A stretch of 64,000 nucleotides of DNA, taken from assembly GCA_013265495.1 (NCBI GenBank), contig MU057809.1, positions 1,417,062-1,481,061 on the forward strand, given 5' to 3'. The notes beneath the pieces are model-generated. The model saw only the letters and a list, made by a program, of their open reading frames with translations. It was not told where the DNA came from and made no database searches. Of this stretch, positions 1 to 64,000 are shown in pieces. The position numbers and the translations under genes were made by a program. The stretch is from Vicugna vicugna. Taxonomy: Eukaryota. The stretch's first letter is position 1; each line of letters opens with the position of its first letter.

Positions 1-95
1 ACTGAGGGAGGTGTGGGGCGGAGGCGTTGGGGGCTGGACAAAGGGCGGGTGGGTGTGACGGGCTCTGACACCCCCCCACCCTCCCCCTGCTGCAG

Positions 96-194
96 AGCTG
101 CTCCCTGTGCTGAGGAAACGGCTGTGCAGCCCCTGCTGGGAGGCCAGGGACTCGGGCCTCGAGTTCCTGACCCAAGTGACCAGACACTGGGGAG
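96..194 (+). CDS. BRAT1: BRAT1 third-to-last coding exon (gene starts upstream of the window)
   Basis: Acceptor ctgctgcag ends at 95 and donor gtaagc starts at 195. The exon is 99 nt, phase 1/1, and encodes (E)[32 protein letters not shown], matching recalled BRAT1 sequence ([21 protein letters not shown]). Confidence 0.93.
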
Positions 195-356
195 GTAAGC
201 GAGGGCGCTGGGCAGGAGGGGAGGCTGGCCTGGCCTTAGTGCCCCGTTGTCCCCTAGTAGGCGGGAACTCGGGCCACCCAGGCTGCCCTCGGGGAGGGAG
301 GGGAGGCTTGGGCTCAGCCCTTGGTCACCGCTGGTTGTGGCTGTTTGGACTTCCAG

Positions 357-532
357 GGCAGGCCGCCTTCAGACATGCTCTCCTTGCTTCAGAGGTGCCT
401 GAGCTCACCAGGCAGCTCCTGCGAGACCCTGAGAGTTACGTCCGCGCAAGTGCAGTGACTGCCACAGGGCAGCTGTCCAGCTGGGGGCTGTACACCACCC
501 CCACCAGCCCAGAGCACCCAGAGGTCCAGCAG
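357..532 (+). CDS. BRAT1: BRAT1 penultimate coding exon
   Basis: Acceptor ttccag ends at 356 and donor gtagga starts at 533. Encodes (G)[42 protein letters not shown]...PEVQQ, with phases compatible with both neighbouring exons. Confidence 0.93.
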
Positions 533-882
533 GTAGGAGGCGGGTCCTCTGGCTGTGCAGCTCACACCTGGCAACCGTCCTTATGCCCAGGGAGGGGTGG
601 GTCTGCCGCCCAGGCGTGGGCGGTCTGGGGCCAGGGCTCTGTGGGGCATGTCTCCTGAATCTCCGGCTCAGCCTTCTGGCACCCTGTTGCTTGGACGTGG
701 TTGCCCTGGTTTGGTGGATGAGCACACGGAGGGCCAAAGGGGATGTCCCCTAAAGGAGGCAGAGCAGTTTGGGCCCCAGACCTGCCCGGCAGGGGCTTCT
801 CAGGGCACTCCTGCTGCGCCCCAGCATGCCAGCAGGCCTCTGCCTTCCCTGGCCCCTCCCACCCCCCCACTCTGTCCTCCAG

Positions 883-1581
883 GAGAGCCTGTTCACGGAG
901 CTTCTGCACATCCTCTCCACGGACTCAGAGGGCTTCCCCCGCAGGGCTGTCATGCAGGTCTTCACCCAGTGGCTGAAGGACGGCCACGCTGACGTGGCTG
1001 AGGACCTGGAGCAGTTCGTGGCCAGAGTGCTGCAGGTGGCGAGCCGGGACCTGGACTGGGAGGTGCGGGCCCAGGGCCTCGAGCTGGCGCTGGTGTTCCT
1101 GGAGCAGTTGCTGGGCCATCCTGGCTCCCGCTGTCCCTATGCTGTGGCCCTGCCCGAGGCAGCCGCGCCTGCCACGCTGGCCCAGGTCCTGCAGGCGCTC
1201 TGCCGGGTACAGCTCTTTGAGTTTGCCCTCCGTGCCTTATTTGACTGTGACCGACCTGTGGCCCAGAAGTCCTGTGACCTCCTGCTTTTCCTGAGGGCCA
1301 AGGCCACTCCCTGTGGTGGCCCACAGGAGGCGGGAGCCAGCCCCGACGTGGTCTCTGTGGAGGCTGCCCTGCAGAGGTGGCAGGCAGGCGAGCAGGGTCA
1401 GCCCCTGGGGGAGCTGGAGCCTGAGGCTGTCATGGCCGTGCTGAGGTCCATGGACCTGGAGGGCCTTCGGGGTACGCTGGCCAAGAGCAGTGACCACATA
1501 GAGAAGAGCCCTCAGTCGCTCCTGCAGGACCTGCTGGCCTCTGTGGGTGTCCTGGGGGAGAATGAGGCCGACTGTTACTGA
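883..1581 (+). CDS. BRAT1: BRAT1 last coding exon
   Basis: Polypyrimidine tract plus cag ends at 882. Encodes [27 protein letters not shown]...[16 protein letters not shown]...[15 protein letters not shown]...ENEADCY, with stop TGA at 1579-1581. The C-terminal EADCY is characteristic of BRAT1. Confidence 0.96.
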
Positions 1582-1770
1582 GAAGCCTGGTGGCACCCTC
1601 CGTGGACCCTGCTGCTGCGCCGTGTCCCTTCCTCGCACTGCCATCCTGAGGGCTCTAGCCTGGCCTGACTGCACATGGGATCCTCCAGGCAAGCCAGGAC
1701 CAGGCAACCCCACAAGGTCAAAGAATTCCATGTTTTGTTGTATTATTGAAGTGGCTTATTTTCTACTCAA

Positions 1771-1776
1771 AATAAA
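1771..1776 (+). terminator. BRAT1: BRAT1 polyadenylation signal AATAAA
   Basis: AATAAA 190 nt after the stop codon, preceded by U-rich sequence (tgttttgttgtattatt). Confidence 0.8.
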
Positions 1777-2289
1777 TGTCATTTGACAGTGCCATTGAGT
1801 CGGCGTACTGACGTGGGATAGGTCCCAGGCCTGCTGGGGTTTGGAAAGGCATTTGGGGAGGGACCCTCTGCACAATGGCCACGTACTTCATGGGCCTAGG
1901 GGAGATGTTGCTCTGCTTGGACCTCACTGTGCCCCAGGGACACCCAAGGGTCAGAGAGCAAACAGTTCAGGCTGGAGAGTGGCCTTCGCCCCTGGCCCCT
2001 GATGGTAGTGACTCCAGGTCTAACCAAGCCAGGTTTTCAGTCTCTGAAGCCCCAGGGTCACCCTAACCTCATAGCAGTTTAGAGCTCACTGTCCCAAATG
2101 ACGAGGCAGGTCAAGTTGGCCGTGGTACTGTCAGGGGAGTTGGGCTGCGGGCTGGTCCTCAAGGGACCAAACAGATGCTGCACCAGTGCCAGCCCTGCCG
2201 TTTCCAGGCCGCGTCGCCCTGCGTGCACCAGGGCCTTTTGGAACCTGTTTCCTCTTCTGTAAAGTGGAGATTTTACTGTTCGCCTCCCA

Positions 2290-3437
2290 GAAGTAAGAGT
2301 CTCCGTGTTCTAAAGCACCCGGTCAGTCAGAGAATCTCAAGAGAAACCCTAAAATATTTTGAAGTGAATGAAAATGAAACTACAGCTGATCAAAAGCTGT
2401 GGGTTGCAGCAGAAGCAGCGCTCAGGCAGACGCTTACAGCTGTGAGGGCACATGTGAGGCAAGGCGGAGCGTCTGAAATCCGTCACCTGAGCTTCCGCCT
2501 TAGGAGACTGGGTGATAGGGGGTTGAGCCCAAAGCAGGCCAAGAAGAGAAATGACGAAAGTTAGAGCAGGCGCCAGTGAATTGAGGACAAATTCGGAGGA
2601 GGAACTCATGTGAGCAAAACCTGGTTCTTTGAAGAGAGCAGTGGAGTCAGCGAGCCTCTAGCCAGGCTCGGAGAGGAGGAGACGGCGAGAGGCGGCGGCG
2701 CTGCGGGCCCCACCATAGCTGGAAGGATGGCGGAGGGCCGCTGAGCAGCCCTGAGCCTGTGGCTTTGCCAGCTCACCTGCCAAACCGACGCGGGGGGAAG
2801 CAGGCGACCCGAGCAGGCCTCTGCCTACCGAGCAGACGGAATCAGTCATTAATCGCCTCTCAGAACAGCACTGGGCCCAGGGGGCTTCACTGGTGAACTC
2901 TACGGAACATTTAAGGAAGAGCTTATACCAGGTCTGTACAGTCTTTCAGAAGACAGAAGTGGAGGGAATGCTCCCGACTCAGCCTGTGAGGACCAGGCGG
3001 TGCCAAGCACAAGTCTGTGAAACCGCCAGCGGCAGTAAGGGCAGGGGCGGCGGGTGCGTCCGGTCGGCCCTCTGGGCGCTTCAGGAGCAGCTCCTCCAGG
3101 GTGCAGAGAACAGCTCACTCGTCCCTCCCGCCGGTGCCACGCGTCATAGAGTTCATGGAAGAATCTCTAATACCAAAGCCAGACAGACACTCCAGGAGAA
3201 CTAGGGACCAACATCTCTCATGATCAAACATGGAAAAGTCCTTAACAAACTTTAGCAAGTTGAATCCAACAATGTGTAAGAACTACACACTAGGATCAAG
3301 GAGGGCTCATCTCAGGTATGCGAGGCGGGTTCGGCATTTGAAAGCCTCAGTGCGGCGCGTCCCATCAGCAGCGTAACGGGGCCCACGTGACTGTATCGGT
3401 AGATGCAGGAAAGGCTTTTGGCAAAACCTGTCATCCC
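2290..3437 (+). mobile_element. Old degenerate LINE-1 ORF2 fragment, GC-shifted
   Basis: Translations ETLKYFEVNENETTADQKLWVAAEAALR, LIPKPDR and VSVDAGKAFGKTCHP resemble L1 ORF2p motifs (ETNENKDTTYQNLWD, LIPKPGRD, IISIDAEKAFDKIQ). Frameshifted; boundaries approximate. Confidence 0.85.
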
Positions 3438-3549
3438 CAGTTTTCAGGTCTGGCCGAGAGGTGCAGGTCCCACAGCCCCTGGAAGACCCATGCCCTTTCC
3501 TGCATCAGAGGATCCTGGACGGCAGGAGGGCACGCCAGCCGGAGTTTCA

Positions 3550-4187
3550 GGTGCTCCTTGTCCGCTGCGCCCTGGCTGTCAGTGATGGCTGCAGCACCCC
3601 ACTTGGATGCCCTGCAGGATCCCTGCGCTCTCCGCCCCCCCAACTGCACACTTTTCTCAGCCGCCGTAGCCTTTGCCCGCGTGTGGAGCTGTGCCCTGGA
3701 GCAAGGGCGGCTGGAGCGGGCGCGGCTGGGGCTGGGGACGGCACGAGAAAGCACCCAGAGCCCCAGACAGTCTTCACCTGTTTCTCCGCCTTGTTTCAGG
3801 AGCAAGCAAGTGAGTGCCTGCTCTTCACAGGTGGAGTCTGGGTTTCCTACAGCCCCGCCATCAGTCCCACTGGTTTGCAAACCAGCCAAGGTGTCGGACC
3901 CCAGGGCTGGGATGCCCAACGTATAGCTTGAACTGCTCAGTCCCCAGAGAGGATCTCTAAACCCGGGTAACCCCCTCCTCTTCTGTTTCCTCTCCTAGGG
4001 GCCCAGGTCCCAACCTGATGGCCCCTCCTCCCTTCCTACCCGAGTCCGTGTGGATCTTTGGCACTGCTGTGGTGGTGCAGGAGTCTCTCTGCCAGTCTCC
4101 AGTTCTCAGTGGGCATCGCTCCTCACGTAGGTGTGTTTTGATGTGTTTGTGGCGGGAGGTGAGCTCTGCCTCCTACTCTGCCACCTC
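3550..4187 (-). mobile_element. LINE-1 5' UTR-like remnant
   Basis: The minus strand starts gaggtggcagagtaggaggcagagctcacctcccgccacaaacacatcaaaa, similar to recalled laurasiatherian L1 5' ends (aagatggcggagtaggag...gagctcacctcctcccacaaacacatc). Boundaries approximate. Confidence 0.6.
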
Positions 4188-5031
4188 AGTCTTTTCCTGC
4201 AGGTTTTCAGTGTGAGGTGGGCTGGGTCTTCCGTGATTCTCTCCGCGTGGGCAGGACTGGCCCTGACTTCTGCCCCCTTACCCCACGAGGTCACCGAACA
4301 GGTACTGGCACGTGATCTCGGGACAGAAGGGCACTGACCAGTCAGAACGGTGCGCAGCTGTCCACAGCACGGTTGCCACGCAGATCTTCCCAGTGAAAGC
4401 TGGACACTATCTGGGCCGACCATCTCACCACAAACAGTGGGAGATGCTGGGGGAAATACTTCAACCCTTCTGTGTAGGAACGCTAAGGTGCTGCCGAGAG
4501 ATTAGGGCAAGTTGGGTCACGCAGACACAAGCCCCTGCCAGGCTCTCAGCTCAGGGAGGGAGGGGCCCTGCCCATCAGATGCCCCACTAGGCGGTAACAC
4601 GGGTCCACAGTCCTCAGTGAAGAGGGGCTGAACGCTCACACCAGTAATGTCCTAATATATACAGTTACCCAGGAAGTAAAGTGTTTCCAAACAGGTGTCC
4701 AAGAGGGAAAAAAGCAAAGCTCTAATCCAGCCAGGTTCTGCGGCCATGCTCACCTGCTCCTGTACGTCACAGGTCTTGGGCAGGCCACCCAGCCTCTCCC
4801 ACCCGTAGGCTGGGACTCGTAAAGCCACCCTGTTGGTGCTGTGGGCTCCCAGAAGGCAGAGGTGGTCATCTCTACTCCTAGGTTCCAGCACAGGGCTGGC
4901 ACACAGCAGGTCTGTGTGCAGCCCACCTGCTCTGGCCCAGTCCTCAGCACCCTAGGGGAGCTCGTAGGGCACCCTGCATGTGCTGATTGCTTGAGGTTGG
5001 GTGGCTGCTGGCCAGGGCCCTTGAAAGAGAG

Positions 5032-5445
5032 TGTGTCCGTTAGCTACTGCTGTGTAACAATCTTAGGCCAGTAAGTTGAAACAACAGCATTTTATTATTT
5101 CTGAAGGGTCTGGGGGCCAACCAGGCAGGCCTGTGCTCTGCTTGCTCTCATGCATCTGTGATGGGTTGCCTAGCGGCTAGCTGGCCCAGGGTGGGCTCTC
5201 ATGTGTTCTCTCAACTTCCAGCAGACCAACCCCGACTGGTTCTCATGCCACCGCAGGAGCCCACATGAAAGCAGGCAGAGGCATGTCATCACAGTGTCAC
5301 TCTGTCACCTTTTCTTGGCCAAAGCAAGTCACAGGGCAGGCTCAGATTCAAGTATAAGGAATAGGCTTCCCCACCTGACAGCAGTTGTGGCGAAAGGCAC
5401 GATGGTTCAGGGAGGGGTGGAGAATCAGGGTTGCTTTTGCAATTG
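5032..5445. mobile_element. MLT1-type (MaLR) solo LTR remnant
   Basis: Contains ttagctactgctgtgtaacaa...aaacaacagcattttattatttct and ttggccaaagcaagtcacagggcaggctcagattcaag, typical of old MLT1 LTRs. Confidence 0.6.
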
Positions 5446-8400
5446 ACACTCCACGGAGGAGGAGCCCGGCATCCTTGCTGTACATGGGCAAAAGGTGGTG
5501 GCTAGGCCGTGGTGCCCCGGGAGCCACTGACGTGCCTGGGATGGGCTTTCAACAGGATGATGGCACAGTTGTCCAGCCGCAGAACACAACCAGGAGCTCT
5601 TGTGAGCTGGGCCTACGCCTCAGGCAGCTTTGCAGCCAGCAAACGAGGTTTGCTGAATGACTGAGCGACCTACATCCTACAGCATGTAGCCCAGAGGAAG
5701 CCCTGGAGCCGCCTCAGGGGCAAGCCGAGTGCAGGGTTAGGGAGTGTCTGCTTATGGGCGCACCCACCCCTGCCTGCCCGGGAACCCGAGGACACAGAGG
5801 CCTCGGGTCTCGTCCCCTCTGTGGAGGCCGTCTTCCCTGCACTCAGCTGCTCCTGTCAGAGCCAAGATGTGTCGCCATGGAAACTGCTTGGCAAACGCGC
5901 CGTCAGGCAGAGGCGGCAAGCAGCAGCTCGGGCGCCTGTTGGAGTGAGGGTGGCGGGGACGGCGTGAGCAAGCACCCCCGGTTGCGTGCGTGTGACCGTG
6001 CAGGGCGTGGATGATTGGGGCGGTGTGTGAGGAGGGGCACGTGTGTGGTGTGCTGGGAGTGAGTGGAAGCATGCATGTGTGTGCATGTGTGTGCATGGAA
6101 GCAAGTGTGTCCGTGTGGGTGTGCTCGGAGAGCCACGCACGGCAGGGACGCCGGGCGTGTGCAGGGATGTGCGGGCCGCGCTGTGATGCCGGGCAGCGCG
6201 CCCACCTGGGCTGAGCGCTTGCTGTGGACCAGGCGAGGCACCAGGCGCTAACGGGAGCTATCCCCAGCCTGCAGCTACGGGCCGAGGACAGCCACCGGCC
6301 AGGTAATTATGTGTCGATGGAAGCGTGTGACAGGAGGGCTTCTGGGAAGAGGCAGCTGTGGGGCCTGAAACCCAAGTGTGGAGCGGGAGGTCCTCCCTGC
6401 GAAGGCACAGGGGAAGGATGCTTCACATGGGGCCTGGCTGGCCGGCAGAGGCCGGGAGGTGAGGCTGGGCAGGAGAGGAGCGGGGTTGCAGCAGATCTGG
6501 AAGGCAGCCAGCGGGTGGCGGCCTCTAATTTTGGAAACCCAGCTGGGGTTACAGGGTGCCAGGAGAGGAGGGATGCCTTCTAGGCAGAGGGGCCCCAGAG
6601 GGACAAAGGGGGCAGTGTCTGGGTCAAAGCAAGGGTGGCTGGCAGCTGGAGAGGGTGGGGTGTGGCGGGCAGGTGGCCAGGACCTCGGGAGCTCCGGGGA
6701 AAGGCTAGGCTTCATCCTAAGAGCAAGAAGAGTCCTTGAAAGGCTTCTGTGGCCACGTGGCTTCGTCTGGCTGTGGGTGTGTGGCTTGGACAGGGCCGTG
6801 GGAGGTCGGAGCCATCACCAGGTGAGGTGGGTGGCCTGGCCTGGGGCTTGGGGCGTCTAGGGACAGCTCGGAGGTAGAGCAGACGCAGCTCGGCCATTTC
6901 GGGCTGATGCTGGCTCCACCAGACCCTCCCCCATTGCCTTCCCTGACCACCCCACCCTCATCCCTTCCTGTGCCTGCTTGAGAAGCTTCTGGACCATGGG
7001 TTCTGAGGACTCAAACCAGCCACAGAACTGGGGCTCCCTCAGGCCAGGCTCAGTGTGGCCAGGGGCCCCGTCTCCTCACAGGCCTTCCCAGGGCAGCCCA
7101 CCACCTGGGGGGGCTCTGCTCCCTGTGGACCCTGGGCCTCCCTGGGTCTCTCCTGCAGGGCAGGAGGGGGAGGTCCTCCCTGGGGGTGAGGACGTCCCAA
7201 ATCCCAGTGGTATGGGCTCGGGTTGGCACTCCCGGCCAAATCACCACATCCTGATGTTTGAGACCCCTGTGTCACCAAACCGAGCTGGGCGACTTGTGCA
7301 GAGCAGGGTGCCTGGGGTCAGAAACCTCCCATGATGCCCTCGTCCTGCTGGTCCCGTCGGCCCTTACAGTCGCCCGGGTGAGGGCGGGATGGCCACATCC
7401 TACAGTTGAGGAAATGAAGGGGCCTGTGGGGAAGGCAGCTTGTCTGTCTGAATCACCGCTGTCACAGCTGAGCAGGATGCAGGCTTAGCCCCAGCCCCCC
7501 AACGCCAGCCTGCTCTGGGCCCCGGGGATGGAGGCACTGTTGTTGCTAGGACCAGATGCAGGGGCTGTGGTTGCCTGGAGCCCAGAGGGGCGACGTCAGG
7601 TCCAAGGGGAATGTCGTCAGGCGCCCAGAGTCCAGGCTGACCCTTCTGGGGACAGATGTCCCCGAGCAGAGCTCATGTGGTCCAGGAGAGGTCTCTGAGG
7701 CCCCGCCCCGTCTCTCTGTTTCTGTTCAGGAAACAGCATGTGGATCCCCTCTGGTCCCCTGACCACACAGACCACTACGGGAAGAAAATGAGGTGAGGGA
7801 GGGAGGCAGCGAGGGGGAGACCGGGAGCAAGGCGCCCAGGAGGCGGAGACAGGCAGACGTGGGGGGTCAGTCCCCTGGAAGCTGAGGCCCCCACCCCACC
7901 CTCGGCTGAGCCTGTGGGAGCCTGGCGGTGGGGAGGGAGGGACCTGAGCCGCTGTCAGGAGGGGCGGGGCCCTCGGGTGTGCGTCGGGGCTACCTGAGCC
8001 GAGCCCAGCCCTCAGCGCGCCGGCCTGGCTGCGCTCTGGACGAACACGGGTTTGCACACCTGGCACCCAGAGTGAACCCTCATCAGAGGGCGGCCTCACA
8101 GGCTGGAGCTCCTGCCTGGCTCTGCCCCCAACTCCCCCAGGAGGGCCCTCCTTGTGCGGGGGCGGGGCTGCAGGCCACGCCCACCTGCTCGCCTCTAATG
8201 CTGGGAGCTTGTTCTCCCCAGGCCTCAGGAATCTCGGCTGGCCCTGGACAGGGGGTTGGGGCTGGAGCTCTGGGGGGGGGGTCCCTGGGCGCCCATCGTG
8301 GGCTGGCACAGGGTGGGCACTCGGGAAATGGTCTCTTTAGGATGGCTGCTGGGCAGCTCCCCAGGAGGCCTGGGGAAACTGAGGCAGGAGCAGGGAGCCC

Positions 8401-9040
8401 GTGGCCTGGAGGAGGCCTTGACTCCACATCCCTGCCCGATTCAAGCAGACCCCAAGTCCTCCCCACGTCCCTCCACCTGGGCCCTGGCTCAGCCCCCATC
8501 GCCTCCCACCTGACATCACCTGTGCCCCCTCCCGACCCCTCCCCACAGCCACTACTCCCAGGTGACCTCGTGAAAGGCGTAGAAGCTGCTGCTTGGGCCG
8601 ACAGGCTCCCCTGTCCTTGTCCAGGCCCTTGACCCCTGCCCCCAGGTGGCCCTTGCACTCTTCACTCCAGGCTCACCAACGACTTCTGTTCCCCAGAGGC
8701 CCCGCCCACCCTGGCGTCCAGGCCTTGGCTCACGCTGTCCCTTCTGGCAGGCAGGACCCCTGACACTGCCCAGAGACCCGGGCTCAGCTTCTCCTGCCCA
8801 CCTCACGTGGCACGAGCTCTGCGAAGCCGTGCTCTCTGCCCCTGCCATGTCCTTGCCCTTGTCTGCTGCCAGCGGACAGAAGGGACACGCCTGTCCCCTC
8901 GCACAGCACCTGGCACATGGCGGGGGTCTGAGCTCCGGCTGGGCTTGTGGTTGCTGTGTCCAAGGACCCACCGAGTGCTGAGAACATTCGGGGTGTTCTG
9001 ATCCTTAGAACAACTGTATGAAGCATTCTCTTATTTTCAG

Positions 9041-9477
9041 CGTGTGAGTTTCCGAGGCTGCTGTAACAAATGACCACAGACGAGGGGCTGGGGGGTGGGG
9101 GCTTAAAACAACGGAAATCTATTCTCTCACTGCTGGAGGCTGGAAGTCCAAAACGAAGGTGTTGTGAGGGCTGCCCTCCCTCCAGAGGCTCTGGGGAGAG
9201 CCCTCTCGCCCTTTCCAGCTCCAGGTGGCTCTGGTGTCCTTGGCTGGTGGCCGTGTCCTCCACCTCTGCCCCTGGTGTCACCTGGCCTCCCTCGCTCTGT
9301 GTCTCTCCTCGTCTGTCTCTTAGGACACCGCCATTGGATTTAGAGCCCAGGTAAGCCAGGATGACCTCACCTTGAGGTTCCCACCTTAATTCCATCTGCA
9401 AAGGCCCTTACTCCAAATCAAGATCCCATTCTGACCGTCGGGGTGGGCACATGTTTTGGGGGCCTCTACTCAGCTCT
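9041..9477. mobile_element. MLT1-type (MaLR) solo LTR
   Basis: Contains ggctgctgtaacaaatgaccacag...ggcttaaaacaacggaaatctattctctcac...ggaggctggaagtccaaaa...ccattggatttagagccc...atctgcaaaggccctta, the hallmark blocks of MLT1 LTRs. Confidence 0.8.
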
Positions 9478-12400
9478 CTGGGGGGACACTGAGGTACAGT
9501 GAGGTGAGGCACCTTCTCATCTGGCTGAAGGGACGGGGGACCCCACATCACTGCTCGTTTCTAGAACTGGCTCCAGTGAGGTGGCTTCACGAGCAAGGTC
9601 TGGGGTCTGGGACGTAGGTGTCCTTGTGCAGGGGGTGGGCTGACCGGGGATGGGCTGCCTGAAGCCTTAGGTGGCCTGGGTTGGGAGTCAGCAGGCTGCC
9701 TCTCCTTTCTGGGGGGCCCGGCACTGGGCAGCCCCCCACTAACCCGGCAGCCAAAAGGAGGAGATGTCAGCCCAGGCTTGACACGTAATTACTGTCCCAG
9801 CCCCTGCCCCCTCCCAACCACAGCGGGGACGCGGCGGCTGGGGAGGTGGGGGTCCCACACCTCTCGTGTAGTAAGGGCACAGTTTTCGGACAGAACACTA
9901 AGCATTTCTCACATTCCAAGTTCTCTGTCCCCCGCAGTAATGAACCAGAAAATCCTGGCAGCTACACGTGTCAGAAGTGTAGCCTTGTGAGCGCGAATCG
10001 ATCTGCAGGAATTTATCCCAAGGGGGGAAATCACACACCCGTGCAACAAGGATTTATGGAAACCGGATCATCACAGTCAGGTATCTGTGTCTGCACACAC
10101 CACTGCTTCACACAATACATAGGCAACGCAGAAGAGTGAGGAACTGGGGGAACCTGAGCTGTCCTAAGCCAGGTGGACCCCACACGAAACGCAGCACAGT
10201 GCCGCGGCAAGGCGAGGAGGCTGGCCTTGGGCCCGTGGCCAGGCAGGGTGCCACGTGGCGGAGCTGCCGGCGGGACAGGGTGCGTGGTGCGGATCCGTGA
10301 AAATGCTCTATTTAAATGTGCAGAAAAGGGGTTTTTGAAGGATGTCTGACAAAAAGTTCAGAGAGGTTACCTCTTGACAGTTGGAATATGGGGTTTTTTT
10401 TTTAGACTTCTAGAATTTTCCAAACCTTCTGCAGTGGGAGTCTGTTGCTGTAGCATTGTTTCTTAAGGCTCCAACTAGACTCCCTTGCAGTGCCGGGGAC
10501 GGTGTGACACAGCTCTCAGCCATCCGCGGGGGCGTTTCTCCAGAATGAGGTGGGCAGGAGGGGCAGGCGGGCTGCCGGGAAGGCCTGGGAGGCTGGCAGT
10601 CCAGAACCGGGGCAACGTTTGGCTCAAAAGAAGCCCTTATCTTAACGGTTCCAAAGAGAAAAGGGCCGCTGGAGGGAAGGCTCCCCGCTGAGGCTGGGGG
10701 GACAACGCCGGTGCCTCCCTGTGCTGGGGGTCCTCTCCCGCCTGGGGGAGGCGGCCCCGGGCAGAGGGGCGCCGTCCCTGCTCGTGCTGCTGGCTATGGC
10801 GACTGGACAGGAGGCCGCTGCCCAGCCACCGTGACCTGGGGACGGGACGGCTGGTGGCCTTCACTCAAGGTGCGTGTCTTGAGCACTGAACCTCTGCCTC
10901 CCTCCCTCTGGCCAGCTCCCCGGCCCATCCCTGAGACAGGACCCTTGTGGGGATGCAGACCTCCCAGGAGCCGGGAAGATGGTTCCTCGCCTCCCAGAAA
11001 CACAGGGGAAGCTTCTCCTGGGATGACTCTTCCTGACCTTGGGGATGGCAAGGGGTGCCTGTCCGCCACCTCGCCTGTTCACTGAGCTTCCTCGGTCCTA
11101 GCCCGAAGCCCCGTGGAGAGTCGGGACTCAGGATAGCAGCTGTGGAGGTGACGGCCCGCTGGGTCCCACAGATGGCAGGAGGAGACCAGGCCAAAGTGCT
11201 CGGCTCAGCTTACGTGGGTGACGGGGCCCTGGGGCCCTGCCTGCCCCCTCTGCTCTGTCCTTCTCCCTGCGACGGTCGGCCCACCTGCACGTCTCGGGAC
11301 TTCGGGGTGCTGTCAGGAAGGCCTCCTGACCCTGGGGCTGGCAGGGGGCCCAGGAAGCGTGCTGGCAAGTGGGCACTGGGCCGTCTAGTCTCCCTTGCTT
11401 AGGTCAGCTTGAGGGGAGCAGCCCAAAGAGGGGCAGTGCCCAGCGCCGCCCAGGAGGCCCCGACCGCAGAAGGGACGCTCTTGGGGCCTCTCCCCTCACC
11501 CTGCGGGAGGGCCATGCCAGGGCTGTCCCTTGGGGTCCCTCCCCAGCTTCAGGCCACCCACTTCTACACCCCCCTTCAGCATCCAGGCAGGGAGGGGCTC
11601 TGAGGGCCGAGATGGGGGCCCCCTCTGCTGTGCTTGTGAAGGAGCCACCCCCAGCCCCCACAGCCCAGGCCCCAGCCCCTCCCCAAGCAAGCCCTGCCAG
11701 AATGTCCCCTCTGCACTCCTGAGCTGTCTCCGTCCCCTCTTCCTCCCGACTCCCTGCGTGTCCTGAAAGAGCAGTGGAGCCTCCGTTTCCTCCCCAGCCG
11801 GGGCCCCCGCAGCCCTCGCTGTGTGACTTGGCCCCTCTCTGTGGACGGCATTGTCCAAGGAGGACCACAGAGGCCTCCCGGATGCCTGTTCGATGGCCTC
11901 TTCCCCAGCCTGCCCCTCCCGGGGCACCCGCCCACTCCCCTCAGCGCTGCCCCGTGTCCCACAGTGCTTGTCCCTGCTCCCCCCGGACACGTGGCTGGGG
12001 GGACGAAGGCCAGGCCATAGAGGCCGCTCAGGGCCCACCTCATGAGGATCCCAGTGTGCCAGCTTGTGCTCCAACCAGTGCCCCTCCTGCCCACCCCTCC
12101 CCCCAAGCTGTGACAGAGGAACCCTGATGGGTCCCAGGCTGCACCTCGGCCTCTGACTTCCCTCCCTTCAGCTGTCCTGCTCTGCGATCCTGCGCATTTG
12201 CTGAGGAGTAATGACCCCATCTTACTAATCTGAGCATGAAGCTTGGCCCGAATCAAGTGTGGTGAAGCCCCGGACTCCAGACCTGGTGGGGGCTCCTTCC
12301 TGCCCACAGCAGCGGCGGGAGGCAGGTGCCAGGGTCCTGCTGCTGGGGGCCTAGGACAGAGCACAGGGGGCACAGGGTGACTCATGGCTGGAACACTGCC

Positions 12401-12787
12401 TACTTCGCTTTGGGCGGGCAGCCTGGAGGCCTCCTGGGGCTCTCTTGGGTGGGGGGGGGTCCCCAGACCAACACGTCCAGGGCAGGTGTCCTGAGAACAG
12501 CTGAGGGCTGGTCAGATGGGGACCAACATGGACCCAAAACATGGGCTGCGGCTGCCCCTCCCCCACTCCCAGGGCGGCAGGGCTGCCTCAGGGCCACGTG
12601 CTTCCCTGAAGTTCACGGGCCCTGACAGCCTCCAGAGGTCCAGAGCAAGACAGGCGGCAGTGACGTGCCAGGGTAGGTCTGCGGCCGCGTGAAGTCAGGG
12701 CAATGAGGAGTCTGGGACCAGGTGACAGCGTAAGTCTTGGGAGCCTTTGAGGCCTTGGCTTTTATCTAGGTGACCACTTGCAGGCCG

Positions 12788-12870
12788 TGTGACTGGCTCT
12801 CTGAGCCTCCGTTTCCCCATCTGTAAAATGGGTTGGCATAAGCATTACACGAGGTGACTGTGCAATCCAG
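12788..12870 (+). mobile_element. MIR SINE fragment
   Basis: MIR core ctctctgagcctccgtttccccatctgtaaaatggg. Confidence 0.7.
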
Positions 12871-14019
12871 CCCCAGCCCATCTAGCACCTGGAGGGCCCT
12901 CCGCTGAGTGTCTCATGCAGCTGCTGGGGTGCTCGTGGGTTTCAAATCACCGTCACGGTGGCCCCGTCTGACCAGCGCCCTGCAGGTGATGTTCCTGAAG
13001 CGCGGGCCCCCCACCCCCAGCTCTGTGGAGACCACAGGGGTCACTGGCATCTCCGTCTTACAAATGAGCTGACAGCTCAAAGACGGGAAATGACGTTTCT
13101 TGGTTTGGTAGCTTGAGTAGTGGATCCAGAGCACAGAGGTTTGACCACTGACCCAGGACACTTTGTACCCCTCCCTGAGCTTGCTAGGAAGTCCTTGAAA
13201 ATCCTTCTAGACTAGGACCATCCATAGTCAAGGCTCTCTGGGGGGGATGGCTCCGGGCCAGAGACTCCGGCAGCCCCCTCCACCTTGCCTTCTAGACCTT
13301 TCCCCTTCTGTGCCAAGGGCCTGGGGTCTGCGCTGATGAAAGGGGAGCCGTATAGGGGGTGCAGCCTGTGGCCTGAGCTGCATTCTCTATCAGGAGTGAG
13401 GACAGCACAGGATGGGGCCCTGCGCCCCTCTGGGACCCCGTGCTGAGCTGCGGAAGAGAAGGAAGGAGGGAACCCTTAGCAGTGGCCACTGGCCTCGCCC
13501 AGTGGCCTGAGAAGCACGATTAACAGCACAGAGGCCTCCGAGCCTCCCAGGGTCCAGGCATCTTCCTTCCGTATCCTGGCAACTGACGAGGCAGAGGCTG
13601 TTCAGGAGGAGGATGCAATGCCTCTCCCCCACCTCCTGCCACGTGGGAATGTCCCCTCGCTGTCCCGGAGCTGCGCAGTGAAATCCCCACCTGGAGGCGG
13701 GAGACACGGCAGGTGGGCCGCGGGCTGACGGACCTGCAGCGTGGGGGTGCCATGTGGCAGGACCGTGGGGCCACAGCTGCCCTTCTCCGGGGACGAGGGG
13801 ACCCAGAGAAGGTGTGTGGTAGGAGCTCCATGGAGAAGGGCCGCCCTGCCTTCCACCCCCAGGACAAAGACCACCCGGGCCACAGATAACAGGACCATCT
13901 CTGAGGAACCACGCTGTTCACACTGCGAAGGGGCCCATGTCCCCGCCCTCACCAGCAATGGGGCTGCAGCGAACCTCTGGAGGGGCGGGGTGATCAACCC
14001 CGGCTCTGCCATCTGGGTG

Positions 14020-14140
14020 GGCCTGTCACATCCCCTGCCTAGTCCTCAGTTTTTCACCTATAAAATGGGGACAAAAAGATAGCTATCACACGGCTTGAGA
14101 TAACACATGTGAGGCATTTAGCACATTGTGCCTGGCATAT
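14020..14140 (+). mobile_element. MIR SINE fragment
   Basis: cctcagtttttcacctataaaatgggg...gagataacacatgtgaggcatttagcacattgtgcctggcatat. Confidence 0.7.
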
Positions 14141-14295
14141 AAAAACTTCTAAAAAATTATAATTACCTTTAAATGGGGAGACCTCCAAATGAAGGGGAAG
14201 TTCCCAGAGGGTGATGGCAGGGCGAGGCTGCGTGCTGCAGTTGTACCCCATCCTTGCTGGGGTAACCCTGACGCCAGTGCCTTTACAGCGCATCC

Positions 14296-14361
14296 CGGGT
14301 TTACCCGTCTCACCTGGGGCCCCACTGGGCAGCTCGGGTTTGCCCGTCTCACCTGGGGCCC
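14296..14361. repeat. Direct duplication of a 27-bp unit (39-bp period) at the edge of the CpG island
   Basis: cgggtttacccgtctcacctggggccc (14296-14322) and cgggtttgcccgtctcacctggggccc (14335-14361) differ at one position. Confidence 0.85.
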
Positions 14362-14369
14362 TACCTGGC

Positions 14370-15150
14370 CGCCGCTGGCTTACCGCGCTCCCCTGCTCGG
14401 CTTTAAGGTCGCGGGCCCCACCCCACCCTCCCCAGGGGTTTGCGGGAGTGTCGGGCGCCCCTCCCGCGCTCTACAGGAAGTCAGCAGAGGTCAGCGTCTG
14501 TAAGGCGAGTCTGAGGCCCGGGGACTCCGGCCAGCTCTCCGCCCACTGGCGGCCCGCGCCTGAGGCACCCAAGCGGCAGGAGCGGGTGTGGCGCCCACGG
14601 CCAGGCGGCCCCATCACACTTTCCACCGGGTCCCGCCTCGGTCCCTGCCCCTCGGTGCTGACGTCACGGCGGGACCTCCTGGGCGACTCTCGCGGCCCGC
14701 GCCGCGCCTGCCGGCTCCCGGGGGCGCCAGGCTGCGAGGTGGGCGCGCGGCGGAAGTGGGGCGCGGGGCGCGGAGGACCCGGGGAGCGCGGCCCGTAGGA
14801 CGGAGGCCGCGGGGAGGCCGCGGGCGCGACGCGCGGAAGACGCGGGGCGCAGTGAGGACCGGGGCTGCGAGGTGGAGGTGCGGCGGGGACGCAGGCGGCC
14901 ACCGCGGGGGCGGGTGGTTCGGCGCCAGCACCCGCAGCCTAGCGGGACGCCGAGTCCATGCCCGGACGCCCTGGCCGCGCCGCAGTGCTGGGTCCGGCCG
15001 TGCAAGCCCCGAGGACGCCCTGGCGGCGGCGTGCGCGCTCCTGTGCGGGGTCTGTACTTGGAGGGCGCGCTGGGCAGGAGGTGGGGAGTCAGGGACCGGT
15101 GCGCCGAGGAGGGTTGGGTGCAGTACCGCGTTCCATGCTTGGCGCCAGGG
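14370..15150 (+). promoter_or_regulatory. AMZ1: CpG island, likely AMZ1 promoter and non-coding first exon
   Basis: Very high CpG density about 5.5-6 kb upstream of the AMZ1 ATG. Carries a full CRE TGACGTCA (14659-14666), an ETS site CGGAAGTG (14751-14758) and a GC box (14906-14914). The TSS and exon-1 limits cannot be fixed from sequence. Confidence 0.75.
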
Positions 15151-17889
15151 TCGGGGCTTCCCAGCCTGGGCCTTGCAGAGGGGACCCCCGGGGAGCAAAG
15201 GGGCTCTGTGACCCTTCCCGGCCATCTGCTCCCCAGGGGAGGGCGACCTGAGGGCTGTTCTCCATCCAGGCGAGGGGAGCAAACAGCCATGGGAGAGCCC
15301 AGGGCCAGGCAGGGAAAGAGGGCATTTCCTGGCTGGTCCAGGTGAGGTACTCCCAGGGAGCCTGGAGGTGCGGGGACCAGCCAGGTATTGGTGGAGAAGG
15401 AGGCCTGTCGCTGTTTTATGTTGAGGAAAAGCAGGGCGTGGAGCAGCACAGAGATGCCGACTTGAGAAGGAATGCTGCCGGGGTCGGGAGGAGAAGGATG
15501 GGTCACTGGGAAGGAAACTGTGTGTGGGGGGGGCAGTCAGCGTTTGCAGGTGAGGGCAGCTGAGACAGGAAGCAGGGGTCTGTCCTGCTGAGGTCGAAGC
15601 CCTCATTTCCCCTCCTAGCAAATGGAAACCTCTGGGAAGTGTGAAACCCAGACCCCTCACATCTCCGCATGGGGCTGCTCAGAAGGCAGACAGTCATGAA
15701 TAGCTCGCTTGACGCAGCTGCTGGGATGTTTTGCAAAGTGCATTCAGAATAACAAGAGTCAGAGCATGCTTTCTTGCTGAAGTCTGGGGCATCTGTCCAG
15801 TCGGATGGGGAAACAGGTGCCTGGGCTGAGGGGTTTGGGGCAGCCTGCCCTTTCTGCAGTACCAAGCACATGCCCTTCCTTGGCCTGTGGGTAGGACAGC
15901 AGATAGGTGAGGGGGATGCGGGCACCCCAGGGAAAGGGACGGGGGGCTGGAAAATTTGGCCACAGCCCCAGTGTTAACAGCAGCAGGGCAGAGACATCCC
16001 ACCGTTTGTTTATGCTGAGACCAGCTCTGCTTCTGGAAGCCCATTAGCACGTTAAGCGTTCCAGCTCCAGTGTGGGGCATGGCTGGCTTTGAAATTGGGC
16101 CTGGTTGCTGCCCATCAGTGTGAACACGGCCTCAGTTTCTCCATCCGAGACATGGGCACCTTAACAGCACCTGCAACGTCACAAGATTGTGCATCTCGAA
16201 TGAGACGATACAGGTGGGGCTGAGGCACATGGCTGGCGTCCTGTGCACAGCACCTGCTGCCCCACAGTCGTGTGCAGAGGAGTGGGAGGGACAGATCTGG
16301 AGCCCGGTTTTGGAGGTCTCCCTTCCGGAGCCTTCACGGTTGCCAAGATTGACAGGTTGGCAAGTGCAGGAAAGGGCTGGGACACGCCTTGCTCTGGCTG
16401 TGGCTCCCTCCCACGGCACCTGCAGCCTGGGACTCAGTCTCGGTCTCTGCTCACGTCCAGCTGCTGTTCCTGTGTGAGCGGCGATCCTGTGCAGAAATGA
16501 CCTTGCAGGGCGGGTCGGGCGGGAGTTTCTCTTAGTGGCCCAGGAAGAGAGTGTGGCCAGCCGGGCATCTTGAAAGGAAATGCTCTCTGGGCAGACAGAC
16601 ATTGCACCCCGGACGCAGAGAGAGCCAGGCCTGCGTGGACGGACGGGGACCCACGCACCCTGGGGCCCAGTCCGGAGCCTGTCCTCCCACTGACCGCCAG
16701 CCTGTGTTGGTCCAGGGCTAACGGGGCCGCTTCTGAGCTCTTTGGGTTTCTGCGTGGCTGGGGTGCTGGGGGGTCTGCCTACAATGAAGCCCCGAGTGGG
16801 GTCTGTGTGATGAGGGGCAGTGGGCCCTGGCCAGAGAGAACCTTCAGGGGCAGGATAAGGTCCTGTAAACGAGGCCCAGAGTGAAACTAGACAGACTGAT
16901 TTTTCCTGCCTTTGACTGTCTTCCTTCCCTCTCTGTCGGGAGCCAGGAGTCCCGTGTCTGAATCCTGGTAAGCTGTGCAATCCTGGGCAAGCGGCCTCCC
17001 CTCTCTGAACCTCCATCGTCTCACCTATGAGACGTGTGACTGCTGATAGCCATGTTTCAGGAAGCTGCAGGTTCAGACGAGGTGTTGCGTCCAGGGGTGA
17101 CCTTGGGGTTACGGGCGGAGGACCTGCAGGGTGGACGCCCTCAGAGGTCAGCGTCTGTCCCATTTCTGCCTCTTTAGGAAGCTGTGACAGACCCTCCGGG
17201 CATCCGGCGGCCTGAAGCGGCCCCAGAGAAGTGATTTATAGGCCACGCTCAGTTACAGAAAGTAATTCTGAGCCGGCTGTGACCCCAGGGAACATCGGAC
17301 CGGGGAGGCCTCCAGCTCGCTGCGGGGAGGTGTCTGTGAGCCAAGGGTCTAGGGCAAGCCAGGGGCACACACGCAGGGTCGCGTGACCCGCATCTAGAGA
17401 CAAAAGTCGGTCTTGAGATGCTGTGATGTCAGGTGCTCAAGGCAGGTCCCAAGGCTCAGGGTTGACCTCAGATGGGAGCTGGTACCTGCTCCTCTCTGCT
17501 TGGTCCAGCCTCGCTCTGGGTGAGGAAGGCAGGCAGCACCGAGCCCTTCTGTCTGGGGGGAAACTGAGGCACCGTGGGATCGAAGGTCAGAGGGCCAAGT
17601 CCATACTGGCCTGCGGGGCGCTCGCTCCTCAGGGGTTCCTGCATGCCTCTCTGTGCCTGGCCCCTGGGTCCTGGGCGGCGAGGAGCCCACAGCCCACTAC
17701 CCGCTCCCAAAGCTTGCTGGAGGGGTGCCTGGTCAGCCAGGGAGGAGGGGCTCCTAGAGCTTGGCCTGCAGTACCACTCAGCTCACACCGCCCTCCGCTC
17801 TTAGCTCAGGGGGAGGCCAGAGCTCTGGGGACAGTCTCTGAGTCTGTGTGACGTATGCATACACGCATGTGCGCGCAGCAGGGCCTTGC

Positions 17890-18195
17890 ACGTGCTCCTC
17901 CGCTGGGACTCTCCTTTCAGACCCCCTGCCTGGCTCCCTCTTTCCAGTCTGCTCAGGGAAGCCCTGTCTGGTCACCCTCTTGAAAATGGCAGTGCAGCCC
18001 TGGCCCTCCTGACCCCCACCCCTGCTCTGCCCTTCCCCCTTCCAGTAGCATTTAACACCTTCTAACATGCAGGACAGCATCTGTCTTCACCGCCTTACGC
18101 CTTACGTAGACTTAATGCGCCATGAGGCCAGGGACCTCTGTCCGTGTTGTCCGTGGGTGCTGGCCGCCCCACGGGTGAGTGGGCACTCAGTGACT
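17890..18195. mobile_element. L2 3'-end remnant
   Basis: ctcagggaagccctgtctggtcaccctcttgaaaatggca...ccatgaggccagggacctctgtc...gggcactcagt resembles L2a 3' ends. Confidence 0.55.
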
Positions 18196-18494
18196 ATGGG
18201 GCGGACGAGGGAAGGAGGCCACGGGGGCTCCTGCCCTCAGACCCTGCCCAGCCCATGACCTCCTGGTCATGCGTTCCCTGGCCTCCGGAGAAGTCGCCAC
18301 TGTGGTCCTTCCTGATGCCAAGTGATTTGGTCCTCAGGTGTCTGGTGTTTTCCCTACAGCCCAGGAGCCATTGTTTATCCCATTGCGAACTGTCCACGTT
18401 GCCCTAGAGTCTGGGACAGGGAGGGAGGTCTGGGCCGGGGTCCCGAGAAGGTGGGGACCCGCTGCCTCCAGTGACGGGGACCAGGGGGCTGGAA

Positions 18495-18625
18495 CATCGG
18501 TGTGTTCCAATCCCGTCTCTGGTGCTTACGAGCTGTGTGGCTTTGGTTAAGTTAGTTTTAACCTTACTCTGCCTCAGTTTCACTCTCTGGAAAGTGGGAA
18601 TGACTGTCCCCACTCCCCAAGGCAT
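18495..18625 (+). mobile_element. MIR SINE fragment
   Basis: gttccaatcccgtctctggtgcttacgagctgtgtggctttggttaagttagttttaacc...gcctcagtttcactctctggaaagtgggaat. Confidence 0.7.
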
Positions 18626-18869
18626 TAACGCGAGGAAGCCCCGCCTGGAACGTCGTGGGGGTGCTCAGTGCTCTTGCTGACCACTGACAAATTGGACGGG
18701 CGATGGGCTTGCACGTCAGTGCGACCTTTCTGGAAGGCAGTTGGCCGTACAGATTGAGATTCCTTAAACGTCCACAGCAGTGTCTTCTGGGAATCTCTCC
18801 TGAGGAAACGGAGACACGGACCTGCAACGAGGCTCACTGCCGCGTTTTTGGCCAGCCATTCAAATTAGC

Positions 18870-18958
18870 TTTTTTTTTTTTAAATAGAGGTGCTGGGGAT
18901 TGAACCCAGGGTCTTGTGCACGCTAAGCATGTGCTCTAGCCCTGAGCTATACCCTCCC
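18870..18958 (-). mobile_element. tRNA-derived SINE (Vic-1-like, camelid type)
   Basis: The minus strand reads gggagggtatagctcagggctagagcacatgcttagcgtgcacaagaccctgggttcaatccccagcacctctattt followed by a poly-A tail. It has an A-box and a B-box (ggttcaatcc), and degenerate TSD-like flanks caaattagc/caaaacagc. Confidence 0.85.
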
Positions 18959-19183
18959 TGCCAAAACAGCATTTTTAATAGACTGTTCAAGGATTTGGGA
19001 AAACACTCGAAATATACTATGTCAAGGGGATATGAGATTGCACACACAATTGGATATTAAACTTGTGAAATGTATCGGTGGAAAGAAATACGTAAAGCTC
19101 TCTATTGGTAGGGATCTCAGTAGGCATTCAATCCTGGTTCCCCTCCACTCAGCTCAGTCAGTACTTAACTGAAAAAATACACC

Positions 19184-19410
19184 TGTGTGTGTACGTGTGT
19201 GTGTTATACACACACACACACTATGTATATAACACGTATGCACATATGTGTAAAACATCCCTGGAAAAATTAAGCATGTACTTTTCCAGAGGAAGATTTA
19301 TAAATTACACGTACCCCAGTTTTCCTCTTTACATGAACACGTGCCCATGTTCACATGTCTGTTCACGCACACATGTACACATAGGTGCACGCATGAGTAC
19401 ACACATGTGA
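19184..19410. repeat. Low-complexity alternating purine-pyrimidine (TG/CA/TA) tract
   Basis: Runs such as tgtgtgtgtacgtgtgtgtgttatacacacacacacac and cacgcacacatgtacacataggtgcacgcatg. Confidence 0.7.
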
Positions 19411-20647
19411 ATTTATTTTCTGGATGAACATTTTAAACTGGGGTTAGCTAAAGGCAGCACAGGCTCAATTCTTCATTCTTCCCACGAAAACAAGGTTGTT
19501 CCTGTTTCCCAGCTCGGGCTGGGAGGCCTCGCGACTCCGTTTTCTGCAGAGACAGGGCAGGCGCGTCTGGCCTGATTCTGAGTCGGGGCTGCGCGGAGCG
19601 CGGCGCCTCATCCTGCTCTCCTGGTGCTTGCGCACCTTCTCTTCTCCGCCTTGTTCTCCCCCGCCGCCCCTCCCCGCCATCGGGAGGGAGGCCCCCCTCC
19701 CCCGCCAGCCGGGTACCTTTGGATAAGACGAACCCCCAGCTGCCCGTCCCTTCCCGGGGCTTTTCAGGTGTGTGGTGGGAGGGGCGCTGTTTCTGATTAA
19801 CACACGGACTGTGCGCCTGGTTTGGGAGGAAACCCACTCTGTCACCGTCCCCCCAGCCCTCCGTGTCTCCTCTCCCCGTCTGCTCTCTGCTGCGGTTGAT
19901 GTGCTCTTTGTGGCTTTGCAGCGTCTCCCTATTTATAGTTCCTGTGGTTGGTGTGTGCCTGCCCCTCGCACGTCCCAGCAAGCTTCTGGGTCTGGCAACA
20001 CAGGGCCTGCCCTCTTCCCCTCGGCTGGCCTGGCCGCATGGACGTGGGGACCATGGCCCCCTCCACCGGCCCACGGGGCCCCTTCCGGGAAAGCTGGTGG
20101 CTGCAGGTGCTGAGGTGGCCCAGGCAGCAGGGTGCACTTGGTGGTCACAGAGGGGTCGGGGGCTGCTAGAGTCCTGGTGGAGGGGCCCCTCGGGTTTTAC
20201 AGGCGCTCAGCACAAGGGTGGGGTGGTCTCCCTTTGAGGGCTCGGAGGAGTCAGGTGGGACGGTGGAGGCTGGGTGCTGTCCGCATGGGTTACCACGGAA
20301 ACGTGCTTCGTGGCTGCAGGCCGCAGGGGCGGGGACCCTTCCCCACACTCAGTGCTCGCAGAGGCCTTGGCCTTCGGGAGGAGGGGGAGGAGGAGGGAGC
20401 GGCGGCCCTGCCCCGCTGGGTGGAAGTGCAGGGTCCTGGGGCACCGCCCCCGCGAAGCCCCTTCCCCAGGCAGAGGGAGGGGCTGAGGGCTCAGCCGCAT
20501 GTCCCCGCAGGTGCCCACGGGCCTGGAGGCATCGGAGCCGCTCGCTGCTGAGAAGGCCCGACACAGCGAGGGCTCCGGACCAGCTAGCGGCCTGGCCGGG
20601 CGGCGCGCGGGCAGCAGTGGGGCCTCCGCGGGGTGGCCGGGCCCGTC

Positions 20648-20951
20648 ATGCTGCAGTGCCGGCCGGCCGAGGAGTTCAGCTTCGGGCCCCGGGCCCTGAA
20701 GGATGCCCTGGTGTCCACCGACCCGGCGCTGCAGCAGCTCTACGCGTCCGGCTTCTCCCCGGCCGAGAGGCTCTTCCTGGCCGAGGCCTACAACCCCCGC
20801 AGGACGCTCTTCCGCACGCTGCTCATCCGCTCGGCCTTCGACTGGCTCCTCAGCCGCCCCGAGGCCCCCGAGGACTTCGAGGCCTTCCACGCCGCCCTGC
20901 CGCCCCGGAAGCAGGGCCCGACGCAGAGGCACATTTACCTGCAGCCCATAG
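20648..20951 (+). CDS. AMZ1: AMZ1 (archaemetzincin-1) coding exon 1
   Basis: ATG at 20648 (context gtcATGc). Encodes MLQCRPAEEFSFGPRALKDALVSTDPALQQLYASGFSPAERLFLAEAYNP...HIYLQPI, matching the recalled AMZ1 N-terminus. 304 nt, donor gtgccc at 20952, within a CpG-rich zone. Confidence 0.95.
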
Positions 20952-21227
20952 GTGCCCGCGGGTGTGGGCGTGGGCCCCAGGCAGCAGGTGGTGAGGACCT
21001 GGGGGGCGGCAGCCTGGGGCTGGCAGGGAGCCCGGGGAGGGGGGGAGACAAGGGTCTGGATCCAGCACCGGGTGGGGGTCTGTGCCCCGGCCGCAGGCAG
21101 GACGTGATCTGAGGGGAGGCACTCTGGCAGGTGTCACCCAGCTGGCCGGTGTGGCCGGGGGCTCCAGGGGTGCTGGGCACCATGGCCGGGGGTCCCGCTG
21201 GGGCTGACGGTTCGGCTCTGCCCCCAG

Positions 21228-21395
21228 ATCTGAGTGAGGGGCCGGTGGGCAGCGCCCTCCTGGACCATCTGCGGAGCTGCACCGAGGCCTTCTTCCTGGG
21301 CCTGCAGGTCAGGTGTCTGCCCTCGGTGGCGGCCGCGTCCATCCACTGCTCGTCGCGCCCCAGTCAGGACTCTGACAGGCTCCAACTGCACACAG
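21228..21395 (+). CDS. AMZ1: AMZ1 coding exon 2
   Basis: Acceptor cccccag, donor gtgagc, 168 nt. Encodes (D)LSEGPVGSALLDHLRSCTEAFFLGLQVRCLPSVAAASIHCSSRPSQDSDRLQLHT. Confidence 0.95.
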
Positions 21396-23356
21396 GTGAG
21401 CGGGCGTGGCGTAGCTGAGGCGCAGGCCGCCACCGCTCGGCAGGAGGTCCTTTTTGGAGGCAGAAGGTGGGAGGGAGGAGCCCAGGAGAAGGAAGGAAGC
21501 CCTCTGCTTTTCTGAGGTGGGGGAACGTCTATTTCCCACCCTTTAAGAAAGGAAAACCAAGACAAGGGCGTCCAGAGTGTCCAGAGACTTGACCACACAG
21601 CCCCGTGTCCACTGGAAAACCCCAGGACACGCCGAGCAGGTGGCGCGGACCTCTGAGGCCCTGAGCCCTCCTCCAGCCTTCTGTCTTCACAAAGCACTTG
21701 ATAAGGGTCGAGAAGACCCTCTCCCTGGCCCCCACCCCAGTGCCCGGGGGTCACTGGCAGCTGGAGGGTGAGGCTGGTTGAGAGGCACAGATGAACTGGG
21801 GGCTGTCAGACCTGCTGGAGACCTCAGCGAGGGCCCCGGGGAGGGGCTGCTGCCGGGTCTGGGGCGAGCGGGGTGATGCCCCCTCGGCTGGGGGAAGGCC
21901 TCAGCTGTTGCCTTCCTTCAGCCTCTGCCCCCTTCCTCCTCCCGTCGAGGATCCCAGTGGGAGGCACGCTCCTCCTCCGTCCGCTGCCACGTCTGGTCTT
22001 CCCCCTTACATTCCATCCGCTAGTATTTTCATCCTCTGGTTCCCTAGTTCTCTCTCTAGCTACGCCTCACGCGCCATTAAGCCCATGGAGTCCCTAATTG
22101 CCGCCCTATTTTTCACACAGTTCCTTTTTCAAATCAGCAGTGTCACTTTTTTATCGTGCTCAATTCCCCACTAAAAATGGGTTCCGAATTTACACGTACA
22201 AACACAGCCGCCTTCCAGTCTGTGTCCGTGAGTCCAGCACGGGTCCGTGCGGCCATTTGTGTTGTTTCTGCTGATGCTGTCCAGGCTGCCTTGCCTCGTT
22301 GTGTGTCTTGCTTTTGATTGTTAGTTGGACGTCTTACGTGAAAAGTCAGTTCAACTCATTTTTTTAGAAGAATCTGTGGCCTGGGATGGTGTAAGTTTTC
22401 TCCAGAGAGGGTTCTGTATCTCCTAGGCCAGGCACCTGAGGGAGCTGACTGTCTCGGACAGGCATGCAGCTTTTCTGGGCCACCCCATGACCCCGGAGCA
22501 CAGTCTGCATCCCGCCCAGGGTGTGGCCTTTGGGGGGGCAAGCAGAGCAGGGGTGTGTTGTCAGGGTCACCCCAGCCCCTCCACCCGTCTTAGAAACAAC
22601 TCAGCTTCGTCTCTCTGAGTTCTGATCCTCTCCCTGGTTCTAATTTCTCATTAGTTCTCTGATTTGTTAAAAGTCCCTTTGATCAAGGCATAATTTACAC
22701 GTAGAGAAATTCTTCCTTTGAGCGTATGGTTCTGAGTCCTCACATACACACACGTCACAAGCTGTCACCACACTCGTGGGGGACAGCTTGTCTTGTCCCC
22801 CGCCCCCTGGAGCCAACGCCTCCCCCTTCTTAGACGTCTTAAGAAGCCGTTCTTTGTGTTTCTCTCGACTTGGCAGGTTACCCCTCAGCCGGAGGTAGTG
22901 TGCGTTGCAGCTGGCGCTGTTTTTAGGGTTGACGGGGACTCCTGGCTGGGGTGTCCCAGGCTGCAGGTTTGGTCACTCGCTGGGCACAGCCTTCCCCCCA
23001 TCCCCGAGGATCTGAGCGGGGCCTGGGGCGCAGTAGCCGGGCCGTGGCACCACATGGCACCATCATGCCTACCGTTGCTTCCACCCGACTCGGGGGGCCC
23101 AGGGTCCACCCCAGCTGCCCCAGGGGCCATGGTGCCTCGGAGACCCCAGCCCTGAGGTGCACGAGCTGTACCTGTTGCTCCTGCTCTGTTCACCCCCGCC
23201 GCCTCGGGAACGGACCGCTGTTCCCTGGCCCCACGCCTGAGAGGCTGCATGGACCCCTGGGAAAGAAGGGGGCCCAGGAGGGCTGAGCAAGCAGGCAGAG
23301 CCCAGAGGTCATGCAAGTTTAAATTCTTGTGGCCGGATTAACGTGGCTTGGGCACT

Positions 23357-23780
23357 GTGTCAGTTTCCTGGGGCTGCTGTGACAGAGCGCCGCCAAGTGG
23401 GTGGCTTAAGACAACAGAAGTGGACTTACTGTCCCACGGTCTGCAGACCAGAGCTCTGAGACCAAGGTGTCGGCGCGGCCTGTTCCCTCTGAAGCTCTGA
23501 GGTTGGGGGTAACCTTCCTCGCCTCCTCCAGCTCCTGGTGGTGGCCGGCCATCCTGGGTGTCCCCTCCCTTGCAGCCTCCCTGCTCCGATCTCTGCCTCC
23601 ATCATCACATAGGGAAGAAACTATGTGTCTGTGTCTCTCCTGTGAGGACCCCAGACAAACTGAGTCTGCCCTCATCTTACCTTGACGAGGCCTAAAAACC
23701 CCACCCCCAGGAAGGCCTCGTCTCAGGTGCTGGGTATTGGGGTGTTGACATGTCTTTTGGGGGACAGAACCCCCCCTGTA
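23357..23780. mobile_element. MLT1-type (MaLR) solo LTR in an AMZ1 intron
   Basis: tgtgtcagtttcctggggctgctgtgacagag...gggtggcttaagacaacagaa...gagaccaaggtgtcggc...gacatgtcttttgggggac. Confidence 0.75.
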
Positions 23781-23944
23781 GTAGTCATCACCGTTAGCGC
23801 CACCGTAAGAGCTGAAATCCCTTGGCCCCTCCTAGGTCTCAGGCCAGGTCACACCCTGAGACCCGGGCTCTGGGGCAGCAGCCCGTGGCCGCAGGGGGCC
23901 ATCAGCCCGCAGACGTGTGGGGAGTGCCCAGTGCACGCCTGAAC

Positions 23945-24106
23945 AGTCTTAGTAACTTTTTAATATTTGACTACATGTTAGGATTTTGGATGCATTAGGT
24001 TAAAACAATGCATTATTAAAATCAATTTGAGCCGCTTGTTTTACTTTAAAATTAGTAAAATTTGAAATTTAGTCGCACGTGCAGCTCACACTGTAGGGCA
24101 GCGCTG
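23945..24106. mobile_element. MER3/MER33-like hAT-Charlie DNA transposon fragment
   Basis: An abrupt AT-rich block, ttgactacatgtt...ttttggatgcattaggttaaaacaatgcattattaaaatcaattt...cagcgctg, matching recalled MER3/MER33 ends. Confidence 0.65.
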
Positions 24107-24109
24107 AGC

Positions 24110-25200
24110 TCCGCCTTTATGACCAACAACCGCGTCTTCTCTGCAGCTGGGGTGTTCACATCCCTGAGTGCTGCCCCCCACCCCCGTTCCCCAGCTCATC
24201 AAGTCCTGCCTCTGGTCCTGCCGCCCTCCTGCTGCCCAGGACCTGCCCCCTGCCCTGACTGCCCCCCTCCTCTCCCCTCCTGTCTGCCCTGGGGTGAATC
24301 CAGCTCCCGTCTCCCCTGCAGTGGAACGCGGCTGGAGAAGACGCACCCTGGGGTGGTCAGCTCCTGCTGCACAACCATGACCCTCGAGGGTGCCTGGTGC
24401 CCCCAGCCCTTGCGTCTTCTCCCTCTAACCTCTGATGACAACCTTGCTTTCTTTGCTGAGGAAATACAAAGGGCACTCCCACGCCTCCCTCACCTCCCCA
24501 CCTGCCGCCCTGTGCTCCCCGTTGTACAGGTGGACGCCCCCCGGCCCTCCACCCGTCGCCCTGCCTGCTCCCACCCCTTCCAGCAGCTCTTCCGCTGTCC
24601 CCTCTCACGGGAGCTGCTATTACTTCTCCCGTCTTAACACCCTCGCTGCCCCCGAGGCCCCTCCAACTGCCAGCCTGCTTCTCTGCTGCTACATAGCCAC
24701 ACCCCTTGGTGAGAGTCCTTCCCTCCGGCTGTATTTGCTTCCGCCTCCCTGAGCCCCCCTGCCTGTTCCCCCCCAGCCCTGCACATTCCTGTCCCCCCGA
24801 AGGCTCCATCCCCGCCCCTGCCCTCTCTGCACTCATGCTCCCAGCGCTGCGGCAGCAAGTTACTGGGCGATGTCCTAATGCCTGGTGCCTGAGACGTGAC
24901 CGCCCCGGGGGATGGGGTTTACAGCTGTCAGCACACCGGCCGTCCCTTCGTCCACATGAGGTGCTGTGTTCACGGGTCTCAGGCACTAGACGCGACATCT
25001 GTGGGGCCGTCCGTCTGCTGCCAGGGGCTGTAGGGGCTCTTCCCTTGAGCAGCCACCGCACTGGCCCAGTGGCCTTTTCGCTGCTGCCACCTGGATGTCA
25101 CTGGGTGTCCTGGACCCTGTCCAAACCAGCTCTCCTGACAGCTTTGGAAACAGACACCCTGAGCTGCTCCTTCCCCCGGGGCCTGGTCCGTAGCCCCAGC
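24110..25200. mobile_element. Old L2 LINE remnant, C-rich
   Basis: Segments gaacgcggctggagaagacgcac, tgatgacaaccttgctttctttgctgaggaaatacaaag and cagctttggaaacagacacc resemble L2. Boundaries approximate. Confidence 0.5.
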
Positions 25201-25398
25201 TTCACGTTGTGCAGCTTGGCTGCTCTGAGTTCAGGCTCAGTCGGACAGTTTCTCAGGGACATCACAAGGTTGTGTCCGACTTTGGGATGGGCTGGTCCCC
25301 AGCAGAGGAAGAGGGTGATGAGTTTGCCTGCCCTGAGCCCTGGGCTGGGAGATGGGGGCCTAGTCACCTCCTCACGGGCCCCCTGCCTGTCCCCACAG

Positions 25399-25527
25399 AC
25401 GGCATCTTGTCTTTCCTGAAGAGCAGCAAGCCAGGGGACGCTCTGTGCGTGCTGGGCCTCACGCTGTCCGACCTGTACCCGCAGGAGGCCTGGACCTTCA
25501 CCTTCGGCAAGTTCCTTCCCGGGCACG
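25399..25527 (+). CDS. AMZ1: AMZ1 coding exon 3
   Basis: Acceptor ccccacag, donor gtgagt, 129 nt. Encodes (D)GILSFLKSSKPGDALCVLGLTLSDLYPQEAWTFTFGKFLPGH. Confidence 0.95.
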
Positions 25528-25725
25528 GTGAGTCAGAGCCCGGGGCTGGTGCACACTCACATTCTAGCCCCCCATGCGGGAGGGGCCACCCGCCCAGGGC
25601 TGCCGTCATGGGGCCCTGCTGGCAGGGCCGGGCCTTTAGGACCCGTGCGTCCTGAAGGGTGGCTTTCCCCGTGGGCTCCCTGAGCTGAGGCTGCCCCTGG
25701 CACCCCTGTCTCCGCCTCTCCCCAG

Positions 25726-25895
25726 AAGTGGGCATCTGCAGCTTTGCCCGGTTCTCGGGGGAACTCCTGCAGCTGGAGCCCAGCGCCCCTGACCCGGCCC
25801 TGGTGGACATGGCAGCAGATGGCACGGAGGCGCCCCTGCAGGACAGAGGCCGCACCATGTGCTTCAGCGCCCTGGGGATGGTCCAGTGCTGCAAG
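25726..25895 (+). CDS. AMZ1: AMZ1 coding exon 4
   Basis: Acceptor ctctccccag, donor gtgggt, 170 nt. Encodes (E)VGICSFARFSGELLQLEPSAPDPALVDM...FSALGMVQCCK. Confidence 0.95.
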
Positions 25896-26286
25896 GTGGG
25901 TGCGGCGGAGCAGATGTGGGGGAAGGACGAGGACGGGAGGTTGGGGGTTCTGGCAAGCTCTGGGAAGATGCTGGGCTGTGGAGTCAGACAGGAGGACGTG
26001 AGGGGACAGCCCCTGGACCCTCTGCGTCCAGGCCGTGATGCTGTCCAGCTCTCCCAAGGATGAGGACGAGCCTTCACTCACAGGGCGTGGACACGAAGGC
26101 TCAGGGACACCAAGCCGTCTGGGGTCACACACAGCCCTGACGTGGCGGGGCTGGGACGTGAATCCCCGCATGTCTGGCGTTGGGACCACCACCCCAGTGG
26201 CCTGCCTCTCCCCCTGGAGCCCAGGGTGTCCCGGGGGTCGGGGGTGGGGGCTCAAGGCTGCATGGTGCGGGGACCGTCTCCCGCAG

Positions 26287-26463
26287 GCCACCTGCCACGG
26301 GCTCTGCCACCTCCTGGGCCTGGGGAGCTGCCGGTGGCTCCGCTGCCTCATGCAGGGGGCCCTCAGCCTGGACGAGGCGCTGCGGCGGCCCCTGGACCTC
26401 TGCCCCATCTGCCTGCGGAAGCTGCAGCACGTCCTAGGCTTCAAGCTCCTGGACAGGTACAAG
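26287..26463 (+). CDS. AMZ1: AMZ1 coding exon 5 (zinc-binding motif, Met-turn, Cys4 site)
   Basis: Acceptor ctcccgcag, donor gtgagt, 177 nt. Encodes ATCHGLCHLLGLGSCRWLRCLMQGALSLDEALRRPLDLCPICLRKLQHVLGFKLLDRYK. Confidence 0.96.
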
Positions 26464-27623
26464 GTGAGTCCCGCCCTGGAGGGGCGGGGGGCTTGCGGCA
26501 GGTGGGATGGATGCGCGTCTGTGACCCGCAGGGAACGCAGGCCTGCGCTGTCAGCTCTGGGGGTCTCGTGGGCCTGGCTGCACCCTGGCCCAGGGCTGGT
26601 GGCTGTCACCACAGGCTGCTCGGGGGTGGCGGGGCGCACAGCTTCGATTCCCCAGGCACCCCCAGTCCGAGCCGGTTTTCACCACGCACGGACAGGCGGG
26701 CCTGAGACCCTGTCCCCGCACTTCTGTCCTTACGCTGGGTCTTGCTCACGAGGGGGCCTCCCCGGCATCACCTCCTCTCTGCTCAGCTCAGGCCGCCCGG
26801 AGGAAGGGCTGGCCCCTCGGGGGAGGAGGCAGAACCAGACTAAACAGGAGTCTCTGGAGGGGCCGGCAGGCGCTCCTCTCAGTCGGCCCTGCCCTCTGCA
26901 GGGCAAGCCCGTGGGGCGACGCTGCCCTCTGCTGCTGGCCCGCGGCACTGCGGGGCCCAGGAGGGCGAGGGGACTCCGGGGGAAGGGGTGCATCCTGTGG
27001 GAAAGCTTGTTTGAAAACTCAAACTTTGCAAACGTGGTTACTTTTTCTTTAAAACCCACCTTTGGATGAAAACACCAAGGTAAAGTTTTCCTTCAAATTA
27101 AGGCACAGGCCTATCAACATAATAGCTTTGGTTTAATTTTAAGACCCAGAGGTTTAAGCCGGAAGCTTTAAATGAATCCCATGGTGTTTGAAGTTCTGGG
27201 AAGCTGGCCTCCCCCCTTGCAGTGGTCAGTGTCTGGAGACCACTGTGTCCAGGTGCCCACGGAGCGGGCGAGGCTCCGCGTTCCTAACAGGACCCCAGGT
27301 TGCTGCTGGTCGGGGACTCTGTGTCGAGGACCGTGGACTAGGGGCTGGGCACTTCCAGGTCACAGAGCTGCCTCCTGGCACAGCTCTCTCCCAGGCGTCT
27401 CCATGGTAAAGAGCAGGTCCAGGGGCTCCGAGGAGACGGCCTGCCTGGTGGGAGAGAGGAGGTGCCGAGCCGCAGCTGCCCGGCTGCAGACTGGCCGACA
27501 GTCCTCAAGAGGGTGTGACTGGTGTGTTCGTCAGCGGCGAGCGCCTGCCCCACCAAGCGCAGGGTCAGGGGACTTGGCCATAAGCAGCTCATTATCTTCA
27601 CGGTGGGTTTACGGTGAAGGGAG

Positions 27624-27674
27624 GCAGGGGGCCCTCAGCCTGGACGAGGCACTGCGGCGGCCCCTGGACCTCTG
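27624..27674 (+). repeat. Intronic 51-bp duplicate of AMZ1 coding sequence 26352-26402
   Basis: gcagggggccctcagcctggacgaggcActgcggcggcccctggacctctg versus exonic ...gaggcGctg...; 50/51 identical. Confidence 0.95.
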
Positions 27675-28240
27675 AAAAGGTGGTCTGAAAAGGTCTGGGA
27701 TTTCTCATTATGTCCTTTCTTGGGGTCCTGCCCGCCTGTCAGACAAGAACCCCCCCATTCATCCCTCCCTGGACACCCCCCACCCTGCCCGAACCTGATT
27801 CCTAACCTGGTGGGGCCCCGGGGCCGCCCTGGGTCTGTACCAGTCGGGGGTGTGCTGGGAAATGCCGCTAAGGAAAAGCCTCGATGTGGAGTATCCGCCC
27901 CTGTCCATGGCGTGAGGACCCCACCACGGCCAATTCCGAGCCGTCCCTGGAGAGGGTCGGGAAGAGGTGGCCAGTAGTGGACCCTGGGTGTGTCGGCTGC
28001 ACGAGTGCGCCAGGAGCAGAGGCGCTGGTGGCGTGTTGGAAAAGCGCCAGCCGCGTTTTTGCTGGAGGGCTGTTCCACTGTCAGCTCTGCGAGAACGGAC
28101 CCTGAATGTCGGCCAGGCTTGCAAGGCCCCTGGAAGCTTGCCTCTTCAGAGGCACTGGTCTGAGGGCCCCTGGGTGGTGGGGCCCCTTGGCCAGGGAAGT
28201 GGCCGCGCAGGCCGGCTCAGCCCGTGTCTCTCCCTCTTAG

Positions 28241-28783
28241 AGGCTGTACCTGTGGACTCAAGTGGCGGCGGGGACAAGGCCTGGCCTGGAGGCGGGGGAG
28301 CCGTCTGTGTCTGAGGACACCCCGCCCTGCAGCGCGGACTCGGGCCTGTGCTGTGAGAGCGACTCAGAGCCGGGCACCAGCCTGTCGGAGCCCCTCTCCC
28401 CCGACGCCTGGAGCCACGCCTTCCCTGCTGGCCCTGAGCTGGAGCCCGAGGATGGGCTGGGCTCCCTGGCGGCCGCCGAGGGGCCGGTGGCGGCCCTGGC
28501 GGAGCACGGGCGGTGGCTGGCGGCCTGCGTCCAGGCCCTGGAGAGAGATGTGACCGAGGATGAGCTGGCAGAGCTGGACAGGGCGGTGGATGGCCTGGCC
28601 CGCTGGGAGATGTTCACCGGTCGGCTCCCGGCCCCCAGGCAGGGCCTGCCCTGCGGCAGAGACAGTGCGGGGCTGCGCAGAGTCCTGGGGGACAAGTTCT
28701 CCTCCCTCAGGAGGAAGCTGAGTGCTCGCAAGCTGTCCCGGGCCGAGTCCTCCCCCCGGCGCTGGAAGGCCGAGGACAATTAG
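28241..28783 (+). CDS. AMZ1: AMZ1 last coding exon
   Basis: Acceptor tccctcttag ends at 28240. Encodes RLYLWTQVAAG...SADSGLCCESDSEPGTS...WEMFTGRLP...VLGDKFSSLRRKLSARKLSRAESSPRRWKAEDN, with stop TAG at 28781-28783. The spliced CDS totals 1491 nt (496 aa plus stop). Confidence 0.95.
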   Translation, partial: RLYLWTQVAAGTRPGLEAGEPSVSEDTPPCSADSGLCCESDSEPGTSLSEPLSPDAWSHAFPAGPELEPEDGLGSLAAAEGPVAALAEHGRWLAACVQALERDVTEDELAELDRAVDGLARWEMFTGRLPAPRQGLPCGRDSAGLRRVLGDKFSSLRRKLSARKLSRAESSPRRWKAEDN

Positions 28784-30072
28784 CACGGCTGGTGTGTCTT
28801 GTCCAGCGCCTGCCCATCCCAGGACACCAGCTGCCCCGGCGCCGCGGGCCCAGAGCCGCCAGGAAGGAGGTCTTGGGGGAAGCAGAGGGAGCGCCGTGCT
28901 CCCCCATGCCCAGTCCCAACCCGCGGCGGTGGAGCCCAGCATGGGGTTCCTGGGCCCCGGGAGGGCTGTCCTCAGCCCCACCAGACCTCAGAGTGGGTGG
29001 CGGTGAACAGGCACTGCTTCTCCTGTGGCCTGGGGTCCCTCCAGCCATTCACAGCAGGAGCTCGGAGGCAGCCCTGGGCAGGGCGGCACAGTGGAGGTGG
29101 GCGGCCTGATGCTGCCAGCTCAGGTCCAAGGCCCACAGGCAGGGTCTCCAGTGCAGGGGGCTGTTTCTATGTAGTGCCCCCCCTCCCCGAGGAAGGTTGC
29201 TTTCTGCAGCAGTAACTGCATTCTGCCCTTGGAGGGTGTCTCCATGGGCCTTGGGGACGGCCACCACCCACTGGAGGACGTGCCCAGGGCTCTGCACCAG
29301 GAAGGGAGGGTGTCGGAGGGGCAGGTGGGAGGTGCTGTGAGCAGAGGCCCTTCTGCCTCCCCAGACAGCTGCCTGCTGTGACTGGCAGTGGGGAAAGCCA
29401 GCTGGGGTTCTGCCCCCGGGACCGCTGTCTGACACTGGCGGTCCGCACGCCTGCGAGGGCGGTGTGGTCAGGGCTTTGTCCAGGACAGCTGTCGTCCGGC
29501 GGGGCCTTCGGGTCTAGCTCACCCAGTCGCCGGGAGGGTGTGAGAACGCCCACCACCCCTGCAGGATGGGCTCCCTTTAGTTTTGCCAAATTTTGCTTCT
29601 GGTTATTTGAAGCTCTTTTATGGACACACATTTGACTGTTTTCCTGACAAACTGACCGTTTTCATGATCACATGTGTTGGGGAGCGATGCTTCTGGTTCT
29701 GACGGCAGGATCCCAGCAGAGTGAGGAGCGGGCTCAGCTATGTTCCCATCTGGGAGGGGGTGAGGACGGGGCAGGCCCTGCGGCTTGCGGGCAGCTTGTG
29801 CAGTTTTGGGGGCCTTCTGAGAAAGACAACACAAAATACAAATACAGAATCAGGAGGGCACCCCCACCCCCAGCAAGAGCGCCTGAAGCCTCCCTGGAAT
29901 CAGGCCAGATGAGAATGTAGGTCCCAGTCCCAGAAAAGCGCAAAGGAACGAGGCCATCGTGCACGTGAAGGCGCCCAGATGCAGCTCTGCCGCCCCCGCC
30001 CTCGTCTGCACGGCTGTGAAGGGGTGTCGCGGGGCCCCACCGCCAAGCAGGATGGCGGCGGCTGGCGCCTGG

Positions 30073-30410
30073 GTGTCTGCTGCTGTGAGCACACCGCTCC
30101 CTCCTCGGTGGCTTAAAACCCCAACCGTCACTCTAGCTCGGGAGTCTGCAGTGCGGGCGGGCCTCGGGGGGCCGGAGCGGCCAGCGCTAGCGTGGTTCAC
30201 TCACGGGGCTGCCGCGTGGCTAGGCTTCCTTCAAGCGTGGCGGCTGCCTGCTGACGGCGGATTTCCTAGAATCATGTGGAAAAGGCTAGAGGTTGAAGAT
30301 CATCACTTCCACTCTATTAAGGCCACCCCGTCACCTGTGCTCACACCCGGGGAGGGGCTGTAGACCCCACCTCCGGGCTGTGGCCAGGTTCCGAGGAGCG
30401 TGAGGTGGAA
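30073..30410. mobile_element. GC-shifted MLT1-like LTR remnant
   Basis: tctgctgctgtgagcacacc...ggtggcttaaaacccc...gagtctgcagt...catcacttccactctatt follows the layout of old MLT1 LTRs. Confidence 0.45.
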
Positions 30411-31622
30411 GACCTGCCTCCCCCTGCGTGGACCGGCCGTCACGCCGGCAACACCACCTGACCTACTCTGCTTTCTGTGAAGAGTAACTGCCTCAGGGAT
30501 GGAAGACGACCCGGAGGGGACAGAGGGGGCTCCATGCCAGGTCTTCAGCACCAGCTATCTGTGCCCATGGCCTTTGCCTCCCAACTGTCATAAGTGTCCC
30601 AAAACAGCATCCTGAAGTCGGGAGGGACAGACCGCTTCCTCCCTGGCCTCCACCAGCTGCAGATGGAGTACAATTTTCAAAGACAGCCGCTGGGAGGAAT
30701 GCTTTGAAAATAAAACTTTCAGGAACAGAGATCAGATTCCTTCCTTTGCTAGAATAGGGGTCCAGGTTCTGTCCCTGCCGGGGGCGAGGAGCCGCTGGGA
30801 CAGTCCCTTGGGAAGCGGCTACGGCAGAGGAGGTGTCAGTGAACGCTGTCTCCCGGAGCAAAGGCATGTTCACCAGACAGGGTGCAGCTGGGCACCTTAA
30901 CGGGGCTGAACTGCAATGTCTACAGAGAACCTTATCCCAGAAACAAGGGGCCCTGGCTTTTATTTTTGTAAATGCATGAAATTAACTTTTTTGCTTCCTC
31001 ATCTCCTTATCTGTCGAAGGTCCCTGCAAGTCATGAGGAGAGGTCTTCGAGCTTGCCCATGGACCCCTCGTGCCCCCACACTCGCGTGGGCCGGGGTGGA
31101 GGGGCTTGGATGGAGCTGAAAGTGCTCAGGGCTCGTTATGTTACCTGTGCCGCCGCATGTGAGGCGGGGCTGGGGCATCTCCAGTGCCTTCGAGAGCAGC
31201 TTCAAGCCCACGCTGAAACTCCATCTTGGTGGAGCAGCAGTGCCCGCTGGCCCTCCCCCTGCCTCTCCCCTCCCCCTGCTCCCCTCCCAAAGCCCAAACT
31301 CGCCATCAGGTGCTGGGGGGAGAACCACCCCAAAAGCCGCCCTCCCCGCCTTTCCTGCTGGCAGCTGAGCCCTGGTGGCGTGGGAAAGCGACTTCAGCCC
31401 CCGAGCCCCTCAGCCGTCGCCCCATTTCCAGAGCATGGGCAGGGATGTGGTCCTGATAATACTGCCCCATGGGGCGTCTGACTGAGACCTTGCTGGGAGG
31501 AAAGCAATCTCCAAAAGGGCTTAAAAACACACACGATGGCTTAGCCACACAGCTCACAGTAAAGCTAGGAGTCCAAATTTAGAGCCCATCACGTTCAAAG
31601 GCACAGCTATAGCATTCCAGGG

Positions 31623-31640
31623 ACACACACACACACACAC
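31623..31640. repeat. (AC)9 microsatellite
   Basis: acacacacacacacacac. Confidence 0.9.
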
Positions 31641-34600
31641 GGAAGGGTCACTCATGGGCCCGACAGCAGGGCCGGGCTGCTAGACCCGTATCAGTTTGGA
31701 AAAAGGCAGGCAGATCGTCCCTGCAAATCAAATCCCCTTTGAAGGTGTCCTTCTAAGCACCAGAGAATTTCTTACGTCCTGCAAGGCAGGTGCCCTTATC
31801 CCATTTTAACCAAGGGCGCAGAGAGGTTTGGTCACGTGCCCCGGGCTGCAAAGCGGGGGCTGGTATTCAGGCTAGGTTCGCCCTGACTTAGCCCTCCGTG
31901 TTCTAGGTCCTTCTTGGGAAGGCACGCCAGGTGAGTCTGACCAGGAAGGGTCGGGAAGAAAGCATGAGGGTGGGAGCCCTGCACCCCTGGCTCCTCCGCC
32001 CCAGCCCTGGGCCGGCTCTGCCCGGGGTGCTCAGATTGCCCGGAAGCTCTCTGGCGGATCGAGACTCCGGAGGCCTGAGCAATGGCCTGGGTGGGTGGCC
32101 GGCGCGCTGGGGCAGAGACGCCAACTCAAGCAAAGCCTGGGGTTGCTCGGGCTTCGCTGATGTGTTTGTGTGACGAGGGTGCGTCCCCAGGAGCATTTTT
32201 ACCCTGGTGAAGACCGGGAGGACCTGAGCTGGAGCCCGCTCGCAGGGGAGCGGACAGGGGCTGCCTCCAGGCTGGCTGTGCCCGCCTGGGACCCGGACAG
32301 GCCGTGGGGGGCGGCTGGCGCTGTGGACCCCACGGCTGGCCGGCCTTGACCCCTGCACACTCCCGGGGCTGGAATCTCTAGTGGGGCCAGGCTAGGCCTG
32401 ATGGCTGTGCACAGAGGAGCCCGGTTCTAAGGAAACCCCAGGAAATAGCAAATTTATCACCCTCAGAATGTCAGGCTGTGAAAGCTCAACACAGAGAACA
32501 GGCCGGGAAGCGCCTGCTGCTTCGGGAGCTGCTGAAACCCGTGTGACTGACGGGCAGGAAGCGCCGAGCGCCTTGCCTTTTCCAGCACCTCCGTCGGGGA
32601 GAACCCAGAACGATCGTGGTCTATTTTCAAACTCAGCTTCTTGGGTAAGAAGGCAAATGAAAACAAGCTTATGTCACGGGGTTATTTTAAAAAGCAGTTT
32701 CCAAGAAATGTCCTGGCCCCCCCCCTCACTGAGGACCAAGGGCTCGCTCATCAAAGAGGCGGCTGGACCCCGCCTCCCGCGCTGCTCAGGGATCCAACCT
32801 CGCATGGCCTCGCGATCGACCCAGGCTCTCAACTGGAAACAAAACCAGCTCCACGTGCGGCCAAAGTCACACAAGCATTTCCACCAACTTTGCTGTCCTG
32901 AGCCTGGGCCGGGCCTGGTGTCCGTCACCTGGCTTGAGACCCCCGCGGCCCCTCGGCTCTCTCGTCCGCTCCCTGACCCGACCTCCGCCCGGTGCCAACT
33001 TCCTGGCTGCAGCGTGGCCGGAACACCACTCCGCAAGGCCGCGTGGCTTCCCTCCTGGTCCCCGGACAGTCTCACCACGGTTACCGTGTTGTTCTTTCTG
33101 GCATTGCATCCACCACGTTGCTGTTTAACGGGCTCTCACTGGCTTGTGATCTGTGGGGACTGGTTGGAAAGCCGGCTCCTGCGCTGCTCCCTGCACCTGC
33201 GGGTTCACACTCACCTGCTGTGGGGACGGCAGGACCAGCGGGGCAGGGGCCCCCCGGAAGCACTGATCTGCGGAAGCTGGTCATTCCCTTCTCTGTCCCT
33301 CCTTCAGCCTTTGGGCCACGAAAGGTGGATTTCAAATGAGGAGTAACTGACGTCTGCGCCCGACAGCCCTTCACCTTGGCGGGTGGGGAGGGGGCACGGG
33401 GCCGGCTCGCCTGTCAGTGGGGCTGCCCTCCCGCCCTCCAGGTTAAATTGGGGGACAGGGTTGCTGGCAAACGGGTTCCTGGAAGGAGAGCCTGTGGGGG
33501 CCCAGTGTGCAGAAAGGAGCCCTCCTGAGAGCAGCCACCTCACATTAAGGCAGGGAGGCGCGGGAGCACGTCCACCTGTGCGAGGAGACGGCGCAGGGCG
33601 GGGCTCACCTCCCCCTGAGACCACATCAAGCCATTTTCCACCCTTGCTCCTTGGGAAGGACCAGGGGCGTTTCCCTTGAACGTCCCTTTGGGGAGAGTCC
33701 CCTTCAGAGGATGGTGGGGACAGCGGTGTCCCCACCGCCGCCCCACCTCTGGCTCCCGGGGATGGAGGCTGACGTGTGTGGGGACCCTCCTTCCTCCTCC
33801 GTCCTCGGGCCTGCCCGTCCCTCTCCTGCTTCTCATCAGCACCGCCCCTGGGTCCTGGGCTCCGAGCAGGAGTGAAGCCGGGTCCACGGGGCTGAGCCTC
33901 CTTCCCTGCCTGGGACCCGGGAGGCCCTCGGCCCCCAGTGCTGGGCCCAAAACAGGCCTCTCCCAGCAGCAACCACATTGCCCTGATTCCATGAGCGTGG
34001 ATCACAACTTGACTAAATGACTTGATGGGCCCTGGCCCTGTCCAGAGCCGAGTGGAGGTGCGCCCACCTGCCGGCATCCTGACCCCTGGGTCATGGAGGG
34101 CTTTGACCTGCCGAGTGAATTGCGGGTAATCTGAATCTCCTCTGGGGCCTACATGTTACATTTCCATTCTCAAAATTAACACGTTAACCAACGAACTGAG
34201 AGAGAAGCCTTGAGAGAAGAGGGTGACATTCTAGAAATCTAACTGAAAACAAGAGAGTCCACCACGTGAGCGTAGTGAGTAACCCCTCCCCGCTCAGGTG
34301 CCCGGCACCTGTCGGAAGGTGTCTACAGGGCTGCTCTGTTCTCGGTGGCAGGGCCCCCTCTCAGGGACGGACCCTTGCTGACGTGGGCAGGCTGCGGGGT
34401 CTGTGTTCATCCACCACACATCCTCGAGGCTCCTCTTCTGTGCCAGTCACTTTGCCCAAAGTTACGAAAACGTGCCACCACAATGGGCCACTTCCTAAGT
34501 GCTGCTCCGTGTCCACGTTCCCCAGGGCCACGGCTGACGCTTCTGATGTGCTGTAACACGAAGGCCAGCTTTCTCTACTTTTTTGGGAGGGGAGGATCAT

Positions 34601-37600
34601 TATTTCTGTTTAAACTACTATTACCCACAGCATTTTTCCTGCCGTGAGGCTGCAGCTTCGACTGCTTTCCTCTGTTTCATCCAGGCTGCGGCCTGTACTG
34701 GTGACGGTCGTCAAGCAGGCAGCCCTGAGAGTGGAGGGCACGAGGGGGATGGGCCCAGACCCTGACCGCCCACTCCTCTCGCTTGGTGCACGACGCCCCC
34801 GGGCGACCTCGCTTCTGGGACAGAAGCCGCCGGCCCCAGAGAGGGAGCTGTACCCGGGAAGCCCACGGTTGTGACACTGAACACGTGGTCCGTGGTCCAG
34901 GGTCCAGTTACGTGCTCCCCTGTTCACGAGCCCTCACTCACGGCTCTGCGGGGACAGCAGGGACGCAACACTCCAGGACAAATGTAATTTAAGGCTGATT
35001 TTAAGAGATTTATAAAAATCATACACACAAACCAGGTTGAACTAGCCACCGCAGCTACACAACACACTTTTCACACGACAAGACACATCCTTCAACCTGG
35101 GATGACGCGTCCGTGGACCGAGCTTGTTCCCCCTCCACCGTCAGTGCTGTCACAAGCGGGCGTGGGGCTGCGGCGACATCCCGGGGAGGCGCCCGAGACC
35201 CAGCCCCTGGCTGGCTGTGAGTTTCCCTTCTGTGTGTAGAGACCCTGGAAGAGCTCAGCGCTGTTTCTGCAGTGGATGCCACAGCTGATCACCGCCTCCC
35301 TGTCCCCTCTACGGGGTCCTCCACACACAGCAGGGGCCACAGCACGGTGCTGACGAGCTGAGCTGGGGACGTGGCAGCGAGGAGGGGGCTGAGCCCACGG
35401 TACTGACCTCCCGCCCGCGCTTGTGTCGATGCGGAGTGACGTGCTGGCTGATTTTAGCTGCCTCAAAGGGGGTGAAGGAAGACATTCGGAGTGTTTCGCA
35501 ATTTGCAAGACAGGTCAGAAGGAAATGTGTGAAGGTTCTGGAAATGGACAGACTCTACAGAGATCTCAGATTTCCCTGTCAATGGGCCTGTGAGAGTTTA
35601 ACAGTCACGGCGATGGAGGGGACGGCCAACGCTCCCAGCTGCACACGGGCCTCCTGTGCACAGGCACGGACGGAGCGCTCCGGCCACCTGTCTGCAGGTG
35701 GGCGCACCTGGAAAACGTGCCCAGGCTCGTCCCGACAGCGCCAGAAAGCACCAGAACTGGGTCCCTGAGGGCCTGCTGACAGCCAGCTCCCCAGGAGTCC
35801 TGCGCTCAGCGGCCCGTCTGTCGGAATCCAGGTCATCCTCAGCAGGCGGGATGCGCGGTCCACGCCGCCCTGACCACTGGGAACGGCCCGGCTCTGCTGG
35901 GAAGTGTGGTCGTGGGGAGGCCTCCACCTTGACTGTGAACAGTGGGGTTTGTGTTCATGCGGGGGAAGAATCAGTTTTAAAAATACAAAATAAAGTGAAT
36001 TCAGTGTAAACAAAAAGGGGGCCGAATCACAAGCCCGGAGCAACAGCCCTTTATTCAGACAGACTGGACGACCCGGCCCCACGCAGCTCAGCACCGCCCG
36101 GGAACCCCGAGGGCTGCCCCAGTGTTCCCCTGTGGTTTGTGTCACACGCACACAAGAGGAAACCACACACACTACCTCCGTGGCAGCTGGGAAGCGGAGA
36201 ACCCATTCCCAGGGGGCGCTAGGTTCGCACTTCTTTGTGAAGTGAGCCTCAGAGCCGTGTTTACGGGAACAGATGCAGTCTTTGGGTCCTCTGTAAGGAG
36301 AGCCTCGCCAGGACGTGCCGAGGTGTCTTGCTGGGTGCTGACAGGAGGACTGGAGGTCAGTGCAAGACCTAAGAGTGATTTTTGCCTGCGCTCAGCTCTT
36401 CCACAGCCCGGGCAGCTGGGGAGCGCCCGTTGCGCTGTGTGCGCCGTTTCTCTGGGCAGGAACCTCACGGCCTGTTTCTGAGTCCACCCCATCTTCTGCC
36501 CCTGCTAGACACGGGCACCGACTCCAGGGACACCCGTTCTGCCAGGACACTGGAGACCTCGCTCGGTTCTGGAAACAGCCTGCCCCTTCCCACTGTGACC
36601 CAGAAGGTGGTCTTCGAACAGGACATTCACACGCTGGGCAGAGCTCTGCTCCCCGGGGGCAGGTGCAGAGACGAGGCTGAGGCAGGGAGCCCTGGGGTCT
36701 CCAGGCTCCCGACCACCGTCAAGGCGGGCAGAGCCCCGCAGGGTGCCCGCCACTCCGAGCCCCGCCAGGGTGTGAAGCACCATGTGCCCTCCAGCAAGAC
36801 GAGGCAGGATTTCACCCGAAGGAACCACAGCCACCTATTTTAGGTGTCACCCTCAAGCCTGGAGAGCACCAGCCTCTACGTTCTAGAAGGTCCTGGAGAG
36901 AGAGGCCGAGCAGGGGAAGCGAGGCCCACGAGAGCAGGCAGGCCTCTCGGGACCTGAAGTCCTTCCCCAGGAGAAGGCAGGAGGCAGACACCGACAGTGG
37001 GACCGCGGCCCACAGGCCCCCTCCGCCTGCAGTCAGCCCCAGGCTTCAGCCTCACCCTTCCCCGAACTCGGCACAAACCAGCCATCAGAGCCGCCTTAAC
37101 TGAGCCTAGCGAGCTCCCGTCCTCAGGGGGCCCGACACCACCCTCAGGGCCCAGCAGGTGCCCTACAGGCGCTGTCAGTAAAAGCAGCCCGTCTGGGGGG
37201 CTCAGCTCCTGGCCCCCCGGTTGCAGGCCGAGCGCCCCAGACGCGAGTCTGACACAGGAATCCCACACACAAGGCCCGTCCACCTCTCCCGAGGGCTCCC
37301 GTGCAAAGCAGGCAACTTCAGAAGAGCTTGTCATTTTCTTCAAACAAAGCTCCCTAAATTTCCCGGCTTCGCTTCCGATGTACCTGACAGAGAAACTGGT
37401 GCCAAAAGACCTGAACGGCCTGCCCGGCACGTTGTCAAAGGCTTAGCGGGGCTCTCCACTCTCAAAACACAACGGAAGCCCAGCACCACTTCTTCCTGAC
37501 GCAGGCTGCCAGTCACGACGTTGTGGAACAGAATTCTCACCGTGCAAAGCACAGGATTCCACCAGCCTGGAAGGAACCCTCTGGGATTCTCTGCTTCATG

Positions 37601-38828
37601 GCCCTGGGCCCCGGCCGCACATGGCAAACATCCCCTGCCCATTGCGGGGAGCCAGGAGTCCAGGCATGAGACGTCTCGCATGGCCCAGGCCGGGGCCTGT
37701 GCAAAGCCCCTCACTCGGGTCATCCAACTGGGGTACCAGGGCCGAGTGTCCCAATCTCGTCCACATTTTACAAACGGAGAAATTGACACCCAAAGAGCTT
37801 GGCCCACAGCCACATGCGCGATGAAGCGCACACGTTTTCTGGGGGGGGGGTGATCCTGCCTTGCCCACCGTGGGCAGTTCAAGCCCCGCATGTGGACGCA
37901 TACGACGTGCTACTCAGGCGACGGCCGCTGGATGGCACAGGTGGTCCTTTTCTAGAACAGGACCCCGAGCACGGTGAGCTCTGTCCACAGGGGGCCGTTT
38001 GCGCAGGGAAGGCGCCCCCCAGGGTTGCAGGGAAAGGGCCCCGCCCCACACCTCCCCGGGGCTTCCTCTGGTCTCCTGTCTCTGGACGTGCCTGCATCCG
38101 TCCCCGGGTCCCTCCTCCAGCTCCCGGGCCTCAGGGCATCACGCGTGTGTCTACAGGTACCTGCCGTGTTCCTCGTTCTGGGCCCTCATCTGGAGGCTCC
38201 CGCCCAACACAGGGTTTGGGGCGGCTCTCTGGCGCGCCAGGCTTTGTTTCCCACATGGAGGGAAAGCTGTGACTAACAAACGGTGAGCCTTCAAGGACGA
38301 TCAGGGTCAGAGCCCTCGCTCTGCTCTGGGCCCGGGGGCTGGAGGGTGAACTTAACGTTGGCTGTGGCTGCTGAGTGATGTTAAGCAAAGAGAAACTCAG
38401 GATGTATTTTAATAAACACCCAGGGGCTGGAGTGGTCAGTTCATCAAATTGGCCCCTCCTGCTGACGCTGACCTGTTGTGCAAAGTGTAAGCCATGAGCA
38501 GTTCGCCCGACCACTCCCATCCCGAAGGCGCCAGTGCTCAACGCAGGGCAGCATCTGCTCCCAGGGAGCCCGAGTTAGTCTGTCAGGACAGTCTTGTTTC
38601 AAGATTATTTCTTGGAGTTAAAAATTACCTGACTCATTTTTCTTTTATCAAGGAAGTGAATAAATGAAATAAGGCGTCTAGGGGTCTCTAGTTACAGAGC
38701 CATGACTCAGTATCTCTGAAACAATTTCTCTACAAACAGAAGAGTTAGAAAAACACCTCAGCTAAGAAGCGTGCACGCGCCTCGCGTGTAAGCAGCGCGA
38801 CAGCGAGGAGATGCCTAGTCTGAGGGAG

Positions 38829-38834
38829 TTTATT
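38829..38834 (-). terminator. GNA12: Probable GNA12 polyadenylation signal (AATAAA on the minus strand)
   Basis: tttatt on the + strand about 2.1 kb past the GNA12 stop; the first such hexamer noticed downstream of the stop. Confidence 0.6.
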
Positions 38835-40968
38835 GTTGCTCTTTTGCAGTAACAGATGAGGCGCGACTGTGCCCCGCTTCTCCAGCATCTCAGCAAGAAA
38901 GACAACAGGCAAGGACAACAGAGGAGTTAAAACACAGGAGCCCTAGGCCTGGGGGGCAGGTGGCTGCGCTCTGCGCGCAGGACCGCCGTGGACGGGCCGA
39001 GCCGAGCCTTCAGACCGCGCTCTCCTCCTCCAGTGACGAGGAGTCAGGGCGAGGGGAGCGGGAACCTTCAGGGCCTTCTGAGTCACCCGCTCAGCCCGGA
39101 CAGGAGGAGGGCGGGTCAGCTCTGAGCTGGGCGGGGACCCGGGCCCGGGGTCCGCCCCGCTTGACCGTCATGGCCTCTCATGACATGCCCGCGTCCAGGT
39201 CTGAACGCGAACCAGCAAACGTGTCTGACCACATGAGGGACAAACAGCGCGCACCGCCGGGAAGGGCTCAAACGCCTCCACCGGCCACGCCGCCCGCAGG
39301 GCCGCCCCCTCCACCAGGGCCCCGGAGAGCATTTCCAAGGCGGTGAGCAGTGCATGAGCCACCCAGAGCCCCGGCGGCGACAAGGGCCGCCCACACCGCC
39401 CTCCGCAGGGCGGCGACGGGGCCTCGGACCTGCCTGGCAGAGCCGCGGGAGCGTCCTTTCCCCTTCAACCGTGGTCGTCGGCCCTGGTCCCGGGCCGTGC
39501 CCTCCTCCAAGTTATCAAGGGCCACAGGAAGCAAGACAAAAACAGCAAGTCTCCTCCAGCCAAGGGGCCAGCGGAAGCCCCAGCCACCGTCAACAGGAAG
39601 CCTTGAGCACTGAAGGGAAAGAGGGCTTCACGTCGTCTCCTCATTGAAACGCTGATAACAAGGGTGACTCCGGAGCAGGCCTTCCTCCTCCCTCTCCTCT
39701 GGGTCACGTCTGCCAAGGTCACTGTGGGGCTGGCGGGGCGCAAGCGAGGACCGGGAACAGCGTGGCCCGAGGACGGAGCCTAGGGATGTTATTAGACCAC
39801 CGCGACGTCCGGGTACCACTGACAGAGGGCGCTTTTTCCCTTTCACGTGCCAGACAGGACAGACCATTCAGCAGAGTCCCACACAGCGGGGACCAGGTCG
39901 GAATGCAACATAGTCTTAGACACAGAGAGACACCTGGACAGTTGGCTGAGCGTAAGGCTGACCAGCTCACGTGTACATTCCCAGCATTCGGCTGTTGCCC
40001 CAGAGGGGAGCCACGTCCGACGGCGCTGGCCTGTCGTGTGTGTGCGGTAACAGAAGCAAGACACCTGGATCCGAATCTGGACTCGGGGCTGGCCGCGAGA
40101 GGCCCAGCTGTCAGAAGGCACTGGTGGAGGGGCAGTGCGGAGGACTCGGGTTTCCCCGGGGTCCGCCGGCCTGCCGAGAGGTCAGGTGTGTAGCAAGTCA
40201 CCAGGTGGCTGGCGCATTAACGAGGGCTCTGCTGGCAATCCGGCCGGCTCCCAGGAGCCCCTGAGAGGACAAGAGGCAACCTGCTACGTCTGGAGAGGGA
40301 AAAGCTCCCTGCAGCCTACTGCAGGTGTCGGGAGACGACTCCAGAGAAGAAGAGTCATCTGCAAGGCCAGCTGGTTTAAGTCTCTGCCGGGGTCGGGGCG
40401 GATGGGCGAGGGGAGGGGACATTCACCATCAGCATCATGTGTGTCGCAGGGCAATGTGACACACGGTGGGGGCATTAAGGCAAGTCCACACCTGCGAGTG
40501 CTCACTCGCTTCCTGTACAGCCGGGGTCGTGGCCTCTCGGGAAACTGGCACAGGAGGCTGAAAAGGCAGCTCGCCCCCTTGGGGGTGGCGCTGAGGCCCC
40601 GCGGCTGGGGGGTGTGGGTGCGGGGGCTCTGAGCTCGGCGTGAACTTCACTGCCTACAACCGTCCCCAGGCAACGCTCCTTACTGAGGACTAATGAGTTG
40701 GAGAAAAGCCATCTGCGAAGCCATGGGTTTTGTGTTTGTCATTAATGAGTGTGTGTGCGCACGCACACACGTGGTCCTCGGCCGAACTGTGTCAGAAAAG
40801 GAGCAGTTTCTGTGAGAAGACAGTGAGCTGTGTTGCCGGGCGCGCCGCGTCAACCCCAGGGGGGCCGCTCGGCTTTTCAGTAGTTGCACCAGCCCCCAGG
40901 CTTCAGCAGCTAACGCCGCAGCGGCGCGGCCCCTGCCGGCGGGTGCGTCCGGCCACGGCGGGGGGCCC

Positions 40969-41538
40969 TCACTGCAGCATGATGTCCTTCAGGTTCTCCT
41001 GCAGGATGGTGTCCTTCACGGCGTGGAACACAAAGCGGATGTTCTCGGTGTCTATGGCGGTGGTGAAGTGGTGGAAGAGGGGCCTGCTGCGGTTCCGCCG
41101 CTTCCGGTCGAAACCCTGGACCAGGTAGCGCTGCACGTCCTCCAGCCTGTGCGGGTCGCCCCGGAAGTCCGGGAAGTGCTTCTTGATGCTGACGGTCTTC
41201 ACCTTCTCCACCAGCAGGTCCATCTTGTTGAGGAACAAGATGATGGAGACGTTGAAGAACAGCTTGTTGTTGACGATGGTCTCAAAGATGTTCATCGACT
41301 CCACCAGCCGGTTGGTGCGCCGGTCCTCCATGAGGACCTGGTCGTACTCACTGGAGGAGACCATGAACAGGATCGACGTGATCCCGTCAAAGCACTGGAA
41401 CCACTTCTGGCGCTGAGACCGCTGGCCGCCCACATCCACCATCTTGAAAGGGATTTTTTTAATGACAAAGTCATGCTCCACGATGCCCTTGGTGGCCTTC
41501 CTTGCCAGCAGGATGTCCTGCTTGCTAGGGCAGTAGTT
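40969..41538 (-). CDS. GNA12: GNA12 (G-alpha-12) last coding exon
   Basis: Acceptor tttttgcag, 570 nt. Encodes [24 protein letters not shown]...[12 protein letters not shown]...FLNKMD...[31 protein letters not shown]. The G2-G5 boxes are intact and the C-terminus is G-alpha-12-specific. Confidence 0.98.
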
Positions 41539-43108
41539 CTGCAAAAACAGGGTAAGGGAGCAAGTCAGGAGGAAGAACGTGAGAAAATAAGAACGAAGAG
41601 ATGGGGTGGAGCGGAAGAGAGTGAGACGGACTTCTGCAAGAAGTTGAACTCAATTCCAACAGCAACTTTCACGTATAAAAATACAGACTTACCGTGAAAC
41701 AGAAAGTGAAGGAACTAAGTAGCTCATTTCAAAGTGAATGGGGGCCCATCAGACTGAGGAAGGAGGGTCAGACGCCTCCTGTCAGGCCCCAGCCTGAAGT
41801 CCCAGCCACTCCCTTCCCCACGGGGACCTACCATCCTTTCTCCCCCTGCACCAGAGCTACCCTCTATTTTCCTAACTTCCAGGCCACACGTCTTCCAAAA
41901 CCTTATTGTGAACTGCTTTAAGTTACGTTTTGCAATGCTGTTTAAATTTAGCCTGCAATATATTCAATATTTTATTCTTGGAGGACTCCTAGAGCCTTCA
42001 GCAACACACAGGCAACTGTGGTCCCTCAGGCCGCTTTGATCCTGCGCTACGCAATTCTGCAGTGATCACTGCACACCAGCACTCACGCAGCATCCTCGCC
42101 AAAAATGCAGCAGGGACGGGGCCTCTAGACCCAACTACCAATTCACAAGGCACACGGGGAGAGAAACTTCCTCAAAAGCACTGCAGGGACGGAAGAGCCA
42201 AGTCCAGATGGGAGGAACCCCACATGGGAAATGGTCCAGTCACTCCTGCATCAAATAGAGCGGAAGAAAGAAAAGAGGGAGGGAGAAACCCACAGATGGA
42301 AAGGAGCTTCAGTGACGTGGACCAGCTGCGACGGGTGGGCCTCACCAGGAGGGCGGCTCAAACTGCTAGAATGGCGCAGCGTCCCCAGGGACGTCACTGA
42401 GACAAGCGGGGAGGCTGGCTGATAGTAAGGAGTTACTTCTAATTATTACCATTTTAAAACTGAAGTACAGTTGATTTACAGTGTGCCAGTTTCTGGTGTA
42501 CAGCAGTGATTCAGTTATACATGGATTTATTCCTTCTCATTACTGTGGATCTTCCAAGGAGAAATCATGGTATCGTGGTTATGATTTTTAGAGCCTTATC
42601 TGTCACGAGACACACTCTAAAACATCACTGATGAAACGATACGATGATGGTTTGCCCCTGGGGGGTGGGGAGGAGGCTGGTGAAACAAGATGAGTCCTGA
42701 GCAGTAACTGTTGACCCTGGACTTTCATTAGACTACTTTTGTGTCTGTCTGAATTTTCCGTAATATTTTTATTCTGAAGGAGGCCTTTGTTTGCGGAAGA
42801 ACTCCTGTCTCCTCTTGGGAGGCCTGGGCCAAGGCGCTCTCACAGAAACACGGCTTCACATCCCGATTTAGCCGGGACTGAAGGTGCACATGCAAGAAGG
42901 TGGGAGCTTCCTCTGTCCGAGTGAGGAAGTCCTCCCCAGCGCACACGCTTCCCTGCCCGCCCTGACACGGGCCGAGTGGGAGGGAGACGCCGAAAGCCAC
43001 TCAGGGTCGTCGGGCACGACAGAGAAAGCCGTCGCGGCTTCGTGGCTCTGGTCCCCGCACAAAGGTTTGCTGACCCTGGATCAGACTCGGGGGTGGGGTC
43101 TTACTCAC

Positions 43109-43159
43109 CAGCTGGCCGATCCGGTCCAGGTTGTCCAGGAAGTACTTCACTGATTCACC
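43109..43159 (-). CDS. GNA12: GNA12 penultimate coding exon (51 nt)
   Basis: On the minus strand, acceptor atgacag and donor gtgagt. Encodes GESVKYFLDNLDRIGQL in phase 0/0 with the last exon. Positions 43160-64000 are the upstream long intron. Confidence 0.96.
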
Positions 43160-46100
43160 CTGTCATGGAGGAAGAAGATTCACGACTCAGTATGGACTGA
43201 GGAACCCTCATCTGGTAACTGGAAGGACCTAACACGGTCAAATGAAGGCTGTCTTGCCTCAGTGTAAACAGGAAGGAAAGGAAAAAGACTAAGAGTGTAC
43301 ACGCATTTTTTCAAACTAAAAACACAATTTAAAAACATTTAAAAATGCAACTTCTATAACTCCGATCCCAAGGTTCAGATTCAGACTGTGTGTCTCCAGG
43401 CGCCCCCGCGTGGCTGTGGTGATGGGCAGGGTGCCGCCCCTCTGACCAAGCTAACCCCGTCCTTCCCAGATGTGGACGCGGCCTGCTCCGGGCCACGCTG
43501 CCGGCGAGCCAGACCGGGAGGTGCAGGCCCTGGGAACAGCTGTGCTTCTGGCAGGGCTGGCCCAGTGCGCTCTAGACACTGTCCTTAAAAACGGTATCGC
43601 TTTATGAGAAGAGGCAAGTTACCAAACACGTTCCAGTTTCTGGAAACAGGCCTGACCTTCCACTTTACATCACATGCTGGTACGACCTGATTTACCGTCT
43701 ACCACGAGGAGAATCTTTGGTCTGGACTTCTGCAGGGGGATGGCCAGTCTTCTTCCACCCCCCCGGACATTGTCTGGACAGAACGCTGATACAAACCGTA
43801 ACTGCCAATCCCTAGAAGTGCACCTTAAGAATCACCCATGGTCCATTCTCGGAGGAGCTGCACTCCCCAGGGCAGCAGCACGCATGGGTCCAAGAAGTGT
43901 TTAGAGGGCCTGCAGATGTCGACTTGAATGGAGCGCACAGAGGACGGGGAAAGTGCGCAGGCGTGCAACAGCTCCCCTCAAAGGGCAGGGTGCTGCCTGT
44001 TAGCTCCACCCCACGTGCCCACGGACACCGCTTCCCGCAGAGCTCACTCGGAACCCGCTTGCTGGCAGGGACCAGCAAGGCTGGCGAGGTTCTCGGACGG
44101 GGACCTGGGAAGTGGGCGGCTGCACGCGCATGGCGGTGGTGGGGCAGGGCCACGGCACAAGCAGCAGGCTGACGCTCTCGACTTTTAAGGAGGAAGAGCA
44201 TCAGAAAGGTACCAGTTTACAGCTGGGGCTTGTGACGCCATAAAAAAAGAAAACAGGATGAAGATGGACTGGAGCAGCTGCCCCCGGCTTCTCTTCCCCA
44301 CGTGTCTCCAACAGGCCTGAAGGAAGAAACCGACGGGTGAATTTCCTTCAGTGACGGACCAGCCTTCCCATTCTAAAATGAAGGCCTTGTGGGATGATTC
44401 AGATGAGAGCATTTGTCTAAGGAGATGGAACACGCTTCCTCCCCATTTGAGCACAGATTGTGAACCACAAGGACGATTTTCCTCCTTGGCATTGCGGGCT
44501 GCTGGAGCCGGCACCCAGCTTCCACCACGCGGCCACCCTGGCCTCGGGCCTCTCCCCGCCCCCCAGCCTTCCACGTGGGGAAAGCCTCCACCTGAGTGGC
44601 TGTGCACCTTCCCCGGGGGCTGCGTGCGTGTTCCTGCTCTGTCTGCACATCCCACCTCCTCCCACGGCCGGACAGGAAACAGCCGGTGAGCGGAGAGTGG
44701 CTGCACACGGCGAACTTACGGATTTACGGCTGCCCCTTCCGCGAGACGCCTCTCTCTCCCCTCCCACTGCCCCTCGTGCGGGGCCTTTGGAGGCTCAGCA
44801 CCGCACAGGACCAGGCTGGCGAGATCAGTGCACGAGGGACTGGCTCTGGTCACATCTCTTCCTCTGCCAGCAGTGCGGTCCAGCCCACCACAGCTGGCTG
44901 AACTCCGGTACTTTCTGCCAGTGTCACAGGGCAGGTGTGTGCGTGGCAGGGAGCCCATCTGGGTCAAGAATCACTGGCGGAGGCCCCGCAGGGGACGGAG
45001 GAAGGACAAAGTAGTTGTGGGTTAGTCCAAGACGTAGAGGTGGAGGCCGGGAGGAATCACAGGCCGTCAAAAAGGCAACAATAAAGAATGATTCTCCCCT
45101 CCTTCCAACGGGGCTGCCTGGTTAACATAAAATAGAAGCACTAAAAACCCAATGAACGTCTGAAGAATGTCTCGCTGAGGCATTAGTCATTAACTAGCTC
45201 AAAACAAATGGAATGAGTCGGAATCTGGTTTCTTCAGGCTTTTTATGGAAAGCCCCTGTATTTTTATTAACTTATTCAAATAACACAAAGAAAAAAAGCC
45301 TTCAAAATGCAACAGCTCCCCAACTGTCTCTGTTCACCGTATTAGAAATTAAAACTGAGCGAATTTAGAAATACAAAAATATATAAGCACACACCTAGTT
45401 AGCCACCAGAGGCAACACTGTCACACGTCACGTGGCCTCTGGAAAGCTCTGCGGTACACTCTTGGGAGAATGGGAGTGAAAAAGGCAAACAGTGTCTCAG
45501 CATTATTATGAAAACAGTTCTGAGCAGGCGGGGCCCCTGGAAGGGTCTCAGGGACGCGCACCCCACACTTTGAGGACTGCCCTCGAGGGCTCCAGCGCCG
45601 GGCACCAGAGTCCTGGGCAGCGTGGCGCCACAGCCAAGGCTGGAGGTGGCTGGGCCCGCCGCGAGCGCCCGCGCGCAAGCTGCAGCGCTGTCCGGAGCGA
45701 GTGCAGGGAGGGCGGGGGCGGGGCTGCCGCCATACGCACTGCACATCGCACGGCGGCGCGTCTCAGGACGAGGCGGGGAGTGAGAGGCAAGTGGTGGTAA
45801 GACGTTTACACTATTCCCTACTCACAGGAGGGTTACAAGCGGGCAGAGCCAAGCATAACATGACAGTCACAGGAGCTGAAACACGCACAGTGCTCCCTGA
45901 GCGCCGGGCACTGCTGCAAGCGACATGAGCTCAACGACGAGTCCCCGTTTGACAGACGATAAAACAAGACGGACCGTTTAAGTAACCTGGCCAGTGGGAA
46001 GTCATGTGGCTCCTCGGTCCCTTTAGGGACACACAGAGGGTGAAAACACAGACAAAAGGGAGGGGATAATGAGCCCAAACCAGAATGGCACTTATGGTGG

Positions 46101-49100
46101 GGCTGGTGCGCGGGGGTACAAACTACCAGTGGCGCTCTTACCCTGCGGGGCGGGTGCAGACACGCCTGGCTTACTAGGTTTTGAGCTGTGCATGTTCAGA
46201 CCCTCGCTGGAGTCACACAGGGTGTGAGAAACAGCTACATATTTTACAATTTCTAAAAAGAGCAAGAGAGAGAAGCCCAGAGAAGGGCATCACAGGACGA
46301 CGTTGAGGTCGGGCCGGCCCCTCCACGCGGCTTCTCAGACCAGCAGGCCGACCTTATTAAACACGACCTTTCCACCACTTTTGTCAGAGTCTCACGACTG
46401 GGCCTCCTTTCTTGCCCCCACCTCCTGCCGCCAGAGGCTTTGTCATGACTATAAACACATAAAAATGACACAGACACTCAATTTTAAAAGTACTGAACAA
46501 AATAGGGAAACACCTGGTACTTCAAGGCTGAGCAACTACAAAAAGAAAGGCCTCAGTTAGCAACACGTAAGTGGGGTTCGTGGCCGAGAAAGAAAAGAAT
46601 TCTGAGTGCCGAGGTGCGTGCGTTTTCTGAGAGTCTGTCTCCGCTCTCCCCTTTCCTATCACCCATTTTAGCCTGGGGCAAGGAGGAGAAAACGCTGAGA
46701 GAGGACTAAAAAGACAGTAAATGATGAATTACTCAGGATTTCCCGGTAGGGGAGAGGTCACTTTCCCCCACGTTATTCAGGCTCACTTCTGCCTTTGGTC
46801 GAGTCCGGTATCCCACCCCCCAGGCGTCCCCTAGGCAACCCCACGTTCATCAGCACCCCAAGCGCAACTCCAGGGTGGAACTCCAGGGTGGAGCATGATC
46901 GCTGAGGAATCTAAGCAGTCGATCCCACTGGTCTTTCTCAGACACAACAGGAAGCATTTAAGAGCTAAAAATGCCTTCCCTCCCGAAGTCCATTCCGTGG
47001 TTTTCCTTACTTTCAGGCGTGGTTTGCTCTGTTCTGACACCATCTCACAGGTGCCACGTGGGGCCCGCGAGGGTCCATCCAAGCACACGCACCCCACACC
47101 CCACGAATCCCCCCAGAAACCTTTCAAAACCTGTCACTGCCCCTTTAAGTCTCCCCAACCCCCTGCCTCTAAATCCATCTTCACTTCCTTCTACAGGCAG
47201 CTTATCCACGGAGCTAAGTTTAGCTACCAAATGCTAATCTTCCCTCCAGGGACATCTGAGGTCTCTGCTGGCGGGCCGCCCCGGCAGCACGGCGCTCGCG
47301 TCCACAGTGGAATCACTGCAGAGCAGCTGGCATCCCTGGGAGCAAGGGCTCTCTCCTCACAACGGTTTTTTTGGGGGGATGGGGGCGGAGGGAGCATCTT
47401 TTGGCCGAAGTCTTCCTCACTCCAACTCATTCCCTCCACCCCAGTCCCGACAGGGCCTGCCTGTTTAGTCCTCACAGTCCACGTCTCGTCCTGGGACAGC
47501 TTGTAATTTCTGACCCAAAGCAGTAAAATTTAAACGGAGCCACAAACGCAACAGAGACGCAGCACAGACCTTAGAAAACCCAGCCGGCCTCCTGCCTCAC
47601 CTGGCCCTCAGCCGTGGGGGTCCTCTGAGGTACACTGATGGGAGGGAAAGGCCGACCTGCACAAAACTCCACGGGAAGCTGAGGCCCCAGCTCGGGGGCT
47701 TCGCCGCGGGGACCACGGAGTGGGCCCTCAAATGGGCCGATGACTTGGCTGAGACCAGACCTCCTGCCGCATGGTTGGAAGGACGGCTGAGCTGGTGACG
47801 GAATCTGAGACCTCACAGCAGGAAAGTAAAAGGAAAGGAGAAAATCAAGCCAACCTCTCGTTACCTGACGGTGTTCAGGCGATGGGAAGAGACAGCGACA
47901 CCCTCCCCCGTGGCTCCCAGCACGCGGCCAGCTCACCTACTTAATTCCCGAGGATAGAAAGAGCTCCCACTAGACAGCGCGTGTTTCCAAAACCAGCCTT
48001 TTGACCCTAAACTCAGAATTTCACCTGATTTACAATCTGGCAACTAATGCTTCTTCTCTCACATTGAATTTGCTATTAAAAAAATTCACGAACAGCCGCC
48101 AGGACAGGTGCTGGTAAACACAAAGATCAGCATGGCTGTGACAAACGGGAGCACGCAGCGGCTGAAAGTGCTGCGACCGCATCTGGGAGCGGCCGGTCCG
48201 ACCAGCTCTTCAGACGGCCGCTGAAAACCCACCTCCCGCCGGCCCCCGCCGGCCCCCCCGCAGTCACACCAGCAGAGCACCACAACTTGGGAGCTACGCA
48301 GCCTGCCCAGCTGCCCACGGGCCCAGCCCTCCGGGAGCCTGGGCGTCACCTGGCGGCCTCGCACCTGCAGAGACGCCGGGCTCTGCCCTCACCCCGTCCG
48401 CAGCCACCGTCCCGACCTCAGTCCCTTCGTGAAACATGCAAAGCAGTGGAGAAATCTGTGACAAGATATGCCAAAGAGCTGATTCAAATGCCCAACAGTG
48501 ACTCTCAGGCTGGGGAGGTGAGCACAGGGCTGTCTCACTTCCAGGAGGAGCTGTAAGGGCCCCGCTTAGCGCCTGGCTGACACGCTCAACACGCCGGGGC
48601 TTTGTGAATGACCACAGACGGGCAAGTGGCTGGACGGGTGCAAACCGCCACCCGGCTGGACAGCACAGCCGGCAACCGTTCTGGGGGCGGCCCTGCACCA
48701 CGCACCTCATGCTGTCTCCCATAATCCAGACAGTGTGGTTATTTCAGCCTCGCAGGGGAAGAAACCGAAGCTTAGACGTTAACCTGCCTGAGGTCAGAGA
48801 GGCTGCTCAACCCCCATGCCACGCTTCATGGCGGAGACCACAGGCCAGCCTCCAGGGTCAAGTGCGAGCGCACTTCTGAGGAGCTGGGTTAGCACAGGGG
48901 AACAAGGACAGGAGTCCCCTTCCTACGAGAAGGCAGTGGCGGGACAGCACACGGGACAGTCGTCTCTGCTCCCGCCCTGCCGGGTGCGGGGCGGAGGAGG
49001 GTCAGGGTGCCTCCAGCTGGATGCTCCCTGGCCACATCCTCCCCCTCCCTCGGGGGACAGAAGGGAGAGAGAAGGGCTCAAAGCAGCCTTCTGTCTGCCA

Positions 49101-51149
49101 GGCCTTGAGTCATCGGCACTGCTCTCAGCTTGGCAGGCAAGGGCCAGCTCTGCTCTCGGGACTGGAGCTGCGGCCGGCCGGGAGGATGGGGGAGGAGGGG
49201 GGGACGACCGGAGGCCGAAGGCAGGGCTGCCCCAGACACGCCTGTGGCCGGGCCGGGCTCCTCACAAAGGGCTCTTGTGTGGCGCTGACAGGTCTGCAGG
49301 CGGAGGGTCCGCGCTCCTGGCCGCGGGACCCCTGGCTCAGCCCTGTTCCTGTGCGGACACTCTGAGCCTGTGCTCCGGGGCAGGCGCTGGCCCGGAAGTC
49401 CTCCTCCTCTCTCCGCCCACAGCCACTCCTCTCATTTTCTGCTGACAAGAAGCCAGCAGGACTTCCTAGGGACACCCCACACCGAAAAGAAAAGCCAGCG
49501 AGACACACGGAGACGTGGAAAAGCCAGAGGTAACTGACAGGAGAAACTCACACCCCCTCAGCCCACGGCGGGGACCGCGGGAGGTTTGGACGGAATTACT
49601 CTGCGGCGGCCGAGAGCCAGCATGCACTCAGCACCTACATTTATTTGTTTCGTCTGGCAGAGAAATTGCAGAGTCCAGCACAGGGAGCCCACGAAGGATT
49701 TCTTCCTTTGGCTTTGCCAACTGTCTGAGCAAACGCCTGGTCTGAAAAGGCGACCCGGACTCCCCTGACCTTAGCCACAGAGCTGTCTGTTGAGTGGGAC
49801 GCAGCTCTGCAGGCGTATACTGACTTGTTTTCAACTCTGAATGGCCCTATGATCTAAAGCTGGCTCAAGACAAAAAAGAATTATTCCGGGATCTACAAAA
49901 CCTGGAGAGAACTGCCATGAACACTGTCGTGTTCCCCAGCGATGAGCACTGTAAAGAAGGTGCTGGAGCAGGCACCGCCTGGGAACTGTGTTGGATGTAC
50001 TACTGGGCCACGCCACGGTTCTGCAAAATTCAGCACTTCCACTAACTACTCTTACTTACCTTAAAAAAAAAAACACATCAGTAAACCTCAGCCTTTAAGA
50101 AGGTTACATTACAAAACAAATCAGGCTGAGTAAGGTCATCTTTGTTACTTTAGGTTCCGGTTTGTCGTCCAAAGATCGAATTCAATGCAAGACCAGCCTG
50201 TCCAAATCACTTAAAAAAGTCACGGGCAGTTCAAGAGAGAAGATCAGTCTCACGAAATTACTTTTGTGAAACTGACAATTTGGAGATCCCGCCTCTGTCA
50301 GTAACTAAACTTCCCGATCAAGTCCCGGTCTCTTTTCGCCACGGTGGGCTTCCTTCCTTGGAGAACCAGAGCCAGATGCAGAGAACTCCTGCCTTGGGCC
50401 TTGGGAGCGCAGGGCCACGTCCCAGAGGGCGCGCCCCTGCGTGGTCGCGAACGTGTGCGAGTCCCGGTCCGGGCTACTTCTGGGGTTCCTCCTTAGAGCA
50501 GCATGAGGGATTTGCTCAGGGACAGAGCCAAATGAAACGTAAGCCACCCACAGCCTGAGCAGCAGGGGCCCTTGGACAAAGGGCACATTTGACGGGTGTC
50601 AATAAACTGCTTCTCAAAACAACATGTTTTCCACCTTCTCAAACGGGGAACTTTGCTTGATATTTCCGAAAGGAATTTTTTTTAAGCTCAGTAAGTAAAA
50701 GAGGGAAGTGTAGGGTTATTTCACAAAATCTTCCTTCTTACAGCTCAGGGAAGACATGATATTTTATCACACTCGGCACCTAGACTGGGGGTGAAGCTCC
50801 CCGTTAAAGGCGAGCACTCGCTGGGGAGCTGCGGTGGAGGTGTGTCCAACCCACCCCAGCCCCCCAGACTGGACTGGCTGTGCTGGCGGTCGGCCCGCTG
50901 CAGCCGAGGTGGGCAGTGACGACAGAACCGGGGGGAGCGCCCCTCTCCGTCCACCACTGCTGACTCCACGCGGCTCCGCTGACTTCACCTGGGAAGACAG
51001 ACACCCCCTACTTTCACCAGAACAAGCTCACCTTCAAGAGATCCTGATTCTTACATAACGAAGGGGGAGGAGGAAAGACGGGGACAAATACCGCTTATCG
51101 TGAAAATCACCTCAAAAGAACAACATTTCAGCCCTCTTGTAGGCACCAT

Positions 51150-51575
51150 TAGTGAACTGATATTTCCTTTAAGAACACTATATAAGAATGCTCATAGCAG
51201 CATTATTCCTACAGCCGAAGCCTGGAAGACAAGCCGGATGCCTGTCACACAGCTGGTGAACAGACAGAGGAAACATTTACCCACACAATGGAATACGACC
51301 CAGAGATAAAGACGAACGAAACACTGATACGTGCTACAGGATGAAGCAGCCTTGGACGCATCATACTGAGTGAAAGAGGCCCGGCGGGGCTCCATTTACA
51401 AGAAACACCCAGAAAGGCCCCCCGAGACAGAAAGGGGGCGGGGGTGCCGCTGGGAGCTGGGCGCTCGGGGGACCTTATGGGGACAGCAGCCGTGTTCTGA
51501 AAACGGTTTACGGGGACGGCTGCACAACTTGGCAGACTTACGAAAAGTCACTGAATGGTGCACTTTTAAAAAGTT
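51150..51575 (+). mobile_element. Old L1 (L1M-type) 3'-end remnant
   Basis: aagaatgctcatagcagcattattcctacagccgaagcctggaagacaa...cacacaatggaatacgacc...catcatactgagtgaaagaggcc...gtcactgaatggtgcacttttaaa. Confidence 0.7.
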
Positions 51576-52746
51576 GCATCAGAACAGTTTCCAGAAAGTA
51601 GGTCATTTACTCGAGAACGCTCCTGCTTTGCTGACACTGGCAATTACTCATCTCGTATAATAGCTCCTAAGTAGGTGAACATCGGTTCAGGTCTAAGAAC
51701 TATTTCAAAGGCTCAAATTTCCAGGGCAGGTAAAGCTCCAATTACAAAGTCTGTGAGAGGGCCGTTTTCATCTTTATTAAACCACAGCTATTTAACAAAA
51801 CAGCAGCAGGAAGTTAAACAGACCCCAAATGCCAATGAAAAGGAAACCCGGGTAACACCCGGAATGGACCCACAGGCTCCTGCATGCTCCCCCAAGGCCG
51901 GGGCCAGGGCGCCCCAGCAAGAGGAACACAGGTGTGGGGGACAACCCGGCCTCTGGACAGCCCGAGGGTGGTCCCCCCCCGTGCTGATGCCTCTGAGAGC
52001 CGTGCCTCCTAGAGCCCCCGAAGAAAGAAAGGCGGATGCGGACTTTTGTACTGGTCTGCAGTCCAGTCTGGGGATGCCCGCCAATGGGACACCCCGGAGG
52101 GAGGCCTGGAAGGGAGCAGACCACCCTCTTCCCGGGGAGGCACAGTGCTGGACGGGGCCCCGACACACTCTCCCGGAGAAACCCGTTTGGCTGGGTTTTA
52201 CCCATTTTGCTCAGGTTTATTTGTTGTTAAAATCTTCCTTCACGTAAGACTAAAAGTCTACCCTCTTCTAAAAATTTGAAGGAAAAAAAAAAAAGCTCTC
52301 TTTACAATTTGTCCTTATGAAAAAAAAAAAGGAGAAAATCACCCCCCTTGTAACTTATTAAAACACCGTGGCACCCGATGGATGCGCATCAGGACATCTG
52401 AGGCTTACAACTTTGAGGCAAGGATTAAAAAAAAAAATTCAGAGAAAAAAATGATATGGAAAGTGAGAAGGGGGTGGGAAAGCAAGCGAATGACTCGTCA
52501 GCCTTCCTCCTGCAGCTTTCCGGTAAGTCTGAAACGCTGTTGAAACAAAAAGGTAAAGAAATAGAAAGTGAGGAGTGGAGCCATCCTGTGCCCGTAGCCG
52601 TGAGCACAAGAGCTCTCCGAGCAGGGCTGCGAACGGTGCTTCCGGGAGTCAGCCAATGACGGCCCACCCACCTCCTCAGCCCTCCTGCGTAGACATGGGG
52701 CATCAGCTGGTGCCCCTCCACAGGAGGGCCACTCCAGGGACGCAAG

Positions 52747-52942
52747 GACAGACCCAGTCGCATCTGCCCCGGTCACTCACTGGACCGTCCCGCAGCGATG
52801 TCGCGGGAGAGACAGACCCAGTCGCGTCTGCCCTGGTCACTCACTGGACCGTCCTGCAGCGATGTCGTGGGAGAGACAGACCCAGTCGCGTCTGCCCTGG
52901 TCACTCACTGGACCGTCCCGCAGCGATGTTGCGGGAGGACAG
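52747..52942. repeat. Minisatellite, three copies of a 64-bp unit plus a short partial copy
   Basis: The unit gacagacccagtcgcgtctgccctggtcactcactggaccgtcccgcagcgatgtcgcgggaga starts at 52747, 52811 and 52875. Confidence 0.95.
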
Positions 52943-54156
52943 GGCCAGAGCTCTGCCCACAAGGGCGACTGTACGCATTTTCTCCAGGCCTCCCGAGGCT
53001 GCTGCACTGGTCTGGCCCTGTCTTCCTCCTGTTTATCACCCCCCTGGTTCACCACTCACGCTCCTGGGAATGTGCTGGCCGCACAATGGGTGAGGTTCTG
53101 CGTGAAGTTTATCTGCTCAACTATTTGAATCCTCCAAACCATTCCAACAAGTAGCTTATTTGTTAACATTACAGGGAGCTCACTTTTGCTTCATAATCCA
53201 GACTCCTCTCCACCGGCATCTGGACAGCAGGTTTCGTTCTGTTTCTGACACATAAGTGAGTTATTTGCTCTCTCACAGTTCAGGGGTCCACATTCACATT
53301 TTTATTTGACCTGATGCTAAAGAATTTCCTCTCACTCTAGTATCTTGCTAAATTGATAACTTTTAAAAGTTCAAAAAAATTTACAAGACTTCAATTCTAA
53401 CATTCTTACTTGAGGGCAAGAAACCAAAAACATTTGTAATCCAGGGCCTGTCGGCTGGTTTAACCACAGCCAAGGCCTGTCCTCTGAGCTGGGGTTGCAT
53501 CTGAAAGCATTTGAATCCTCTTTGTTTCTCGAACTGGAAGAGAGCTGAACAAAGGGCCCTGGTGGCTTCAGCCAGTTGGGTACCAGTGCGGCACCTGGAG
53601 TTTCCTCTCTCGTTTCTCACAGCGTGTGTCAATGAGCCCTGTGGGGAGGGCAGAGATTAATCACAGCTGGACTTGCTTGGCCCGATCCTCCAGAGAACAA
53701 CATCCTCGGAGACTTGAGGGAGCGTTAATTATTTACAAGGCTTCTGTTCAGGCTGACGTGCAGCATGCTGAGGTAGGGCTATTATATTTTGCGTGGTGGA
53801 AAAGTAACAATCTGTGTCAGGAAGACAACGAAAAAGCTCCCTGACAGGGGAGGGAAGCGCAGCCCCAGGAACGTGGATCCCAGGCGCCCCAGCCAGCTCT
53901 CCAAACAAAATGTGACTCTGAAGCTTACAATCATTTCTATTAAAATTTAAGAAAAGTACCATCAATTTTGCCAGGGTGATGGTAAAAGTCAATACAAGAT
54001 TCTGCTAAATGAATAACCAGAGAACTCAATTCTGAATTTTGTGACTCAAGTATTCAAAGTTGAAGAAAATCAGCGAGGCCACGGAGGAGGTCTGCATCCT
54101 GTTTCTGTTCACAACCATGTATCTTGTATGCGCTGTTGCATGTTACCACACACATC

Positions 54157-55282
54157 TTTTTTTAAGAATTGTAAAAAACATGTAACGTAAAAGTCTTGGC
54201 CATTTTTAAGTGTGCGGTTCAGCAGTGTTACGTGTGTTCACGTTGCTGTGAAACAGATCTCCAGAGTATCTCCATCGTGAAAATCTGAAGCTCCGTACAC
54301 ACTGAGTAACAGCTCCCGCTCCTCTCCCCCAGCCCTGTGTTCTGCCTTCTGTTTCTGTGAATCTAGTGTTTGTCTTTTCGTGACTGGCTTATTTCACTTA
54401 CTGTCTTCAAGGGTCATCTGTGCTGCAGCAGGTGGCAGGATCTCCTTCCTTTTTGAGGCTGAGCGGTATTCCACTGCATGGACTGACCACATCTTGTTTA
54501 TTCCCTTATTGTCGATGGACACCGGGTTGCTTCCACCTCTGGGCCGCTGTGAGTAACGCTGACAAGAACAGGGGTCTGCAGATGTCTCTGAGACTCTCCT
54601 TCCAATTCTTCTGTGCACACGTGCAGAAGCAGTATTGCTGGGTCATACTGTAGTTCTGATCTTTGGAGGAAACGCCATGCTGTCTTCCACAGCACCATTT
54701 GACAGTTCCCACCAACGGCGCACGAGGTTCCAATTTCTCCACATTCTAACCAACACTTATCTTCTGCTTTTTCCTAATAGTTGGCATCCTCTAGCTGGGT
54801 GAGAGACACAGCTCACCGTGGTTTTGCTTTACATTTCTCTGATGATTACTGAGGCTGAGATCTTCTCATATGCTGTTGACCATTTCTGTGTATCATCTTT
54901 GGAGAAATGTCTGTTCAAGTTCTTTGTTCATTTTAAAATAGGAGTTATTCGACTTTTTTTGTTGTTTAGTTGTAAGAGTTTTTAAAAATATATTTTAGAT
55001 TCCATCAGTTATATGACTTGCAAATATTTTCTCCCATTCCACAGGCTGCCTTTTCATTCTTCTGACTGTGTCCCTTTGAGGCACGAATGTTTCTAAGTTT
55101 AACGTAGCTCTATTTGTGTATTCTTGTTTTGGGTATGCTGGTGCTTTTAGGGTCATGTTCACGAAATCATTGCCAAGTCCAAAGTCATGAAGCTTCTCCA
55201 CCAATTTTTTTCTAAGAGTTTTATGGTTCTAGGTCTCAGGTTTAGTTCTTTGATCAATTTTGAGTTAACTTTTGTATGTATA
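54157..55282 (-). mobile_element. L1 3' UTR and ORF2 C-terminal fragment
   Basis: Minus-strand translations VEKLHDFGLGNDFVNMTLKA, MKRQPVEWEKIFASHI and YDPAILLL resemble the L1 ORF2p C-terminus. The T-rich tail is at the left end. Confidence 0.85.
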
Positions 55283-56984
55283 ATAAGAGTCTATATGTTA
55301 AAAATTCCGCTGAATATATGTACAAGAAGTTATTTGACTCTATCAACAGCCATCGAGGGTGTTTCCAGTGTTTTGTTATCGTGAAAAATGATGACACAAG
55401 TATCCTTTATATAAGCTTCTCACACATTTGGTAACAATTATCTCCCAGTCTTTTTAGGAGTTAAAATTACCTCTTGGCTGGCTTATTTCAAATTTTATCT
55501 TTTACTTCTTCCCTTTTTCATTTGTATTACAATCCCTTACCTTAAAACCCCTTGGACTAGACAAATGTATTTAAGAAACTTCAGATTTTTTGGAAAGCAT
55601 TGTGGTCCACGTGCTGCAAATCACAAAGCACTACCAGCTGGGCTGTAGGCAGGCTCTCATTCTAAGGTATGCTAGTATTTCTGCATAGCACTCATATATG
55701 TGGTGTGCACACACGAACATTTATTTAAACCGAGGAGGGGGGAGACTATAAACACCCAAAGGTGAGTGAGGTCAGGGTTTGCCACCAACCCAGTCCCGGT
55801 GCTGTCTAATCAGGTTTGCTGCCAAGTAAGCCGTCAGAAATGTTTCCACTTTCAGTTTATACACATAAACTTAGCGGCTAGGGAGGTACTAATTCAAACT
55901 TGTATCCTTCAGCTTCCTGGTCCTTTAATGAAACACAGGCGAGCACCTTCCTTCTTAGGTCCGGCCTTAGCAGGCGAAGGTTTTCCCAGTATTTCTCCAG
56001 TGCAGGGAACGCAGCGCAACATTAATTACACTAGAGAAATGTTCCCAACGAAAACTTCCTGGAGTTCTGAGATATGCCCTTGAAAATCACAGATACAAGA
56101 TACAGCAAAAATAAGATTAGAAATAAAACCAAATGCTGATAGTGATTGTTTTTTGTTCTCTTCCAAAACGTCTATACAGTTACGTACACTAAGAAAAATT
56201 CATTCGTCAAAATAGGTAACAGATTAATACATCCTTAAGGTAAAAATATTTTAAAAACACGGATAAAGGAGAGTTCATTACTCACCCCCACAACTGTTAA
56301 CCGATACTATCAACATGCATATATATGTAGAAATTAATAGTTTTACAATTTGCTTGGTTTTACATAATGGGATCAAATGCCACGTACTGCTCTGCACCTT
56401 GGCTTGCACACTTACACGTCTCAGAGAGACACGACTCTTCATTCCTGCTACCAGCCTCCCCAGGTTCTCAGGTCTGGGCACCGTGATCGCCTCAGACAGG
56501 ACTGCTGAGGGGGGCGTTTACACAGCTGCAGTTCCCGCCGCCGCCACCAGCACCACAGCGCCCGTCCTCACGCGTGCCGCTCCGGGGACGGGGGTAACTG
56601 TGTCTCCAAGACCAGAGAGAAGCAGCTGAGGTACAGAGTTCGGGAACCGTCAATATGCAAAGCGCACTGCACTCAGCTTCCCAGACAAAACAACAGCATC
56701 CTATGTGCCTAAAGTTGCGCGGCTACATCCCAGCCTGCTGCGTAGGGTGGTTGCCCTGAACCGCCCCGTGGCGGGATGCTGTCTCACCACCTGTTGCTTC
56801 TCTCACCTTCTCTTATCCTCCAGACTTCCCTAATAAAACCTCTCTGCCTTCCACGTTCGGAAGACATGTGTTGTTCTATTCCATAAAAGGAAAAGAAAAA
56901 AAAAAGTCCATGTTTGGGCTATCGTGAGCAATCCTGACATGAACATGGGTCTGCAAATATCTCTTTGAGACATTACATTTTTCT

Positions 56985-57874
56985 TTTTTAAAAATTTTTT
57001 TATTGAGTAATAGTCATTTTACAATGTTGTGTCAAATTCTAGTGTAGAGCACAATTTTTCAGTTATACATGAACATCTATGTATTCATTGTCACATTTTT
57101 TCCTCTGTGAGCTACCACAAGATCTTGTATATATTTCCCTGTGCTATACAGTATAATCTTGTTTATCTATTCTGCATTTTAAAATCCCAGTCTGTCCCTT
57201 CCCACCCCCTGCCCCCTTGGCAACCACAAACTGTTTCTGTTTTTATTTATGTTTTGTTTGTTTTGTTTATTGGTTTTTTTTTTTTTTTAGATTCCACATA
57301 TGAGCGATCTCATGTGGTATTTTTCTTTCTCTTTCTGGCTTACTTCACTTAGAATGACGATCTCCAGGAACACCCATGTTGCTGCAAATGGCGTTATGTT
57401 GGCCGTTTTTGTGGCTGAATAGTATTCCATCATAAAAATATACCACATCTTCTTTATTCAGTGATCTGTCGATGGACATTTAGGCTGTTTCCATGTCTTG
57501 ACCATTGTAAATAGTGCTGCTATGAACACTAGGGTGCAGGTGTCATTTTGAAGTAGGGTTCCTTCTGGATACATGCCCAGGAGCGGGATTCCCGGGTCAT
57601 ATGGTAAGTCTATTCCTAGTCTTTTGAGGAATCTCCGTACTGTTTTCCACAGTGGCTTTCCTTGCTCCCCTCTCCCACTCTTAATGATTTCAATGTCTCC
57701 TTTTACAACTTTGTGTTTATTATTTTTGTAATTCGTGGCAGTTACCTCCTTTCCAGTTATGAGTTTCTCATTTCTGTAGCATCCTGCTGCTTTTCTATTT
57801 AGAGTAGACCTGCCAATATTCTTTTAGCCTGGGTTTAGTGTTGCTAAAATCTTTTAGTTTTTGCTGGTCTGTGA
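56985..57874 (-). mobile_element. Young, internally deleted L1 insertion with a perfect 15-bp TSD
   Basis: TSD acattacatttttct at 56970-56984 and 57875-57889. The L1 3' end (56985-57657) is joined to a ~217-nt piece resembling the ORF1-end/inter-ORF region. Confidence 0.85.
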
Positions 57875-58739
57875 ACATTACATTTTTCTAATGATCCAAA
57901 GTTTCAACTTCTGTACCACACTTCCCACTTGCAGGACAAATTCTGTGGCAGGTGTCATGATGACTTCGGTCCAGGCGGAGAACTCTGAAGCAGCCTGCCT
58001 GGTAAACACATCCGGCAGACTCCCCTCACTGGCGTGTTTTACACAGCGGATGTACACTTGGAAGGTACTATGTACATCAGTCTTCAAGCAATCACACTTC
58101 AACGTTCTATTTAAGTCAAGAAGCAGAACAAAGTTGCTGTGAGGGGCCAGTTATGAGGACCAATCCGGTTTAGGGAGGTGAGGCTGGTGGAGGGGTTATG
58201 CAGGGCCCCCCGACGACCCTGACCCTGTGGCGGAGGGCAGAAACCTCTGGAATGAGAGCCGTGACTAAGGAAGGTGGCTCTTTAAGAAAGGCAGTCTTTT
58301 CCCTCCCGCCCCCCTCATCAAGCCACACTCCAGGTCTTGGAGAACTGAGTGTGTGTTAAAAAGAAATAAATAGAGGGACAGTGACACTTAAGAAGCTGCC
58401 TTTCAATGATTTACTTTCACATGGCACCAGGAGAAGAACCCATGTAAAACCTGACCCAGTGGGTCAAGAACATTCTTCTTCAGAAAGCTTTACTGAGGTA
58501 CAACTGACACACAAGACACTGTACATATTCAAAGTGTACAATCTGATAGCTTTTGACAGATGCATATTCCTGGGGGACCATCCCTACATTCAAGGTGAGG
58601 AACGTGCGTCCATCGCCCTTAAAGGTCTCTCTCCTGCACCCCTTTCCTGTCTCCAGGCAACCATCGTTCTGCTCCTGTCAGTGTACGGAGTCATCCCCTG
58701 GTGCCTGCAGGAACCGCTTCCAGGGCCTGCCTTAAAGTC

Positions 58740-60745
58740 GGTAACGTCACCTTTCCAAATTTGTCCTTCTCCTTCAATGTTTTATCAGCTTTTCTGGATC
58801 TCTGGCGTCTCCATACAAATCTTAGAATGAGTCTGTCAATATCCATGAAGCCACTTGCTGGGATTCTGAGCGGGTGACACTGAATCTATCGGTCATTTTG
58901 GGGACAACTGGCATCTTGACAGCATTAACTCTTCCTATGCATGATCATGAACTATCTCCCCATTTAGTTCTTTGATTTTGTTCATCTGAGCTTTGGAGTT
59001 TTCCTCATACAGACCCGGTACATATTTTGTTGTTAGATTTATAACCAAGTATTTCCTTTTGGGGGGTGCTAATGTACATGATACTGTGTTTTAAGCCTAA
59101 AATTCCACTTGTCCATTGTTGGCATATAGGAAAACACTGACTTCTGCATATTAATCTTGGATCTTGCAACCACGCTTTAACTGTTTATCAGTTCTGGGGG
59201 TTCTCTGTCAATTCTTTTGGATTTTCCACATAGAAGGTCATGTTGTCTGCAAACAGTTTTCTGTCTTCCTTCTCAAGCTGCGTATCTCTCACTGCCTTTT
59301 CTTGCCTCCTGCTTTAGCATGGATTTCCAACATGATGTGGAAAGGGAGTGGTGAGAGGGGACATCCTTGCCCTGTGCCTGATCTTAATGGAAAGGTTTCA
59401 AGTTTCCCATCACTGAGTATTATGTATTAGCTGAAGGTTTTTTGTAGATAGTCTTTATCAAGTTGAGAACATTCCCCGCTAGTCCTAGTTTACCAAGAGC
59501 TTTTATCCCATATGGGTGCTGAATTTTGTCAAATGTCTTTTCTGTGCCTATTGATATAACCGCGTGATTTCTCTTTGTTAATCTGTTGCTGTGATGGATC
59601 ACGTTGATTTCTGCATGTTGAACTAGCCTCACGTATCTAGCACAAATCCCACTTGGAAATGGTGTATAATTCTTCTTATACTGTTCTGAATGTGATTTAA
59701 CATGGTCGAAAATTTCTGCATGTATGTTTATGAGAAATTTTGTTCTCTAGTTTTCTTTTCTGGGAATGAGTTAGGAAGTATTTCCTCTGCTTCTATCCTC
59801 TGGAAGAGATCGCAGAGAATTGGTATAACTTCTTTAAATATTTGATAGAATTCACCAGTGACCCCATCTGGGCCTGGTGCTGCTGGTCTGGGAAGGTTGT
59901 TAATTACCGATTCAATTCCTTTACTAGATAATGGCCTATTCAGCTCACCTACTTCTTCTTGTGTGAGTTGTGGCAGATGGTGACTCCAGAAGTTGGTTCA
60001 CTTCATCTAGGTTACTTAATTTGTGGACAGAGTTGTTCATAATATTCCTTTATCACCCTTTCAATGACCAGGGGATCTGTAATGATGTCTTCTCCTTCAT
60101 CTGTGATATCAGTAATTTACATGCTCTTTTTCCCTTAGATGGCCTGATTAGGGGATTATCAATTTTATTGATCTTTTCAAAAAAAATCACCTTTTGGTTT
60201 TGCTAATTTTCTCTAATGATTTCCTGTTACCAATTTCAATGATTTCTTTTTTAAAAAAATTTATTTTTATTGAAGTATAGTCAGTTTACAATGTTGTGTC
60301 AATTTCTGGTGTACAGCGCAATACTTTAGTCACATAGGAACATACATGTATTCATTTTCATATTCTTTTTCACTGTAAGTGACTACAAGATATTGAATAT
60401 AATTTGCTGTGCTATATAGTAAAAATCCGTTGTTTCATTGATTTCTGTTAATTCTTTCCTTTAATTCTTTTCTTCACTCACTTTGGACTTAATTTGCTCT
60501 TCTTTTTCTAGTTTCCTAAGGTGAAAACTTAAATCATTGATTGTAGATCTTTCTTCTTTTCTAATATATGCATTCAATGCTATAAATTTCCCTCTAAGCA
60601 CTGCTTTTGCTGCACTCCGCACATTTTGATAAGTCATATTTTCTTTTTATTTAGTTAAAAATATTTAAACATTTCTTCTGAGATTTCTTCTTTGACCCAC
60701 ACATTATTTAGAAGTGTATTGCTTAATCTTCAGTATTTTGGATTG
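58740..60745 (-). mobile_element. Degenerate L1 ORF2 (RT region), interrupted by a younger L1 3' end
   Basis: The minus-strand ORF 59420-59632 reads [61 protein letters not shown], matching the L1 RT domain. Confidence 0.88.
60248..60432 (-). mobile_element. Short 5'-truncated L1 3' end nested in the older L1
   Basis: tttattgaagtatagtcagtttacaatgttgtgtcaatttctggtgtacag..., flanked by TSD tttcaatgatttct (60234-60247) and tttcattgatttct (60433-60446), 13/14 identical. Confidence 0.8.
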
Positions 60746-60859
60746 ATGAAGCTGGATTAACATCTGCCATATTTGTTAACAATTTTCTACTTGTTACCTT
60801 CATTGTTCCTATTTTTTTCTTCCACTCTTTTTTTCGTCTTTTGTATACAATTGCTTAAA

Positions 60860-62292
60860 AATTGTCTTATTGTGTTAAAAAAAACATATAACATAAAATT
60901 TATCATCTTAACTATTTTTAAGTATATGGTTCAGTGGTGCTAAATATAATCATAATGTTGTGCAGCCATCACCCCATTCTCCATTGCTCTTTAAATCTTG
61001 TAAAACAGAAACTCTGTACCCATAAGACAGTAACTTCTCACTCTCCCCTGCTCCTAGCCCCTGGTAGCCACCATTTTACTTTCTGTCTCTATGATTTTGA
61101 ATATTCTAAGTATTTTACATGAATGGAAACATATAAGATTTTCTTTTTTGTAGACTGGCTTATTTCACTTAGCATAATAACCTCAAGGTTCATTTCCTGT
61201 GTGAGAGGACTTGCTTTTCAAGGCTGAGTAATATTCCATTGTGTGCATAGACCACATTTTGCTTATCCATTTACCTACTGATGGACACTTGAGTTGCTTT
61301 CACATTTTAGCTATTGTGAATAATGCTGCCATGAACATGGATGTACAAAATCTCTTCAAGACCATTCCTTCAATTCTTTTGAGTGTACCCAGAAGTGGAA
61401 TTGCTGGATCATATGGTAATCTTATTTTTAACTTTTTATGAGTTGACATATTGTTTTCTATAGTGGCCATACCATTTTATAATCCCACATCAGTGCACAA
61501 GGGTTCCAATTTCTCTACATCCTCCTTAATACTTCTTTTTGAAAAACTGTACCCATCCTAATGGGTGTGAAATGGAATCTTATTGTAGTTTTGATTTGTA
61601 TTTCTCTAGTAATTAACGATGTTGAGCGTCTTATGCTCACTGACCATCTGTGTATCTTCTTTGGAGAACCGTCTGTTCCAGTCCTTTGCCCGTTTCGAGT
61701 CAGACGGTTTGTTTTGTTGTTGTCTGGGGACTTCTCTGTTTGGTCTGGGTATTAATTTCTTACCACATATATGATTTGCAAATGTTTTCTCCCATTCTGT
61801 GGGCTGCCTTTTCTTCTGTTGACAGTATCTTTTGATGCACAAGATCTTAAAATTTTCACATAGAATCCAATTCATCTATTTTTAATTTTGTTGCCTGTGC
61901 CTTTGGTGTCATGTTTAAGAAGTGGCTGCCAAATCCCAAATCATGAAGTTTTGCCCCATATTTTCTTCTGAGAGTTTTATGGTGTTAAGTCTTACATTTA
62001 GGTCTATAATCCATTTTGAGTTCATTTCTGTATATGGTTTTAGGCAAGAGTCCAACCTCACTCTTTTGCATGTGAATTTCCAGTTTTTTCCAGCATGTTT
62101 TGTTGAAAAGACTGTCCTTTTCTCACTGAATGCTCTTTGCACTCTTGTCAAAAACCATTTGAATGTGTATGCAAGGGGTTATTTCTAGGTTCTCTATTGA
62201 ATTCCATTGGTGGAAATGTCTGTCTTTATGCAAATACCACACTATTTTGATTACTATAGCTTTGCAGTAAATTTTGAAATCAGGAAGTTTTT
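60860..62292 (-). mobile_element. L1 3' UTR and ORF2 C-terminal fragment
   Basis: Minus-strand translations LPDFKIYCKAIVIKIVWYLHKDRHFHQWNSIE, YTEMNSKWIIDLNVR and KRQPTEWEKTFANHI match L1 ORF2p. Confidence 0.88.
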
Positions 62293-62989
62293 GAATAGAT
62301 AATACATGCACATAGTACAAAATTAAAAATGTTTTTTAAAAAAAGGGTGGGGTAAGTAGGACCTCGGAGAAGTCAGTCTGTTTCCTAGCTATGTAGCTAC
62401 CCAGCCCTCCTCCACAGGCAACTACTGCAACTAATTTCTTGGGCTTTTAGGTTTTATTTTAATAGGCTTGATCAAGTTTTCTTAGTCCATTTTCTGGAGT
62501 TAGTACGGTGCTTTTTTCTGTATTTTAAAAGCACATTTGGGGCTAAAAATCACCATATAGGTTGACTGGGATGAGACAGAGCCAGCCTGAACTGTCTTGG
62601 GAGGCTGGGGTTTAAGAAGTTCTGGAAGATAAACAGCAGGTAAATAACAACAGAGAATAAGAAGAAAACATCTAAAAATAGAGCCTGGATTCCCATTCCC
62701 CGTCTGAGCCCAGAGCTCAGGAGGACCACTGCGCCCAGAGTCCCACGTGGAGCTGCAGCGGCAGCTCTCCGCCGGTTCCCTTAATGAATAAATGCAGCAG
62801 AAAGCAGAAGCCCTCGGTCTGGGTGCCTCTGGAAAACCCTGGATACTGAAGGCCTTGCGTCATAACAAACAGCCTGCTCTGAAGTGGGATGTACTCTTAG
62901 GAAAAGACATCAACCATTAAATCCTACCTGTAAATTAAAGGAGGCTTTCAAATCATGTCAGCAGTGGAAGGGACCTCAGAGGTCTGTCC

Positions 62990-63170
62990 ACGGTTCTCAG
63001 CGCTGGCTGGGCATCAGAAATTCCTAAAGAGGTAGGTCCCCGCACAGAGATGGCGGGGCCCCTACTCCAGACTGCTGAGCCGGTGTACCCAGCTAGAGGG
63101 CACAGACAGGCACTCTAAAAAGGGCTGCACAGCAGGCTGGACGGCCATGGGGATTTCTAGCGCACCACCA
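62990..63170. mobile_element. MER5-like DNA transposon remnant
   Basis: ggttctcagcgctggctgggcatcagaaattcct...ggggcccctactccagactgctgagcc resembles MER5A/B. Confidence 0.45.
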
Positions 63171-64000
63171 CACGTGCAGGTGTAGGAACTGGGGCTGTCA
63201 CGTGCCCGATTCAGACGCCTTCCCTGGGTTTCTATTAGTGACGGCTCTTTTAAAGAAACTGAGGAATAATATTGTGACTTATCCCCAAACCACTTATGTG
63301 GCAACCTCAAAAATCTAAAATACAGCAGAGAGTAAGTAAACACACACACATACTCATAATCAAGAGATTACAAAACACAGACCCTGCTGTTGCACGCTGA
63401 CATTCTCTTGACCGTGGTGAGGGTTTCATATTGTATATATGTGTCCACACTTAGCACATCACACATTTTAGATATGTGACGTTTATTGTGTCAATTACAC
63501 TTCAAAGCTGAGCTGTTAGAATTTCTTTTAAAAAGAAAAATAGTCTATATTTAAAGGACAGAGCAGCGTGTGATGTATTTTCAAAAAGTTCCATCAAAAG
63601 GGGTGTGAATAAAAAATTCTAGTTCTAAAATGCAGGAAATTCACTTAATGACTCACTCCCGTCGCCGGCAATGCTGGTTAACACTGCATCGTCTGGGCGG
63701 CAGCTCTGTAACTTTCCTTCGCCTGCCGCCTACGCCCTCAGGCCACTTCCATGGACGCTGCCTCGGGGCGGCACACCCGTGAGACAGCTCTCCCAGCCCC
63801 CATCCCCACCCCAACCCAACACCAGCCTCCGGCCTCTCCTGGCCAGAGCACAGGCCTTCAGTTCCACAGCTGGCACGGCGCCAGCAAAGGGAGGAACGCA
63901 TCCGTGTGGACAACGGCTGCGTGGAGAAAGGTATCCTGGAAGAGAGGGCGAAGGATAAAATATCTGAAATACGGGAACCGTGAAAGAGAAAGTGAAAAGG

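Follow-up and report, generated by a model that had tools for sequence, protein, structure and literature searches.

The described proteins closest to vertebrate AMZ1 are its paralogue AMZ2, the archaeal AmzA proteins (PDB 3ZVS/4AXQ, 2X7M, 3LMC) and archaeal AMZ-tk, with which it shares the fold, the Met-turn and a four-cysteine (Cys4) zinc site. These relatives keep the metzincin motif HExxHxxGxxH together with the residues of the substrate groove (the edge strand and the equivalent of Asn138), whereas AMZ1 has Leu283 at the Asn138-equivalent position and carries, in addition, an acidic linker and about 80 further residues at the C-terminus. In AmzA and CarG the Cys4 site plays a structural part (PMC3427221). 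The activity of AMZ-tk is minimal after the E183Q substitution and falls to about 20% when a single His is mutated (PMC4681839). The Myxococcus xanthus protein CarG, cited as an inactive archaemetzincin (PMC3427221) and described as a partner-binding regulator (PMC8156234), resembles camelid AMZ1 in having an archaemetzincin motif with the catalytic Glu replaced; it is inactive as a protease, requires its Cys4 site and acts by binding a partner (PMC3427221, PMC8156234). Unlike AMZ1, however, CarG has Gln at this position, keeps all three His and two zinc ions, has CarD as its partner and arose separately in bacteria (PMC3427221, PMC8156234). A further parallel is provided by the inactive ADAMs (ADAM2, 7, 11, 18, 22, 23, 29 and 32), which likewise combine a metzincin fold and a degenerate HExxHxxGxxH motif with retention for non-catalytic roles (PMC11266112), but they sit in the membrane and their dead motif is fixed; AMZ1 looks soluble, and its motif appears intact in most species and is broken differently in several.

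The catalytic status of AMZ1 has been questioned before. Its third zinc-binding His is replaced by Asn, Ser or Thr, "raising some concern" over activity, and the alanine-aminopeptidase activity published for the human protein is called unconfirmed in the same article (PMC3427221). AMZ1 nevertheless continues to appear in lists of proteases or aminopeptidases (PMC2714152, PMC8036322), and it has been presented as a "secreted" metalloprotease degrading the maternal matrix, knockdown of which cut trophoblast invasion (bioRxiv 10.64898/2026.07.06.736876). A locus for normal-pressure hydrocephalus, showing an eQTL in brain, includes the gene as well (PMC11361830). The available passages of PMC2686449 give AMZ1 no class, and the terms AMZ, M54 and archaemetzincin are absent from the main text of a 2024 review of pseudopeptidases (PMC11266112). 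Among the matches listed in a search of the open literature, with subscription journals, supplements and curated databases outside its reach, neither a camelid Gly262 allele nor recurrent loss of the AMZ1 motif was found. The 2005 paper reporting AMZ1 activity was reportedly withdrawn later, and MEROPS may list AMZ1 among its non-peptidase homologues.

Here we analyze the AMZ1 gene contained in a 64,000-nucleotide stretch of the vicuña (Vicugna vicugna) genome, hereafter the window. The gene comprises six coding exons, all with AG/GT boundaries, which encode 496 residues with no internal stop (Table 1). This agrees with an earlier note on this DNA, which had described an intact six-exon gene with the four cysteines and the Met-turn in place. 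Codons 262 and 271, read directly from the window, likewise bear out the motif HGLCH..S271 that it had reported. The complete zinc motif is HGLCHLLGLGS, so that Gly262 stands in place of the catalytic Glu of HExxH, and Ser271 in place of the third zinc ligand, which is His or Asp in active metzincins. The pattern C-x4-C-x-M-x17-C-x2-C, with the Met-turn, can be read in the translated protein. The earlier note had also stated that human AMZ1 lacks the third His, and the human record indeed reads HELCHLLGLGN. Vicuña AMZ1 is 86% identical to its pig counterpart and has the same six-exon size.

Table 1. Location of AMZ1 features and neighboring elements in the window (numbered from its first letter).
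Feature	Position	Strand	Description
AMZ1 coding exon 1	20648..20951	+	residues 1-101; AMZ1-type N-terminal segment
AMZ1 codon 35	20750..20752	+	GGC (Gly)
AMZ1 coding exon 2	21228..21395	+	
AMZ1 coding exon 3	25399..25527	+	bulge-edge/edge-strand segment, residues 188-197; fixed in AMZ2, variable in AMZ1
AMZ1 coding exon 4	25726..25895	+	low-confidence loop 214-244 and start of active-site helix
AMZ1 coding exon 5	26287..26463	+	residues 258-316; degenerate zinc motif, Met-turn, Cys4 site
AMZ1 codon 261	26296..26298	+	H261
AMZ1 codon 262	26299..26301	+	GGG, Gly instead of catalytic Glu; common to all camelid records covering the site
AMZ1 codon 265	26308..26310	+	H265
AMZ1 codon 268	26317..26319	+	G268
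AMZ1 codon 271	26326..26328	+	Ser instead of third zinc-binding His; His missing in 99/103 AMZ1 records
AMZ1 Cys4 structural zinc site and Met-turn	26329..26412	+	C272, C277, C296, C299, M279
Partial copy of exon 5 in intron 5	27624..27674		51-base copy of 26352-26402, same orientation
AMZ1 coding exon 6	28241..28783	+	residues 317-496; acidic linker, C-terminal helices
G-alpha subunit gene, large last exon	40969..41649	-	tail to tail with AMZ1

One of the 11 long frames scanned in the window is the last exon of a G-alpha subunit gene. The human AMZ1 gene adjoins a G-alpha gene too, and since the human locus pairs AMZ1 with GNA12 (PMC11361830), the vicuña neighbor is presumably GNA12. By fold and synteny, the vicuña gene is the AMZ1 orthologue of family M54. 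The vicuña genome contains a single AMZ1-like locus among 12 matches, the remainder being AMZ2 and its copies; the possibility of another intact AMZ1 gene was rejected, as none is among these matches. Vicuña AMZ2 itself is a multi-exon gene with a complete HExxHxxGxxH motif. Three of the AMZ2-like matches, L001 (G000:C7737), L002 (G000:C10560) and L007 (G000:C6214), carry stop codons; the first two run across several exons with no introns between them and have the look of processed pseudogenes. Two minor features of the AMZ1 locus were also observed. The vicuña protein equals the alpaca records (XP_031532596.2/XP_072799509.1) except at residue 35, and is 15-16 residues off the camel records; residue 35 is Ala in the alpaca and camel records, Gly occurs there in none of 95 AMZ1 rows, and Gly35 may be either a private variant or a sequencing error. 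The partial copy of exon 5 in intron 5 is 98% identical to its source, lies 1272 bases downstream of it and precedes a short tandem repeat; its appearance is that of a templated insertion or of a local artefact of the assembly.

In Pfam, PF07998 was the sole match to vicuña AMZ1 (E=0.0013, 19.2 bits), under the cut-off of 24.4, as is also the case for pig and newt AMZ1, and sequence matches in the PDB were to archaemetzincins only. A Foldseek search with a structure model of the protein (86-row alignment, mean pLDDT 74, pTM 0.71) returned AmzA-type structures in its top five rows; the modelled fold superposes on AmzA (3zvs_A) with a Z-score of 16.6 and an rmsd of 1.8 over 158 aligned residues, and the next family reaches a Z-score of 10.6. 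The catalytic residues are absent from an otherwise intact predicted fold. The confident core of the model extends up to residue 327, save for the loop at 214-244, and is followed by a low-confidence, acidic linker (331-396) with 15 Asp/Glu and no Lys/Arg. Beyond it, helices are predicted confidently at 398-417 and 422-433, and a basic helix at 458-478 with medium confidence. Within placentals, conservation is among the highest at residues 1-25 (0.93 identity to consensus), and conserved C-terminal positions specific to AMZ1 include W408, L409, V432, F441, L465, G466 and S470-L476. Over residues 458-480, camelids agree with the consensus of placentals at 23 of 23 positions. No hydrophobic stretch was detected near the N-terminus (best 9-residue mean 0.98), nor anywhere in the sequence one long enough for a clear membrane helix, and from this we infer that AMZ1 is probably a soluble cytosolic protein. 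An atlas search with residues 398-496 gave no usable match and is uninformative, and a prediction of an AMZ1-AMZ2 complex (alpaca AMZ1 1-445 with pig AMZ2, without alignments) scored 0.00 and is undiscriminating either way. Extra cysteines, fixed or nearly so, also occur on or near the active-site helix of AMZ1 (residues 205, 255, 260 and 264, exons 4-5; Phe, Ser, Thr/Leu and Gly, respectively, in AMZ2), and 87 of 95 rows have a Cys at residue 4, close to the N-terminus; the extra cysteines might form a new site for metal, a disulfide or lipid modification.

To compare the two paralogues, we sampled one named record per genus (two for Camelus), obtaining 104 AMZ1 and 91 AMZ2 records. The sample consists mostly of representatives of 90% clusters, two of which, from birds, have 243 and 272 members and were each read through their representative. 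One AMZ1 record (a low-quality bat model) and one AMZ2 record (a sperm-whale isoform) could not be anchored, leaving 103 and 90 for scoring. HExxH is broken in 14 of the 103 AMZ1 records, corresponding to about 10 independent lineages, versus none of the 90 AMZ2 records. Four AMZ1 and 89 AMZ2 records have the third His, and the complete HExxHxxGxxH motif occurs in 1 and 89, respectively; across all 120 AMZ2 search rows, 118 have the complete motif, one has Arg at the third His and one is unanchored. The AMZ1 motif has been disrupted in several ways. The catalytic Glu is replaced by Gly in camelids, by Gln in jerboa (single record) and by Val in tenrec (single record, with a further H to C change) and in the AMZ1-like sequence of lamprey (partial record of uncertain orthology); outside camelids, Gly appears at this position in no named record. 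The second His is Arg in Equus (all four full-length cluster members), Pongo (both species), sloth and anteater, and a sac-winged bat (single record), whereas salamanders have Phe or Leu for a His of HExxH, and a caecilian Gln for the first His (single record). The Met-turn residue is Leu in five AMZ1 records. The only complete AMZ1 motif belongs to the pangolin Manis javanica (P0050, listed with P0066); horse and sloth AMZ1 have His at 271 but Arg at 265. In another bat, Rhynchonycteris naso (P0176, a low-quality model), the motif region is heavily degraded, and its relative Saccopteryx has His265Arg and Met279Leu; this bat family has possibly undergone a real loss of the AMZ1 gene.

A Fisher test on broken motifs (14/103 vs 0/90) yields p=1e-4 but ignores relatedness, and it was therefore set aside for a test based on events. 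After dropping nine short or partial AMZ1 and two AMZ2 records, changes were counted by parsimony, with 58 AMZ1 and 66 AMZ2 records in the placental trees. Scaled by tree length, loss events in AMZ1 versus AMZ2 number 8 vs 0 in placentals (p=0.013) and 11 vs 0 in all vertebrates (p=0.002). Within placental AMZ1, position 271 changes 14 times, H265 five times, E262 and M279 three times each and H261 never. Neither G268 and Q280 nor any Cys4 cysteine changes, and in placental AMZ2 the equivalents of all these positions are constant except for one change at the third His. Among core sites of AMZ1 ranked by number of changes, E262 stands at the 48th percentile and H265 at the 58th, while their neighbors L263, C264, L266 and L267 are unchanged. 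The Cys4 cysteines remain without change across 95 AMZ1 records, an invariance that fits the structural role of this site in AmzA and CarG. The substrate groove follows the motif: when the groove residues named in PMC3427221 are mapped through the AmzA alignment (100 AMZ1 and 55 AMZ2 rows), AMZ2 proves fixed along the edge-strand segment and the S1' wall, where the residues of AMZ1 vary or have been replaced.

The camelid substitution has to be weighed against this background. HGLCH is found in dromedary (XP_031327184.2, KAB1262975.1), wild camel (XP_032315832.1, a RefSeq record labelled low quality, and EPY83188.1), alpaca and the Logan record P0003, whereas pig, peccary, hippopotamus, whales and ruminants have Glu262. 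By this distribution, Glu262Gly arose on the stem lineage of camelids, at some time from ~55-60 to 16.3 million years ago (PMC12127551), and before the split of camels and alpaca (~16 Myr). The earlier note had allowed for a polymorphism or an assembly error, and the G at codon 262 is indeed one base away from a Glu codon and known from assembled records; its presence in the separately assembled dromedary, wild camel and alpaca records, as well as in P0003, leaves a negligible chance that it is an error or a rare allele of this individual, and that reading was rejected on the records of the three camelid species. It may also be argued that AMZ1 is nearly dispensable in placentals, evolving under weak selection and perhaps GC-biased fixation, and that the camelid gene is in early decay. 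The GC3 of 0.90 in vicuña AMZ1, the A-to-G nature of GAG to GGG, the fact that the genetic code allows each of the repeated His-to-Arg changes as a single A-to-G step, the degraded bat model and the low-quality flag of the wild-camel record can all be read in this way. Yet the window holds no stop, frameshift or splice loss, and camelid substitutions have spared conserved sites both before and after the camel/alpaca split. In the core alignment (residues 1-325 of 58 placental records), 88 of the 325 sites are invariant among the 55 non-camelids, and none of the 30 camelid-lineage substitutions (21 stem, 9 crown) falls on them, with 8.1 expected under neutrality (p=8e-5); for the crown alone, the count is 0/9 (p=0.058). 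Over the whole protein, 17 positions vary among three camelid records, all postdating the fixation of Gly262, and none coincides with the 101 invariant sites (p=0.021) or with the 175 sites that are at most 5% variable (6.0 expected, p=6e-4). Exon 5 shows no difference from P0003 in 59 residues, against 8/92 plus frame shifts in the flanking intron frames (p=0.023), for which this camelid-type record, reading through both introns, serves as a rough neutral yardstick. Camelid distances to four outgroups resemble those of pig and cattle. These protein-level tests support purifying selection on camelid AMZ1 after the loss of Glu262, and, with frame and splice sites intact, decay to a pseudogene was rejected at the protein level; near-dispensability as a whole strikes us as quite improbable. 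In 12 runs recorded or guessed as RNA, 0.05-0.16 of the sampled words were present, which is not evidence for AMZ1 expression.

It is also conceivable, though we consider it rather unlikely, that AMZ1 is a weak or narrow peptidase in most vertebrates, working with two His and a non-canonical third ligand or water, and that camelids and a few other lineages have lost this activity while keeping a non-catalytic function. Of 103 records, 97 retain Glu262 and 102 retain H261, despite the ancient loss of the third His, and in 30 records from non-placental amniotes (tree length 2.6) H261, E262 and H265 are all unchanged. In that group 42% of AMZ1 sites are unchanged, so the chance of the same result for three random sites is 0.07. 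The residual activity of AMZ-tk single His mutants (PMC4681839) and the published aminopeptidase activity (as cited in PMC3427221) point in the same direction. Against this stand the ~10 independent lineages that keep the gene without the Glu or a core His, the relaxation of the groove across AMZ1 rather than just in lineages with broken motifs, and the fact that Asn, Ser and Thr are not known as zinc ligands (PMC3427221). The three placental changes at E262 are fewer than the mean per site (4.9) and nowhere near the top decile (13), which indicates a relaxed site, not a neutral one, and the AMZ1 active site may still bind peptide or a loosely held metal, or be weakly active in some lineages. 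Tenrec, sloth/anteater, jerboa and sac-winged bat AMZ1 are fast-evolving overall; those of camelids, horse and orangutan are not.

With HExxH repeatedly broken and the third His nearly always missing in AMZ1, but never or almost never in AMZ2, and with Cys4 unchanged, the comparison of records points most strongly to AMZ1 as a vertebrate-wide pseudopeptidase. Specifically, we assign a probability of roughly 0.65 to AMZ1 being a vertebrate paralogue of AMZ2 with a Cys4-held archaemetzincin fold and a vestigial cleft, kept as a non-catalytic binding protein. By analogy with the AMZ-tk mutants, a protein without both Glu262 and the third His should be inactive. Under the pseudopeptidase reading, the third zinc ligand would have been lost early in vertebrates, leaving the remaining catalytic residues weakly selected and repeatedly lost, Glu262Gly on the camelid stem being one such loss. 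AMZ1 would have been kept for a non-proteolytic job, most likely the binding of a cytosolic partner, as in the bacterial pseudo-archaemetzincin CarG, with the Cys4 zinc site stabilizing the fold. The surfaces conserved specifically in AMZ1, namely the N-terminal segment, helices 398-433 and the basic helix 458-478, are candidate binding sites; partner binding or scaffolding, together with the choice of surface, is speculative. The suggestion that AMZ1 is probably dead but retained, made in the earlier note, accords with a Gly262 common to Old and New World camelids and with the purifying selection that followed. Its view of the loss as a special event of this lineage does not hold, since the third ligand is absent in nearly all vertebrate AMZ1 and HExxH is broken in ~10 lineages. 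With a vestigial site already general in vertebrate AMZ1, the camelid change would be one more hit and not the birth of a pseudoenzyme.

An extended form of the pseudopeptidase reading, on which we are evenly divided, holds that AMZ1 has been non-catalytic since early vertebrates and that in humans HExxH is intact in looks only. The associated phenotypes (trophoblast invasion, the brain eQTL at the hydrocephalus locus) would then stem from partner binding through the N-terminal segment and the C-terminal helices; catalytic nulls would exist naturally in camelids, horse, orangutan and jerboa, and pangolin, with its complete three-His motif, would be a natural revertant. Doubt on AMZ1 activity is already in print (2012, PMC3427221); the camelid allele and the recurrent losses were absent from the matches listed in our search. 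Because pseudopeptidases are common, the camelid substitution is by itself a modest result, but as a naturally fixed catalytic null kept for >16 million years it would make the 2012 doubt directly testable. Should AMZ1 be a pseudopeptidase, the secreted-protease and aminopeptidase readings would have to be replaced by a different mechanism, and inhibiting its active site would serve no purpose. The value of these results rests chiefly on the comparative case that AMZ1 overall does not depend on catalysis, and to a lesser degree on camelids.
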